A DNA stretch of 53,930 bases from Treponema sp. GTDB lineage: Bacteria; Spirochaetota; Spirochaetia; Treponematales; Breznakiellaceae. Position 1 is the first letter of the stretch. Each line of letters starts with the position of its first letter. A program made the position numbers and the translations under genes. The notes beneath the pieces were generated by a model that was not told the DNA's origin, ran no database searches, and worked only from the letters and a program-made list of their open reading frames with translations. This document shows positions 1 to 53,930 of the stretch, piece after piece. The DNA lies in assembly GCA_031280155.1 (NCBI GenBank), contig JAITHD010000199.1, positions 1-53,930 of the forward strand, in the 5' to 3' direction.

Positions 1-2272
1 TATCGACTCCAGTATATTCTTTCTTATTGTTGTCTCTGCTGTTTTCCTGCTCAATAAAAGGTTTCAAAACCCCAACCGCCTGCTGCATCACTCGGGCGCT
101 GCGGATGACTTGGGGAAGAAACATCGCTCCTTTTCCAAAACGATCCCCTACTTCCTGCATACCCTTCATAAGAGGACCTTCTATGACTTCCAAAGACCTG
201 ACGCATCGAGGGCGGAATTCACGCACATCCGCCTCAATATAATCGTCGATGCCCTTTACCATAGCGTGAAGAATTCGTTCTTCCACATCCCAAGAACGCC
301 AAGATTTAGAAGGTCCCGCTTTTTCGACTATGGTTTTTCCAGTCTTATCCAGATCAGACTTCTCCTTCACTTCCAAGGCCAACCTTAGTAAATCTTCAGC
401 CGCGTTTTCTTTCCGGCAGAGAATCAGGTCTTCCGCTGCTTGTCGAAGCGCTGGATCAACCTGATCATAAGGGATCATGGTTACAGGATTTACAATAGCC
501 ATAGAAAGCCCTGCGTCTATGCTATGTTTGAGCAGTACCGCATGCATAGCATTCCGAACCGGCTCATTACCCTGAAAGCTGAAAGAAAGATTTCCAATCC
601 CTCCAGAAATCTGAGCTTCTGGACAATGTTTACGTATCCACTCACAGGTCTTGATAAAATCCAAGCCGTACCGATCATGTTCAGCAATACCGGTGGCTAT
701 AGTAAGCACCACCCCGTCAAAGATAATATTCTCCGCCGGAAAATCATCATCAACTAAAAGCCGATACGCCCGACCAGCAACCTCAATTTTCCGTTCATAC
801 GTTGCAGCCTGTCCTTGTTCGTCAAAAAGCATAACCATAACGGCGGCGCCATAACGCCGAGCAAGTCGCGCTTTACGAAGAAACGCCTCCTTCCCGTCTT
901 TAAGGCTGAGAGAATTTACAATACTTTTTCCCTGAATCAGCTTTAACCCTGCTTCAATATTCTCCCACCGTGAACTGTCAAGCATGATAGGAACCTTTGC
1001 TATATCTGGGTCTGATAAGGCTAAGGTCAGGAAACGAGTCAGAACGGCTTCAGCGTCCAGCATGGCATCGTCCATACATATATTGATAAGATGAGCGCCA
1101 TATTCAATCATTTCACGAGCGATTCCAAGGGCTTCTGGGTATTGTTCTTTCTGAATAAGCCGTAAAAACTGACGGCTTCCCGCCACATTAGTCCGCTCCC
1201 CCATCTTGATAAGTCCTTGAGTCCGCTCTGCCTGTACTGGCTCGAGCCCCGCAAAAAAGGTTTTTTTCTGGGGAACAGGCAAAGGACGAGGCTTGTAGGT
1301 TGCGGCTTTGTCATTGATTGCGGCAATATGGGCTGGAGTAGACCCGCAACAGCCGCCGACAATATTAAGAAGACCTTCTTGCATATATGTTTCAAGACAG
1401 GCTGCCATCATTTCAGGGCTATCGTCGTAGACTCCGAATTCATTCGGCATTCCCGCATTCGGGTGTACGCTGGTAAGACAGGGGACAAAACCGGCAAGAT
1501 TTTTGATATAGCCCTTGAGTCGGGAAGCGCCCATGGAACAATTCAATCCAATAGCCCAGGGTTTGGCGTGAAGTACCGAAACACAAAAGGCTTCTACAGT
1601 TTGTCCCGCAAGGAGTCTGCCTGAGGCATCAGAGATAGTCCCGGAAATCATCAGAGGAATCTGAATACGCCGTTCTTCTTCCAGCCGAGAAACCGCAAAA
1701 AGGGCTGCTTTGGCATTGAGGGTGTCAAAGACTGTCTCAATAATAAGGATATCTGCGCCGCCTTCCAATAATCCCCTTGCGTTATCATAATAAGCCCCGA
1801 TCATTTCATCCCAGTAAATCCCGCGCTTCCCTGGATCTTGAATATCCGGGGAAATACTGGCGCTTTTTGTCAGAGGACCCATACTGCCGGCTACAAATCG
1901 CGGTTTATCCCAACTTGAAAACCGGTCTGCAGCATTTCGGGCAATCGCCGCCGCATTATAACTTATTTCGTAAGCCAAATCTTCCAGCCCATAATCAGCG
2001 AGAGTCACCGCAGTAGCGTTGCCGAAACTACAGGTCTCAATAATATCCGCCCCGGCTTTGAGATAGGATTCATGAATAGAAGCAATAATATCCGGCTTAG
2101 TCAGACAGAGTATATCGTTACAGCCTAAAAGATCAACCCTGTGGGACCCAAACCGCTGTCCCCGGAAATCCGCTTCTGTCAAGTTATACTGCTGGATCAT
2201 AGAACCCATTGCCCCATCCAACAGGAGAATTCGTTTTGCAGCTAAGGCATCAAGCTGTTCCTTGGTGTTCAT
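1..2272 (-). CDS. metH: Cobalamin-dependent methionine synthase MetH, N-terminal ~757 codons; the 3' end runs off the left edge of the window
   Basis: Absent from the ORF track because it has no in-window stop. My translation from the ATG (complement of 2270-2272) reads [36 protein letters not shown]... (homocysteine S-methyltransferase domain). Further on it reads ...[31 protein letters not shown]... (pterin-binding domain) and ...[26 protein letters not shown] (B12 cap region). The frame appears open to position 2. Confidence 0.9.
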
Positions 2273-2408
2273 ACAAAGATTCTAGCATAACAAAATATGA
2301 AAAGGAAGAGGCATGTCAACTCCCAGATTTCTCCTTCGACGATACATGACTGGGACATAGCTTGGTTATCGCAAAACTCCCTAAAGAGAGCTTTTACGGC
2401 GAACCGGA

Positions 2409-2456
2409 TAAAAAAAAGGAAACGCCCTTCATTAGTAAAAGGGCGTTTCCTTTTTG
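2409..2456 (-). terminator. Rho-independent terminator downstream of flaB (A-run/T-run on both sides, so possibly bidirectional)
   Basis: 12-bp stem GGAAACGCCCTT (2418-2429) / AAGGGCGTTTCC (2439-2450) with a 9-nt loop. On the minus strand it is followed by T8 (complement of 2410-2417). On the plus strand it is followed by TTTTT. Confidence 0.85.
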
Positions 2457-2489
2457 ATTAGCAAGTTTAACAGCCTTCGTTCAGTATTA

Positions 2490-3350
2490 CTACTGGAGAA
2501 GCTGAAGAACCCCTTGAGTTCTCTGATTGGCTTGAGCCAACATTGCGGTCCCCGCCTGACTAAGAATCTGGTTCTTGGTATAAGTAACCATTTCGTTAGC
2601 CATGTTGGTATCCCGAATTCGGGATTCTGAGGCTTGCATATTTTCCGCGCCTATATCAATACCGATGATTGCATGTTCTAAACGATTCTGATAGCCTCCC
2701 AGATCAGCTCGCTGTTTACTGACTTTTTTCAGAGCTTCATCAAGAGTTCCAATAGCGCGGTTAGCGTCGTCCATATCCTCTAAGGAAAGAATAGTTTCAT
2801 CCCCCACATTCTTAACGCCCAGGGCTTTGGCGGTCATAGTACCAATAAATACCTGTTCCCGTTGATCCATGTTAGCGCCTATATGAAGCCACATTGAAGC
2901 GGTAACTACATTTTCTCCCTGGGGACGACCAAAGCGTCCGGTAAGCATATTCAATCCATTGAATTGAGCGTGAGAAGCAATCCGATCCAATTCGTCAACG
3001 AGGGCTGAAACTTCGATCTGCATATACGTCCGATCGTCAGCAGTATAAATTCCGTTTGCAGACTGTACAGCTAATTCCCGAAGCCGCTGTAAAATATCCT
3101 GACTTTCCTGGAGATATCCCTCAGTCGTTTGAATGAAAGAAATACCATTTTGAGCGTTAATAGAAGCTTGGTTCAAACCGCGAATTTGGCTCCGCAATTT
3201 TTCAGAAACCGCAAGTCCTGAAGGATCATCCCCTGCTCGATTAATCCGTAAACCACTGGACAATTTTTCCATGTTCTTGGTCAGATTGGTCTGAGTTGTT
3301 CTGAGAGACCTGTCGGCAAACATTGCACTCAAATTGTGATTAATAATCAT
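2490..3350 (-). CDS. flaB: Flagellar filament core protein (flagellin) FlaB
   Basis: 286 aa. The N-terminus [17 protein letters not shown]...[33 protein letters not shown] and the C-terminus ...[25 protein letters not shown] are canonical flagellin D0/D1 segments. The size is typical of spirochaete FlaB. SD GGAG sits 9 nt upstream of the ATG. Confidence 0.97.
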
Positions 3351-3355
3351 AAGTC

Positions 3356-3405
3356 TTCACTCCTTTGGCATTTTGGCGCGCTTTTGCGCCTTCGGCATCC
3401 ATGCC
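3356..3405 (-). promoter_or_regulatory. flaB 5' leader with two CsrA-type GGA sites, one in a hairpin loop and one overlapping the SD
   Basis: The minus strand reads GGCAUGGAUGCC (complement of 3394-3405), which can fold as a GGC/GCC stem presenting an AUGGAU loop. GGAUG matches the core of the CsrA SELEX consensus RUACARGGAUGU. The second GGA lies in the SD, CAAAGGAGUG (GGAG = complement of 3360-3363). A GGCGC/GCGCC hairpin (3375-3390) lies between the two sites. Confidence 0.4.
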
Positions 3406-3523
3406 TTAACCGTATCACCTCTGATATATAATATTGGTGATATCTGGTGGTTAATAAAAATATGCCATAAACCAATTACAGCAACTTTACTAGTTGCCGT
3501 AGTTTAATTCACCTTTATTATAA

Positions 3524-3550
3524 ATATCGGATATAGAAATAGCCGCTTTA
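3524..3550 (-). promoter_or_regulatory. Sigma-28 (FliA/SigD-type) promoter for flaB
   Basis: The minus strand reads TAAA (complement of 3547-3550), exactly 15 nt, then tCCGATAT (complement of 3524-3531). The consensus is TAAA-N15-GCCGATAA. It lies about 170 nt upstream of the flaB ATG. Confidence 0.7.
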
Positions 3551-3607
3551 GAAAAAATAGGAAAAAATTGATGATTTCTTATACAACAAATCAACCGATA
3601 TAACACT

Positions 3608-4252
3608 ATGCGATACTATATTTATTTATTTGTTTTTATTACTGGATGTATTTTTCTTTCCTGTACTACTCGTCCTGAAGTGGTAGCCACTGAAAAAACC
3701 GAGAAGCATATACCGAAAAACTCTGAAATCCCAGAGATTCCTGAATATCTTCTAGGAAAAGGGATCATACCTTCAGAAGATTTAGCTTCTTTCTTGCAAT
3801 ACTCAAATCCAATGGCAGACGCTGATTTTGTTAAGGAACTGGCGGATTTATATGTGGAAGAAGCCGCTCTTGAAGGGGTAAATCATGATGTCGCATTTGC
3901 CCAGATGTGTCTGGAAACAGGATTTCTCCAATACGGCAATCTGGTAACGCCGGATATGAATAATTTTTGCGGTCTCGGCGCCATATCAGCCGAACAGCCC
4001 GGAGAGCGGTTTTCCGAACCCCGCATTGGAGTGCGCGCTCAGATCCAGCATCTCAAAGGATACGCTACGGATACACCCCTTGAACAAGAATTGGTGGATC
4101 CCCGTTATATTTGGGTCAACTATGGTTCTGCGCCGACTATTAAAGGGCTTGCCGGTTCTTGGGCTGCGGATCCGGACTATGCCGTCAAAATCAGCGGCAT
4201 CTTGGAACGGCTCTATGAATACTCTTTTAGAAAAGACATCCGTTCTGAATGA
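3608..4252 (+). CDS. Lipoprotein with an N-acetylglucosaminidase (GH73 / FlgJ-C-terminal-type glucosaminidase) domain; putative peptidoglycan hydrolase
   Basis: 214 aa. The signal peptide has a lipobox (...GCIFLSC). The segment VAFAQMCLETGFLQYGNL...NNFCGLG resembles the catalytic-Glu segment of FlgJ/LytD-type glucosaminidases (..ALESGWG..). The C-terminal YA.DP.Y motif region is present. Confidence 0.8.
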   Translation: MRYYIYLFVFITGCIFLSCTTRPEVVATEKTEKHIPKNSEIPEIPEYLLGKGIIPSEDLASFLQYSNPMADADFVKELADLYVEEAALEGVNHDVAFAQMCLETGFLQYGNLVTPDMNNFCGLGAISAEQPGERFSEPRIGVRAQIQHLKGYATDTPLEQELVDPRYIWVNYGSAPTIKGLAGSWAADPDYAVKISGILERLYEYSFRKDIRSE

Positions 4253-4691
4253 GCCGTTGCCCGTTTACCAGTTTTCGCGCTTTGACGCCGCTTGATAAAT
4301 CATCCAGCGTTTTGGTTTCTTCTGTAAGTATATGTTTGCGGTATTCTTTGTACCGCCGCTCTTTCATATTGTCCAGAATTTTGCGATCCCTAGATGCTTC
4401 CATATATACTGATCGGGCTTCTTCTACGTTACGCGCCGCTTTGCCGGCTTCTTCTAAAAATGCGGCTTTGGTTTTATCAAGGCGCAGAATATACCGGTCA
4501 AAAGACAGAATATCCTCGGTTCTTTGAGGCGTAAACTGTTCTATTCGTTCCCGTTCAGCGGTTATCGCCGTAATTTTGCGTTCAATTTCAGTAAGAACTC
4601 CTACCGCCTTACCTAGTTCAATTTCGGTTTCTTGCTCTCGGTATTGCCGAAGTTCCCGCACTTTTTCAAGTCCAAAGACAAAACGTTTCAT
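4227..4691 (-). CDS. fliJ: Flagellar export chaperone FliJ
   Basis: 154 aa, coiled-coil and charged (MKRFVFGLEKVRELRQYREQETEIELGKA...). It lies immediately downstream of fliI with a 4-nt overlap, which is the canonical position. Confidence 0.8.
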   Translation of the reverse strand: MKRFVFGLEKVRELRQYREQETEIELGKAVGVLTEIERKITAITAERERIEQFTPQRTEDILSFDRYILRLDKTKAAFLEEAGKAARNVEEARSVYMEASRDRKILDNMKERRYKEYRKHILTEETKTLDDLSSGVKARKLVNGQRLIQNGCLF

Positions 4692-6028
4692 ATAGTCATC
4701 TCCGCTTCCGGTATGGGATTGCCGGCGATTTGAGCCATCCTTGAAAGCGTATCTTTTAGTGAAACCTTTTCGTCTGTCTCTTGAACAAGAAATTCTTCGA
4801 TAGCTCCATGTTTTTGGATTGCTTCATCGATCTGCGGATTTGAACCAGTGTGATAAGCCCCTACGTTAATAAGGTCTTCATGTTCAGCATACACCGACAT
4901 AAGTCGTCGGAGAACTCCCGCAGCCTTATTAGTAGCGGGACCTGAAACAGTTGATCCTAACCGGGAAACACTGGCAAGTACGTCTATTGCGGGATAATGA
5001 TAATGTTGTGCAAGAGAACGAGAAAGAATAATATGTCCATCCAGAATTCCCCGAACCGTATCAGATACAGGTTCATCTAAATCATCTCCGTCTACGAGGA
5101 CCGTATAAAAACCAGTGATAGTTCCTTTATCAGAAGTTCCACACCGTTCCAGAAGTTTCGGCATCTGATCAAACATACTTGGCGTATAGCCCCTTGTGGC
5201 AGGAGGTTCTCCTGTGGCAAGCCCTATTTCCCGCTGGGCTCGGGCGAATCGAGTTACTGAATCAAATAAAAGCATCACGTCCCGTCCCTGATCTCGAAAA
5301 TATTCAGCTACCGCTGTGGCGATATATGCGCCTCGAAGACGGGATAAGGGCGGAGAATTAGAAGGGGTAACAATAATAACGCTTCGAGCAAGCCCTTCCG
5401 GTCCAAGGTCTTTTTCAATGAAGTCATTGACTTCCCGTCCCCGCTCACCGATAAGAGCAACCACATTCACATCCGCATTAGTATTCCTAGCAATCATGCC
5501 CAAAAGCGTAGACTTTCCCACGCCGCTGCCAGCAAAAAGTCCAAGCCGCTGCCCTCTGCCTACGGCAAGCAAACCGTCAATAGCCCGTACGCCGGTACAA
5601 ATCCGTTCTGTTACCCGTCTTCGCTTCAGCGGCTCTGGAGGACTCGCCATCGCGGGATAATATATCCCGGATTCAATATCCCCCTTGTCATCAATCGGTT
5701 TCCCCTGGGCGTCAAGTAATCGTCCCAATAATTTTTCTGAAACTGCCACAGTAAGGGCAGTACCGGAAGCGACTACCCGATCCCCTACTTCAATTCCGTC
5801 GATTTCTTCATAAGCCATTAATTGGACTGTTTCATCTCTAAGTCCTACCACTTCGGCGTGAATAACCCTGTGAGATCTAGGCGCTTCAATGCGGCAAATT
5901 TCTCCAATGATAGCGATAGGACCTCGACTTTCAATAAGCAACCCTTGAACTTTAGAAATACGCCCTACACATTTTATAGGATCAACCTGTTGAGCGGCTT
6001 CAATATATTTTTCAAGAAGGGTTTCCAT
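4688..6028 (-). CDS. fliI: Flagellum-specific ATPase FliI
   Basis: 446 aa. Walker A is GSGVGKST and Walker B is ...VMLLFDSVTRFA. The F1/T3SS-ATPase fold motifs are present throughout. Confidence 0.97.
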   Translation of the reverse strand: METLLEKYIEAAQQVDPIKCVGRISKVQGLLIESRGPIAIIGEICRIEAPRSHRVIHAEVVGLRDETVQLMAYEEIDGIEVGDRVVASGTALTVAVSEKLLGRLLDAQGKPIDDKGDIESGIYYPAMASPPEPLKRRRVTERICTGVRAIDGLLAVGRGQRLGLFAGSGVGKSTLLGMIARNTNADVNVVALIGERGREVNDFIEKDLGPEGLARSVIIVTPSNSPPLSRLRGAYIATAVAEYFRDQGRDVMLLFDSVTRFARAQREIGLATGEPPATRGYTPSMFDQMPKLLERCGTSDKGTITGFYTVLVDGDDLDEPVSDTVRGILDGHIILSRSLAQHYHYPAIDVLASVSRLGSTVSGPATNKAAGVLRRLMSVYAEHEDLINVGAYHTGSNPQIDEAIQKHGAIEEFLVQETDEKVSLKDTLSRMAQIAGNPIPEAEMTI

Positions 6029-6033
6029 TCCCC

Positions 6034-6984
6034 CTAAACCTTCTCATTGCCTGTATCTTGAACCGCTTTTGGCTTTATTTTTATTGGAGTAATTTCCAAT
6101 ATTTTCGTTTCTAATTCAGTAAGCTGCGTAGCGATCCGTGCATCGATTTCGCCAAAGTCAGTCTCAATAACACACCCGCCCTGATCAATAGAGAGATCTT
6201 CTTGAACCTGAATATTAGCCCCGCTCTCAAGCAGCAGAATAAAATCTTTAAGATGTTCTGTAGCAAGCCGCAAATCCGCGGTATGCACCTTGATAATAAC
6301 CTCTCCATGCCCTTTTACTTTCCGCAGCGCATCTTGCACGTTGGCAAGGATCACTTCCCGCTGGCTTTCAGAAATAACCTTGATTACCTTGCGGGCAATC
6401 AGAATCACCAGATCAATGATCCGCTGCTCTGTTTCCACCAAGATTTCAGTTCGTTTATCTTGAGCCCGTTCAAGAACAACCTGCGTTCTTTGAATGAGCC
6501 GCTCTACTTCTACTTTGCCTTCCTGAAATCCGGCTTCCCGCCCTGCAATTTCGCCCTCTTCCGCTGCTTTTCTTCGTTGATTTTCAATAGCAATCTGGGA
6601 AGCGACAGCCATATCCTGAGCTTTCTGATGAGCTTCGGCGATGATCTTGTCAGCTTCCGCTTGAGCTTCCAGCTTCAACGCTTCAGCTTCTTCAGTTTTC
6701 CGAGTTACTTCTTGGAGCGCTGCTTCTTCAGCTTCCTTGATGATGCGCTCTACTTCTAATTTAGCGGATTTCATCATGGTTTCCCGTTCAGCTTCCCATT
6801 GAACCTTAAAAAGCTCCGCTTCCTGGCGAAGTTCCTCTGCGGTAGGACCCTGATATTCTTCGATTTCCCCATTCTCTTCCATTATTTCTAATGGAGCCGC
6901 CTCAGTGGCCGCACTGGGAGAATCAATGAACACAATAGAAGTATCTACGCTGATCTCGTAAGACCTGAGAACCGTTTTTGTCAT
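6034..6984 (-). CDS. fliH: Flagellar assembly protein FliH
   Basis: 316 aa. It has a Glu/Ala/Lys-rich coiled-coil centre and a C-terminal FliH-type domain. It sits between fliG and fliI. Confidence 0.85.
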   Translation of the reverse strand: MTKTVLRSYEISVDTSIVFIDSPSAATEAAPLEIMEENGEIEEYQGPTAEELRQEAELFKVQWEAERETMMKSAKLEVERIIKEAEEAALQEVTRKTEEAEALKLEAQAEADKIIAEAHQKAQDMAVASQIAIENQRRKAAEEGEIAGREAGFQEGKVEVERLIQRTQVVLERAQDKRTEILVETEQRIIDLVILIARKVIKVISESQREVILANVQDALRKVKGHGEVIIKVHTADLRLATEHLKDFILLLESGANIQVQEDLSIDQGGCVIETDFGEIDARIATQLTELETKILEITPIKIKPKAVQDTGNEKV

Positions 6985-6987
6985 ACC

Positions 6988-8028
6988 TTACACCACCAAT
7001 TCATCTTCTCCAGCCCGAGCGACCACGATTTCACCGCTTTCTTCAAGTTTCCGTATAATCGAAACGATTTTCTGCTGGGCTTCTTCTACATCCTTTAACC
7101 GGACAGGACCCATGAATTCCATATCTTCTTTGAGCATCCCCGCGGCGCGTTTACTCATATTCTTGAAGATTTTATCCTGTACCTCAGTATCCACAGATTT
7201 GAGCGCTTTAGCCAGTTCTCCAGAATCCACTTCCCGCATAACTTTCTGGATGGATTTATCATCAAGCATGACAATATCCTCGAATACGAACATCCGCTTC
7301 TTGATCTCTTCTGCAAGTTCAGGATCTTCCGCTTCCAAGGCTTCCATAATCTGCTTTTCCGAGGAACGATCTACCATGTTGAGTATCTCTGTAATGCTTT
7401 CTACGCCTCCAGCTGCGGTATAATCTTCACTGGACAAGGTAGAGAGCTTCTTCTCTAAAACCCGTTCAACTTCCCTAAGCACTTCCGGACTGGTACGATC
7501 CATTGTGGCAATCCGTCGGGCAACATCACTCTGTACCTCATGAGGGAGATTTTGGATGATTACGGATGCTTTATTTGGTTCAAGATATGCCATGATCAAC
7601 GCAATCGTTTGAGGATGTTCCTGCTGAATAAAGTTGAGCAAATGCGCTGGATCAGTCCGGCGGATAAAATCAAAAGGACGCACTTGAAGACTAGAAGTCA
7701 ACCGGTTGATAACATCTACCGCTTTCTGGCTTCCCAAGGCTTTTTCCAAAAGGTCTCTCGCATAATCAATGCCGCCGGTACTAATGAACTGATTCGCAAT
7801 CATTAATTCTTGGAATTCTTGCAAAATAGCGTCTTTTTGTTCGGATTCTACGGTTTCAAGCCTGGCGATTTCAAAGGTTAGCGTTTCAATTTCATCTTCC
7901 CGCAGAAACTTAAAAATTTCCGCAGAAACTTGAGAACCTATAGATACCAAGAAAATAGCGGCTTTCTGCCGACCATTGATATCCTTCATCCCCTTTTTTG
8001 TCGCTGTGGAAGCTGAATTTTTTGCCAT
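6988..8028 (-). CDS. fliG: Flagellar motor switch protein FliG
   Basis: 346 aa. It contains GRQKAAIFLVSIG near the N-terminus, an EHPQTIALI-type motif (QEHPQTIALIMAYL) and the C-terminal torque-helix region. Confidence 0.97.
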   Translation of the reverse strand: MAKNSASTATKKGMKDINGRQKAAIFLVSIGSQVSAEIFKFLREDEIETLTFEIARLETVESEQKDAILQEFQELMIANQFISTGGIDYARDLLEKALGSQKAVDVINRLTSSLQVRPFDFIRRTDPAHLLNFIQQEHPQTIALIMAYLEPNKASVIIQNLPHEVQSDVARRIATMDRTSPEVLREVERVLEKKLSTLSSEDYTAAGGVESITEILNMVDRSSEKQIMEALEAEDPELAEEIKKRMFVFEDIVMLDDKSIQKVMREVDSGELAKALKSVDTEVQDKIFKNMSKRAAGMLKEDMEFMGPVRLKDVEEAQQKIVSIIRKLEESGEIVVARAGEDELVV

Positions 8029-8031
8029 ACT

Positions 8032-9735
8032 CTATTCCTCCAAAAGCCAGGTTCTAATAAGTTGAGCCACTCCGTCTGGGTGGTCTTTAGCCATATTAGC
8101 GATATTCTCATACAGCGTCATACGGGCTTGTTCTTCTGCGGATAACGGCATATCAGCATTCTCTTCGGCCTGCATAAGTATATTGTCTCTTTCAATTTGT
8201 TCCCGCCGGGCTCGCTCTTCTTCTTCTAAACGCCGGCGCCGATCCATTTCCTTGGAAATCGCCCGAATTATTATAAACGCTATGATTACCAAGAGAATCA
8301 GCCCTATGCCTATCAAGATCGCCATTCGGATATTCTGAGCTTTAAAGTACGCCGCATCAGCGCTGGCGAATTCTTTGCTGCGGTCGTAAGCGATGTTTTG
8401 CACTGTTACTGAATCCCCTCGAGCGGCGTTATAGCCAATAGCCCCTTGAACCAAGGACTGCACTTCTCTAAGCTGCTCAGGAGTCAAGGGAGCATATTCC
8501 CGCTCAATACCGCCGCTCGGCAGGATCTCAGGCTTCCCTTTTTCATCATACTTCATTACCCATTGACCATCAATATTTACCGACACCGTAACCCGATCTA
8601 TATTGGGAGTCCGTACTTCCTGAGAAGTCTTTTTGTTGATTACTTGATTAGAGGTCTTTGTTTCTTGCGTAACCTCCCCAAAAATATTCGTCATATCCCG
8701 ATATGCCGGAGCGGTTTGTCCCTCTATTCCGGGAGGACCTTCAGGAGTTATACCGGTTCCCTTATAGGTGGTAACAGAAGTATTTTCAGACAATGTAACC
8801 GACGGAACTATCTGAGCGTCATTATAAGAACTTCCCGGGGTTCGAGCCTGAAGGGTAAAAGGGAAATGTTCTTCCACATTGACTTCTTTTTGGGAAAGGT
8901 CCATATCTATCTTGATATTAAGATCTCGAACCCGATCAGGAGTATAGATTTGCTGTAAGGCTTTGAGAATAGCAACCCGATATTGGTTCTCAAGGGTTCG
9001 GATCAAAGCGGCTCCCTTTTTAATATTATCAAGCCGTTCAAACTCAGCCATTCCGTCAAAATCATTCAATACAAGCCCATAGTTATCAGTGATAACAATA
9101 TGCTCGTCTATAAGTCCCGCAACAGCAAATTTGAGAAGTTTCTGAATGCCCTCAACTTTTTTACGATTTTCAGTAATATCACTTCCAATCTTAGGCGTAA
9201 TAATAACGCTGGCAGTCACCGCATCCCGATCTTCAGGGAACAAGGTGTCTTCAGGAAATACCAACGTAACATGAGCGGTATCAACCCCGTCTATCGCCTT
9301 GATATGATCGGTCACCATTTGGGTAATAGCCCGCTGGAGATTTACCTTCTGATCCTGATCTCTGCGAGTCCAGCTTTCCCGGTCAAATAATTCCCAAGGA
9401 TTTGTACCGGCGGGAACCAAATCTTCTCGAATCAGGATACTCCGCATCCGCCGGGCAGTAGCCTCGTCATTCACCATGACTACCCCATTAGCGGAAACCG
9501 ATGTTTTCACTCCTTCCTCATTGATCCGAGTTATAATCCGGTTTCGGATATCCTCATTCTTAATAGGCGCATCAATAACCGGAATCAGCGTAGGCGCGGC
9601 AGATACTGAAAACAAAGCTATAATTCCTACAATAGCCGCTACACAGATTCCTGCTAAAATAAGTTTCTGTACTAACGACCATTTAGCCCATAATTTTTTT
9701 AGTTGATCTATAGCCTTTTTAATCCACTCGCCCAT
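8032..9735 (-). CDS. fliF: Flagellar MS-ring protein FliF
   Basis: 567 aa. It has an N-terminal TM (LILAGICVAAIVGIIALF) and a C-terminal TM (MAILIGIGLILLVIIAFIII) flanking a large periplasmic domain. The position is canonical. Confidence 0.95.
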   Translation of the reverse strand: MGEWIKKAIDQLKKLWAKWSLVQKLILAGICVAAIVGIIALFSVSAAPTLIPVIDAPIKNEDIRNRIITRINEEGVKTSVSANGVVMVNDEATARRMRSILIREDLVPAGTNPWELFDRESWTRRDQDQKVNLQRAITQMVTDHIKAIDGVDTAHVTLVFPEDTLFPEDRDAVTASVIITPKIGSDITENRKKVEGIQKLLKFAVAGLIDEHIVITDNYGLVLNDFDGMAEFERLDNIKKGAALIRTLENQYRVAILKALQQIYTPDRVRDLNIKIDMDLSQKEVNVEEHFPFTLQARTPGSSYNDAQIVPSVTLSENTSVTTYKGTGITPEGPPGIEGQTAPAYRDMTNIFGEVTQETKTSNQVINKKTSQEVRTPNIDRVTVSVNIDGQWVMKYDEKGKPEILPSGGIEREYAPLTPEQLREVQSLVQGAIGYNAARGDSVTVQNIAYDRSKEFASADAAYFKAQNIRMAILIGIGLILLVIIAFIIIRAISKEMDRRRRLEEEERARREQIERDNILMQAEENADMPLSAEEQARMTLYENIANMAKDHPDGVAQLIRTWLLEE

Positions 9736-9831
9736 ATCCCCTCCCCAGGAGAACTTTGTATATTACCGCCGTCCAAGTAATATTCCATTGCAGACGACTC
9801 CTTTCTTACTTTTTATCATATTATTACACTC

Positions 9832-10206
9832 TTATCTAATGTTGACAAGATCCCTCCAGCCTTGAACTAAGCGGCTGAGTACCGTTCTGGTAATATTTAA
9901 TGACATACTTGCCTTTGCCTGAGCAATAGTAACGTCATGGATATCTACTGAATCAGGGTCTGTAATGGCGGTCTGGATTATAGCGCTTGCCTTGTTCTGA
10001 TCCGCTGAAACAGTATCCAAGGCTCGAAGCATAGCGTCTTCAAAAGAACCGCCTCGAGTAACCGCGCCGGCGCCGATCTTATCCCCTAACGCAACAATTT
10101 CCTGTCCTGTAGGAACTCCATGAGCGGATGAACCAATATGTCGCGGATCCCTTACATGCATAGGGAGCGGGTCTACAGCTATCAACTGCGGGGCGTTTAT
10201 AATCAT
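9832..10206 (-). CDS. fliE: Flagellar hook-basal body complex protein FliE
   Basis: 124 aa. The C-terminal motif is ...DIHDVTIAQAKASMSLNITRTVLSRLVQGWRDLVNIR. It sits between flgC and fliF. Confidence 0.9.
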   Translation of the reverse strand: MIINAPQLIAVDPLPMHVRDPRHIGSSAHGVPTGQEIVALGDKIGAGAVTRGGSFEDAMLRALDTVSADQNKASAIIQTAITDPDSVDIHDVTIAQAKASMSLNITRTVLSRLVQGWRDLVNIR

Positions 10207-10209
10207 CTC

Positions 10210-10668
10210 TTACCTCCCTATCTCCAATGCTTTCTGAAACATCGCCTTAGAACCATCAATAATCGATGCATTAGCTTCATACGCACGAGACGCCGCAATC
10301 ATATCTACCATTTCAGTAACAATATCCACATTAGGCATTTCCACATATCCCTGTCGAGGACCTGATGTAATAGCGTCAGGGTGAGTCGGATCATACACCA
10401 GCCGATTCTTTGCAGCCGTATCCTTTTGTATCTCCATAACCCTTACCCCTTGCCCTGGACCATTATCCATCATATCAGGAAGAAAGGGAGAATGCCAATA
10501 GGGTCCTTCAACTCTAGGGCGCATAACAACGCGGCTCCGCCGATACGGTCCGCCTTCATCGGTTCGAGTCGTGGAAGCATTAGCAATATTATCAGCAATT
10601 ACATCGGAACGAAGCCGTTGAGCGCTCATTCCCGTAGACGCTATATTTATCGAACTAAAAATACCCAT
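10210..10668 (-). CDS. flgC: Flagellar basal-body rod protein FlgC
   Basis: 152 aa. The N-terminus is SSINIASTGMSAQRLRSDVIADNIANASTTRT and the C-terminus is ...MVDMIAASRAYEANASIIDGSKAMFQKALEIGR. Confidence 0.95.
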   Translation of the reverse strand: MGIFSSINIASTGMSAQRLRSDVIADNIANASTTRTDEGGPYRRSRVVMRPRVEGPYWHSPFLPDMMDNGPGQGVRVMEIQKDTAAKNRLVYDPTHPDAITSGPRQGYVEMPNVDIVTEMVDMIAASRAYEANASIIDGSKAMFQKALEIGR

Positions 10669-10676
10669 ATATCAAC

Positions 10677-11096
10677 CTACCTTAATACCAGATTGACTTG
10701 ATTAAACTCAAAAGCTTCCGCCTGAGCTAAGAGCGTATACAGCATCTGATTTTCCAACCCAGCCATAAGCTCATGATCAACATCTACATTATTTCCATTA
10801 TTGTTGGATGCTGTGAGAAAATCCACAACTCGTCGAGGCTGAACATCCTGATAATTTCGAGGCTCCCAATTAGAAATATGCCTTGGATCGGTTTGAGCCA
10901 ACTCAACTGGAGGGCGCTGTCTTTCTGATTCCAAAGCTTTTTTTAATTCGCTTTCAAACGCAACCTCAGAACGTTTGAAATTAGGAACCTCCGCATTAGC
11001 TAAATTATTCGCAATCACTGATCGCCGGAGGAGATTCACATCCATAGCGCGATGCACCATATCAATGGTCTTAGAAAAATTATTATTGATATTCAA
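10677..11096 (-). CDS. flgB: Flagellar basal-body rod protein FlgB
   Basis: Rod-protein N-terminal motif RRSVIANNLANAEVPNFKRSEV. The track ORF starts at a GTG at 11126 that has no SD and sits inside promoter-like signals. I prefer the TTG at 11096, preceded by GGGAG at 7-nt spacing, giving MNINNNFSKTIDMVHRAMD... An ATG at 11060 is also possible. Confidence 0.9.
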   Translation of the reverse strand: MNINNNFSKTIDMVHRAMDVNLLRRSVIANNLANAEVPNFKRSEVAFESELKKALESERQRPPVELAQTDPRHISNWEPRNYQDVQPRRVVDFLTASNNNGNNVDVDHELMAGLENQMLYTLLAQAEAFEFNQVNLVLR

Positions 11097-11116
11097 ACCT
11101 TTTCTCCCGATATTAC

Positions 11117-11144
11117 TTATCGGCACATTATAAGCTGTTATTTA
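11117..11144 (-). promoter_or_regulatory. Candidate promoter of the flgB operon (overlapping sigma-70 -10 and sigma-28-like signals)
   Basis: The minus strand reads TAAA (complement of 11141-11144), 16 nt, then GCCGATAA (complement of 11117-11124). That is a perfect sigma-28 -10 but with 16-nt rather than 15-nt spacing. A perfect TATAAT (complement of 11127-11132) lies inside the spacer, with only a weak -35. Confidence 0.4.
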
Positions 11145-11170
11145 CCACAAAATCTACAAATTATACAAGG

Positions 11171-11221
11171 AAAAATTCGCGAATGAATCAACAACACCCC
11201 ATATATTCAAGTTCATTCGCG
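11171..11221 (-). terminator. Possible attenuating hairpin/terminator after hslU
   Basis: 10-bp stem CGCGAATGAA (11178-11187) / TTCATTCGCG (11212-11221). On the minus strand it is followed by AATTTTT. The loop is long (24 nt), so confidence is low. Confidence 0.4.
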
Positions 11222-11247
11222 GATTTTATAGGCAAACCGTAGTATAA

Positions 11248-12801
11248 TCACAAAATATATCTGCCCAAATCATTATCCATTACCAAATCGGTAAGTTTCT
11301 CATTTACATACGCTTCGGTTATGGATATTTTTGTGGGAGCGATGTCCGGAGCCTCAAAAGAAAGTTCTTCCAGCAGAGCTTCCATGATGGTATGGAGTCT
11401 TCGAGCGCCGATATTTTCTAACCGAGCGTTCACATCCGCTGCAAGCACCGCAAGCCGTTCAATCGCGTCATTGGCAAAGTTGATTTCCACCCCTTCAGTG
11501 TCCAACAGCTCAACATACTGTTTGGTAAGAGCGTTTTTGGGTTCTGTCAAAATCCGCAGGAAATCATCTTTTCCCAGAGAATCCAATTCTACTCTAAGCG
11601 GGAACCGTCCCTGCAACTCAGGAATCAGATCCGATGGTTTGCTTACATTGAAAGCGCCGGCAGCTACAAAAAGAATATGATCCGTATTAACAGGGCCCCA
11701 TTTGGTGTTCACAGTCGCTCCTTCCACAATGGGCAGGATATCCCGCTGCACCCCTTCTCGGGACACGTCAGGACCGCCGCCGCGCTCGCCTTTGACCGCA
11801 ATCTTATCTATTTCGTCAATAAAAACAATGCCGGTTTCTTCTACCCGCTGCCGGGCTTCGTCGCTTACCCGATCCCGATCTATGAGTTTTTCCGATTCTT
11901 CAGCAATGAGAATTTCCCGGGCCCGGCTTATAGTAACAAGCTTTTTCTTTTTACTTCCTCCAAAAAGACCCGCAATCCCTGAAAGACTGGACTCTAATTC
12001 TTCAAAACTGCCTCCCATCATCTCAATATTCGGAAACTGAGGGCTTTGGCTTATCGTGATTTCCACCATTCTATCTTCGAGCTTTCCCTTCCGAAGCATG
12101 GTTCTAAATTTTTCTCTCGTCGAATCTTTATCCTTCCCGTCAGCAGAGGGCTTGGATTCCTGTTCCTCCTCTTCCTCCTCTGGAGGGGGAGAATCTTGTG
12201 AAACATTCCGTCCTATAGGAATTCCGACTTGGATAACAGTTCCCATAAGCGCAGGTCCCGAGCCGTTAGCGTTATCTGGATTAGTAGCAAAGGTTCCCAT
12301 AGGTCTGACCACCGGTCCTGCGGGAGCGGGTTTTGAGTCTTTACGTTTTTTGTTGGTTCCCGGCAGCAGGAGATCAAGAAGCGCTTCTTCAGTCCGCTGT
12401 TCCGCTTCAGCAGTAACGGATTCTTGCATCTCCTGCTTCACCATTTGAATTCCCGCAGCCATAAGATCCCGGATCATAGATTCCACATCCCGCCCGACAT
12501 ATCCTACTTCAGTATATTTGGTAGCTTCCACCTTGATAAACGGAGAACCCGCTAATTTGGCAAGCCGCCGGGCAATCTCGGTTTTTCCAACCCCGGTAGG
12601 TCCGATCATAAGAATATTCTTAGGCGCAATATCTTCCCGCATATCGCTTTCCAGTTTGAGCCGCCGAATTCGATTCCGCAAAGCTACCGCAACCGCCCGC
12701 TTCGCCTTTTTCTGCCCTACAATGTACTTGTCTAACTCGGCGACAATCTCTCGTGGAGTAAGCCGATCCAGATTTTTCTCAACTGATTTTTTATCACCCA
12801 T
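11248..12801 (-). CDS. hslU: ATP-dependent protease ATPase subunit HslU (ClpY), with an enlarged I-domain
   Basis: 517 aa. N-terminal LTPREIVAELDKYIVGQKKAKRAVAVALRNR, Walker A GPTGVGKTEIARRLA, Walker B GIVFIDEIDKI and C-terminal ...DNDLGRYIL. See the finding on the ~70-aa low-complexity insert. Confidence 0.97.
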   Translation of the reverse strand: MGDKKSVEKNLDRLTPREIVAELDKYIVGQKKAKRAVAVALRNRIRRLKLESDMREDIAPKNILMIGPTGVGKTEIARRLAKLAGSPFIKVEATKYTEVGYVGRDVESMIRDLMAAGIQMVKQEMQESVTAEAEQRTEEALLDLLLPGTNKKRKDSKPAPAGPVVRPMGTFATNPDNANGSGPALMGTVIQVGIPIGRNVSQDSPPPEEEEEEQESKPSADGKDKDSTREKFRTMLRKGKLEDRMVEITISQSPQFPNIEMMGGSFEELESSLSGIAGLFGGSKKKKLVTISRAREILIAEESEKLIDRDRVSDEARQRVEETGIVFIDEIDKIAVKGERGGGPDVSREGVQRDILPIVEGATVNTKWGPVNTDHILFVAAGAFNVSKPSDLIPELQGRFPLRVELDSLGKDDFLRILTEPKNALTKQYVELLDTEGVEINFANDAIERLAVLAADVNARLENIGARRLHTIMEALLEELSFEAPDIAPTKISITEAYVNEKLTDLVMDNDLGRYIL

Positions 12802-13370
12802 TAGTTTAGCTCCTCCAAGATGATGTGACCATTGGTATAAATACAGATATTGCCCGCAATTTTAAGACTTTTTTCCGCAATTTCCGCGGCGGAAAAGGCG
12901 CTTCCCTCAAGATACGCCAACGCCGCAGCGTATGCGTAATTGCCTCCAGACCCTATGGCAAGCGCATCCTCCGCCGGCTCTATCACATCGCCTGTACCGG
13001 AAATAAGCAGAATTTTACTCAAGTCCGCCACCAGCAACAGAGCTTCAAGGCGTCTGAGGGCCCTATCCGTACGCCAATCTTTTGCCAATTCTACCGCCGC
13101 CCGAGCAAGGTCTCCAGAATATTCCTTGAGTTTGCCCTCGAAACGGTCAAAAAGGGTAAAAGCATCCGCAGTGGCTCCGGCGAATCCGCATAATATCTTG
13201 CCGTCCATGAGGCGCCGTACCTTGCGGGCGTTGTTTTTCATTACTGTCTCGCCTACAGTTACCTGTCCGTCTCCAGCCATAGCGACCTTCCCATCCCGGC
13301 GTACCGCTAACACTGTGGTGCTTCGTATTTGCGGTTGCGTACGCCGTACGGTGCTGCTCTGTTTATTCAT
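12801..13370 (-). CDS. hslV: ATP-dependent protease subunit HslV (ClpQ)
   Basis: 189 aa. It contains [21 protein letters not shown]...[10 protein letters not shown]...GSGGNYA. The stop overlaps the hslU start (TAATG). A 17-aa extension precedes the catalytic Thr-Thr. Confidence 0.95.
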
Positions 13371-13380
13371 AATTTATTCC

Positions 13381-14292
13381 TTATGTATGTGCCTTAGCAT
13401 AGACTTGTTTTAATCGCTCTATGTCAACATGGGTATAACGCTGGGTTGTAGCTATACTAACATGACCTAGTAATTCCTGGACTATCCGGATATTACAGCC
13501 CCCATTAACAAGATGCGTGGCAAAACTATGCCGTAATGCATGGGGGTGAATAGGTTTCTCCAGCATTGACAGCTTGGCATACTCATTAATGATCCATCGC
13601 GCCCCTGATACGGAAAGGCCCTTTCCCCGCTGATTAATGAAAAGCCGATCCGTAGGGCGTTCCGCTGGTATTTTAGAGGTTCTTACCGCAAGATAGGTTG
13701 CCAACGCTTTCTGAGTCTCATCGGTGAAGAACGCATGCCGTTCTTTGTTCCCTTTTCCGATGACTCGGGCCCATCGGAGATCCTTTTCTATATCTTTTAA
13801 TGAAAGGGAAACGGTTTCTGAAATCCGCAACCCTCCAGAATACATAACCAATATCAGCGCCTGATCCCGAATATCCCAAAGCCGCTTAGTCTGTTCTGGA
13901 AGCGCCGCAAAGTCCGCCATTTCCTGTTCCCAGAGAAAACAAGGCAGAGTGCTGGGAGTTCTATGGTTTCGGAGCAACTGAGCGGGATCGTCTTCCCGAT
14001 ACCCAAAACGCTGGAGCCACCGATAAAAACCTCGAACCCCAGCCAACGCCTGATTGACGCTCCCCGGGGCAAGACGTTTGGTTCCCAGCTCAACCGTAAA
14101 TCCCTGTACTTCCTGGGAAGTCGCCGTCTCAGGAACTATTCGATACCCCTCACAATAACCGGCAAAATAGGCTAAATTCTTTCTATAAGCCCGTATAGTT
14201 TGCGGCGATGCCCCTCGTACTGCTGAAAGATAGGAAAGATACTCCTTAAATATACTCGGCAGAGCTATGGTATTCACCTTACACTTGTTCAT
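13381..14292 (-). CDS. xerC: Tyrosine recombinase XerC (CodV-like)
   Basis: 303 aa. Catalytic region is ...GLRISE...HPHALRHSFATHLVNGGCNIRIVQELLGHVSIATTQRYTHV. Its position upstream of hslVU matches codV in B. subtilis. Confidence 0.9.
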   Translation of the reverse strand: MNKCKVNTIALPSIFKEYLSYLSAVRGASPQTIRAYRKNLAYFAGYCEGYRIVPETATSQEVQGFTVELGTKRLAPGSVNQALAGVRGFYRWLQRFGYREDDPAQLLRNHRTPSTLPCFLWEQEMADFAALPEQTKRLWDIRDQALILVMYSGGLRISETVSLSLKDIEKDLRWARVIGKGNKERHAFFTDETQKALATYLAVRTSKIPAERPTDRLFINQRGKGLSVSGARWIINEYAKLSMLEKPIHPHALRHSFATHLVNGGCNIRIVQELLGHVSIATTQRYTHVDIERLKQVYAKAHT

Positions 14293-14303
14293 GATCCCTC
14301 CCT

Positions 14304-16469
14304 TTATACTTCAGGTTTTTCCCTGTCAGAATCAAAACTATGCAGATAATCACAGTCTGGATTGATGCAGGACTTATAGAATCCGTTTTTCTTATCATAT
14401 TTCTCCACCATGAACTGTCCGCACTTAGGGCAATTCTGATTAATAGGCTTGAAATGAGTGATAAAATCACAAGACGGATAATTGGTACATCCGTAAAATT
14501 CCTTGCCGCGGCCTTTGGTCTTTCGAGATATAATATCTCCGCCGCAATGGGGACATTTCGCCAAAGGTATGGACTTGGTATTCCGACACTCAGGAAAAGC
14601 GCTGCACGCCAGAAAAAACCCAAAACGTCCCATTTTTTTCACCAGAGGTTTTCCGCATTTCTCACAGGGGATATTCGTAACTTCTTCCAGGGCCCCCTTA
14701 AAAGACTCTAGGGTTTTACCTACTTCATCTACCCGCTCTTTGAAGGGACTGTAGAATTCCCGGATCATATTATGCCACGAAAGCTGGCTTTCCTCAACCG
14801 CGTCAAGTTTACTTTCCATAGCCGCCGTGAAGTCTGAATTCACCACATACGGGAAAGACTCTACCAACATATCACAAATCAGCTTGCCTAAAAGCGTTGG
14901 GATAAGCTGCTTATTCGATCGAGTTACATAGTACCGGTCCAGCAATACCGAAATGATAGGAGCATAAGTAGAAGGACGACCTATGCCTTTTTCTTCTAAG
15001 GTTTTCACAATAGATGCATCTGAATATCGAGCGGGACCTTGAGTGAAATGCTGTTCAGGGTAGAATTTATCAATCTTTAGAGAATCGCCGATTTTGAGAA
15101 CCGGATAGGAATCTTGCTTTTCTTCTTTAGAAGCAAGGAGTTTCATCACCTTATAAAATCCTTTTTCAATGATTTTAGTTCCTGATACTCTAAATATCCC
15201 GTCTCCGGTTTGAATATCAGTGCTTACCGTCTTGGTTTTAGCCGGATTCATCTGGCTTGCCACAAATCGTTCCCAGATAATCGTATAGAGCCGCAATTCA
15301 TCCCTGCTAAGATATGGCTTCATATCATCAGGCTTATAATTAACGTAGGTAGGGCGTATAGCTTCATGCGCGTCCTGGGCTTTCTTTCCCACCGCATATA
15401 GTATAGGCTTTTCCGGCAGGTCTGTAGGATAGTTCTTCTCTATCCACGCCCGGACGTCGTCCAAGGCAACCTGAGAAATCCGTACCGAATCAGTACGCAT
15501 ATAGGTGATAAGCCCAATTCGGGAGCTTTCAATATTGATGCCTTCGTAAAGCCTCTGAGCTGTCTGCATGGTTTTCTTACTGGTAAACCCAAGACGGTTC
15601 GCGGCAGTCTGCTGAAGCTGAGATGTGGTAAAAGGCGGCTTAGGTCTCAGGGTTTTCTCGGTTTCCCGAATATCAATAACCACCGAATCCTTACCGGTAA
15701 TCAAAGCTATGATGGCTTTAACTTCAGCCTCGTTTTTCAAGTCCGGCTTCGCGGCTTTCCAGCTTATAAGCTGGGCTGTGAAAACCGTTCTTCCAACCTT
15801 GAAATCCGCTTCTAAGGTCCAATATTCTTCAGGAATAAAGGATTCAACCTCTTTTTCCCGATCACAGATAAGCTTAAGCGCTGCAGACTGAACCCGTCCC
15901 GCGGAAAGACCGTTTTTCACCTTTTTCCAAAGCAACGGAGAAAGATTATACCCTACTAATCGATCTAATACCCGCCGAGCTTTTTGGGCGTTTACCTTGG
16001 CTTCGTCAATGACTCCCGGACGAGCTACCGCGTCTTGAATCGCCGCCGGAGTAATCTCATTAAAACTGATGCGCTGAATAAGCGCTTGTTTGCTCTTGGC
16101 GGCAAGGGCGTTCTGCAAATGCCATGCTATCGCTTCTCCTTCCCGATCATTATCACTGGCAAGCAACACCATATCGGCTTTTTTTGCATCCCCTTGGAGT
16201 TCCTTTAAGATTTTCGCCCTGCCCCGGACTGTGATATATTCAGGCTCAAAATCATGATCTATATCAATCCCTAATCTTGATTTAGGAAGATCAATAAGAT
16301 GCCCCATAGAAGCCTTAACCGTATAAATCGAGCCTAGATACTTCTCAATAGTCTTCGCCTTAGCCGGAGACTCGACAATCACCAAGACTTTTTTATCTTT
16401 GAGCGCCGGCTTAGGTTTTACGGTTTTTTTCTTTGTTCCTGTTTCTGCTGAGTCGGTTTTTCTTGCCAT
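14304..16469 (-). CDS. topA: DNA topoisomerase I
   Basis: 721 aa. It has a TOPRIM N-terminus (VLVIVESPAKAKTIEKYLG), the active-site region GLITYMRTDS and three C-terminal C4 zinc ribbons (CEKCGK...C..C, CPHCGG...C..C, CPKCGQ...C..C). Confidence 0.97.
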   Translation of the reverse strand: MARKTDSAETGTKKKTVKPKPALKDKKVLVIVESPAKAKTIEKYLGSIYTVKASMGHLIDLPKSRLGIDIDHDFEPEYITVRGRAKILKELQGDAKKADMVLLASDNDREGEAIAWHLQNALAAKSKQALIQRISFNEITPAAIQDAVARPGVIDEAKVNAQKARRVLDRLVGYNLSPLLWKKVKNGLSAGRVQSAALKLICDREKEVESFIPEEYWTLEADFKVGRTVFTAQLISWKAAKPDLKNEAEVKAIIALITGKDSVVIDIRETEKTLRPKPPFTTSQLQQTAANRLGFTSKKTMQTAQRLYEGINIESSRIGLITYMRTDSVRISQVALDDVRAWIEKNYPTDLPEKPILYAVGKKAQDAHEAIRPTYVNYKPDDMKPYLSRDELRLYTIIWERFVASQMNPAKTKTVSTDIQTGDGIFRVSGTKIIEKGFYKVMKLLASKEEKQDSYPVLKIGDSLKIDKFYPEQHFTQGPARYSDASIVKTLEEKGIGRPSTYAPIISVLLDRYYVTRSNKQLIPTLLGKLICDMLVESFPYVVNSDFTAAMESKLDAVEESQLSWHNMIREFYSPFKERVDEVGKTLESFKGALEEVTNIPCEKCGKPLVKKMGRFGFFLACSAFPECRNTKSIPLAKCPHCGGDIISRKTKGRGKEFYGCTNYPSCDFITHFKPINQNCPKCGQFMVEKYDKKNGFYKSCINPDCDYLHSFDSDREKPEV

Positions 16470-16475
16470 AGTATG

Positions 16476-17465
16476 TTATTCCTCATACCCAATATTCAGG
16501 GACTGGGCTAGAGATGCCGCCAAAGCAGAGCCGCTGAATTCTCTTTCTGCTTTGTTCTTTTCATTGCGTTCGTTTTCTGATATCATACCCCATTCCTTGA
16601 GAATATCTTCCGCCGAAGCAATCACCGGCGCTCCGTCTTCCGCAAATTTTTTCGTTCCTTCCCGCAGATGGTCATAAACTCCTTCTGCGACTCCAGTTGA
16701 AGCAACCCAGAGGTCTCTTCCATGGTCCAGCGCAAATCTGGCGGTAATAAGAGCTCCTGAAGCTGCCGGAGCTTCCACAATCAACGTTCCTCTGGCGAGA
16801 GCGGAAATAATTCGGTTCCTAGCGGGGAAATGCCATTTTTGAGGTTTTGTTCCCGGAGGATATTCACTGAGCAGTACGCCGCCCTGTTCTACAATACGCC
16901 GAGCCAAACCTCGGTTTGCCGCAGGGTATATCTCGTCAAGCCCTGAACCCAAGACAGCCGCGGTAGGAGCGCCGCCGTCGCAATTTCCTCGATGCGCCAT
17001 AGCGTCAATTCCTTGGGCAAGTCCTGAAATCACAGGAATACCTTTGAACGCTAAGGCTTTGGCAATATCATAAGCCTGAAGCAGCGCGGCTGGCGAAGGT
17101 TTCCTTGTCCCTACCATCGCAAGCAATGGCAGTTCTGGATTTAAGAGTCTGCCCCGATAAAAAAGCGTTATCGGCGGATCCCGGATTTCCCGAAGCAGCG
17201 GCGGATATAAAGGACTCATATATGAAACATATCCAATACCGCGCATTCGGGCAATACCCGCGTCCTGTTCCGCTTGAGCGCGGCATATATCCATATTCCA
17301 AGGTTTATTACCCAAAGTACGCCCTAGAAGGACTTCAGCGTCTTTTTTTGACAAGCCGATTATATCGTCCTCTTGATTACAGCGCTTACACAGCAATTTT
17401 TTTTCAACTAGAGTAATATGGGGAATACGGGCTATGATTAAATCTACTAAACCTCTATCAGTCAT
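16476..17465 (-). CDS. dprA: DNA-processing protein DprA (Smf)
   Basis: 329 aa. Rossmann-like DprA core VGTRKPS...SGLAQGIDAMAHRG...AVLGSGLDEIYPAANRGLARRI...GGVLLSEYPPGT. Confidence 0.93.
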   Translation of the reverse strand: MTDRGLVDLIIARIPHITLVEKKLLCKRCNQEDDIIGLSKKDAEVLLGRTLGNKPWNMDICRAQAEQDAGIARMRGIGYVSYMSPLYPPLLREIRDPPITLFYRGRLLNPELPLLAMVGTRKPSPAALLQAYDIAKALAFKGIPVISGLAQGIDAMAHRGNCDGGAPTAAVLGSGLDEIYPAANRGLARRIVEQGGVLLSEYPPGTKPQKWHFPARNRIISALARGTLIVEAPAASGALITARFALDHGRDLWVASTGVAEGVYDHLREGTKKFAEDGAPVIASAEDILKEWGMISENERNEKNKAEREFSGSALAASLAQSLNIGYEE

Positions 17466-18223
17466 GGAATAACCCTATTGCTTAGTATGGTTCGTTTATT
17501 CTGCTCCGCATCAAGGCGTTTTTGGGGGTCTTTGGTAAGATTCGGGATATGCTCATACAGTTCTACAGCCTGATGATCCTGCCCAGCCGTATAATAGGCC
17601 CGAGCCAGTACAAACATAGCGTCTACATTGTTTTTCGAGATTTCCAGATACCGTTCCAGATGCGGTATAGCTTCCTCGGGACGATCCAGCTCAAAAACAT
17701 ACAAAACCCCCAGCCCGTACCGGGGTTTGCCATAGCTCTCGTCAAGTTCAATAGCTTGCAGATACGCATGTTCCGCAAGGGAAAAATAATATTCCCGTTG
17801 CAGCATATCTCCTTTCGCTACTATAGTATCATAGGTGTTTTTTGCTATAACCGCAGCGGAAAGTCCCCGCAAGTAATGAAGCAGCGGTTCTTGAGGGGTA
17901 TATTCAATAGCTTTAGCTAACGCATTGAGGGCTTCAGTATGTAATCCCCGATCCTGCAAACGGGTAGCTAGAATTTTCCAGTATACTGCGGTTTGGGCGG
18001 CGTTTTTTACATGCTGTTCTATCTGTGCTTCATAAAGGGCTATGGCTTCCCGCAACCCGTCGATAGTTATCGGGGGACCCCCGCCGCGAGGACTCAATTC
18101 GGCAATCCGAGCCGCAAGCTCAGAACGGGCGCTGTATTTTCGGTATAGCATGAATCCAATAATCAGGGCTGCTATAACCATAATTACCAGTAATCCAATA
18201 ACTGTATCTTTTTTAATGTTCAT
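17462..18223 (-). CDS. Membrane-anchored tetratricopeptide-repeat protein
   Basis: 253 aa. It has an N-terminal TM (VIGLLVIMVIAALIIGFMLY) followed by TPR-like 34-aa helical repeats (...ALNALAKAIEYTPQEP..., ...AYLQAIELDESYGKPRYGLGVLY..., ...AIPHLERYLEISKNN...). A 4-nt overlap with dprA and an 11-nt overlap with xerD indicate operon membership. Confidence 0.75.
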   Translation of the reverse strand: MNIKKDTVIGLLVIMVIAALIIGFMLYRKYSARSELAARIAELSPRGGGPPITIDGLREAIALYEAQIEQHVKNAAQTAVYWKILATRLQDRGLHTEALNALAKAIEYTPQEPLLHYLRGLSAAVIAKNTYDTIVAKGDMLQREYYFSLAEHAYLQAIELDESYGKPRYGLGVLYVFELDRPEEAIPHLERYLEISKNNVDAMFVLARAYYTAGQDHQAVELYEHIPNLTKDPQKRLDAEQNKRTILSNRVIP

Positions 18224-19139
18224 ACCCTATATTAATTTCTGGATTATCTTCCATAGCTTTATTATAATCCGAAAGCCCCGGCATATATTGTCGATGATTT
18301 TCTTGGAGCAGAGAAACATCAAGATGGGTGTATACTTGGGTAGTGGTCAAAGCGGTATGTCCTAATAACTCCTGTACAGACCTGAGATCCGCGCCTCCAG
18401 CCAACAGCTCTGTGGCAAAGGTATGCCGTAAGGTATGCAGTTTAGAGCTTACTCCCGCTGCCTCCGCCGCTTTTGCGTAATTTTTCCATACTCCTTTCCG
18501 GGAAAGCCGTTTTCCGGTCTTGCTGATGAATAAGGCGGGATTCGGCTCAAGCCCTGCCAGCAGAGGACGGGACTTAGTAAGATACCGGTTAAGCCAGAAC
18601 GCCGCTTGATCCCCAAAAATTGCCAGCCGCTCCTTGCTTCCTTTGCCTTTCACTCGGATAAGCCTTTTGGAAAACATAATATCCCCCAGATCCACCGCAA
18701 GCGCTTCTGAAATTCGCAATCCTGCAGCGTACAGCAGTTCATACAAAGCCCTGTCCCGGATGCCCAAAAGCGTATGGGTATCAATCATACTGAACAGTTG
18801 CAGGATTGATTCTTGGGCAAGCACCGCAGGTAAATAAGCGCCTTTTCGCGGAGCTTCCAAAAACACTGCGGGATTATCAGGTCGAATCTGTTCATCTATC
18901 GCAAATCGAAAAAAAGAGCGTAAAACAGTTATAGCTTTTGATACAGATCGAGACCCAATCCCGTCTAGGGTACGGCGCTTTTCCAAATATCGGGAAAGCG
19001 CCTGCATATCAACCGTTTCAAGGGCATAAGCTTCTTTTTCAAGCCATACTAAAAAACAGCGGATCTCAAACAAATATGTTTCCGCTGTCAAAAGCGCACA
19101 ACCTTCCAGTCTGACAAGCCGAGAATAGTATTGTTCCAA
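18213..19139 (-). CDS. xerD: Tyrosine recombinase XerD
   Basis: 308 aa with a TTG start. It contains ...GLRISEALAV...HTLRHTFATELLAGGADLRSVQELLGHTALTTTQVYTHLD (R-H-R-Y catalytic signature, XerD-like C-terminus). Confidence 0.9.
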   Translation of the reverse strand: MEQYYSRLVRLEGCALLTAETYLFEIRCFLVWLEKEAYALETVDMQALSRYLEKRRTLDGIGSRSVSKAITVLRSFFRFAIDEQIRPDNPAVFLEAPRKGAYLPAVLAQESILQLFSMIDTHTLLGIRDRALYELLYAAGLRISEALAVDLGDIMFSKRLIRVKGKGSKERLAIFGDQAAFWLNRYLTKSRPLLAGLEPNPALFISKTGKRLSRKGVWKNYAKAAEAAGVSSKLHTLRHTFATELLAGGADLRSVQELLGHTALTTTQVYTHLDVSLLQENHRQYMPGLSDYNKAMEDNPEINIGYEH

Positions 19140-19180
19140 AATACGCTCTCTCTGAATATGCTCCTTCCTTACCTTATGGG

Positions 19181-20392
19181 TTACGCTTCCTTTCCCTGTA
19201 AGGGGATATCTTTATTAATGCTATACTTTCGATCCCGAATGACTGTCGGAATCTCAAGATCATCATCTTGATAGCTGTTTCGGGAAGAAGAAAATCCCGG
19301 CTGCTTTATCTGCTGACCCCGCATTGATTCCCATTCTTGGAAATTAATAAAATTACTGCTTTCCGTACTCTTAACCGGCTCTTTAACCGGCTCTTTGGGA
19401 ACCGCCTTGATTCCTTCGGCTTGGAAGCCTGTGGCAATAACGGTTACTCGCAGTTTATCCCCCAAGCTCGAATCCAGACTGGTCCCTGAAATAATCTCCG
19501 CATCTGGATCAGCTTTTGCGGTAATAATATTAACCACTTCCTGAAATTCCACCAGCGACAGGTCTTCAGAGCCGCTTACATTTATCAGGAACCGAGTAGC
19601 CCCTTCAATAGCGGTGCCTTCCAAGAGAGGATTATCTATCGCATTATTTGCAGCCTCAGTAGCTCGATTATCTCCATTGCCGTAGCCGATGCCCATAAGC
19701 GCATCTCCTTGACCTTTGATAATCGTCTCCACATCTGCAAAGTCGATATTAATAAGTCCGGTTTCAGTAACTAAATCTGAAATGCCCTGTACTCCTTGGC
19801 GCAGTACATCGTCGGCTTTAAGAAAGGCCTCGGTAATGGGAGTTCGTTTTTCAACGATATTAAGGAGATGCTGATTAGGAATGATGATCAGCGTATCCAC
19901 CACTTCCCGAAGTTTGACGATCCCAGTGTCAGCTAACCTCATTCGAGCCCGCCCCTCAAATACAAAGGGTTTAGTTACCACTCCCACAGTCAGGGCGCCG
20001 CACTCTTTGGCGGCTTGGGCGATAATCGGCGCTGAACCAGTACCAGTACCGCCTCCCATGCCGGCGGTAACAAAAACCATGTTAGCGCCTTTGAGGGTTT
20101 CGACAATCATATCCCGATCCTCTTGAGCGGCTTTTTCACCAGTCTCAGGTTTTCCGCCGGCCCCTCGACCGCCGGTAATCTTTGCGCCGATCTGTAGTTT
20201 CTTGTTAGCTTTACACTTGTTCAGATCCTGCACATCCGTATTAACCACGATAAATTCGACTCCCTGCAACCCGCAGGCAATCATCCGGTTTATTGCATTG
20301 CAGCCTCCCCCGCCGGTACCGATAACTTTAATAACCGCCGGACTGGGTCCTGTAAGCTGATTGTCATGGACTTCTACATTCATCAATGTCAT
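19181..20392 (-). CDS. ftsZ: Cell division protein FtsZ
   Basis: Contains [18 protein letters not shown] and the tubulin signature [12 protein letters not shown]. The track ORF begins at a TTG at 20404, whose first codons are themselves the SD (TTGGGAGGGAGT). I prefer the ATG at 20392 (MTLMNVEV...). Confidence 0.97.
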
Positions 20393-20416
20393 ACTCCCTC
20401 CCAAATCATTATATTA

Positions 20417-20460
20417 TCAGACTTTCTCTACAAAAGTCTATAGAAAAAACTAAAAAAATT
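20417..20460. repeat. Copy 1 of a ~43-bp direct repeat with an internal hairpin (ftsA-ftsZ spacer, proximal to ftsZ)
   Basis: TCAGACTTTCTCTACAAAAGTCTATAGAAAAAACTAAAAAAATT. The internal inverted repeat is AGACTTT/AAAGTCT. Compare copy 2. Confidence 0.8.
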
Positions 20461-20520
20461 AATTTCTTCCTAAAATTCTTGCTCAAGTATACAATCTTAC
20501 CATTATTATATACTCTATTG

Positions 20521-20563
20521 TCAGACTTTCTCTACAAAAAGTCTATAAAAAACTAAAAAAATT
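20521..20563. repeat. Copy 2 of the ~43-bp direct repeat; includes the ftsA stop codon and its last codons
   Basis: TCAGACTTTCTCTACAAAAAGTCTATAAAAAACTAAAAAAATT. It differs from copy 1 by about two indels. CTA at 20553-20555 is the complement of the ftsA TAG stop. Confidence 0.8.
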
Positions 20564-21815
20564 CAGTCCGGATCCAGTTTACAAACTTTCCAAAAATTGA
20601 AGGGTCCCCTTTTTCCCGGCTATGAACTTCTACTCCCCGTTCAGGGGTATTTTTCTGTTCCCGATCGTTTCCCTCAAGTACAAGCCCCACCGCAGTAGCA
20701 TACATAGAATTGCGATATTCTTCAACTAGTCCTCCCAGGGAAAGCGGAATTCCTACTCGTACCGGCAAGCCGAAAATATAGTGAGCCAATTCAGCAACCC
20801 CTAACAGTTGAGCGCCGCCGCCGGTTAAGACAACGCCTCCTCCTAAAGGTCTGGACAGCGCGAGTTTATCCAGCTTTTCCTTTACCATTTTGAAGATCTC
20901 TTCCATTCTGGGACGGATAATTGCCATCAGTTGGGATCGAGGAATAGGCATAGCCGGTCTCCCTCCAACGCCGGGTACAATAATATCGTCGTCCTCCCGG
21001 AACAACGCTTCCCAGCAGCAGCCGGACTCAAGTTTAATACGTTCCGCCGTTTCAAAGGAAATATTCTTAACTTTCGATATATCACTGGTAATCATACTTC
21101 CCCCTGCGGGAATGGTGATATTAGAATAAGGAGTTCCGTCAGCGTATACCAGTACATCCGTAGTCCCTCCCCCAAGATCGATCAGGGCGACTCCAATTTC
21201 TTTCTCTTCAGGGATCAGCACTGATCTGCTTGCCGCCAGAGACTGAAGAATAAGATCATTTACCATAAACCCTGCCCGATTCACACACTTTATGAGATTC
21301 TGAGCGCTGGTGACTGAACAGGTAACAATATGCACCTCCGCCTCAAGCCGAACTCCGATCATATTAAGCGGATCTTGAATACTGCGCTGATCATCGACGA
21401 TATAGCTTTGAGGGATGACTTCCAACACCTGCCGATCCATGGGAATTACCACAGCTCTGGCAGCCTCCAGTACCCGAGTTACATCGTCCGGACCGATCTC
21501 GCGAATATCTTCCCGATTTTTTCCCGTAACCGCCACGACCCCTCGAGAATTGATCCCGTCAATGTGGTTTCCCCCAATGCCAGTCCAACAAGAATGAACT
21601 TCCTGCCCGCTCATCCGCTCTGCTGCCTCAATCGCCGCGGCTACTGACTGAAGCGTAGCTTCAATATTGACTACCACGCCTTTTCGCAATCCCGTGGAAG
21701 GACAGACTCCGACGCCGGTAATCTCTAAGAACCCATTTTCATTACGCTCGCCGATTACGGCGCAGACCTTGGTCGTGCCTATATCGAGGCCGACAACTAA
21801 TCCTTCATTAGCCAG
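20553..21815 (-). CDS. ftsA: Cell division protein FtsA (actin-like ATPase); 5' end extended beyond the track ORF to a non-canonical CTG start
   Basis: The track ORF (TTG at 21689) lacks the phosphate-1 motif. The same frame upstream is open and encodes (L)ANEGLVVGLDIGTTKVCAVIGERNENGFLEITGVGVCPSTGL-RKGVV... That frame holds no ATG/GTG/TTG between the upstream in-frame TAA and 21689. A CTG at 21815 sits 6 nt after AAGGAGG. The remainder contains ...ALIDLGGGTTDV... and ...VLTGGGAQL... Confidence 0.9.
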   Translation of the reverse strand: MANEGLVVGLDIGTTKVCAVIGERNENGFLEITGVGVCPSTGLRKGVVVNIEATLQSVAAAIEAAERMSGQEVHSCWTGIGGNHIDGINSRGVVAVTGKNREDIREIGPDDVTRVLEAARAVVIPMDRQVLEVIPQSYIVDDQRSIQDPLNMIGVRLEAEVHIVTCSVTSAQNLIKCVNRAGFMVNDLILQSLAASRSVLIPEEKEIGVALIDLGGGTTDVLVYADGTPYSNITIPAGGSMITSDISKVKNISFETAERIKLESGCCWEALFREDDDIIVPGVGGRPAMPIPRSQLMAIIRPRMEEIFKMVKEKLDKLALSRPLGGGVVLTGGGAQLLGVAELAHYIFGLPVRVGIPLSLGGLVEEYRNSMYATAVGLVLEGNDREQKNTPERGVEVHSREKGDPSIFGKFVNWIRTEFF

Positions 21816-22665
21816 AGGACGCCTCCTTTATAGTATATGATGCAGTACCGGTCCTGAAATCAATTTCTTCAATTCTAGTGCCTCTTGAAATACACACATC
21901 TACCACTAACATCACATATCGAAGCATATATTCATTTAGTTCCGATCCGATCCGTATCTTCACCCGATTATGTACTGGATAGAGGGTCAGATCATACCCG
22001 TCAAAGACATTCCGGTTTACCTGAATTTCCGAAACAGCCGCCAGCAGTTCCGGCGCCGCTACCCGTATCATTTCAAGATTGGACAAGAGGGCGCTGAATA
22101 TTCCGGGAAGCCGCATACCAAGAAAAGGCTGCTCATTAACGACTCCAGATATAATAGGTATAGAAAAAGGCGGAGTTATATGCTGATCCTCAGTGCCAAT
22201 CATAAAAACCAATCCCTGTTTATCAAAAAAAATTGGGCATACTTTGCCGTCAACCATGCCAAAAGACATAGCTATCGCTTTACGGGCTTCAAGGGTTATC
22301 CGTACTGAATCAGGGAACCGTTTTGTCACCTTCGCGGACTCTACTTCCAAAAGGGTTTTCAGCTTCCTTTCCACAGTTTGAGGATTCACCGTTATATATG
22401 AAGATTTATCGGTAATCCCGGCGGTTTCAAGCACCATCTTCTTGTCCAACCCGGACACTCCCGCAACTTCCACCTTTGAGAGAGGCAAACAGGGGTTGAC
22501 CAGCAGAATCATAACCAGTTCTCCTCCAAGAATGATCAAGGCTATGACAATGACCAGTTTCAGGGCTTTTTCTATTTTCGATGTTTTCACCGATCCCCGA
22601 TGCCGTACTGTTTGTTCTTCAAATTGTTCTTCAAACACAGGGTCTTTAAAAATATTGTCAGCCAT
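21808..22665 (-). CDS. ftsQ: Cell division protein FtsQ/DivIB
   Basis: Single TM (LKLVIVIALIILGGELVMILLV) followed by a POTRA-like segment (LSKVEVAGVSGLDKKMVLETAGI). It sits between ftsW and ftsA. I prefer the ATG at 22665 (MADNIF..., GAGG 6 nt upstream, 1 nt after the ftsW stop) over the track start at 22713, which overlaps ftsW by 47 nt. Confidence 0.8.
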   Translation of the reverse strand: MADNIFKDPVFEEQFEEQTVRHRGSVKTSKIEKALKLVIVIALIILGGELVMILLVNPCLPLSKVEVAGVSGLDKKMVLETAGITDKSSYITVNPQTVERKLKTLLEVESAKVTKRFPDSVRITLEARKAIAMSFGMVDGKVCPIFFDKQGLVFMIGTEDQHITPPFSIPIISGVVNEQPFLGMRLPGIFSALLSNLEMIRVAAPELLAAVSEIQVNRNVFDGYDLTLYPVHNRVKIRIGSELNEYMLRYVMLVVDVCISRGTRIEEIDFRTGTASYTIKEASSG

Positions 22666-22666
22666 A

Positions 22667-23869
22667 TTATGCCTCAGCATCTGAAGAATACCAAGGGTCG
22701 GAACGATGTGCAAATTTCATATCCCCAGGACCGAACGCGGCGGTTTCCCCGCGGGATCGGGAAATGTTGACAATAACTCCCACCGCAATAAGCGTAGTAA
22801 GCAGAGAAGATCCTCCAGCGGAGAAGAAAGGCAGCGGGATTCCCGTCGCTGGGATTGACCCGGAAACCACGGCAATATTAATAAGCGTCTGGGACATGAT
22901 CTCTGTAACCAATCCAAATGCCAGCAATCGTCGGTAGGTATCTTCCGCCCGCAGGGCCGCCCGATATCCTCGAATCACAAAAACCCCAAAAAGCACAAAA
23001 AACAAAATAATTCCAAGAAAACCCGCTTCCTCGGCAAATGCGGAAAAGATAAAATCTGATTGAATCTCAGGTACGCTGGAAACTTTGCGGATTCCATGCC
23101 CAACGCCTTTACCCCAAAATCCGCCAGACGCGATGGTCATAATAGACGCCCGAACTTGATATCCCGCGCCGTGAGGGTCCCAGTTAGGATTCAGATAGCT
23201 GATAAGCCGTCTAAACCGATGTTCTTTGGTCAGGATCAAGAGTACCGCAAAAGGCAGAAATATGAATAAGCCGCTTAGAAAGTAACGCCGTTTTACACCG
23301 GCAAGATAAAAAATAAAAATAGCGTTCATCGCGATAAACGCGGCGGTAGAGAAATTATTTTGTAGGGAAATCAGCACAATGAATACGCCCGTAACAAACG
23401 CGGGAGGCAAAACGCCTTTAGACAGGGAATTGATCTGATCCTGTTTTTTATCAAAAATATGGGCTAAATACAGCGGCAGCACAAGCTTAACCAATTCTGA
23501 AGGCTGAAAGGTTTCAGAACCAATGCGAAACCATCGGGAAGCGCCGTTTTTCGTTACCCCCACTACTGGAAGCAGCGGAAGAATACAAAGGAGCGCCGTT
23601 CCGAGAATACACAGTCCCGGCAAAGACCATCGGCGGGCTATATCCAGATTAATTCGGGAAATAACAAAAAACAGGGTCAAGCCCATACCCAAAAAGACGG
23701 TCTGCCGAGATATTAAATACAATCCGTCATTAAAGAACCGTTCCGCATATACATAAGAGGAAGAATAGAGGGTCACAATGCCTAATCCAATGAGAAAAAA
23801 AATACTCGCCACCAGAATATGGTCAACTTGGAGTCTATGCCCTGCTTTTTCAACATTAAATCGATACAT
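22667..23869 (-). CDS. ftsW: SEDS-family peptidoglycan polymerase FtsW
   Basis: 400 aa and polytopic. FtsW/RodA motifs are present (...QPSELVKL..., ...PEIQSDFIFSAFAEE..G..G, ...IPATGIPLPFFSAGGSS). It occupies the dcw position between mraY and ftsQ. Confidence 0.9.
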   Translation of the reverse strand: MYRFNVEKAGHRLQVDHILVASIFFLIGLGIVTLYSSSYVYAERFFNDGLYLISRQTVFLGMGLTLFFVISRINLDIARRWSLPGLCILGTALLCILPLLPVVGVTKNGASRWFRIGSETFQPSELVKLVLPLYLAHIFDKKQDQINSLSKGVLPPAFVTGVFIVLISLQNNFSTAAFIAMNAIFIFYLAGVKRRYFLSGLFIFLPFAVLLILTKEHRFRRLISYLNPNWDPHGAGYQVRASIMTIASGGFWGKGVGHGIRKVSSVPEIQSDFIFSAFAEEAGFLGIILFFVLFGVFVIRGYRAALRAEDTYRRLLAFGLVTEIMSQTLINIAVVSGSIPATGIPLPFFSAGGSSLLTTLIAVGVIVNISRSRGETAAFGPGDMKFAHRSDPWYSSDAEA

Positions 23870-23936
23870 TTACCTATATTAATACTCCTCCGCCTACGGA
23901 ATCATCACAAATTTTATCTATAATTATAGATGTTTT

Positions 23937-25016
23937 TTATTGGATCTTCAATGTAGAAAGAGCAATAATAGCGAATAAACCCCCGAGAATCCAAAAACGG
24001 ATAACCACCTTGGTTTCTACCCAGCCGGATAATTCAAAATGATGATGAATCGGCGTCATCTTAAAGATCCGTTTTTTTCGTAATTTATACGATGTTACCT
24101 GAATCATCACTGAAGCGATTTCTAATACAAAGACTCCTCCAATAATGAGGCTAAGAATCTCCTTTTTAATAATCAGTGAGATAACCGCTATCACTCCTCC
24201 AAGAGGCAGACTCCCCACGTCTCCCATGAACACTTCCGCAGGATGCGCGTTAAACCACAAAAAACCAATGCAGGCTCCCACTACAGCAAGACAGAATACG
24301 GTTAATTCACCGGATCCCGTAATATAGGGTATCATCAAATAATCTGAATAATCCGCCCGACCTGTAAGATAGGTAAGAATCGCCAGCGTAATAAATACTA
24401 AAAGGAGGAGTCCTGCGGCAAGTCCATCGAGTCCGTCAGAGAAATTTACCGCATTAGACTCTCCCACAATAAGGAGTACCCCAAAAGGAACCCACAATAC
24501 CCCCAAATCAATTACTGGATTCTTAAAAAAAGGAATGTACAGGGCGGTAATCCCCTCTTCGCCTGAAAAATAAAGAAAAAGCACAACTCCAAGGGCAACC
24601 GCAAACTGTCCGACCAGTTTTGCCCATGCCGACAGACCGTCTGAATTGCGGCGGCTTGTCTTGAGATAATCATCAATAAAACCGATTATCCCTAACGCAA
24701 TAAACGCTTCCAATGTAAGCCATACCTTCCCGTTCCCCAAATCTTGCCACAACAGCATTGAGATAACAACGGAAAAAATAATCAATACTCCCCCCATAGT
24801 TGGGGTGCCGCCTTTTTTCAGATGCGTTTCAGGACCCTCTTCCCGGATATATTGACCTATTTTGAGTTTGCGAAGGGCTTCAATGATCAGAGGACCTAAA
24901 ATATAGCAGATAAGCAGAGTTGTTAATGCAGCGTAGGCTCCTCGGAAAGAAAGATACCGAAATACATTGAAGGGCTTAAAAAATTCTTTCAACGGATAGA
25001 GAAATTCAAGGAACAC
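23937..25016 (-). CDS. mraY: Phospho-N-acetylmuramoyl-pentapeptide transferase MraY
   Basis: 359 aa with a GTG start. Contains GTPTMGG, IGFIDDYLK, NAVNFSDGLDGLA, FMGDVGSL and PIHHHFE. Confidence 0.97.
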   Translation of the reverse strand: MFLEFLYPLKEFFKPFNVFRYLSFRGAYAALTTLLICYILGPLIIEALRKLKIGQYIREEGPETHLKKGGTPTMGGVLIIFSVVISMLLWQDLGNGKVWLTLEAFIALGIIGFIDDYLKTSRRNSDGLSAWAKLVGQFAVALGVVLFLYFSGEEGITALYIPFFKNPVIDLGVLWVPFGVLLIVGESNAVNFSDGLDGLAAGLLLLVFITLAILTYLTGRADYSDYLMIPYITGSGELTVFCLAVVGACIGFLWFNAHPAEVFMGDVGSLPLGGVIAVISLIIKKEILSLIIGGVFVLEIASVMIQVTSYKLRKKRIFKMTPIHHHFELSGWVETKVVIRFWILGGLFAIIALSTLKIQ

Positions 25017-26441
25017 CTAACACGCTCCCTCTGCTGTTTTGAGTTCCGGCAGCAGCGTATCCGTAAGCCCTTCTAAAGCGCAGCCCCGAGACCCTTTTAA
25101 CAGTACCATGTCCCCAGACCGTCTACAATTTGAAAGATATGACGATAACTCCTCCATACTATCAGTATAAAAGAAAGGAACCTGCGGCGCTGTGTGCAGC
25201 GCTTCCGCCGCGGCTTGAGTTTCCTTGCCGTACAGACACACCAAGTCTGCTTTGGATGCCGCTAAACGGCGTCCAACCATCTCGTGCATCCTTGAAGATT
25301 CAGCTCCCAGTTCCAGCATAGCGCCGATGACGTATATCCGCCGTCCGGTATGTACAAAAGCGTCGCACATAGCTATTGCCCCAATCTTTGATTCAGGATT
25401 AGCGTTATAACAGTCTCGGATCAGGGTCACTGAACCTCGGAGTATTTCGCTTCTTCCAAAAATGCCCTGGACCGATTCTATGCCTTTTCTAATCGACTGC
25501 GGTCTAATTGGTATTTCTTTGGCTATAGCTGCGGCAGCCAGCATATTTTGGACATTATGGATTCCCGGAAGGCTAAAATGAGCGGAAACTCCGTCCCAGA
25601 GAATTTCAAACCCCTGGATCCCCTGATCTTGGATCGATCCTAATTCCTTACACTGAGAACCGTAAAACAGGGCTTGTCCCTTGATCCCTTCCGCAAGGAA
25701 ATCCCGATACGGATCATCCGCCGGTATGAGGGCCCGTTCATTTCCTGAAAACTGAGAAAAAATTGCCTTTTTTTCCTCAGCAATCGCTTGTTTGTTACCG
25801 AAAAATCCGATATGGGCGGATCCAATATTCGTAATGAGCGCAATATGAGGTTTCAGCACCCTTGTAATCTCCTCTATTTCACCATGCCGATTCATCCCGA
25901 GTTCAAAGATTCCTACTTCATGGAAAGGACGAACCATAAAAACCGATAAAGGAAGTCCAGTCTCAGAATTTAGATTACCCTGATTCATTACTACCGCTTT
26001 TTCTTGGCTTATCATGGCTGCGGCAATCTCCTTGACAGTAGTTTTCCCTGAGGAGCCGGTAATACCGATTTTGAAGAGCTGAGGAAATTGGTTAAGATAG
26101 TACGCTGCGGCATCCTGCAAGGACTTCAGCGTATCCTCTACTACCAGCAGTATACCAGAATACTCCTGAGCAGCGGCTTTAAGTTCCTGATCAGGATCCT
26201 CCCATCGGGAACGGGCAATCATTGCCGCTACAGCGCCCCGCTCAAAGGCAGATCGTATATATCTGTGTCCATCCTGCGCCGCCCCTGCCAAGGCAACGAA
26301 CAACGCTCCCGGCAGCACTGTCCTCGAGTCGATACTCACCGATGAAAACCCTCCAACGACTTTCTGAAAAGAGATGAGCCTAGCTCCTAAAGCATATGAT
26401 AAATCTGTACAATCCATGATAATAGATGCATCTTTTCCCAT
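25017..26441 (-). CDS. murF: UDP-N-acetylmuramoyl-tripeptide--D-alanyl-D-alanine ligase MurF
   Basis: 474 aa. It has the Mur ligase P-loop GITGSSGKTTVKE, ...LITNIGSAHIG... and ...DCYNANPES... Confidence 0.95.
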   Translation of the reverse strand: MGKDASIIMDCTDLSYALGARLISFQKVVGGFSSVSIDSRTVLPGALFVALAGAAQDGHRYIRSAFERGAVAAMIARSRWEDPDQELKAAAQEYSGILLVVEDTLKSLQDAAAYYLNQFPQLFKIGITGSSGKTTVKEIAAAMISQEKAVVMNQGNLNSETGLPLSVFMVRPFHEVGIFELGMNRHGEIEEITRVLKPHIALITNIGSAHIGFFGNKQAIAEEKKAIFSQFSGNERALIPADDPYRDFLAEGIKGQALFYGSQCKELGSIQDQGIQGFEILWDGVSAHFSLPGIHNVQNMLAAAAIAKEIPIRPQSIRKGIESVQGIFGRSEILRGSVTLIRDCYNANPESKIGAIAMCDAFVHTGRRIYVIGAMLELGAESSRMHEMVGRRLAASKADLVCLYGKETQAAAEALHTAPQVPFFYTDSMEELSSYLSNCRRSGDMVLLKGSRGCALEGLTDTLLPELKTAEGAC

Positions 26442-26732
26442 TTAGGGTCTTCTCCTTTCATTCTCAATCCGAATTTGCAATACGTCCTCTGGACGGATCT
26501 TTGATAACCCTAATTCGTCTCGCGCTATTTTTTCAATTCGCTCTGGGGATGAAAGAACCGCAATTCCCGCAATAAGCCGTTTATTACTTTCTATCCACAC
26601 TTCCTGCTCATCTTCAAGCCGCTTTACATCCCGTTCTAATGCCGCATATCGAGAAGACTGCCAAGCGGTAATACCTAAGAAAAAGGGTATAGTCAAGGCA
26701 AAGAAATATAAAAGTATGAGCCTCCTTTTCAT
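26442..26732 (-). CDS. ftsL: Cell division protein FtsL
   Basis: 96 aa. It has one TM, a coiled coil and an FtsL-type C-terminal segment SSPERIEKIARDELGLSKIRPEDV. It sits between rsmH and murF, with a 4-nt overlap with rsmH. Confidence 0.75.
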   Translation of the reverse strand: MKRRLILLYFFALTIPFFLGITAWQSSRYAALERDVKRLEDEQEVWIESNKRLIAGIAVLSSPERIEKIARDELGLSKIRPEDVLQIRIENERRRP

Positions 26733-27676
26733 TGCCCTTCCTTAAACTCATGCACATTTTTCTCCACAACCCGCAGCCTGGCGCTCCGGGAAGGCGGATT
26801 ATTTCGGACTTCATCCATTCCCGGTACAACACCCTTCCGGCTGAGAAGGTTGACTATCCCCTGCCCCTCCTTTCTATGTATCGGCGCATCAAGGGTGTTT
26901 TTCCCCTTCTCTCGGAAAAAATTTTTAACAATCCTGTCTTCTAAGGAGTGAAAACTAATCACTCCCATGCGTCCTCCGGGTTTAAGCGCCTCAAGAGCCG
27001 CTTCCAAAAGGACTGGAAGCCCTTCAAGCTCCCTGTTTACCGCAATACGCAGCGCCTGAAAGGTCTTTGTCGCCGGATGTACCAGACCATGCCGATACGC
27101 CCCAGGAACCGACTGAACAACCAATTCCGCCAAAACTTTGGAACTGGTTATTCGGCTTCGAGAGCCGGCTTCCTTAATCCTTCGCGCAATACGACGGGAA
27201 TACCGTTCTTCCCCATTAGCGTACAGTAAATCCGCAAGTTCTTTTTCAGAAACCCCGGCGATCAGTTCCGCTGCGGATAGGCCTCTGGTTTTATCGATCC
27301 GCATATCCAGAGTTTCATCCTGCATAAAACTGAAACCCCGGGATCCTTTTTTATAATGGTAAAGACTTATCCCTAAATCTATAAGTATCGTATCAGGATG
27401 TCTGCTGTCCGGGGAAAGAGCGGCAAAAAAATCCTGAGACCAGCCGGTATAAAAATCAATCCTGTTTCCAAACTCCCTAAGCCGTTCTCGCGCTGTCTTC
27501 TGGATATCTCTATCCGCATCAATCCCAAGAATCTGCAAATCTGGAAATCGGGATAAAAACGCATAACTATGCCCCCCTTCGCCTAATGTAGCGTCAACCA
27601 TAAACTCCCCGCTTTGGCGAGGAGCAAGAAACTGAATTGTCTCTTCCAGTAAAACCGGAGTATGAACAATATCCAT
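26729..27676 (-). CDS. rsmH: 16S rRNA (cytosine1402-N4)-methyltransferase RsmH (MraW)
   Basis: Contains HTPVLLEE, VDATLGEGGHS, DLGISLYH.. and SFHSLEDRIVK. I prefer the ATG at 27676 (MDIVHTPVLL) because the His lies at the usual distance from the start. The track TTG at 27706 abuts the upstream terminator T-tract. Confidence 0.95.
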   Translation of the reverse strand: MDIVHTPVLLEETIQFLAPRQSGEFMVDATLGEGGHSYAFLSRFPDLQILGIDADRDIQKTARERLREFGNRIDFYTGWSQDFFAALSPDSRHPDTILIDLGISLYHYKKGSRGFSFMQDETLDMRIDKTRGLSAAELIAGVSEKELADLLYANGEERYSRRIARRIKEAGSRSRITSSKVLAELVVQSVPGAYRHGLVHPATKTFQALRIAVNRELEGLPVLLEAALEALKPGGRMGVISFHSLEDRIVKNFFREKGKNTLDAPIHRKEGQGIVNLLSRKGVVPGMDEVRNNPPSRSARLRVVEKNVHEFKEGQ

Positions 27677-27708
27677 TATACATAGCGCCTTTGCATGTTC
27701 AATCAATA

Positions 27709-27741
27709 TAAAAAAAAGGAGAGGTTTTACCCTCTCCCTTT
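27709..27741 (-). terminator. Rho-independent terminator after the flaA pair
   Basis: The minus strand reads GGAGAGG-GTAAAA-CCTCTCC followed by T8 (complement of 27709-27741). Confidence 0.85.
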
Positions 27742-27786
27742 TAGGTGTTCAAAGCCTGTACATTGTCCTACTGGACATGAGACTTT

Positions 27787-28518
27787 TTACCAAGCATCAG
27801 CCATGTCGTCTGGATCCCGATTATTTTCCGCAAAGAGATCAGTAACCGCCCGCAGATCATCAAGATACAGATAGTAGGTACCAGAAGTTTCTGAAGGATC
27901 ACAATCAACTTTGAATCCGACAACTTTAATACCCAACTGATTGTTATAGTGGTAATCCCGCTGAACAATCCCGGATTTCCCAATAGCGGGCTGAGGGGGA
28001 ATCGCTACGGTCAGTTTTTTCCAGCCTTGGAAATTTAACTTTCCAACTTCAAGTTCAAACTGGCGGCCAAAGAAATCCTGAATCAGGATTTTAAGGGTGT
28101 GGTTATAGTTCCGTCCTGCTACCCATACGGAAATGGTCTTGGTGATCCCTTCAATGGGGATAGGCCGTCTCGGATAGAGAGAAAAACTAGTATGTCCCCG
28201 GTGGAGGAAATCAACCCTAACACCCAGCACATGATCATCTAGGATGTTAAGCCCTTCTTCATCAGGAATAGTCGCTTTTCCATTTGGATTTTCTTCGCTC
28301 TCAGGCGCCGGGCTTCCTTCAAAAAGACGGGCGGTGATAAACCCATCATCCGGCGAAATGACCCCATGCCAGTAGCTGTCATGCTCAAATTTGTCAATCG
28401 AAATCTCTTTTAGATTTTGTTGAGCTGTATCAATACCAATCCGGCTTGGATCTGAGCCCTCCTGGGCAAACAACACCCCAGCAGACAATAATAAGGCTAC
28501 AACGGTATATCGTTTCAT
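27787..28518 (-). CDS. flaA: Flagellar filament outer-layer (sheath) protein, FlaA family, short paralogue
   Basis: 243 aa with a signal peptide (ALLLSAGVLFAQE). The C-terminal architecture F.GWK.L...GF.V..D...G.YY.Y.DD matches my recollection of treponemal FlaA (..FDGWKEL..FEGFMV..GDYVGYFKDV..). It is adjacent to a paralogue with the same pattern. Confidence 0.75.
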   Translation of the reverse strand: MKRYTVVALLLSAGVLFAQEGSDPSRIGIDTAQQNLKEISIDKFEHDSYWHGVISPDDGFITARLFEGSPAPESEENPNGKATIPDEEGLNILDDHVLGVRVDFLHRGHTSFSLYPRRPIPIEGITKTISVWVAGRNYNHTLKILIQDFFGRQFELEVGKLNFQGWKKLTVAIPPQPAIGKSGIVQRDYHYNNQLGIKVVGFKVDCDPSETSGTYYLYLDDLRAVTDLFAENNRDPDDMADAW

Positions 28519-29313
28519 TTATTCGCCTCCATTCCAAAGTTCCTGCACCTGACCAGGATTCGCTAAGATATCCCCGTCATACGGTGTTTCAAACGTATCC
28601 ATCAGTATGTTGAACTGATCGAAATAGATATAGAAATTATCTACCCGTTCAGTCGGATCAGTCCAGACACGGAATTTAACAAATTCTAACGCTGCAAGTC
28701 TTGGGAGAACCGTCTTGGCTTGAGGAACACTCGAAGGTACTTGAGCCCGCAAATTTTTCCACCCTGTATGGTTGATGCTTCCCAGATTGATCACATGCAT
28801 CACTCCAAGATGATCTCGGAAATACGCTTCAAGCGTATATCTGAGATTTGAACCCCATACCCACATATCCAAATACTGAATCCGTCCGGGAATGGGGATT
28901 ACCGCTGGAGGAGCGTTCTCATCAGCGCCTGCTTCCACTGGATATATATCGATCCAGTTATAACCACGACGATCGAATTTACCCCAGATGCCGAGACTCT
29001 GTCTGCCTTCATTTTTTGACGCATCGTTGCCGAAGATCGCCACAGGATAAGCAGGAACATACATTAATCTGGGAAACGGCGCTTCTCCAACTTCCTCAGC
29101 TAATGCGTCTTTGGGCTTGGTAGCAAATTTACTCGCATCAAGACGCCAGTCATACTTAGAATACTTTGGATCCTGATCATCGTCATGGAAGTTATCAAAG
29201 GTCTCTAAAACCTTGGTTTCAAGAACAACCGTATGATCATCACCAAAAGCTGCTAATACTGCTATACATGCCATAAGAATAAGGCAGATAGCCCTGAAAC
29301 TACTTTGTTTCAT
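28519..29313 (-). CDS. flaA: Flagellar filament outer-layer (sheath) protein, FlaA family, paralogue 2
   Basis: Contains ...YLDMWVWGSNLRYTLEAYFRDHLGVMHVINLGSINHTGWKNLRAQVP...FVKFRVWTDP...FYIYFDQF.. I prefer the ATG at 29313 (MKQSSFRAICLILMACIAVLAAFG signal peptide, GGAG 6 nt upstream). The track start at 29388 lies upstream of a consensus promoter. There is zero gap to the downstream paralogue. Confidence 0.7.
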   Translation of the reverse strand: MKQSSFRAICLILMACIAVLAAFGDDHTVVLETKVLETFDNFHDDDQDPKYSKYDWRLDASKFATKPKDALAEEVGEAPFPRLMYVPAYPVAIFGNDASKNEGRQSLGIWGKFDRRGYNWIDIYPVEAGADENAPPAVIPIPGRIQYLDMWVWGSNLRYTLEAYFRDHLGVMHVINLGSINHTGWKNLRAQVPSSVPQAKTVLPRLAALEFVKFRVWTDPTERVDNFYIYFDQFNILMDTFETPYDGDILANPGQVQELWNGGE

Positions 29314-29355
29314 CCCATACTCCTTTTCTAAACGTTGGGAACTAAGATCAATAAT

Positions 29356-29384
29356 AGTATACTTATTTATTGAATCTTTGTCAA
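29356..29384 (-). promoter_or_regulatory. Sigma-70 promoter of the flaA pair
   Basis: The minus strand reads TTGACA (complement of 29379-29384), 17 nt, then TATACT (complement of 29356-29361). It lies about 40 nt upstream of the preferred ATG. Confidence 0.6.
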
Positions 29385-29429
29385 ACATCTTTTAAGTATA
29401 ATACTTTTATTTTGGTTTGCAACGTTTTT

Positions 29430-30344
29430 TTATATATTAGGTATATTATGTCTCACATTTTTTAAATGCCGTAAAATCCCCTTGTCTGATATCCTCCTCC
29501 CCAGGATCGTAATTTCCGAGGAAATCGACTTCTCCGGATTCTTCCCAGGTATTATCATTTGAACTACCCTTGTAACTAACGCCCAAGGGGAATCGTCAAA
29601 CACAACTTTCACCGATGTCGCAGTTAATCCGGGGTCAATCCAGGAAAAAAGAATAATCGGCGTCTCAAGATTCTGATCAAGAAATTGTGAAGCCTGACCA
29701 TTCATAACCACACACGCAACATTTTGATTATCGGAATATTCTTGGCTTACACTAAGATATATAGGCGCCTCTTCAATGCCCTGTTCTCTCAGTCCCGCCT
29801 GAAACATCTCCCGCTGCTCTTCAGAGAGGGTTTCATTCTGAAAAAAAAGAATTTCCTTGCCCATGCTCCCCGCAATGCTCCCCGCGCATAGTCCCGCTCG
29901 ATATAGGTCCCTTTTGACATCGGTCTCAACAAATACCGCCCCTTCTGACTTAGAGGCTTGATTCCGCTCTCCAAGGATAAAGACCGATACTTGCGGATGT
30001 TGCGCCGCGTACCGTTCGGCTCCTTCATTATACCGATATGGAAATAATATGCAATAGGGAGAACCCTTCACTTCTTCAACTGCAAAAGCCACCATCTCTG
30101 GACTGGCGTTATCTCCAATCAGCACGGGCTTAACTGGTCTGAATAATATAATAGAGGTTTCAACAGCTTTTAGTCTGCTCCGCAGGATTCCGTACAGAGC
30201 GTTAAAAGAATTATCCGTAACAATAAGAACCGGGTCCCGTAAAAGAAAAATTCCTATTCCCGCGCCGATGAGGATAATGAAGAATAAACAAATAAAAAGC
30301 TTCCTTATTATTGCAGCAGTATTAGGGTCTCCCAATTTTTTCAT
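29430..30344 (-). CDS. Membrane-anchored hypothetical protein (single N-terminal TM; alpha/beta periplasmic domain of unknown family)
   Basis: 304 aa. TM is LFICLFFIILIGAGIGIFLL. I recognise no catalytic motif. It is a long uninterrupted ORF. Confidence 0.6.
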   Translation of the reverse strand: MKKLGDPNTAAIIRKLFICLFFIILIGAGIGIFLLRDPVLIVTDNSFNALYGILRSRLKAVETSIILFRPVKPVLIGDNASPEMVAFAVEEVKGSPYCILFPYRYNEGAERYAAQHPQVSVFILGERNQASKSEGAVFVETDVKRDLYRAGLCAGSIAGSMGKEILFFQNETLSEEQREMFQAGLREQGIEEAPIYLSVSQEYSDNQNVACVVMNGQASQFLDQNLETPIILFSWIDPGLTATSVKVVFDDSPWALVTRVVQMIIPGKNPEKSISSEITILGRRISDKGILRHLKNVRHNIPNI

Positions 30345-30499
30345 AGTATGAACCTTAATGAAAACATTCTTTTATGTAAAGATATCCAAACCGCCGTACC
30401 GGCGGACTCTTCACTTTTTATCCGGTCCGCCGTAAAACCTTATAGAAAAACCTTTAGGCGGGGGTAGCTGACCTTTTTTCTATTATATAGTATTATGCT

Positions 30500-31228
30500 A
30501 TGCCCAAAGAATATGTTTCCTTATTTGAAATATTTGGACCGGTTATGATAGGTCCTTCCAGTTCTCATACTGCTGGGGTTGGACGGATAAGTTTTTTAAC
30601 CAGAAAGATTTTTGGTTCGGCTCCCCATAACGCTAAGGTCTGTTTCTACGGTTCTTTAGGGTCCACATGGAAAGGTCACGCTTCCGGGGATGCCGCAGTT
30701 GCCGGACTTTTGGGGATTCCCCCGGAAGATGAACGGCTCTTTCAAGGACGTTTTATTTTGCAGGAATTACAAGCCCAGGGGAAGGGGTTTCCGATTGAAA
30801 TTACCACGGTTTCTGAACTGCCCCCGTCATGGCACCCGAATACGATGGTTCTGGAACTTATCGGACCTCCTTGTGCCGAAGGTCAGTGTTCAATATCGCA
30901 TAATCTGCGAATCAGAGCTTCAAGCATAGGAGGCGGTTCTATTCGTATTGATGAAATTAACGGGTATGGAGTGAATCTGTCTGGTGAATTAGACGCTCTT
31001 CTGGTACGCCACCATGACGAAATTGGAGTGATCGCTATTATTTCCCATATTCTTGCGGCGGAACGGATCAATATTGCCGCTACTTCCAGTCATCGCAAGG
31101 AAAAAGGAGAGGAAGCCCTCTTGGTAGTTGAAATTGACGGTTCTCTTCCTCAATCCGCAATCGATCTTATTCAGGAACTTCCGCCTATCTATCAAGTTAT
31201 TCAATTTCCTTCTTTGAGGAGCTTATGA
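30500..31228 (+). CDS. sdaAB: L-serine dehydratase (iron-sulfur-dependent), beta subunit
   Basis: 242 aa. N-terminal SLFEIFGPVMIGPSSSHTAG. The C-terminal ACT-like domain is present. There is a 4-nt overlap with the alpha subunit gene. Confidence 0.93.
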   Translation: MPKEYVSLFEIFGPVMIGPSSSHTAGVGRISFLTRKIFGSAPHNAKVCFYGSLGSTWKGHASGDAAVAGLLGIPPEDERLFQGRFILQELQAQGKGFPIEITTVSELPPSWHPNTMVLELIGPPCAEGQCSISHNLRIRASSIGGGSIRIDEINGYGVNLSGELDALLVRHHDEIGVIAIISHILAAERINIAATSSHRKEKGEEALLVVEIDGSLPQSAIDLIQELPPIYQVIQFPSLRSL

Positions 31229-32118
31229 AATTTAAATTTCACACCTTGTCTGAACTTGAAACAATACTGCACGCTGAAGCCGTCAGCCCGGAAGACTATA
31301 TGGTTAAACGGGAAGCCTTTATAGCTGGTATTTCTGAAGAGAACGTTCTTTCTGAACTGGATAGGCGCATCGCCGTTACCCGAAGCGCACTTCTTAAAGG
31401 GCTTGAAAATCCTCAATATTCCCGTTCCGGTCTTACCAAAGGCGCGGCAGTATCCTTTGCTTCATCTAACAAAGGACTTATTCAGCATACCTTATACCGA
31501 AAAGCCGTGGCTTATTCCCTGTCGATAAACGAAGTGAACGCCTGCGGAGGCAAAATCGCAGCTTTTCCTACCGCAGGTTCCAGCGGCATTGTACCCGGAA
31601 CGATCTGGGCGTGGTGGGATGCCAAGGAAGAACCCATTGAGACTCCCTATGCTTCTCGCCTGCGAGGAGCTTTTCTTATCGCCAGTCTGGCAGGCGTATT
31701 GATAGCTCAGGGCGCAACCTTGGCCGGCTCCGAAGGGGGATGTCAAGCGGAATGCGGCGCGGCCGGCGCTATGGCTGCCGCCGGCTTAGGGTATTTGGAA
31801 GGGCTGTCTCTAAAAGATTGTTTTTCCGCGGCGGCCCTGTCTCTCAAGAACTCTTTGGGACTTGCCTGCGATCCGGTCGCCGGACTCGTGGAAGTTCCTT
31901 GTGTAAAACGTAACGCTTTCCTTGCGGTAAATGTTCTAGTTGCAGTAGATTTAACAATATCCGGTATTCAAAGCGTTATACCTTTTGACGAAGTTGTAGG
32001 GGCTATGAAACAGATTGGGGATGTTATGCCTGCTTGTATAAAAGAAAACGCTACAGGAGGTTTGGCGATTACTCCAACTGGTTTAGCTTTCAAAGAAACA
32101 TTAGACCAGTATACTTAA
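31225..32118 (+). CDS. sdaAA: L-serine dehydratase (iron-sulfur-dependent), alpha subunit
   Basis: 297 aa. Contains FPTAGSSGIVPG, GGCQAECGAAGAMAAA and DPVAGLVEVPCVKRNA. Confidence 0.95.
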   Translation: MKFKFHTLSELETILHAEAVSPEDYMVKREAFIAGISEENVLSELDRRIAVTRSALLKGLENPQYSRSGLTKGAAVSFASSNKGLIQHTLYRKAVAYSLSINEVNACGGKIAAFPTAGSSGIVPGTIWAWWDAKEEPIETPYASRLRGAFLIASLAGVLIAQGATLAGSEGGCQAECGAAGAMAAAGLGYLEGLSLKDCFSAAALSLKNSLGLACDPVAGLVEVPCVKRNAFLAVNVLVAVDLTISGIQSVIPFDEVVGAMKQIGDVMPACIKENATGGLAITPTGLAFKETLDQYT

Positions 32119-32163
32119 CTATAGCTGGAACTTAATTATTATGGAGGTTTTTTAAAACAAACT

Positions 32164-32628
32164 ATGGGGATTCTGATATACACCGATGGGGGATGTTCAG
32201 GTAATCCGGGTCCTGGAGCTTGGGCTTATGTTATTCTTGAAGCCAAGAATACGAAGATTATTGCTGAAAAGTGGGGATCTCACATGAGCACCACTAATAA
32301 CCGTATGGAACTCAGCGCGGCCATCGCCGCACTGGAAGCCTTGACCGACTTGGACGCAAGTCATGGAAATGTAACTGTGTATACAGACTCTCAATATGTC
32401 CAAAAGGGTATCAATATATGGATACATACATGGAAAAAAAACGACTGGAAAACCAGTGATAAAAAACCAGTAAAAAATATGGACCTGTGGCAACGGCTGG
32501 ACGATCTTGCCGGCACGTTTTTGCTTACCTGGAAGTGGGTCAAAGGTCATGCGGGTAACGAATATAATGAACGCTGCGACCGGATGACTCAAGAAGCTAT
32601 TGCTTCTTTGACAGGCTGTCTTTTTTAA
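32164..32628 (+). CDS. rnhA: Ribonuclease HI
   Basis: 154 aa. Contains IYTDGGCSGNPGPGAWAYVI, TNNRMELSAAIAALE, VYTDSQYV and WKWVKGHAGNEYNERCD (DEDD catalytic residues in the usual contexts). Confidence 0.95.
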   Translation: MGILIYTDGGCSGNPGPGAWAYVILEAKNTKIIAEKWGSHMSTTNNRMELSAAIAALEALTDLDASHGNVTVYTDSQYVQKGINIWIHTWKKNDWKTSDKKPVKNMDLWQRLDDLAGTFLLTWKWVKGHAGNEYNERCDRMTQEAIASLTGCLF

Positions 32629-32987
32629 TCCGGCAAAACTCAGGGGCTTAGGTCTTTTTAGAGGCTTATGCCCCAAGATTTTCACGGATCCTGCCGAAAA
32701 GATAGTTGAGCGGTTAGCATTTAATTTCTTCACAGCTGAAGACGAGGAGTTTTACGGCAAAACAGTTTTTTGATTTCCTTAGTATCATAAAAAATATAGG
32801 TTTAGGTATATCAATGACGTATGTATTTAATTCATTATACTATAAAGAATTAATGATTTTTATGAGTTTAACGGAAGATATCGCATTAAAATTTGTTATG
32901 ATATTGCCTAGCATAAAGATAAACTAATGGATTATACTTAGTAGTAGAAGTAGAACACTTTTATTAATGAGGGGATAAGGAGTTCTT

Positions 32988-35900
32988 ATGAAAAATCAGA
33001 TATTAGATTTTGTACTATTAAAATTGATGATTTTTTTATTGCTTGTATCCTGCGGCGGCGCTCCCAAACCACCTGAGACGCCTCCGCCTTCTGAAGGAGT
33101 TAAGGCTCCGTCTGTAACTGAGTCTGGGTCAGCAAACGAGTCTATATCGACTCCTACTCAACAAGCTCCCGGAAAGGATGCATTAGATGCCTTAAACGCC
33201 GCTATGACTAGGGCTGAGAATGCCAGAAAAGCAGTTGTAGACGTCCAGGGACAAGTGTATTTTCCAGAGGACTGGAAAGCTGCGGAGTCTAAGCATGAAG
33301 CTGGTAAGAATGTAAATAAAGATACTGCTGACGGAGTGAATGAAGCTATTGCTTTGTATACCGCCGCAGCGGAAGCCTATGAAGCTATTGCCGAGAAAAG
33401 CGGGGTCCGTCTCGCTCAGGAGCAGGAAGACGCATTGGCTGCTTTGCAGGCGGCTATGGCGCGAGCTGAACAGTCCCAAAAACAGGCTCAAGATGTGAAG
33501 GGACCAACTTATTTCCCTAAAGATTGGCAAACCGCTGAAACTAACCATCAAAACGGAAAAGACGCAAAAAAAGATACTGCTGACGAGATTAAAGCCGCTA
33601 CCGCTTTATATACCGCCGCGGCGGATAGGTATGATGATATTACTCGTAAAAGCCGTCCGCTTGTCGCTAAAGAAAAAGACGATGCTTTGAAGGCTCTGAA
33701 CGCGGCTATGGCGAGAGCGGAAAATTCCCGAAAACAAGCGATGGATGTTGAAGGACAGACTTATTTCCCCAATGACTGGAAGAGTGCGGAGTCTAAGAAT
33801 CAGGCTGGAAAGAACGCCAAAAAGGAGAGCACCGACGAGATTAAGGCGGCGGCAGCGCTATATATCAGCGCGGCTGAAGGGTATGACGATATTACTCGTA
33901 AAAGCCGTCCGCTCTTTGCCAAGGATAAAGACGACGCTCAGAAAGCCTTGGACGCGGCTATGGCGAGAGCCGAACAATCTCGAAAAGAAGCTCAAGGCGT
34001 GGAGGGAGAAACCTATTTTCCGAAAGAGTGGCAAACCGCTGAATCTAAGCATCAAAATGGGAAAGCTGCAAAAAAGACAACGACTGCTGAAATAAAAGCG
34101 GCTACGGTACTGTACAATGGAGCGGCTGACGGATATGATGATATTGTTCGCAAGAATAACACTCGGCTTACCAAGGAAGAGGAAGATGCCCGAAAAGCCT
34201 TGAATGCAGCGATAGCCCGAATGGAAAATTCCCGTAAACAGGCTTTGGATAATCAAGGTCCTGCGTATTTTCCGAAGGACTGGCAAAACGCGGAGTCTCA
34301 AAATCAGGCTGGGCAAAATGCAAAGAAAGATACTACTGAAGAAATCAAAGCGGCTGTTGCGTTGTATGTTGCCGCAGCAGACAGTTATGATGATATTGCT
34401 GGTAAGAGCCGACCTCTTTTCGCCAAGGATAGAGATGATGCTCAGAAAGCCTTGAACGCGGCTATGGCGAGAGCCGAACAGTCCCGAAAAGAGACTCTTA
34501 ACGTAGAGGGACAAAACCATTTCCCCAAGGATTGGCAAACCGCAGAGTCTCAGAATAAAGCCGGAAAGGATGCGAAAAAGACAACCATAGATGAGATTAA
34601 GTCAGCTGCGGCCTTATATACCTCGGCGGCGGACACCTATGATGCTATAACAAACAAGACTCGGATCCAGCTCGCTAAAGAAAAAGACGACGCTCAGAAA
34701 GCCTTGAACGCGGCTATGGCGAGAGCCGAACAGTCCCGAAAAAACGCAATAGACGTGAATGGTCAGACCTATTTCCCCAATGACTGGCAAACCGCAGAGT
34801 CTCAGCATCAGACTGGGCAGGATGCAAAGAAAGATACTACTGAAGAAATCAGGGCGGCTGCGGCGCTATACACCCAAGCGGCGGATACTTACGATGATAT
34901 TACTGGCAAGACCCGTCCGCTCTTTGCTAAGGATAAGGACGACGCTCAGAAAGCCTTGAACGCGGCTATGGCGCGAGCCGAACAGTCCCGAAAAAACGCA
35001 ATGGATGTGAATGGTCAGACCTATTTCCCCAATGACTGGCAAACAGCGGAGTCTCAGAACAAAGCTGGAAAAGATGCGAAAAAGACAACTATAGATGAGA
35101 TTAAGTCAGCCACGACCTTATATACCTCGGCGGCGGATACTTACGATGATATTACCGGCAAGAGCCGCCCCCTCTTAGCTAAAGATAGAGACGACGCTCA
35201 GAAAGCCTTGAACGCGGCTATGGCGAGAGCCGAACAGTCCCGAAAAAACGCAATGGATGTGAATGGTCAGACTTATTTCCCTAATGACTGGAAAAATGCG
35301 GAGTCTAAAAATCAGGCTGGACAGAATGCAAAGAAAAATACGGCTGATGAAATAAAAGCGGCTGCGGCGCTATACACCCAAGCGGCGGATAGTTATGACG
35401 ACATTGCCGGTAAGAGCCGTCCGCTCTTTGCTAAGGATAAGGACGACGCTCAGAAAGCCTTGAACGCGGCTATGGCGAGAGCCGAACAGTCCCGGAAGCA
35501 GGCGCAAGACGCTCAGGCTCCCGCGTATTTCCCCAAGGACTGGCAAACCGCAGAATCCAAACATCAAGACGGGAAAACCGCCAAGAAGACAACCACCGAA
35601 GAGATCAAGGCGGCTACGACAGTATACATCCAAGCAGCGGACGCCTACGATGATGTTGCCGGCAGAAGCAGAACTATGCTTGCTCAGGAACAGGGAGACG
35701 CCCTCAAAGCCTTGCAGGACGCTATGGCCCGGGCGGAACAGTCCCGGAAGCAGGCGCAAGATGCTCAGGCTCCCGCGTATTTCCCCAAGGATTGGCAAAA
35801 TGCGGAGTCTAAAAATCAGGCTGGACAGAATGCAAAGAAAACTACGGCTGATGAAATGAAAGCGGCTGCGGCGTTATACATCCAAGCGGCGGACGCCTAC

Positions 35901-36911
35901 GATGATGTTGCCGGCAGGAGCAGAACTATGCTCGCTCAGGAACAGGGAGACGCCCTCAAAGCCTTGCAGGACGCTATGGCCCGGGCGGAACAGTCCCGAA
36001 AACAAGCCCTCGGTTTTCAGGGTCCTGAGTATTTTCCCAAGGACTGGCAAACCGCAGAGACTCAGCGACAGTCCGGCAATGAGGTAAAAGGGAATACTCC
36101 AGAAGACATTAAAGCGGCGGCGGCTTTCTATACCGCCGCGGCGGATATGTATGATGATATAACCCGTAAGAGCCGTCCCCAGTATATTCAAGCCTGGGAA
36201 GATGCGCTGAGAAGGGAACGGACTATTGCAGTGGATGCGGGAATCGGCGCTATAGCGCCGGATCATCTCGGCAGCGCCGACAGGCTCGCGGCTGAAACCC
36301 GTCGAAACTTGGGGTCAGACGCATATATTCCTGAGGAACAAGCCCTTTCCTTGCCGCTTGATATGTATCGGTCTCTTAAACCAAGAGCCGAGGGATACAA
36401 AGTACGGCAGGAAATTATAGAACGGGGTTTTTCAACGGCTGATCCAGAGACCTTTGCGGCGGGAGATAAAAACACGCTTACAGCAATACAGGATTATGAA
36501 TCCGGGAATCCAAAAACCGCCCGAAATAAGGCGGATGAAGCCCTTGAACAGTATCATGAAGTCCTTATGAACGGCTGGCTGTCCTTTGCTCAAGCGAAAA
36601 GGCTTGAAGCAAGTAAAGAACGTCAAGCTGCAGTAGATGTTAAGGCTCATATAGCGGTTCGAGACGACTTTAATCATGCCGATAGGATCTACCAGCAGGC
36701 GCTGACCGACTTTGACGCAAAAGCCTATGAAGCCGCTGCGGATTTGTACAGTCAATCTTCCGTGCGATTTATCGCCGCCGCTCAATCAGCGGAAGAAAAG
36801 CGCCGACAGGCAGAAGAAACCATTGCTGCGGCTAAACAAAAAACAGCCGAAAGTACAGCCCGTGCAACAAACCTAGGGCTTATGATGGAGGGGGAAGATG
36901 AGTCGAGGTAA
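32988..36911 (+). CDS. Very large tandem-repeat lipoprotein (12 x 84 aa plus degenerate copies); function unknown
   Basis: 1307 aa. SD AGGAG lies 5 nt upstream of the ATG. Lipoprotein signal is ...MIFLLLVSCGG, and that Cys is the only Cys in the protein. A Pro/Ser-rich linker is followed by perfectly phased 84-aa Ala/Lys/Asp/Gln-rich units with an invariant YFP.(D/E)W motif. Confidence 0.9.
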   Translation: MKNQILDFVLLKLMIFLLLVSCGGAPKPPETPPPSEGVKAPSVTESGSANESISTPTQQAPGKDALDALNAAMTRAENARKAVVDVQGQVYFPEDWKAAESKHEAGKNVNKDTADGVNEAIALYTAAAEAYEAIAEKSGVRLAQEQEDALAALQAAMARAEQSQKQAQDVKGPTYFPKDWQTAETNHQNGKDAKKDTADEIKAATALYTAAADRYDDITRKSRPLVAKEKDDALKALNAAMARAENSRKQAMDVEGQTYFPNDWKSAESKNQAGKNAKKESTDEIKAAAALYISAAEGYDDITRKSRPLFAKDKDDAQKALDAAMARAEQSRKEAQGVEGETYFPKEWQTAESKHQNGKAAKKTTTAEIKAATVLYNGAADGYDDIVRKNNTRLTKEEEDARKALNAAIARMENSRKQALDNQGPAYFPKDWQNAESQNQAGQNAKKDTTEEIKAAVALYVAAADSYDDIAGKSRPLFAKDRDDAQKALNAAMARAEQSRKETLNVEGQNHFPKDWQTAESQNKAGKDAKKTTIDEIKSAAALYTSAADTYDAITNKTRIQLAKEKDDAQKALNAAMARAEQSRKNAIDVNGQTYFPNDWQTAESQHQTGQDAKKDTTEEIRAAAALYTQAADTYDDITGKTRPLFAKDKDDAQKALNAAMARAEQSRKNAMDVNGQTYFPNDWQTAESQNKAGKDAKKTTIDEIKSATTLYTSAADTYDDITGKSRPLLAKDRDDAQKALNAAMARAEQSRKNAMDVNGQTYFPNDWKNAESKNQAGQNAKKNTADEIKAAAALYTQAADSYDDIAGKSRPLFAKDKDDAQKALNAAMARAEQSRKQAQDAQAPAYFPKDWQTAESKHQDGKTAKKTTTEEIKAATTVYIQAADAYDDVAGRSRTMLAQEQGDALKALQDAMARAEQSRKQAQDAQAPAYFPKDWQNAESKNQAGQNAKKTTADEMKAAAALYIQAADAYDDVAGRSRTMLAQEQGDALKALQDAMARAEQSRKQALGFQGPEYFPKDWQTAETQRQSGNEVKGNTPEDIKAAAAFYTAAADMYDDITRKSRPQYIQAWEDALRRERTIAVDAGIGAIAPDHLGSADRLAAETRRNLGSDAYIPEEQALSLPLDMYRSLKPRAEGYKVRQEIIERGFSTADPETFAAGDKNTLTAIQDYESGNPKTARNKADEALEQYHEVLMNGWLSFAQAKRLEASKERQAAVDVKAHIAVRDDFNHADRIYQQALTDFDAKAYEAAADLYSQSSVRFIAAAQSAEEKRRQAEETIAAAKQKTAESTARATNLGLMMEGEDESR
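33177..36200 (+). repeat. Coding tandem repeat array, 12 units of 252 bp
   Basis: Units start at 33177 and every 252 nt after that (for example 34689, 34941, 35193, 35445, 35697, 35949), each beginning GA(C/T)GC.. (Asp-Ala). Units 7-9 and units 10-11 share stretches of about 100 nt with only a few mismatches. The terminal units are more diverged. Confidence 0.95.
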
Positions 36912-37623
36912 GTATACAGTATCAATACTGATAGTGATTTTCAGCTTGAGAATTATACCGCTCTTTGCTGTGGAGGGGGATTTTCAGCCTTCCGCTTTTG
37001 TTAATGCTTTGCTTAATAATCAGTATTTGCTTGAAAGCGTCAGGCTTACGAAACTGGCTGAAGAGTGTTACGCTCAAGGAGAGTACGATCAGGCAATCAA
37101 ATATGCGGAAGAGGCTATGAAGTATGCTGACTGGTCGGATATCTATGTAACCTTACAGATGAAGATCAAAAGCGCTAACGACGCGATTGCCGCAGCTCAG
37201 ACTCGTCTTGACTGGGCTGCCGAAGTAGGTGCGCCTAAGCGGTATGCTGTGGAGTATGAAAATGCTCAGGTCATCTTTGAGGATGCGCTGATTGCTCGTT
37301 CTGATGAAGAATGGGACCCAGCCCGGGAAAACGCGCTTAAGGTTCTTGAGATATTAGCGATAGTAGAGGAGATTCCAACGCTTCCAGCCCAATACTTGGT
37401 CAAGACCTGGAATCCCATGAAAGATTGTTTATGGAATATTGCGGGTAAACCTCAGATTTACGGGGATCCTTCAAAATGGCGATTTATCTATGATGCGAAC
37501 AAGGAGAAATTGTCCAAACCTGATAATCCTAATCTTATCCATCCAGGTATGATTTTGGAAATCCCCAGTATCAATGGTGAAATCCGGGCTGGTTTATGGG
37601 AGGAAGACGACTCTGTTTTATAG
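36898..37623 (+). CDS. LysM-domain protein with N-terminal signal/anchor, one TPR-like helix pair and one copy of the upstream repeat module
   Basis: 241 aa. The ATG lies 14 nt inside the end of the upstream ORF and is preceded by GGAGGGGG. The hydrophobic N-terminus is YTVSILIVIFSLRIIPLFA. The C-terminal LysM is YLVKTWNPMKDCLWNIAGKPQIYGDPSKWRFIYDANKEKL..PNLIHPGMILEIP. Confidence 0.85.
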   Translation: MSRGKYTVSILIVIFSLRIIPLFAVEGDFQPSAFVNALLNNQYLLESVRLTKLAEECYAQGEYDQAIKYAEEAMKYADWSDIYVTLQMKIKSANDAIAAAQTRLDWAAEVGAPKRYAVEYENAQVIFEDALIARSDEEWDPARENALKVLEILAIVEEIPTLPAQYLVKTWNPMKDCLWNIAGKPQIYGDPSKWRFIYDANKEKLSKPDNPNLIHPGMILEIPSINGEIRAGLWEEDDSVL

Positions 37624-37633
37624 CGGGATTAGG

Positions 37634-37688
37634 ATATACAAGGATTTCAGGAGATTCCAGCGTTTCCGATAAGCCTTGTATATTTTTC
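37634..37688 (+). terminator. Possible terminator after the LysM gene
   Basis: 10-bp stem ATATACAAGG (37634-37643) / CCTTGTATAT (37674-37683) followed by TTTTC. The 30-nt loop makes it atypical. Confidence 0.4.
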
Positions 37689-37718
37689 AACTATTAAAAA
37701 AAATAAAAATTAAAAAAA

Positions 37719-38627
37719 ATGGAAGATATAAAAAATTATCGTATTCTGATCATTGATGATGAAAAAATCAATCTTATGATTTTGAATACTATACTGGCTC
37801 CTGATTATACGATCTTTATTACTAAGTCTGGGCGGGAAGGATTATATTTGGCTATGACCAATAAACCAGACCTTATCCTGCTGGATATTATTATGCCTGA
37901 AATGGACGGTTTTCAGGTTCTTAAAGCCTTAAAAACCTCGGAAAATACTCGGCATATTCCGGTAATCGTTATTACCAGTCTTGATAATGAAAAAGACGAA
38001 GAAAAGGGACTTATTCTTGGGGCAGTTGATTACATTAGGAAACCATTAAAAAATATCATTGTAAAAGCCAGAGTGAAGACCCATATCCAGATTATTCAGC
38101 AAATCCGTATTAGTGAACGACTGAGTATGCTTGACGGTCTTACAAATATTCCAAATCGGCGTTGTTTCAATGAACGTATTAGTATGGAGTGGGGGCGTTC
38201 TCTGCGGGATAAGAAGCCTCTTTCATTTATCATGCTGGATATTGATAACTTCAAGGGTTATAACGACACGTATGGACATCCTCAAGGGGATGCGTTACTA
38301 CGGACTGTTGCACAGATATTCGCTGCTATAGCTTTGCGATCTACGGACTTTGCCGCCCGTCTTGGAGGCGAAGAGTTCGGCGTCCTTCTGCCGGATACGG
38401 ACCTGAACGCGGCGGTACAGATCGCTGAAAATATCCGTATCGCTGTGGAAACTACGCCTATTCCCACGGTCGAGGGAAAAATCACGGCCGCCACTGTCAG
38501 CGCCGGGGTTATATCAACAATTCCCTCTCAGTCGATAAGCATAGAAGAGTTTATTACGATTGGGGATAAAAATTTGTACATCGCTAAAAAAAGGGGGAAA
38601 AATCAAGTCCGCTTCATTGCGCTTTAA
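37719..38627 (+). CDS. Response regulator receiver fused to a GGDEF diguanylate cyclase (PleD/WspR-like)
   Basis: 302 aa. REC domain: ILIIDDEKIN...DLILLDIIMPEMDGF...PVIVITS. GGDEF domain: active-site RLGGEEFGVLL with an RxxD I-site (RSTD) exactly 5 residues upstream. Confidence 0.93.
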   Translation: MEDIKNYRILIIDDEKINLMILNTILAPDYTIFITKSGREGLYLAMTNKPDLILLDIIMPEMDGFQVLKALKTSENTRHIPVIVITSLDNEKDEEKGLILGAVDYIRKPLKNIIVKARVKTHIQIIQQIRISERLSMLDGLTNIPNRRCFNERISMEWGRSLRDKKPLSFIMLDIDNFKGYNDTYGHPQGDALLRTVAQIFAAIALRSTDFAARLGGEEFGVLLPDTDLNAAVQIAENIRIAVETTPIPTVEGKITAATVSAGVISTIPSQSISIEEFITIGDKNLYIAKKRGKNQVRFIAL

Positions 38628-39659
38628 TCACTGATACATGATAATATATGGGCGCGGATTGAGTTCATAAACTTGCTTGGGAGTGAGCAGGGGATTATCA
38701 TACCCCGCGCCGGGTATGCCGAAATTATAGAAGAGCTTAAACCCTTTAATCGGCATATTAGTAGCCTGGGCATTGACCGCATAGGAATCCCGTTTAAGGT
38801 GAGGCGCACCGAATCCGTCGGCGCAGTGTACCAGCCGTACCCGCGTAAAATTCGCCCTAACCCGTTCCCGATTTCTGATCATGTGGATATTAAATTGATG
38901 AATAACGAGCAGTCGTTCTCCCGGAATCTTATTTGCAATTATGTAATCTTCCATAGCTTTTTGGGCTTGGTTGATCTCATCTGCTGTTACGGATCCGATT
39001 TCTTTCATAGGTTTTGTGGTGCGCCATTCAGGGTCTAAGGCAAGATGGACATTAGGATATTTTAAATAAGGAAACATTCTTTTAATAGCGTCTAAGGGAT
39101 GATACTTTCCTATCTGATGGTCAATAAATACCAACATATTGTGTTTTAAGGCATAATCTATATATCTGAGCAACAAGGCTTCATTAATAATGCCGATTTC
39201 CCCTGCGGGCCAGACCGTTCCGTATATAATATAGAAAGCCTTTCGTATTCCTCTGCCTCCGCTTACCGCCCGATACTCTGCCGCCAATTTGGTCAACTGA
39301 GCATCAAGCTCTTCCATAGAATACCTGCCTAAAATACCCATGTTCCGAGAATTTGGATGCCCATAATAGGCAAGAATATCATCATTAAGAAGAATAGACT
39401 GCGCTACAAGCTGGCTTTCCTCTTCAGGATAAACCCAATTGGGTTTAGACGCGTCTTGATTTATAACGGATTTTACCGTATCCATAAAATAAATAGAAGG
39501 AAAAAGCGGCGCACCTCCAAGACTTACCGGTTCAGCCCCAACCGGCGGCAATGATAAAACCGGAACTTCCTGTGCATTAATCAAAAAAGGAAACCCAAAA
39601 CATAGAAGGTAAAACATCACAAGCCGCAATTTTTTCAAAAAATCTCTAGCCCGTATCAT
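38628..39659 (-). CDS. Secreted hypothetical protein (no family recognised; possibly a glycoside-hydrolase-like fold)
   Basis: I prefer the ATG at 39659 (MIRARDFLKKLRLVMFYLLCFGFPFLINA-QE signal peptide). The track ORF start at 39887 would overlap the lon 3' end by 137 nt. Conserved-looking segments are YYGHPNSRNMGILG, FIDHQIG, ALDPEW and VIHQF. Confidence 0.65.
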   Translation of the reverse strand: MIRARDFLKKLRLVMFYLLCFGFPFLINAQEVPVLSLPPVGAEPVSLGGAPLFPSIYFMDTVKSVINQDASKPNWVYPEEESQLVAQSILLNDDILAYYGHPNSRNMGILGRYSMEELDAQLTKLAAEYRAVSGGRGIRKAFYIIYGTVWPAGEIGIINEALLLRYIDYALKHNMLVFIDHQIGKYHPLDAIKRMFPYLKYPNVHLALDPEWRTTKPMKEIGSVTADEINQAQKAMEDYIIANKIPGERLLVIHQFNIHMIRNRERVRANFTRVRLVHCADGFGAPHLKRDSYAVNAQATNMPIKGFKLFYNFGIPGAGYDNPLLTPKQVYELNPRPYIIMYQ

Positions 39660-39750
39660 CTTTAAATTATCGGTAAAAATAAAAAAAACTTTAGAAGAAA
39701 AAACAGCTTTTTTCTCTTTTTCCCGGCTCTCTTGGGGATAGCCTGAGCCG

Positions 39751-42225
39751 TCACATTTTTCTGCCGCTTTCATTGCTTGTTTCCCCAGAATTTTCCGGTT
39801 TTTTATGGCGGCGGAACCGTCTGCCCTGCTGTTCCGGAGATTTCTGACTATCCACGTCGAACAACAGGCTGAACGCATCCACCGCATTTTCTACAAAGGC
39901 GACCTCAATAGCCGACGTAATATCCACTTCCAGTTCAGCCCAATCGTCTTTATTATCCAACGGAATGAGAACCTGTTTCATGCCGTTTCGTATAGCCGCA
40001 AGAACCTTTTCCTTGAGCCCCCCAATGGGAAGAATCCTGCCGGTAAGCGTGAGTTCTCCGGTTATGGCAATCCCCGGCTTCGGCGGCTTTTGACAGAGAC
40101 TAGAGAGAAGAGATGCCGCTAAAGCGACCCCTGCGGAAGGTCCATCCTTGGGAATAGCCCCTTCAGGAATATGAATATGAAAATCAGTCTTTCCAACGTC
40201 CTGTACCAGAAAATTGTACTGTTCCTGTATGCTTCTCAGATAAGACACCCCAATCTGAGCGCTTTCCTTCATAACGTCCCCCAGATTGCCTGTGAGGGTA
40301 ACTTCTCCGGAGCCGTCGAATCTGACGGTTTCTATAGGCAGCACAGTTCCGCCGGTCGATGTCCAGGCAAGCCCGTAAGAAATACCGATTTGGGCTTCCT
40401 TGAATACCACATCCTCCTTATATTTCCGCCGCCCCATCAGCTTTTCCACATCTTCCCGATCAACCAGCTTCTGGAACGATCCAATCGGTTTTTCCGGGTC
40501 TTTGCCGTATTCCTGATTCACCGCTTCTTGTGCAATCCGCCGAATACATCGGGCGATTTCCCGTTCCAAGCTCCGTACGCCGGATTCCATAGTCCAGTAT
40601 TGAATAATGTCCTGAACCGCTTCGTCTTTAAACGTAATGTCCGCTTGTCCTAAGCCGTTTTCTGACAGCTCTTTAGGTATGAGAAAATGCTGGGCGATAG
40701 CCAGCTTTTCGTTATCCCCGTATCCGGGAATTTCGATGATTTCCATTCGATCCAGCAAGGGATACGGGATAGTATGGAGTGAATTGGCAGTTGCGATAAA
40801 CAGTACCTGAGAAAGATCATAGGGAACTTCCATGTAGTGATCCATGAAGTTGCTGTTCTGTTCAGGATCAAGCACTTCAAGAAGCGCCGCCGCCGGATCT
40901 CCCCGAACATCATTGACGGCGATTTTATCAATTTCGTCCAGCAGAAAAACTGGATTAATCGTTCCGGCTCGACTCATATACTGGATGATCTTTCCTGGGA
41001 GAGCGCCGACGTAGGTTTTCCTATGCCCTCGGATTTCCGCCTCGTCCCGAACTCCCCCCAGGGAAAACCGCACAAACCGCCGTCCCAACGCTCTGGCTAC
41101 GGATTTGCCGAGACTCGTTTTGCCTGTTCCCGGAGAGCCTACAAAACAGAGAATAGAACCCTTGATGCCGGCTTGCTCATTTTCCAAAGATAACAGTTTA
41201 CGGACCGCGATAAATTCAAGGATCCGTTCTTTTGCCTTCCGCATATTGAAGTGATCTTCGTTTAATATCCGCTCCGCTTCAGCGAGATCTCCTGAATCAG
41301 CGGTGAATTCATTCCATGGAAGGTCTAATATCCATTCTAAATACACCCTGAGAATTCCCGCTTCCGGGGTAAAGGGGTGGAGCTTCTGTAACCGAACCAG
41401 TTCTTTTCGCGCTTTAAAAAGCGCTTCTCCTCGGGGTTTTTTCGCTTCAATTTTTTGTTCCAGTTCCGTGAAATCTTCAGTCCGCTCGTCTTTGCCGAGT
41501 TCCCGATTGATTTCCTTGAGCTGCTCATTGAGAATATATTCGCGGTTGCTTTTTTCTATGCGGTTTTTTACTTTGCCTCGGATATTTTGCTGAACGCTGA
41601 AGACCTCGTTTTCAAGCTCTAATATTTCAAGTATTAATTGCAGCCGCGCTACTGGATCGTCACTAGTGAGGATTTCGATTTTCTGTTCCGGTTTAATCTG
41701 CAAGGCGTGAGCGCTTAAATTCGCGAGAGTTTCTAAACTTTCGGTTTTTTCTATTAAAACCAGTAATTCGGTACTGACTTTTTTGGTACAGTCCGCATAT
41801 TGGGCTAACGCGCTTTGAACCGCCCGCATGAGGGCTATTGCTTCAGAATTGAGGGGAGTATTGGAAACCGGCTTAATCGGATCGATTCGGACCATAGAAA
41901 CTTCCTCTGCCTTAGCCGACGAAGCGATAAGTCCCCGGTATTCGCCGTGCAGCACCACCCGAAACGTATTATCCGGCATCTTTAAGTGCTGGGTGATCCG
42001 AACTACACTGCCCGCTTCATAGGTTTCATCAACGCTTTTGAACTTCAAACAAGCGGCGAATAAACGTTTATCTCGTTTCAAGGCTTCGTCAATCGCCCGC
42101 ATCCCCTCTTTGTAGGTAACAAACACGGATAACGTTATATTGGGAAACAGCACTAATTCCCGTAACGGCAGCAGAGGCAATTCCTCAATCGGGGGTTTTC
42201 CTTTAAGCGACGAAAGGAATTTCAT
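39751..42225 (-). CDS. lon: ATP-dependent protease Lon
   Basis: 824 aa. It has the LON N-domain, Walker [14 protein letters not shown], Walker [10 protein letters not shown] and the protease active site [12 protein letters not shown]. Confidence 0.97.
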
Positions 42226-43472
42226 GCGCTTATTTGAAGCGGTTCTATTTCAGGAGGTTCCGCACGTTCCACCACTTCCTGAGTAATGACGACCCGTTTG
42301 CTTCCTTCCATAGAGGGAATCTCAAACATGATATCCGTCATTAGTTTTTCTACAATCGCCCGCAAGCCTCGGGCCCCGGTTTTCTGTTTAATCGCGGTAT
42401 CCGCAATCGCGTTAATGGCTCCTTCGGTAAATTCAAGTTTAACGTCGTCAATAGCCATAGACGCTTGATACTGTTTAACAATGGCGTTCCTCGGTTCAGT
42501 AATAATCCGCCGAAGATCCTCTTGTTTCAGTTCTTCAAGACTTACCGTAATAGGAAGACGTCCGATAAATTCAGGAATCATCCCGAAATGAATGAGATCG
42601 TCTGGGTGGAGCGCATCGTAAAGGACTTTGAGATTGGCGCTGGTTTTTTCTTTTACATCAGAGCCGAAACCCATCGGGTGCTGAACGACTCGGCGTTCAA
42701 TGAATTTATCAAGCCCTACAAAAGCGCCGCCGCAGATAAAAAGAATATCCGTCGTATCAATTTTGAGTACCTCTTGATTGGGATGCTTGCGCCCCCCTTG
42801 AGGAGGAACCGACGCAACAGTACCTTCGATGATCTTGAGCAGAGCCTGCTGAACCCCTTCGCCGGACACGTCCCGCGTAATAGAAACATTCTCGCCTTTC
42901 CGGGCGATCTTGTCGATTTCATCAATGTACACAATGCCCCGTTCAGCGGCGGAAATATTTCCATTAGCGCTCTGGATAAGTTTAAGGAGGATATTCTCTA
43001 CGTCTTCTCCCACATAACCGGCTTCGGTTAAGGTTGTCGCGTCAACAATGGCGAAAGGCACCCTGAGCTTCTTTGCCAAGGTTTTCGCCAGCAGAGTTTT
43101 TCCTGTTCCTGTGGGACCGATGAGGAGTACGTTGGATTTTTCGATTTCCACCGCTTCCGAGTCATTCATGGGATTTGTAACCCGCTTATAATGATTATAC
43201 ACCGCTACCGAAAGCGCTCTTTTTGCGTTTTCTTGACCTATGATAAACATATCAAGATAGGACTTAATATCTTTAGGGGTTGGAATCGTGTTATTAAACT
43301 GACCTAAAGGATCGTGATCCTCTTCGGCTAGAATCTTGCGGCATACGTCCACACATTCGTCGCAAATAAATACATCATTTGGTCCCGCAATGAGCCGCCG
43401 AGCCATCTCAGCGCTTTTCCCGCAAAACGAACAGGACCGCTCAAATCCGCTGCCGTTACGAAGCCTTGCCAT
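42222..43472 (-). CDS. clpX: ATP-dependent Clp protease ATP-binding subunit ClpX
   Basis: 416 aa. N-terminal zinc ribbon is CSFCGK...CDECV. Walker A is [15 protein letters not shown]. Also [10 protein letters not shown] and the pore loop GYVGEDV. Confidence 0.97.
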
Positions 43473-44070
43473 ATTTCTCCCTTGTCAACACCGAATCCGC
43501 CACACCGTAAGCGACCGCGTCAGCAGCAGACATATAAAAATCTCGTTCCATATCGGCGGCTACCTGATCAGGGGTTTTGCCGGTATGTTTCGCAAAGTAA
43601 TCAATAAGCTGTTTTTTGAGCCTAATAATTTCTTTTGCCTGGATCCCAATATCCCGGGCTTGTCCCTGAGCGCCTCCCCAAGGCTGATGCATTAAGACCC
43701 GAGAGGAAGGCAGAACCATGCGCTTTCCCTGAGCGCCGGCGGTGAGGATCAAGGCTCCCATGCTGGCGGCTTGTCCAAGACAGATAGTCTGGACATCGCA
43801 CTTCACATACTGGATGGTATCGTAAATCGCCAGCCCGGCGGTAACGGAACCTCCTGGAGAATTGATATACAAGTTTATGTCTTTATCAGTATCCTGACCG
43901 TCTAAAAAGAGCAGTTGGGCTACCACCAGATCCGCGGTAAGATCGTTAATTTCCCCGTCTAAAAAAACTATCCTGTCTTTTAAGAGTCGAGAATAAATAT
44001 CATAAGACCGCTCCCCCATTCCGGTCTGTTCCACCACAATGGGAACAAGACTGTTCATTTTTTCATCCAT
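43456..44070 (-). CDS. clpP: ATP-dependent Clp protease proteolytic subunit ClpP
   Basis: 204 aa. Contains [31 protein letters not shown] (active-site Ser) and MHQP (active-site His). Confidence 0.97.
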
Positions 44071-44078
44071 GAAATATC

Positions 44079-45449
44079 TTATCCATTATTTCCGATAAAT
44101 TCTAGGTAACGTTGTTTGTCACCCAGTTTGACGGTATTTTCCGCCAATAGCTGTTTATACGCTTTTTGTTCTTTGATTTCGTCTTCAAGATATTCCCGCA
44201 TCCCCTCTCGTTCATAGTAGGATCGAATCTCCTCAACAGGAGTGCCGCTGTTTTGGGCGTACTTCTCAATATGTTCCGCCGCTTCTTCTTCAGACACGGT
44301 AAGATTAAGTTCGCCCATAACAGCTTCAAGCACGAGTCTGCTGTGAATTGACGTAATCGTTTCGTTCCGCCAGGACCCGGTGGCTTTGGCTAAATCCCCG
44401 TCAGGCTCTTTCAGACTTTCCTTTAAATGGTCTAGGCTTACCCGCAGACGCTGGGCAAGATTTCGCAGGCGGGACTCAAACTGGAACTCAATCATTGATT
44501 CCGGCAAGTCTACCGGGGAGCGTTCCATGATAATTTCAATGATCTTGTTGATTTTGAGGGTCTGAAGCCGTTCCTCAAGGTCTTTGGTAAGGCGCTGTCG
44601 AATACTGGTTTTCAGATCTTCTAGGGTGTGATATTTGTCGTCAACATCCTGAGCGAAATCATCGTTAAGTTCAGGAAGTCTTTTTTCCTTGATCCCTGTA
44701 AGCGTTACCCGAATTTTCTTGGTCTGCCCCGCTAATTCTCGAATTTCAAAATCTTGAGGGTAGGATTTTTCGATATCTTTAGACTCGGTTTTCTTCATGC
44801 CCCGGATATCCTCGTCAAGTTTGAACAGATTATACCCTGAACCCAAAGTAAAGACAAAATCTTGGCGTTCAGTCTCAGGGATTACCGCTCCTGAGTCAGT
44901 TAGTTCAGCGTAATTGATGGCAACAACATCGCCGTCCTCTGCCGCCGCATCGTCGTCCTTGTCCGACACCAGGGCGTTCCGTTCCTGAATAACCCCTAAC
45001 TCTCGGCTTATTTCTTCGTCGCCGATACTGACGTCTGGAACCGTAACCTCAATGCCCTTCCATTGTCCCAGTTTAAGAATCGGCATTACGTCATAGACCA
45101 TAGTAAAAATTATATCTGCCTCTGCGCTGAACACCGGTTTCCGGTCAATCCGGGGCGGACAATATGGAAGAGGAAGATTTTCCCGAGGGAACTCATTGTC
45201 TTCAAAAACAGTATGCGTCGCCTCTTCGATAATACGGCTCAAGGCTTCTTCCCGCAGGGATTCTCCTAATTTCCGTTCCAGCAGTTCTTTGGGGACCCTG
45301 CCCTTACGGAACCCGGGAAGCTGAATACTCTTGACATACTCCCCCAGCATTTTGTCATACACGGCACAAACTTCATCCTTCGGCACTGTGAGCGTCAATG
45401 TTACTGCGGAATGTTCAAGCCGAGTTAATTCTTTAGATACGGTCACCAT
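44079..45449 (-). CDS. tig: Trigger factor
   Basis: 456 aa. The ribosome-binding signature is GFRKGRVP, with a central FKBP-type PPIase region. It sits upstream of clpP-clpX-lon. Confidence 0.95.
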
Positions 45450-45552
45450 TATCCTCTTTGTATAAGGTTATAGACATATATATGTTAGGAATACCGCCGC
45501 GCCGAATATCCGGCAGACTGTTTTTCCCATTATTTTAACGCATATAATATGG

Positions 45553-45581
45553 AAGATACCAGTTTATTTATATTTCGTCAA
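45553..45581 (-). promoter_or_regulatory. Candidate sigma-70 promoter for tig-clpP-clpX-lon
   Basis: The minus strand reads TTGACG (complement of 45576-45581), 17 nt, then TATCTT (complement of 45553-45558). It lies about 100 nt upstream of the tig ATG. Confidence 0.4.
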
Positions 45582-45754
45582 TAGGAAAACAGTATGACTC
45601 ATGTTTTTTTAAAAATACACCCCAATCCGCAGGACCTCTTCCAGTCCGACTGCTTTCAGAGAAAGTTTGAAACCTTACTAAAGCAGGAAATTATTGCCAA
45701 AACGCTAAGATTTTGGGATAAAATTCTAGGGTTTTAGATATATTGCCGGGGATT

Positions 45755-46891
45755 CTAGGAAAACTTTTGGCAGGGAAGCCGAATCCTAAACACCGAGCCT
45801 TCACCGGCGTGGCTTTCTGCCTCAACGCTTCCTCGGTGGACTAACGCGATATGCCGCACTATCGCAAGTCCTAAGCCCGACCCCCCTTGGGAACGGCTTC
45901 GGGCTGGATCGACTCGATAAAACCGCTCAAAAATCCGCTCCAAATGATTCGGAGGAATCCCTATGCCCTTATCTCGAACCTCGATAACCAGTTCTCCATC
46001 CTGTATGTCTGCAAACACCCCTATTTTTGACTGTTCATACGAATATTTGATCCCATTATCCAGCAGATTGATAAGACCTTGGACAATAAAAGGACCGTAC
46101 AGAACCGCTTTGAGCCGCTCTGGACAGGCAAGAGAAAAGGTTATCTGTTTTTGCCGAGCCGACGGTTCTACCGCGTCAAGGGCTTCCTGAAGCAGGGGAT
46201 ACACCGAGGTTTCCTTCATGGCTTGCGAAAAATCATCTCCTTCCTCAAGACTCACCAAAGTAAGCAGGTCTGACGTCAACTGTTCCATACGCTGGGCGTT
46301 TTTCAAGATTATCCCCAAGCCCCGGCGGATTTGGGGATAATCTTCCAAAGACGAATCCAGCAGGGTTTCCGCATAGCCTCGAACTAACTGAATCGGGGTA
46401 CGCAATTCATGGGAAACATTGGCGGCAAAATCTTTGCGTACCTGTTCAAGGTTATGCAGACGGGTATATTCAGTCAGCGCCAGCGCCAAGCCTTCCCTGA
46501 TTGAGTGAGGTTCACCGCCGCTGATCAAAGGCGCCGCCCGAACCCGCAGATACCGGGGGGTCTCGCCGGTGTAGAGCTGCAACTCCTGTTCTATCATTCG
46601 GTTTTCCCTCAAGGCTTGCCGGGCCAAGGCTTCAACTTCAGTTGACCTAAGCCCTTCAAGCAGGGAAAGGTCTTCTCTAGGAGGGTCAACCTCGAAGAGT
46701 TCCTGGGCTTTACGATTTACAGCCCAGATTCTCAAGTTTTTATCCACGATTACCACCCCTTCAGAGAGGGTATTCAAAACCGTCTCAAACCATCGGGATT
46801 CGGCAAAGGACGGTTCCGCCGCTGTCTGCTTTTGGGAGATTTCCGAGGGTCCGGAGTTTTTCTGAAACGGGACGTAAAAAGGAAATTTCAT
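45755..46891 (-). CDS. phoR: Cytoplasmic PAS-domain sensor histidine kinase, PhoR-like
   Basis: H-box FAANVSHELRTPI, N/G boxes LLDNGIKYS ... DKGIGIP ... GGSGLGLAIV, and a PAS segment VVIVDKNLRIWAVN. No TM segment is visible. I prefer the ATG at 46891 (MKFPF...) over the track TTG at 46903. Confidence 0.85.
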   Translation of the reverse strand: MKFPFYVPFQKNSGPSEISQKQTAAEPSFAESRWFETVLNTLSEGVVIVDKNLRIWAVNRKAQELFEVDPPREDLSLLEGLRSTEVEALARQALRENRMIEQELQLYTGETPRYLRVRAAPLISGGEPHSIREGLALALTEYTRLHNLEQVRKDFAANVSHELRTPIQLVRGYAETLLDSSLEDYPQIRRGLGIILKNAQRMEQLTSDLLTLVSLEEGDDFSQAMKETSVYPLLQEALDAVEPSARQKQITFSLACPERLKAVLYGPFIVQGLINLLDNGIKYSYEQSKIGVFADIQDGELVIEVRDKGIGIPPNHLERIFERFYRVDPARSRSQGGSGLGLAIVRHIALVHRGSVEAESHAGEGSVFRIRLPCQKFS

Positions 46892-46974
46892 ACAATGTCC
46901 CAACCATAGCTCATTTTTTGAATATACGCAAGTCAGGGTTTACGCCCCAGGTCCTATCGGTTATACTCAAAACC

Positions 46975-48024
46975 ATGAAGTATTACGCCACGTTTGTTTC
47001 GGGGATGCAGGAGTTAGTTTCTCAAATCGTGTATTCCCGATTGGCTGACGCGCATATAACCGCGCTCCTTGACGGAGCGGTTATATTTGAGACCTCCTGT
47101 CCTTACAGTAATCTGAATTTTTTCTGTTTCAACAACATATTTTCTGTTATTGATTATATTAAAACCGCGCCGGACCAAAAATCAATAGAACTGCACATTA
47201 AAAAAATAGTAAGTCTTGCCAAAGGTTTGGAGTTTGATCCTAATATAAACCGTATTACTTCTTTTCGGGTTATTACTTCCTATGAAAATCAGCTTGTTCA
47301 TATACAGGAAGACCTGAAAAAGGCTGTTGAAAAAGTCATCGCCAAAAGGATGCATTTAAACGTAAACCGCAGTAATCCTGATACGGAGTATTGGTTTTTA
47401 GTCCGCAGTGAAGGATTTTCTATTTTTATGAAACGCCTGACCCGCCGGAGTCGGGAAAAAGTCCCGCGCAAAGGTGAATTAGCCCCTGAACTGGCGTATA
47501 TGATGTGCCGGCTTTCAGAGCCTGATAAAAACGACGTGGTTATGGACCCTTTTTGCGGCTACGGCGCGATTCCCTATCAGCGGCTCAAACGCTTTCCCTT
47601 ACGGCGATTCTATATGTTTGACCGGGACAACAAGGTTCTGGCAATAGCGAAACAAACCGTTCATGCCAAAGGATCGCGTCTATGCTTAGTACAGCGGATT
47701 GATGCATACGATCTGCCGTCGCTCCTGCCTGATCAGAGTATTGATAAAATAATAACGGATCCTCCTTGGGGACTGTATGAACCCCTGCCCTGCGAGGCTG
47801 AACAATTTTATCGAGATATTCTGGGGATTTTCACCAGACTTCTCAAGCCAAAGGGACTCATAATTCTTCTGACCGCCAGAGAAGAAGAATTATGTAACGC
47901 TCTGACAGATATTCCGCTGTTACAAGTAACAAAAAGAATAGCTATTCTGGTTTCCGGAAAAAAAGCCGGTATTTTTTGTATCCTCAAAACAGATTCTTAC
48001 TCTGGTTTTTCCTTGAATCGGTAG
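46975..48024 (+). CDS. THUMP-domain RNA methyltransferase (SAM-dependent, DPPW-type N-methylase)
   Basis: SAM motif I is VMDPFCGYGAIP and motif IV is IITDPPWG. The N-terminal THUMP-like region begins MKYYATFVSGMQELV. I prefer the ATG at 46975 over the track TTG at 46918. Confidence 0.8.
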   Translation: MKYYATFVSGMQELVSQIVYSRLADAHITALLDGAVIFETSCPYSNLNFFCFNNIFSVIDYIKTAPDQKSIELHIKKIVSLAKGLEFDPNINRITSFRVITSYENQLVHIQEDLKKAVEKVIAKRMHLNVNRSNPDTEYWFLVRSEGFSIFMKRLTRRSREKVPRKGELAPELAYMMCRLSEPDKNDVVMDPFCGYGAIPYQRLKRFPLRRFYMFDRDNKVLAIAKQTVHAKGSRLCLVQRIDAYDLPSLLPDQSIDKIITDPPWGLYEPLPCEAEQFYRDILGIFTRLLKPKGLIILLTAREEELCNALTDIPLLQVTKRIAILVSGKKAGIFCILKTDSYSGFSLNR

Positions 48025-48698
48025 CCCACGCCCCGGACGGTTTCAATCAGATTCCCTGAAAAACCCAGTTTTTTACGCAGTGAGAGAATCTGTACGTCAA
48101 CGGAACGGTCTGTTACAGGATAATCAGCGCCGTGCATTGCGGTGATAAGCTGATTTCTGGAGAAAACCCGCTGAGGATAGGCTAAAAAATGCCCCAGCAG
48201 CGCAAATTCCGTAGCCGAAAGATCAAGCCTGCGGTCCGCGTCAAACGCTTCGTGCCGGGAACGATCAAGGATGAGGGTTCCCCGGCGGATCACTGGGTCT
48301 TGAGGGTTTTCTTGGGCTTCTTCACGCCGCCGCAGGGCAGTCCGTATCCGGGCGGTGAGAACTCTTGGGCTGTAGGGTTTGACCACATAATCATCGGCGC
48401 CCAGTTCAAGACCGGTAACAATATCTGATTCTTCTCCTTTTGCAGTGGTAAGAATCACCGGAATTCCCCGGAGTTTTGGGTCCGCGCGAATCTTCTTGAG
48501 GGTTTTAAATCCATCTATTCCGGGCAGCATAATATCCAGCAGGATGCAGTCAACCTCAGTGTTTTTCAGGGACCTCAGTCCTTCTTCCCCGGTTTTCACG
48601 GGTATCAGTTTCCACCCTTCCGAGGCGAACCCCAAAGCGAGCAGTTCCTGAATATCCTCGTCATCTTCAATGATCAAAATAACCGCTTTATCCACCAA
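47997..48698 (-). CDS. phoB: OmpR/PhoB-family response regulator, PhoB-like
   Basis: 233 aa. Contains ILIIEDDEDI, ILLDIMLPGIDGF and LTAKGEESDIVTGLELGADDYVVKPYSPRVLTARI (very close to E. coli PhoB [35 protein letters not shown]), plus a winged-helix C-terminus ...RGVGYRF. Confidence 0.9.
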   Translation of the reverse strand: MVDKAVILIIEDDEDIQELLALGFASEGWKLIPVKTGEEGLRSLKNTEVDCILLDIMLPGIDGFKTLKKIRADPKLRGIPVILTTAKGEESDIVTGLELGADDYVVKPYSPRVLTARIRTALRRREEAQENPQDPVIRRGTLILDRSRHEAFDADRRLDLSATEFALLGHFLAYPQRVFSRNQLITAMHGADYPVTDRSVDVQILSLRKKLGFSGNLIETVRGVGYRFKEKPE

Positions 48699-48704
48699 GC
48701 AGCC

Positions 48705-49364
48705 TCACTTGTTCAGTTCTTCATGCGTTCCATTTACCATATAAATCACGGCTTCGCAGATATTGGTCCCGTGATCCCCAAGGCGCTCCAGAAATCCAGA
48801 GGTGTTGAGGAGGCGCACCGCTTTTTTGACAAGTTCCGGGCGTTTCTTCATTAATTTCAGCACTTCCTCAGTCAGCAGTTTGTGTTCTGCGTCAATATCG
48901 TCGTCTAAAGCCGCGGCTTTTCTGGCGGCTTCAGCGTCTTGGTTTAAGTATGCGGAAACCCCGGAACGAATCATTTCTTTGCCGGTTTGAGCCATGCGTG
49001 TAAGATGCTCAGTTGAACGAAACAGCGGAGACCCTGAAAGTTTCGCCGCCGCTTTCGCAAGATGCACCGCGTGATCCCCGATGCGCTCAAGATTGCTGGT
49101 GAGTTTGAAAATAGTCACCAGTTCCCGCAAATCCCTTGCCACAGGCTGCTGAGTCGCTATCAGTATAGCCGCTTCGTCTTCGATCTTGATCTGCATCGCG
49201 TTGATTACCGCATCTCCGGCTTTTACCGTCTTTGCCAGTTCTTTATCATTATGCTGTAACGCAATCAAGGCTTTTCCTAAATCTTCCTCAACCATCGTAG
49301 CCATCGTCAGGATATCGTGGCGGAGCTTGTTCAGAGCTTCCAAAAATACAATCCGTGTCTGCAT
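48705..49364 (-). CDS. phoU: Phosphate signalling regulator PhoU
   Basis: Two PhoU repeats with E/D..ND and RIGDHA motifs (LERIGDHAVHLAK and LERLGDHGTNICE). I prefer the ATG at 49364 (MQTRIVFLEAL..., AGGA upstream), because the track start at 49391 sits inside the putative promoter/Pho-box region. Confidence 0.9.
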   Translation of the reverse strand: MQTRIVFLEALNKLRHDILTMATMVEEDLGKALIALQHNDKELAKTVKAGDAVINAMQIKIEDEAAILIATQQPVARDLRELVTIFKLTSNLERIGDHAVHLAKAAAKLSGSPLFRSTEHLTRMAQTGKEMIRSGVSAYLNQDAEAARKAAALDDDIDAEHKLLTEEVLKLMKKRPELVKKAVRLLNTSGFLERLGDHGTNICEAVIYMVNGTHEELNK

Positions 49365-49399
49365 AGATTCCTTACTGTGTATAAAATACATGGTTTTAT

Positions 49400-49438
49400 T
49401 GTTAGGATATTATGAAGGTATGATGAAAAAACCATTAA
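49400..49438 (-). promoter_or_regulatory. Pho-box-like array: four hexamers at exact 11-bp phasing upstream of phoU-phoB
   Basis: The minus strand reads TTAATG-gtttt-TTCATC-atacc-TTCATA-atatc-CTAACA. The hexamers are the complements of 49433-38, 49422-27, 49411-16 and 49400-05. The pattern resembles the Bacillus PhoP~P site TT(A/T/C)ACA-N5 and the general OmpR/PhoB direct-repeat logic. Confidence 0.45.
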
Positions 49439-49506
49439 AAAATCCGGTTTCCTCAGCAGTATCAACGCATAACCGGTAATGCAAGCCTCGATGCAGGGCG
49501 GGTTTT

Positions 49507-49770
49507 TCACGCTTTGCTCCAAAGGTCCCCTTCAGGACTGGGACAGCCGGCGTTTTTAAGCCGCGCCCGAAACACTACCAAGCATCCGCAGTGAGCGCAT
49601 AAAATCTGTTCCCGCAGCGCGCTGCATTCGCCGCACCGGTCAAGCCGTTCTGCATAAACCGATGCTTCCGCCCGCAGTTTCGGGGAAATAGGTATCTCCG
49701 CCCCAAGGGATGCGGCTTGTTCCGGAGTCAAAAGAGGCGGAACCGTACCGCACCGAGGACAGGGTTTCAT
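49507..49770 (-). CDS. Small cysteine-rich protein (putative zinc-binding), function unknown
   Basis: 87 aa. Cys pattern is CPRCG ... CGEC ... [20 protein letters not shown]. The start ATG overlaps the abfA stop (ATGA), so it is translationally coupled. Confidence 0.6.
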
Positions 49771-51245
49771 GAAAATTCCAAAACCGCTACGGATTTCGCC
49801 GGCAGCGTAACGATTGCCCCGCCGCGGTCAATCTGTACCGTCTTGAAATCAGCGGGTTTTACCGCCTCGGGGCAATCAAAATCATTGTGATCCCCTATGG
49901 ATTCAGCGGTCAGAACCTGCCCTGAAATAACCGATGAAGCGCTGAGAGAAATCCCTCGAAGCTCAACCTTAACTTGCTGTTCCTGCCGAGGATCCGCATT
50001 GGTTAGAGAAAGATGCAGCCGGTTGTCTCGGTCTATTGAGGCACTGGCGCTTATGGACGGCAGTTCTCCTGCATAGGTCAAGATTTCGCTCTCAACAAAA
50101 ACCGGCAGTTTTACCGCGTCCTGATGAACTTTATACATATCAAAAACATGATACGTCGGCGTAAGGATCATTTTAGGTCCTTCGGTGAGGATTACCGCTT
50201 GAAGCACATTGAGAGTTTGGGCGATGTTCGCCATAGCTATTCGTTCCGCATAGTTGTTGAAAATATTGAGATGGATTCCCGCGACCAGCGCGTCTCGCAG
50301 GGTGTTTTGCTGGTAGAGAAAGCCCGGATTGGTTCCGCTTTCCACATCATACCAGGTTCCCCATTCATCAACAACAAGTCCTACTTTCCGTTTGGGATCG
50401 AACTCATCCATGATTGCTCCGTGACTGCGTACCAGTTCTTCCATGCGGGACGCTTTCCGCAGGGTAATAAGCCATTCAGCTTCGGTAAAGTTTAGGGCTG
50501 AACCCTTATGAGACCATTCCCCGGGGACTGTGTAGTAATGGAGCGAAAGTCCATGCATAGCGGAACCTGCTTTTTCCATCAGTACCCTTGTCCAGTTATA
50601 ATCGTCAGTGTTTGGTCCGCAGGCTATTTTATACAGACGAGTATCGCCGTAGGCTCTGGCGTAACAGGCATAGCGCCGATAGTTATCCGCGTAGAATTCA
50701 GGGGTCATAGCGCCGCCGCAGCCCCAGTTTTCATTGCCGATACCCCAGAACCGCACCTTCCAAGGTTTTTCGCGTCCGTTTTTTCCGCGTAAATTCGACA
50801 TCGGACTTATTCCGTCAAAATTGCAGTATTCTACCCATTGGGACAGTTCCTGTACCGTGCCGCTCCCAACATTACCGCAGATATACGGCTCGCATCCTAA
50901 CTGTCCGCACAGATCAAGAAACTCATGAGTACCGAAACTGTTGTCTTCAGTAACGCCTCCCCAATGGGTATTTACCATCTTGGGTCTTTCGGCGCTGGGA
51001 CCGATGCCGTCTTTCCAGTGATATTCGTCAGCGAAACATCCTCCGGGCCAGCGGAGATTAGGGATTTTAATCCGCCGCAGAGCCGCCACAACGTCATTGC
51101 GGAGTCCTCTGGTATTCGGAATCGGCGAATCTCCTACCCAAAATCCGCCGTAAATGCAGCGCCCTAAATGTTCTGAAAAATGCCCGTAGATGTGACGGCT
51201 GATGGTATGTTCTCCATCCTGAGTTTTTACTACGATTCTGTTCAT
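49767..51245 (-). CDS. abfA: Alpha-L-arabinofuranosidase, GH51
   Basis: Contains [36 protein letters not shown] and [12 protein letters not shown] (acid/base Glu context). I prefer the ATG at 51245 ([11 protein letters not shown]...), giving about 493 aa, typical of GH51. The track start at 51326 adds 27 atypical residues. Confidence 0.93.
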
Positions 51246-51355
51246 AACCTCGTCCTTTTTATTGATAATAATATGTTTTATGCCGTGAATGGTGAATATT
51301 ATATATAACCAGTCAATATATTTCAAGTATTATTGAAACTGCCGATACAAACTAT

Positions 51356-52657
51356 ATGTATATCAAAGATCAATGCGCCTTAACCCCGCCTATGGGCTGG
51401 AATAGCTGGGACTGTTACGCCGCTACGGTTACGGAAGAACAGCTTCTGCAAAACGCCGAGTATATGCGGAAAAATCTCCTGTCTTTTGGGTGGGAATATA
51501 TTGTATGCGACATCCAATGGTATGAGCCGCTTGCCGGTACTGGAGAGGGCGAATATCGATCTTTTGCGTATCTCCACATGGACGAATATTCCCGATTGAT
51601 TCCCGCGGAAAACCGTTTTCCCAGCGCTACTGACGGAAAGGGTTTTGGTCCTATCGCTGAAAAGATTCATAAAATGGGCTTGAAATTCGGGATCCATATT
51701 ATGCGGGGCATTCCCCGGCAGGCGGTGCATGAGCGGACCGCCATTAAAACGCCCTTCAAAACCGCGGATAAAATCGCGGATCCCTTTTCAATATGCCGGT
51801 GGAATTCAGATATGTACGGCGTAGACCCTTCAAAATCCGGGTCCCAAGAATATTACAACTCTCTTTTTGAGTTGTACGCTTCTTGGGGAGTGGACTATGT
51901 AAAGGTTGACGACATCTGCAATACCAATATGTACCCTCATGCGCCGTATTCAGGAAAAAAAGAGATTGAACTCATCCGCAACGCTATCGACGCCTGCGGA
52001 CGTCCTATGGTTTTGAGTTTGTCTCCAGGTCCGGCTTTGATCCAAGAGGCTTGGCATCTTGTAAAAAACGCCAATATGTGGCGGATTACCGATGATTTCT
52101 GGGATACATGGCCCCTTCTATTAGATATGTTCCGCCGGTGCGAGCTCTGGCAAGCCCATGTACGCGCCGGTTCTTGGCCCGACTGCGATATGCTTCCTCT
52201 GGGGTATATTGGGCTTGGCTTCAAACGTCCCCGGTATACTAATTTTACCCGAGACGAACAGATTACGCTGATGACCCTGTGGTGTATATTCAGGTCTCCC
52301 CTTATGATGGGAGGAGTTCTGCCGGATAATGACGAATGGACCTTGTCGCTGCTGACGAATAAAGAAGTGCTGGATGTGCTGAAGCTGGGGCGCAATCCCC
52401 GGCAGATTTATCGGAACAGCGAGCAGGCTATATGGGCTAGTTCAGCCGGAAAAGGCGCTGTCAATCTTGCGCTCTTTAACCTTGGGGAAACTCCCCGGAT
52501 CATTCATTGTCCTCTCAGACTTCTGAGCATAGATCGGGCGGACCTGCGGGACCTCTGGGCTGGGCTGGATAGGGATCGGGTTGTCGGCGAAATCACTGCT
52601 GAACTTGTTCCCCATGGAGCGGCGCTGTTTCGGGTTTCACCGCAAAACAAAGGATAA
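51356..52657 (+). CDS. GH27-family glycosidase (alpha-galactosidase / beta-L-arabinopyranosidase type)
   Basis: 433 aa. The N-terminus is TPPMGWNSWDCY. The nucleophile context is GVDYVKVDDICN, and SLSPG is also present. No signal peptide is visible. Confidence 0.88.
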   Translation: MYIKDQCALTPPMGWNSWDCYAATVTEEQLLQNAEYMRKNLLSFGWEYIVCDIQWYEPLAGTGEGEYRSFAYLHMDEYSRLIPAENRFPSATDGKGFGPIAEKIHKMGLKFGIHIMRGIPRQAVHERTAIKTPFKTADKIADPFSICRWNSDMYGVDPSKSGSQEYYNSLFELYASWGVDYVKVDDICNTNMYPHAPYSGKKEIELIRNAIDACGRPMVLSLSPGPALIQEAWHLVKNANMWRITDDFWDTWPLLLDMFRRCELWQAHVRAGSWPDCDMLPLGYIGLGFKRPRYTNFTRDEQITLMTLWCIFRSPLMMGGVLPDNDEWTLSLLTNKEVLDVLKLGRNPRQIYRNSEQAIWASSAGKGAVNLALFNLGETPRIIHCPLRLLSIDRADLRDLWAGLDRDRVVGEITAELVPHGAALFRVSPQNKG

Positions 52658-52713
52658 ACCCTTGTATTATTCGTACATAGTATGCTATTGTTTAAATAAC
52701 GTGTGGAGGTTGT

Positions 52714-53706
52714 ATGGCAAGACCGGTTACGTTATTTTCTGGACAGTGGGCGGATCTGGGTTTTGAGGAACTGTGCAAAAAGATTAAATCTTTTGGGTAT
52801 GACGGTGTAGAAATCGCCTGTTGGGGGGATCATCTTGACCCAAAGAAAGGGGCTGGAGATTCGGGGTATATCGAAAACCGCAAGAGAATTCTTGCGGATC
52901 ATGGATTGTCATGCTGGGCGATCAGCGGGCATCTTCCGGGGCAGTGCGTAGGGGATCTGTGGGACCCCAGACTTGACGGTTTCGCTCCTAACCGATATGC
53001 GGGACAGCCTGAAAAAATTAGGGAATGGGCGATTCAGGAGATGAAATATATTGCCCAGACTGCTAAAAACATGGGCGTCAACGTGGTTACCGGCTTTATG
53101 GGAAGCCCTATATGGAAGTACTGGTATTCCTTTCCCCAGACCAGTGAAGGCATGATCGATACGGCTTTCAAGGAAATTGCAGCGTTGTGGACCCCGATTT
53201 TCGATGAATATGACAAAAACGGCGTAAAGTTTGCACTGGAAGTACATCCTACAGAGATCGCTTTTGACTATTACACTGCGGAACGGCTGCTTAAAGAGTT
53301 TAACTATCGTCCAACCTTGGGGTTCAACTTCGATCCGTCTCATCTTATCTGGCAAGGGGTAAATCCAGTCCTGTTTATTCGGGATTTTAAGGAGCGGATT
53401 TATCATGTACACATGAAAGACGCGGCGGTTGTCTTGGACGGCAGGGCGGGGATTCTCGGTTCTCACCTGACCTTCGGCGATACCCGTCGGGGCTGGAATT
53501 TCCGTTCTCTGGGACACGGAGACGTGGATTTTGAGAATATCCTCAGAGAATTGAATGTAATCCGCTATCAGGGCCCTCTGTCGGTAGAGTGGGAAGATTC
53601 TGGGATGGACCGGGAATTCGGCGCTCAAGAAGCCTGCGAATATGTGCGGAAAATCGATTTCGCTCCTTCTGCTGTCGCGTTTGACGATGCGCTGAAAAAG
53701 GATTGA
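52714..53706 (+). CDS. Sugar phosphate isomerase/epimerase (xylose-isomerase-like TIM barrel)
   Basis: 330 aa. Contains GYDGVEIACWGDHLD..., FALEVHPTEIAFD, GFNFDPSHLIWQG, YHVHMKDA and LSVEWED, which are the metal-ligand contexts typical of this fold. Confidence 0.85.
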   Translation: MARPVTLFSGQWADLGFEELCKKIKSFGYDGVEIACWGDHLDPKKGAGDSGYIENRKRILADHGLSCWAISGHLPGQCVGDLWDPRLDGFAPNRYAGQPEKIREWAIQEMKYIAQTAKNMGVNVVTGFMGSPIWKYWYSFPQTSEGMIDTAFKEIAALWTPIFDEYDKNGVKFALEVHPTEIAFDYYTAERLLKEFNYRPTLGFNFDPSHLIWQGVNPVLFIRDFKERIYHVHMKDAAVVLDGRAGILGSHLTFGDTRRGWNFRSLGHGDVDFENILRELNVIRYQGPLSVEWEDSGMDREFGAQEACEYVRKIDFAPSAVAFDDALKKD

Positions 53707-53714
53707 GCCGCATG

Positions 53715-53760
53715 GCAATAGAGAGGCTCTATTCTCTATTGCTTCTGCAAATCCGCAGAA
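53715..53760 (+). terminator. Two consecutive hairpins after the isomerase gene (possible terminator)
   Basis: The first is GCAATAGAGA (53715-24) / TCTCTATTGC (53733-42), a 10-bp stem with an 8-nt loop. The second is TTCTGC/GCAGAA (53743-53760). There is no clean T-tract. Confidence 0.45.
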
Positions 53761-53930
53761 GGCTTTAATTGCACAAAATCATTTCAGATAATTTTAACCG
53801 CCCTTTCGCATAAGTCCCCACCCCTTGTGCCTGCGGCTTTTGCTGCGAGGCGTTGCGGAATACGCGGACGGTGTAGTCCAACGCCGGAACTTCCTATTCC
53901 GGTGAAGCTGAACCTGAACACAATATTCCA

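Follow-up and report, generated by a model that had tools for sequence, protein, structure and literature searches.

A repeat-expanded tmpA-tmpB gene pair in a Treponema contig: a predicted chain of spectrin-like bundles and a LysM partner

A repeat lipoprotein gene and the LysM protein gene directly behind it can be assigned, by sequence comparison, to a tmpA-tmpB operon, here from a Treponema of the termite-gut type; it corresponds to Tp0768/Tp0769 of T. pallidum. The tmpA-tmpB family itself is known; what is new is a repeat-expanded variant, in which TmpA has grown to about 15 bundles. The pair is encoded on the forward strand of the window, i.e., the whole stretch of 53,930 nt that was analysed (Treponema sp., contig JAITHD010000199.1). 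Initially, it was considered unassignable to any known system, a view that can be abandoned given the name of T. putidum TmpA and the match to the SYDDNE terminus described below. The features of the locus are the following.

32977..32982, + strand: Shine-Dalgarno sequence AAGGAG of the large gene, read directly from the sequence, with the ATG 5 nt downstream
32988..36911, + strand: tmpA-type gene for a 1307-aa lipoprotein with an expanded repeat array, based on the ORF, its homologues, the profile match to T. putidum TmpA and the position upstream of tmpB
32988..33053, + strand: lipoprotein signal peptide with lipobox L-V-S-C, from the translation
33054..33173, + strand: Pro/Ser/Thr-rich linker, aa 23-62, from the translation
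33174..36197, + strand: 12 tandem 84-aa (252-nt) units, aa 63-1070, from the exact phasing, Tandem Repeats Finder and AlphaFold2
36198..36908, + strand: last 237 aa, comprising three bundles that have diverged and, reaching past the last of them, a conserved terminal helix, from the AlphaFold2 model and a colinear alignment
36887..36894, + strand: Shine-Dalgarno sequence GGAGGGGG of the partner gene, within the large gene, from the sequence
36898..37623, + strand: tmpB-type gene for a secreted protein of 241 aa, in which a helical domain is followed by a LysM domain, based on the ORF and its homologues
36898..36969, + strand: partner signal peptide without Cys, aa ~1-24, with probable cleavage after PLFA-V, from the sequence and the family alignment (low pLDDT over aa 1-28)
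36994..37362, + strand: partner helical domain, aa 33-155, from the AlphaFold2 model, weak TPR matches and sub-threshold DUF4398 matches in 13 of 30 members
37375..37602, + strand: predicted divergent LysM peptidoglycan-binding domain, aa ~160-235, with motifs DCLWNIA and LEIPSI, from NCBIfam, a profile match and the model

The link to T. pallidum TmpA and TmpB runs through the T. putidum orthologues and the published termini. In UniRef, the upstream protein of T. putidum is named 'Treponemal membrane protein A', and the family profile aligns colinearly with it over 216 columns (hhalign probability 82%, E 1e-5). A colinear match to TmpA is also found by BLASTP with a 390-aa family member (E 6e-7 to 9e-7), and the TmpA family alignment that includes T. 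putidum has 24 invariant columns. These comparisons argue with moderate strength for homology of the large protein to TmpA. In T. putidum, the gene immediately behind that of TmpA encodes a protein with 39% identity to the window partner (E 5e-55), and the published mature N-terminus of Tp0769, SYDDNE, is that of this T. putidum partner. Moreover, the published Tp0769 construct (SYDDNE...KYRPLP) and the end of Tp0768 (EGASR) fit the family termini. A lipidated Cys is predicted at position 22 of the window protein and of T. putidum TmpA, and for T. pallidum TmpA SpII cleavage has been predicted at S21-C22 (PMC5015957 supplement). In T. pallidum as in the window, a lipoprotein with Cys22 is followed by a secreted partner, with colinear termini and order of parts. 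However, T. pallidum TmpA has 345 aa, whereas the window TmpA has 1307 aa because its first bundle has been amplified to 12 copies. The relatives of T. pallidum TmpB additionally have a Pro/Lys-rich spacer that the window partner lacks, and Pro-rich spacers are present in the TmpB of other species. The title of Hansen et al. (1985) names the tmpA-tmpB operon of T. pallidum; the genes were cloned in 1985, and syphilis serology has made use of them. No function of TmpA or TmpB is stated in the literature surveyed.

The two ORFs overlap by 14 nt, counted from the ATG of the partner gene to the last base of the large gene's stop codon. Together with the Shine-Dalgarno sequence inside the upstream gene, this overlap supports the initial proposal that the partner gene is translationally coupled to the repeat lipoprotein gene. 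Many tmpA-tmpB loci have an overlap of between 1 and 14 nt, and in T. pallidum the stop of tmpA and the start of tmpB overlap as well. Promoter and terminator scans returned sites that are no commoner than in shuffled sequence. The pair is conserved in relatives: both genes are adjacent and on the same strand in 79 of the 80 evaluable related loci, and in 63 of these the upstream ORF has a detectable unit. The usual TmpA has approximately 369 aa with one or two detectable units in most loci, and such short forms of about four bundles dominate the family. Six loci, including that of the window, have 5-12 units, and a range of 5-13 units is also given for a subset of TmpA. Other termite-gut MAGs have a TmpB with about 12-15 modules, while their TmpA is still short. 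In addition, there are at least eight natural TmpA-TmpB fusions, in which the C-terminus of TmpA is joined to the mature N-terminus of TmpB and the internal signal peptide is removed.

The reading of the large ORF as a lipoprotein with a single Cys is upheld, Cys22 within the lipobox LVSC being the sole Cys of the protein. The same is true for the 12 perfectly phased units, as the [YH]FP motif occurs 12 times at a spacing of exactly 84 aa. Tandem Repeats Finder reports a period of 252 nt with 10.8 copies and 72% matches, and the 12 units have a mean column identity of 75% with 19 invariant positions. The roughly three degenerate copies that had been suspected behind the array appear in the structure model as three extra three-helix bundles in the last 237 aa. 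This region aligns colinearly with homologues of 338-403 aa and with T. putidum TmpA, and its three bundles are the ancestral TmpA core. Conservation of the C-terminal tail is 0.56, versus 0.59-0.62 in the last bundle.

Tandem repeats with a period of 252 nt are a classic assembly hazard, by which repeats can be collapsed or expanded. As an explanation of the 12-unit array, an assembly artefact is hardly credible, because the units are only 59-88% identical to one another at the DNA level, the longest exact repeat is 66 nt and a homologue occurs in an independent MAG (1221 aa, 63% identical, 11 detected units). More generally, homologues with 11-13 units are found in independent assemblies. 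That the ORF is genuine is further supported by the divergence between units, with dS ~1.5 and dN/dS ~0.15; by these values, the units are old and under purifying selection. In the word-indexed search, large-protein homologues are 720-1204 aa long. Such searches with the repeat protein gave only 19 and 8 matches, swamped by low-complexity words, and genome-contig loci were used instead.

An AlphaFold2 model was obtained for units 11-12 and the C-terminal region (pLDDT 96.7, pTM 0.78). According to this model, each 84-aa unit is predicted to be a spectrin-like three-helix bundle, consisting of a helix, a short turn at YFP, a helix and a long helix running on into the next unit. Helices bridging the bundles span residues 52-107, 136-181, 215-244, 273-315 and 345-404 of the model. 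The rod of helical hairpins proposed in the initial annotation is therefore replaced by three-helix bundles joined by continuous helices. Bundles of this type, linked by a continuous helix, also build the rods of eukaryotic spectrin, alpha-actinin and dystrophin. In the eukaryotic spectrin repeat, as in the units, the last helix continues as helix one of the repeat that follows; however, the spectrin repeat has about 106 aa, whereas the unit has 84 aa, its middle helix is short and its aromatic-Pro turn is conserved. The Pfam spectrin family matches neither protein nor the unit, and there is no eukaryotic spectrin entry among the Foldseek matches listed.

When the TmpA model is compared with the PDB by Foldseek, the N-terminal domain of BB0323 from Borrelia burgdorferi (PDB 6rjw, 6rjx, 9q9v, 9qaa), which likewise has a spectrin-repeat fold, takes ranks 1-3 and 8, with TM (target) 0.58-0.60, probability 0.98-1.0, E-values of 0.18-1.8 and about 150 of 151-161 residues aligned. 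The model of the partner also matches BB0323 (TM 0.46). PDB sequence searches that started from one unit, from the C-terminal region or from three profiles gave no relevant entry, and neither 6rjw nor 9qaa is listed by three profile searches at E <= 10; the link suggested by the models is structural only. BB0323, a lipoprotein, resembles the pair in having a C-terminal LysM motif and in consisting of an N-terminal and a C-terminal polypeptide. It is one gene with a product that is cut post-translationally, whereas the window has two overlapping genes, which are fused in some relatives. Moreover, a long array is absent from BB0323, which has two bundles as compared to about 15 in the window TmpA, and the helical domain and LysM are combined in one polypeptide in BB0323 and in the natural fusions but not in the window pair. 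BB0323 is needed for infectivity of the Lyme spirochaete, which has made it a target of drug development; according to the authors who described it, it has no homology to other proteins.

The LysM motif of BB0323 is single and C-terminal, and the product is cut into the N- and C-terminal polypeptides (PMC5462797). The motif binds borrelial peptidoglycan and the protein matters for outer-membrane stability and cell fission, although deletion of the LysM motif leaves cell fission and outer-membrane organisation unaffected in Borrelia (PMC5462797). Its N-terminal domain binds BB0238, and both proteins stabilise each other (PMC5462797). Given the similar fold, the TmpA bundles might analogously be an adaptor or chaperone platform that binds and stabilises envelope proteins, in which case the number of modules would determine capacity and not length. 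We regard this as very improbable: no BB0238-type partner was found next to the window pair, and the core residues are near-identical across the amplified units, as would be expected if the repetition were structural and did not supply a variety of binding sites.

The partner protein has 330 homologues at E <= 0.001, with Treponema and Spirochaetaceae as source names, and 303 family representatives at E <= 1e-30. It had been described as having a hydrophobic N-terminus, here read as a signal peptide, one module related to the repeat and a LysM end, and this composition is confirmed by the family alignment, the AlphaFold2 model and NCBIfam matches. In the model (pLDDT 84.9), a conserved TPR-like hairpin, for which the TPR matches are weak, is followed by a 47-residue helix and a DUF4398-like or unit-like bundle at aa ~88-155. 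Weak matches obtained with the unit HMM and hhalign fall exactly on this module. The hhalign comparison of the 12 units with the partner family is not significant (probability 2%, E 0.021), yet it aligned the expected module. At the C-terminal end, the LysM region is matched by the NCBIfam models LipL71 C-terminus (E 2.8e-14) and PRK11198 (E 1.3e-7), and the partner profile matches the LysM chain of Kbp (E 4.9e-4) as well as the LysM proteins 6ve2_O and 9g8s_T. Here the model has a strand-helix-helix-strand order (E165-167, H178-182, H191-200, E219-221). Pfam LysM (PF01476) does not match the window partner at E <= 1 or its C-terminal 83 aa at E <= 10; across the family it stays below the gathering threshold, with matches in 3 of 30 members (best E 0.0086). 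Together, profiles and model point to a divergent LysM domain, which would bind peptidoglycan. The likeness to Leptospira LipL71 (LruA) is limited to the last ~75 residues of the partner (52.9 bits versus a cut-off of 600), the rest of the two proteins being unrelated.

Our preferred reading, to which we give somewhat better than an even chance, is that lipid-anchored TmpA and LysM-bearing TmpB together form a periplasmic tether or spacer between membrane and peptidoglycan, whose length is set by the number of modules. TmpA would be anchored at Cys22 in a membrane and continue through the Pro/Ser linker into a rod of about 15 bundles, 12 amplified and 3 ancestral. Estimated from helix lengths and not from coordinates, this rod may measure ~4-5 nm per unit and >50 nm in all. 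The overlapping genes would couple the synthesis of both chains, and TmpB, with the same kind of bundle, would be exported separately and hold peptidoglycan with its LysM end. Both proteins may then join end to end, the conserved C-terminal helix of TmpA packing on the conserved N-terminal hairpin of TmpB; this contact is proposed by analogy with the tetramerisation site of spectrin, where two chains together complete a partial repeat. Of the peptidoglycan-tethered scaffold in the initial annotation, the lipid-anchored and peptidoglycan-linked arrangement is still the best reading, while its hairpin rod gives way to three-helix bundles.

In enterobacteria, Braun lipoprotein Lpp is a trimeric coiled coil of 58 aa that is covalently bound to peptidoglycan and whose length sets the distance between the outer membrane and peptidoglycan. 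The proposed pair would resemble it as a lipid-anchored helical rod attached to peptidoglycan. The analogy is functional only, with no homology: Lpp is trimeric and covalent, whereas the pair would be a monomeric chain of bundles held non-covalently via the LysM domain of a second protein.

In cryo-tomography reports, the treponeme periplasm is a few tens of nm wide. A rod of >50 nm seems long for this space, so that it may not span it but run at an angle or follow the wall. A rod longer than the plausible gap would also suit a lateral periplasmic skeleton, in which rods parallel to membrane and wall form an elastic meshwork pinned by TmpB, stabilising the envelope against shear by the periplasmic flagella and setting no distance. 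The spectrin-like fold with its continuous linker helices would fit such a skeleton, as would the effect of BB0323 loss on outer-membrane stability and cell fission (PMC5462797). It nevertheless seems unlikely, as nothing points to self-association or a lattice, a lipid anchor and a peptidoglycan-binding domain at opposite ends are what a tether working end to end would have, and the short forms of ~4 bundles dominate the family.

Alternatively, the lipoprotein could be flipped outward as a surface-exposed repeat fibril, an adhesin (with host matrix or gut protists as possible targets) or a variable antigen; the role of the LysM partner would then be unrelated or confined to assembly. A copy number ranging from 1 to 13 across relatives and the strong antigenicity of TmpA and TmpB in syphilis are in line with this, and a length of >50 nm would be easier to accommodate in a fibril on the surface than in a strut within the periplasm. 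However, the pair is nearly always adjacent and repeatedly fused to the peptidoglycan-binding domain, the same module is amplified within the LysM protein itself, and dN/dS ~0.15 at dS ~1.5 is not the diversifying pattern expected of variable antigens. Furthermore, T. pallidum TmpA is placed among the inner-membrane lipoproteins in a review (PMC5421087). Altogether, we consider a surface fibril distinctly improbable.

The membrane-to-peptidoglycan tether can tentatively be extended to other spirochaetes. TmpA-TmpB might possibly be the two-gene counterpart of BB0323, i.e., a spirochaete-wide spectrin-like tether from lipid to peptidoglycan that replaces Lpp-type links, in which a bundle is completed between chains and length is tuned by amplifying bundles in either subunit. 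The 12-unit form would then mark a lineage with a different envelope geometry. Syphilis tests use TmpA as an antigen, and it has been suggested that treatment could be followed by reactivity to TmpB. If the extension is true, these syphilis antigens and BB0323 would gain a shared structural role; for TmpA, TmpB and BB0323 the results suggest one structural frame, consisting of a lipid anchor, spectrin-like bundles and a LysM domain. Nature offers variants in which the proteins are short or long, TmpA or TmpB is the expanded partner, and the genes are fused or split; with these, a role as periplasmic tether or ruler becomes testable in bacteria that lack Lpp and have periplasmic flagella. Even if the tether idea fails, the locus is a clear case of an old, selected amplification of a folded module.

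Pfam and NCBIfam scans with the whole proteins, one unit and halves assigned no family to the 84-aa unit. No catalytic family was matched by either protein in these scans, in line with the absence of catalytic motifs noted before. DUF6680, which Pfam matches to five stretches of the whole protein (57.6 bits, E 1.6e-15), was rejected as a sum of weak matches over units; it recurs in only 7 of 48 segments, with a best E of 1.1e-4. To our knowledge, DUF6680 has no known function, and it was therefore not used for interpretation. The Pfam matches to ACT_ACR9_C, L_HMGIC_fpl and MBD are weak matches summed across units as well, and the NCBIfam match to CotA (38.7 bits versus a cut-off of 75) is compositional. 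Lastly, a faint resemblance of the unit to DUF4398 (PF14346), a domain for which we know of no function, had been suggested. It does not hold for the 84-aa TmpA unit, which has no match, but seems to apply to the partner module: the window partner matches at E 3.5, and 13 of 30 relatives match repeatedly below the gathering score, with a best E of 2.3e-4. In RefSeq, the T. denticola orthologue of the partner is named 'DUF4398 domain-containing protein'.

The pair consists of two overlapping genes on the forward strand:

32988-36911, + strand: TmpA-type gene, ORF of 1307 aa
36898-37623, + strand: TmpB-type gene, ORF of 241 aa

The link to Treponema pallidum runs through T. putidum. The TmpB-type partner is 39% identical (E 5e-55) to the protein neighboring T. 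putidum TmpA, the upstream protein with the UniRef name 'Treponemal membrane protein A,' and the family profile of the large protein aligns colinearly with T. putidum TmpA (probability 82%, E 1e-5). The published construct of Tp0769/TmpB comprises residues 25-325 (SYDDNE...KYRPLP) and that of Tp0768/TmpA residues 27-345, ending in ...EGASR (construct table of PMC10782976). SYDDNE is also the start of the mature chain in the T. putidum partner and in a 324-aa relative, and TmpA-family proteins end in ...EGNTR or ...EGGAR, the window protein in ...EGEDESR. Cleavage of T. pallidum TmpA is predicted at S21-C22 (PMC5015957), and this Cys22 has the same position as Cys22 of the window protein. Naming, sequence matches, termini and cysteine position together identify the locus as the tmpA-tmpB operon; contrary to the initial annotation, the pair therefore does belong to a known system. 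The operon was reportedly described for T. pallidum in 1985. The literature found on T. pallidum TmpA and TmpB handles both as antigens (PMC10782976) and states no function for either.

The large protein begins with MKNQILDFVLLKLMIFLLLVSC, which finishes in a lipobox, and Cys22 is its sole cysteine. A Pro/Ser-rich stretch precedes 12 occurrences of the motif [YH]FP, spaced at exactly 84 residues, so that the units span aa 63-1070, in agreement with the annotated lipoprotein with a single Cys and 12 phased units. The 12 units share 19 invariant residues; at the DNA level, Tandem Repeats Finder reports a period of 252 nt, 10.8 copies and 72% matches. An assembly artefact, the possibility raised initially, does not explain the array, because the units have diverged (59-88% DNA identity; pairwise dS ~1.5, dN/dS ~0.15), exact repeats reach at most 66 nt and homologues with 5-13 units are encoded in independent assemblies. 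A repeat lipoprotein of this kind could be read as a surface fibril, which we consider improbable. The suspected resemblance to DUF4398 may hold for the partner module, which gives matches below the gathering score in 13 of 30 TmpB-family members, but not for the 84-aa unit, which has no consistent Pfam match. The unit HMM and hhalign match the partner module weakly, exactly at its bundle. The whole large protein (32988-36908) additionally passes the gathering score of the Pfam family DUF6680 (57.6 bits, five stretches, profile positions 78-146 of 170); a single unit has no DUF6680 match. The match apparently lies across the unit-unit junction and may reflect a real distant similarity or the sum of compositional matches.

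The partner ATG lies at 36898, 14 nt before the end of the large-gene stop codon and downstream of GGAGGGGG at 36887-36894, which confirms the annotated overlap and the Shine–Dalgarno sequence within the upstream gene. Overlaps of 1, 4, 8 or 14 nt are common among tmpA-tmpB-type loci. The pair also proved to be conserved: in a sample of 84 loci (the window and 83 related loci, four being cut by a contig end), an adjacent same-strand ORF ends at or just before the partner gene in 79 of the 80 evaluable loci, and the unit HMM finds at least one unit in 63 of these 79. The typical upstream protein in the evaluable loci is a lipoprotein of ~369 aa with 1-2 detectable units. A word-indexed search with the partner yielded 330 proteins at E <= 0.001, whose existing source names are all Treponema or Spirochaetaceae, and an exhaustive search 303 representatives at E <= 1e-30. 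When a single genome was scanned for each species, at least 547 loci were found, the nearest being from termite-gut MAGs (73% and 65% identity). P0314, a partial protein of 148 aa from a 602-bp contig labeled Pectobacterium parmentieri, falls in the T. denticola/T. putidum TmpB cluster; the other named members of its 90%-identity cluster are all Treponema, and the record is probably contaminated.

TmpA has 1-2 units in most loci and 5-13 in others. In other termite-gut MAGs TmpA is short (377-403 aa) where TmpB has grown to 1083-1293 aa with an array of ~12-15 modules of its own type; expansion of both at one locus was not found in the 84-locus sample. TmpB-expanded loci are L074:3616-6882 and L082:2779-6657 (both Treponema MAG Po218_bin21), L069 and L077, with stop-to-stop ORFs of 1089-1293 aa and a repeated module of ~72 aa (..AAAKERLDWATSIGAKTQFPxPY..). 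In TmpB of other species, the helical domain and LysM are separated by Pro-rich spacers. Natural TmpA-TmpB fusions number at least eight (P0124, P0128, P0133, P0135, P0136, P0138, P0139, P0276); in these, the TmpA C-terminus runs straight into the mature TmpB N-terminus. The loss of the internal signal peptide at this direct junction argues for real gene fusions and suggests that both ends are adjacent in a complex. Two or three paralogous pairs of differing lengths coexist in some termite-gut Treponema MAGs: L021/L074/L082 (Po218_bin21), L006/L027 (Emb289P3bin37) and L014/L069 (Pq454_bin73). The TmpB-type protein P0150 (1066 aa) combines a long module array with two LysM-like C-terminal segments instead of the usual one. 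P0274, P0282, P0178 and P0223, also TmpB-type, have the signal peptide separated from the conserved hairpin by long repeat inserts of acidic or Ala/Arg-rich composition, which are another variable-length element of the family.

An AlphaFold2 model of units 11-12 and the C-terminal 237 aa was built from a 48-row family-segment alignment (mean pLDDT 96.7, pTM 0.78). Each modeled unit opens with a ~22-residue helix, makes a short turn where the aromatic-Pro motif lies, and goes on with a ~16-residue helix and a long helix, which is continuous with the opening helix of the following unit (helices 52-107 and 136-181). The predicted topology is a spectrin-type rod of three-helix units, not the stacked helical hairpins proposed earlier. 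The C-terminal 237 aa, annotated as three degenerate copies, are modeled as three further bundles of the unit type. The model ends in a 60-residue helix, the second half of which projects past the last bundle; the conservation of this helix is close to that of the last folded bundle. In the model of the partner (pLDDT 84.9), many invariant residues of the TmpB family sit in a conserved hairpin formed by helices 42-59 and 63 onward; a 47-residue helix (63-109) leads into one bundle with the turn pattern of the TmpA unit, followed by a strand-helix-helix-strand domain of the LysM type. Such helical bundles might also serve as an adaptor platform, an improbable reading in our opinion.

In a structure search of the TmpA model against 350,542 PDB chains, the N-terminal domain of Borrelia burgdorferi BB0323 took ranks 1-3 and 8 (target-normalized TM 0.58-0.60, probability 0.98-1.0, 17% identity; E 0.18-1.8, alone not significant), and no eukaryotic spectrin was among the matches listed. 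The partner model matches this domain as well (TM 0.46); by sequence, BB0323 was not found in any profile search. In PMC12758692, the BB0323 N-terminal fold is termed a spectrin repeat and the protein is described as lacking homology to other proteins. Its single C-terminal LysM motif binds borrelial peptidoglycan; BB0323 is cleaved into an N-terminal and a C-terminal polypeptide and is important for a stable outer membrane and for cell fission (PMC5462797). Judged from the models, the match between BB0323 and TmpA-TmpB is structural and architectural; a literature search found no joint mention of BB0323 with TmpA or TmpB. This match is new, as are the 12-unit expansion, the predicted spectrin-like fold, the expansion of either partner and the fusions.

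The scaffold idea of the initial annotation is plausible. TmpA would be held by lipid at one end, and the unpaired terminal helix of its rod would join the TmpB hairpin to make up a full bundle, a contact that may be likened to the pairing of partial repeats at the spectrin tetramerisation site. TmpB would then bind peptidoglycan via LysM, and the complex would be a membrane-to-wall tether with a length set by module number. TmpA-TmpB rods could instead form a lateral skeleton, which seems rather unlikely. For the tether, helix lengths suggest 4-5 nm per unit and > 50 nm for the 12-unit form. Such a length is large for a periplasm; the rod may hence be oriented obliquely or follow the wall, or else the envelope of this lineage may be unusual.

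Three further genes follow the pair:

37719-38627, + strand: putative fusion of a response-regulator receiver and a GGDEF-type domain, as judged from the translation; immediately downstream of the pair
38628-39887, - strand: ORF of 419 aa
39751-42225, - strand: Lon protease gene

The receiver-GGDEF gene is not conserved beside the pair in the related loci L001 and L003 and is therefore probably unrelated to it. The 419-aa ORF shares 137 nt with the 3′ end of the Lon gene; the true start of this ORF seems more likely to be an internal Met ahead of the signal-peptide-like stretch MIRARDFLKKLRLVMFYLLCFGFPFLINAQ.
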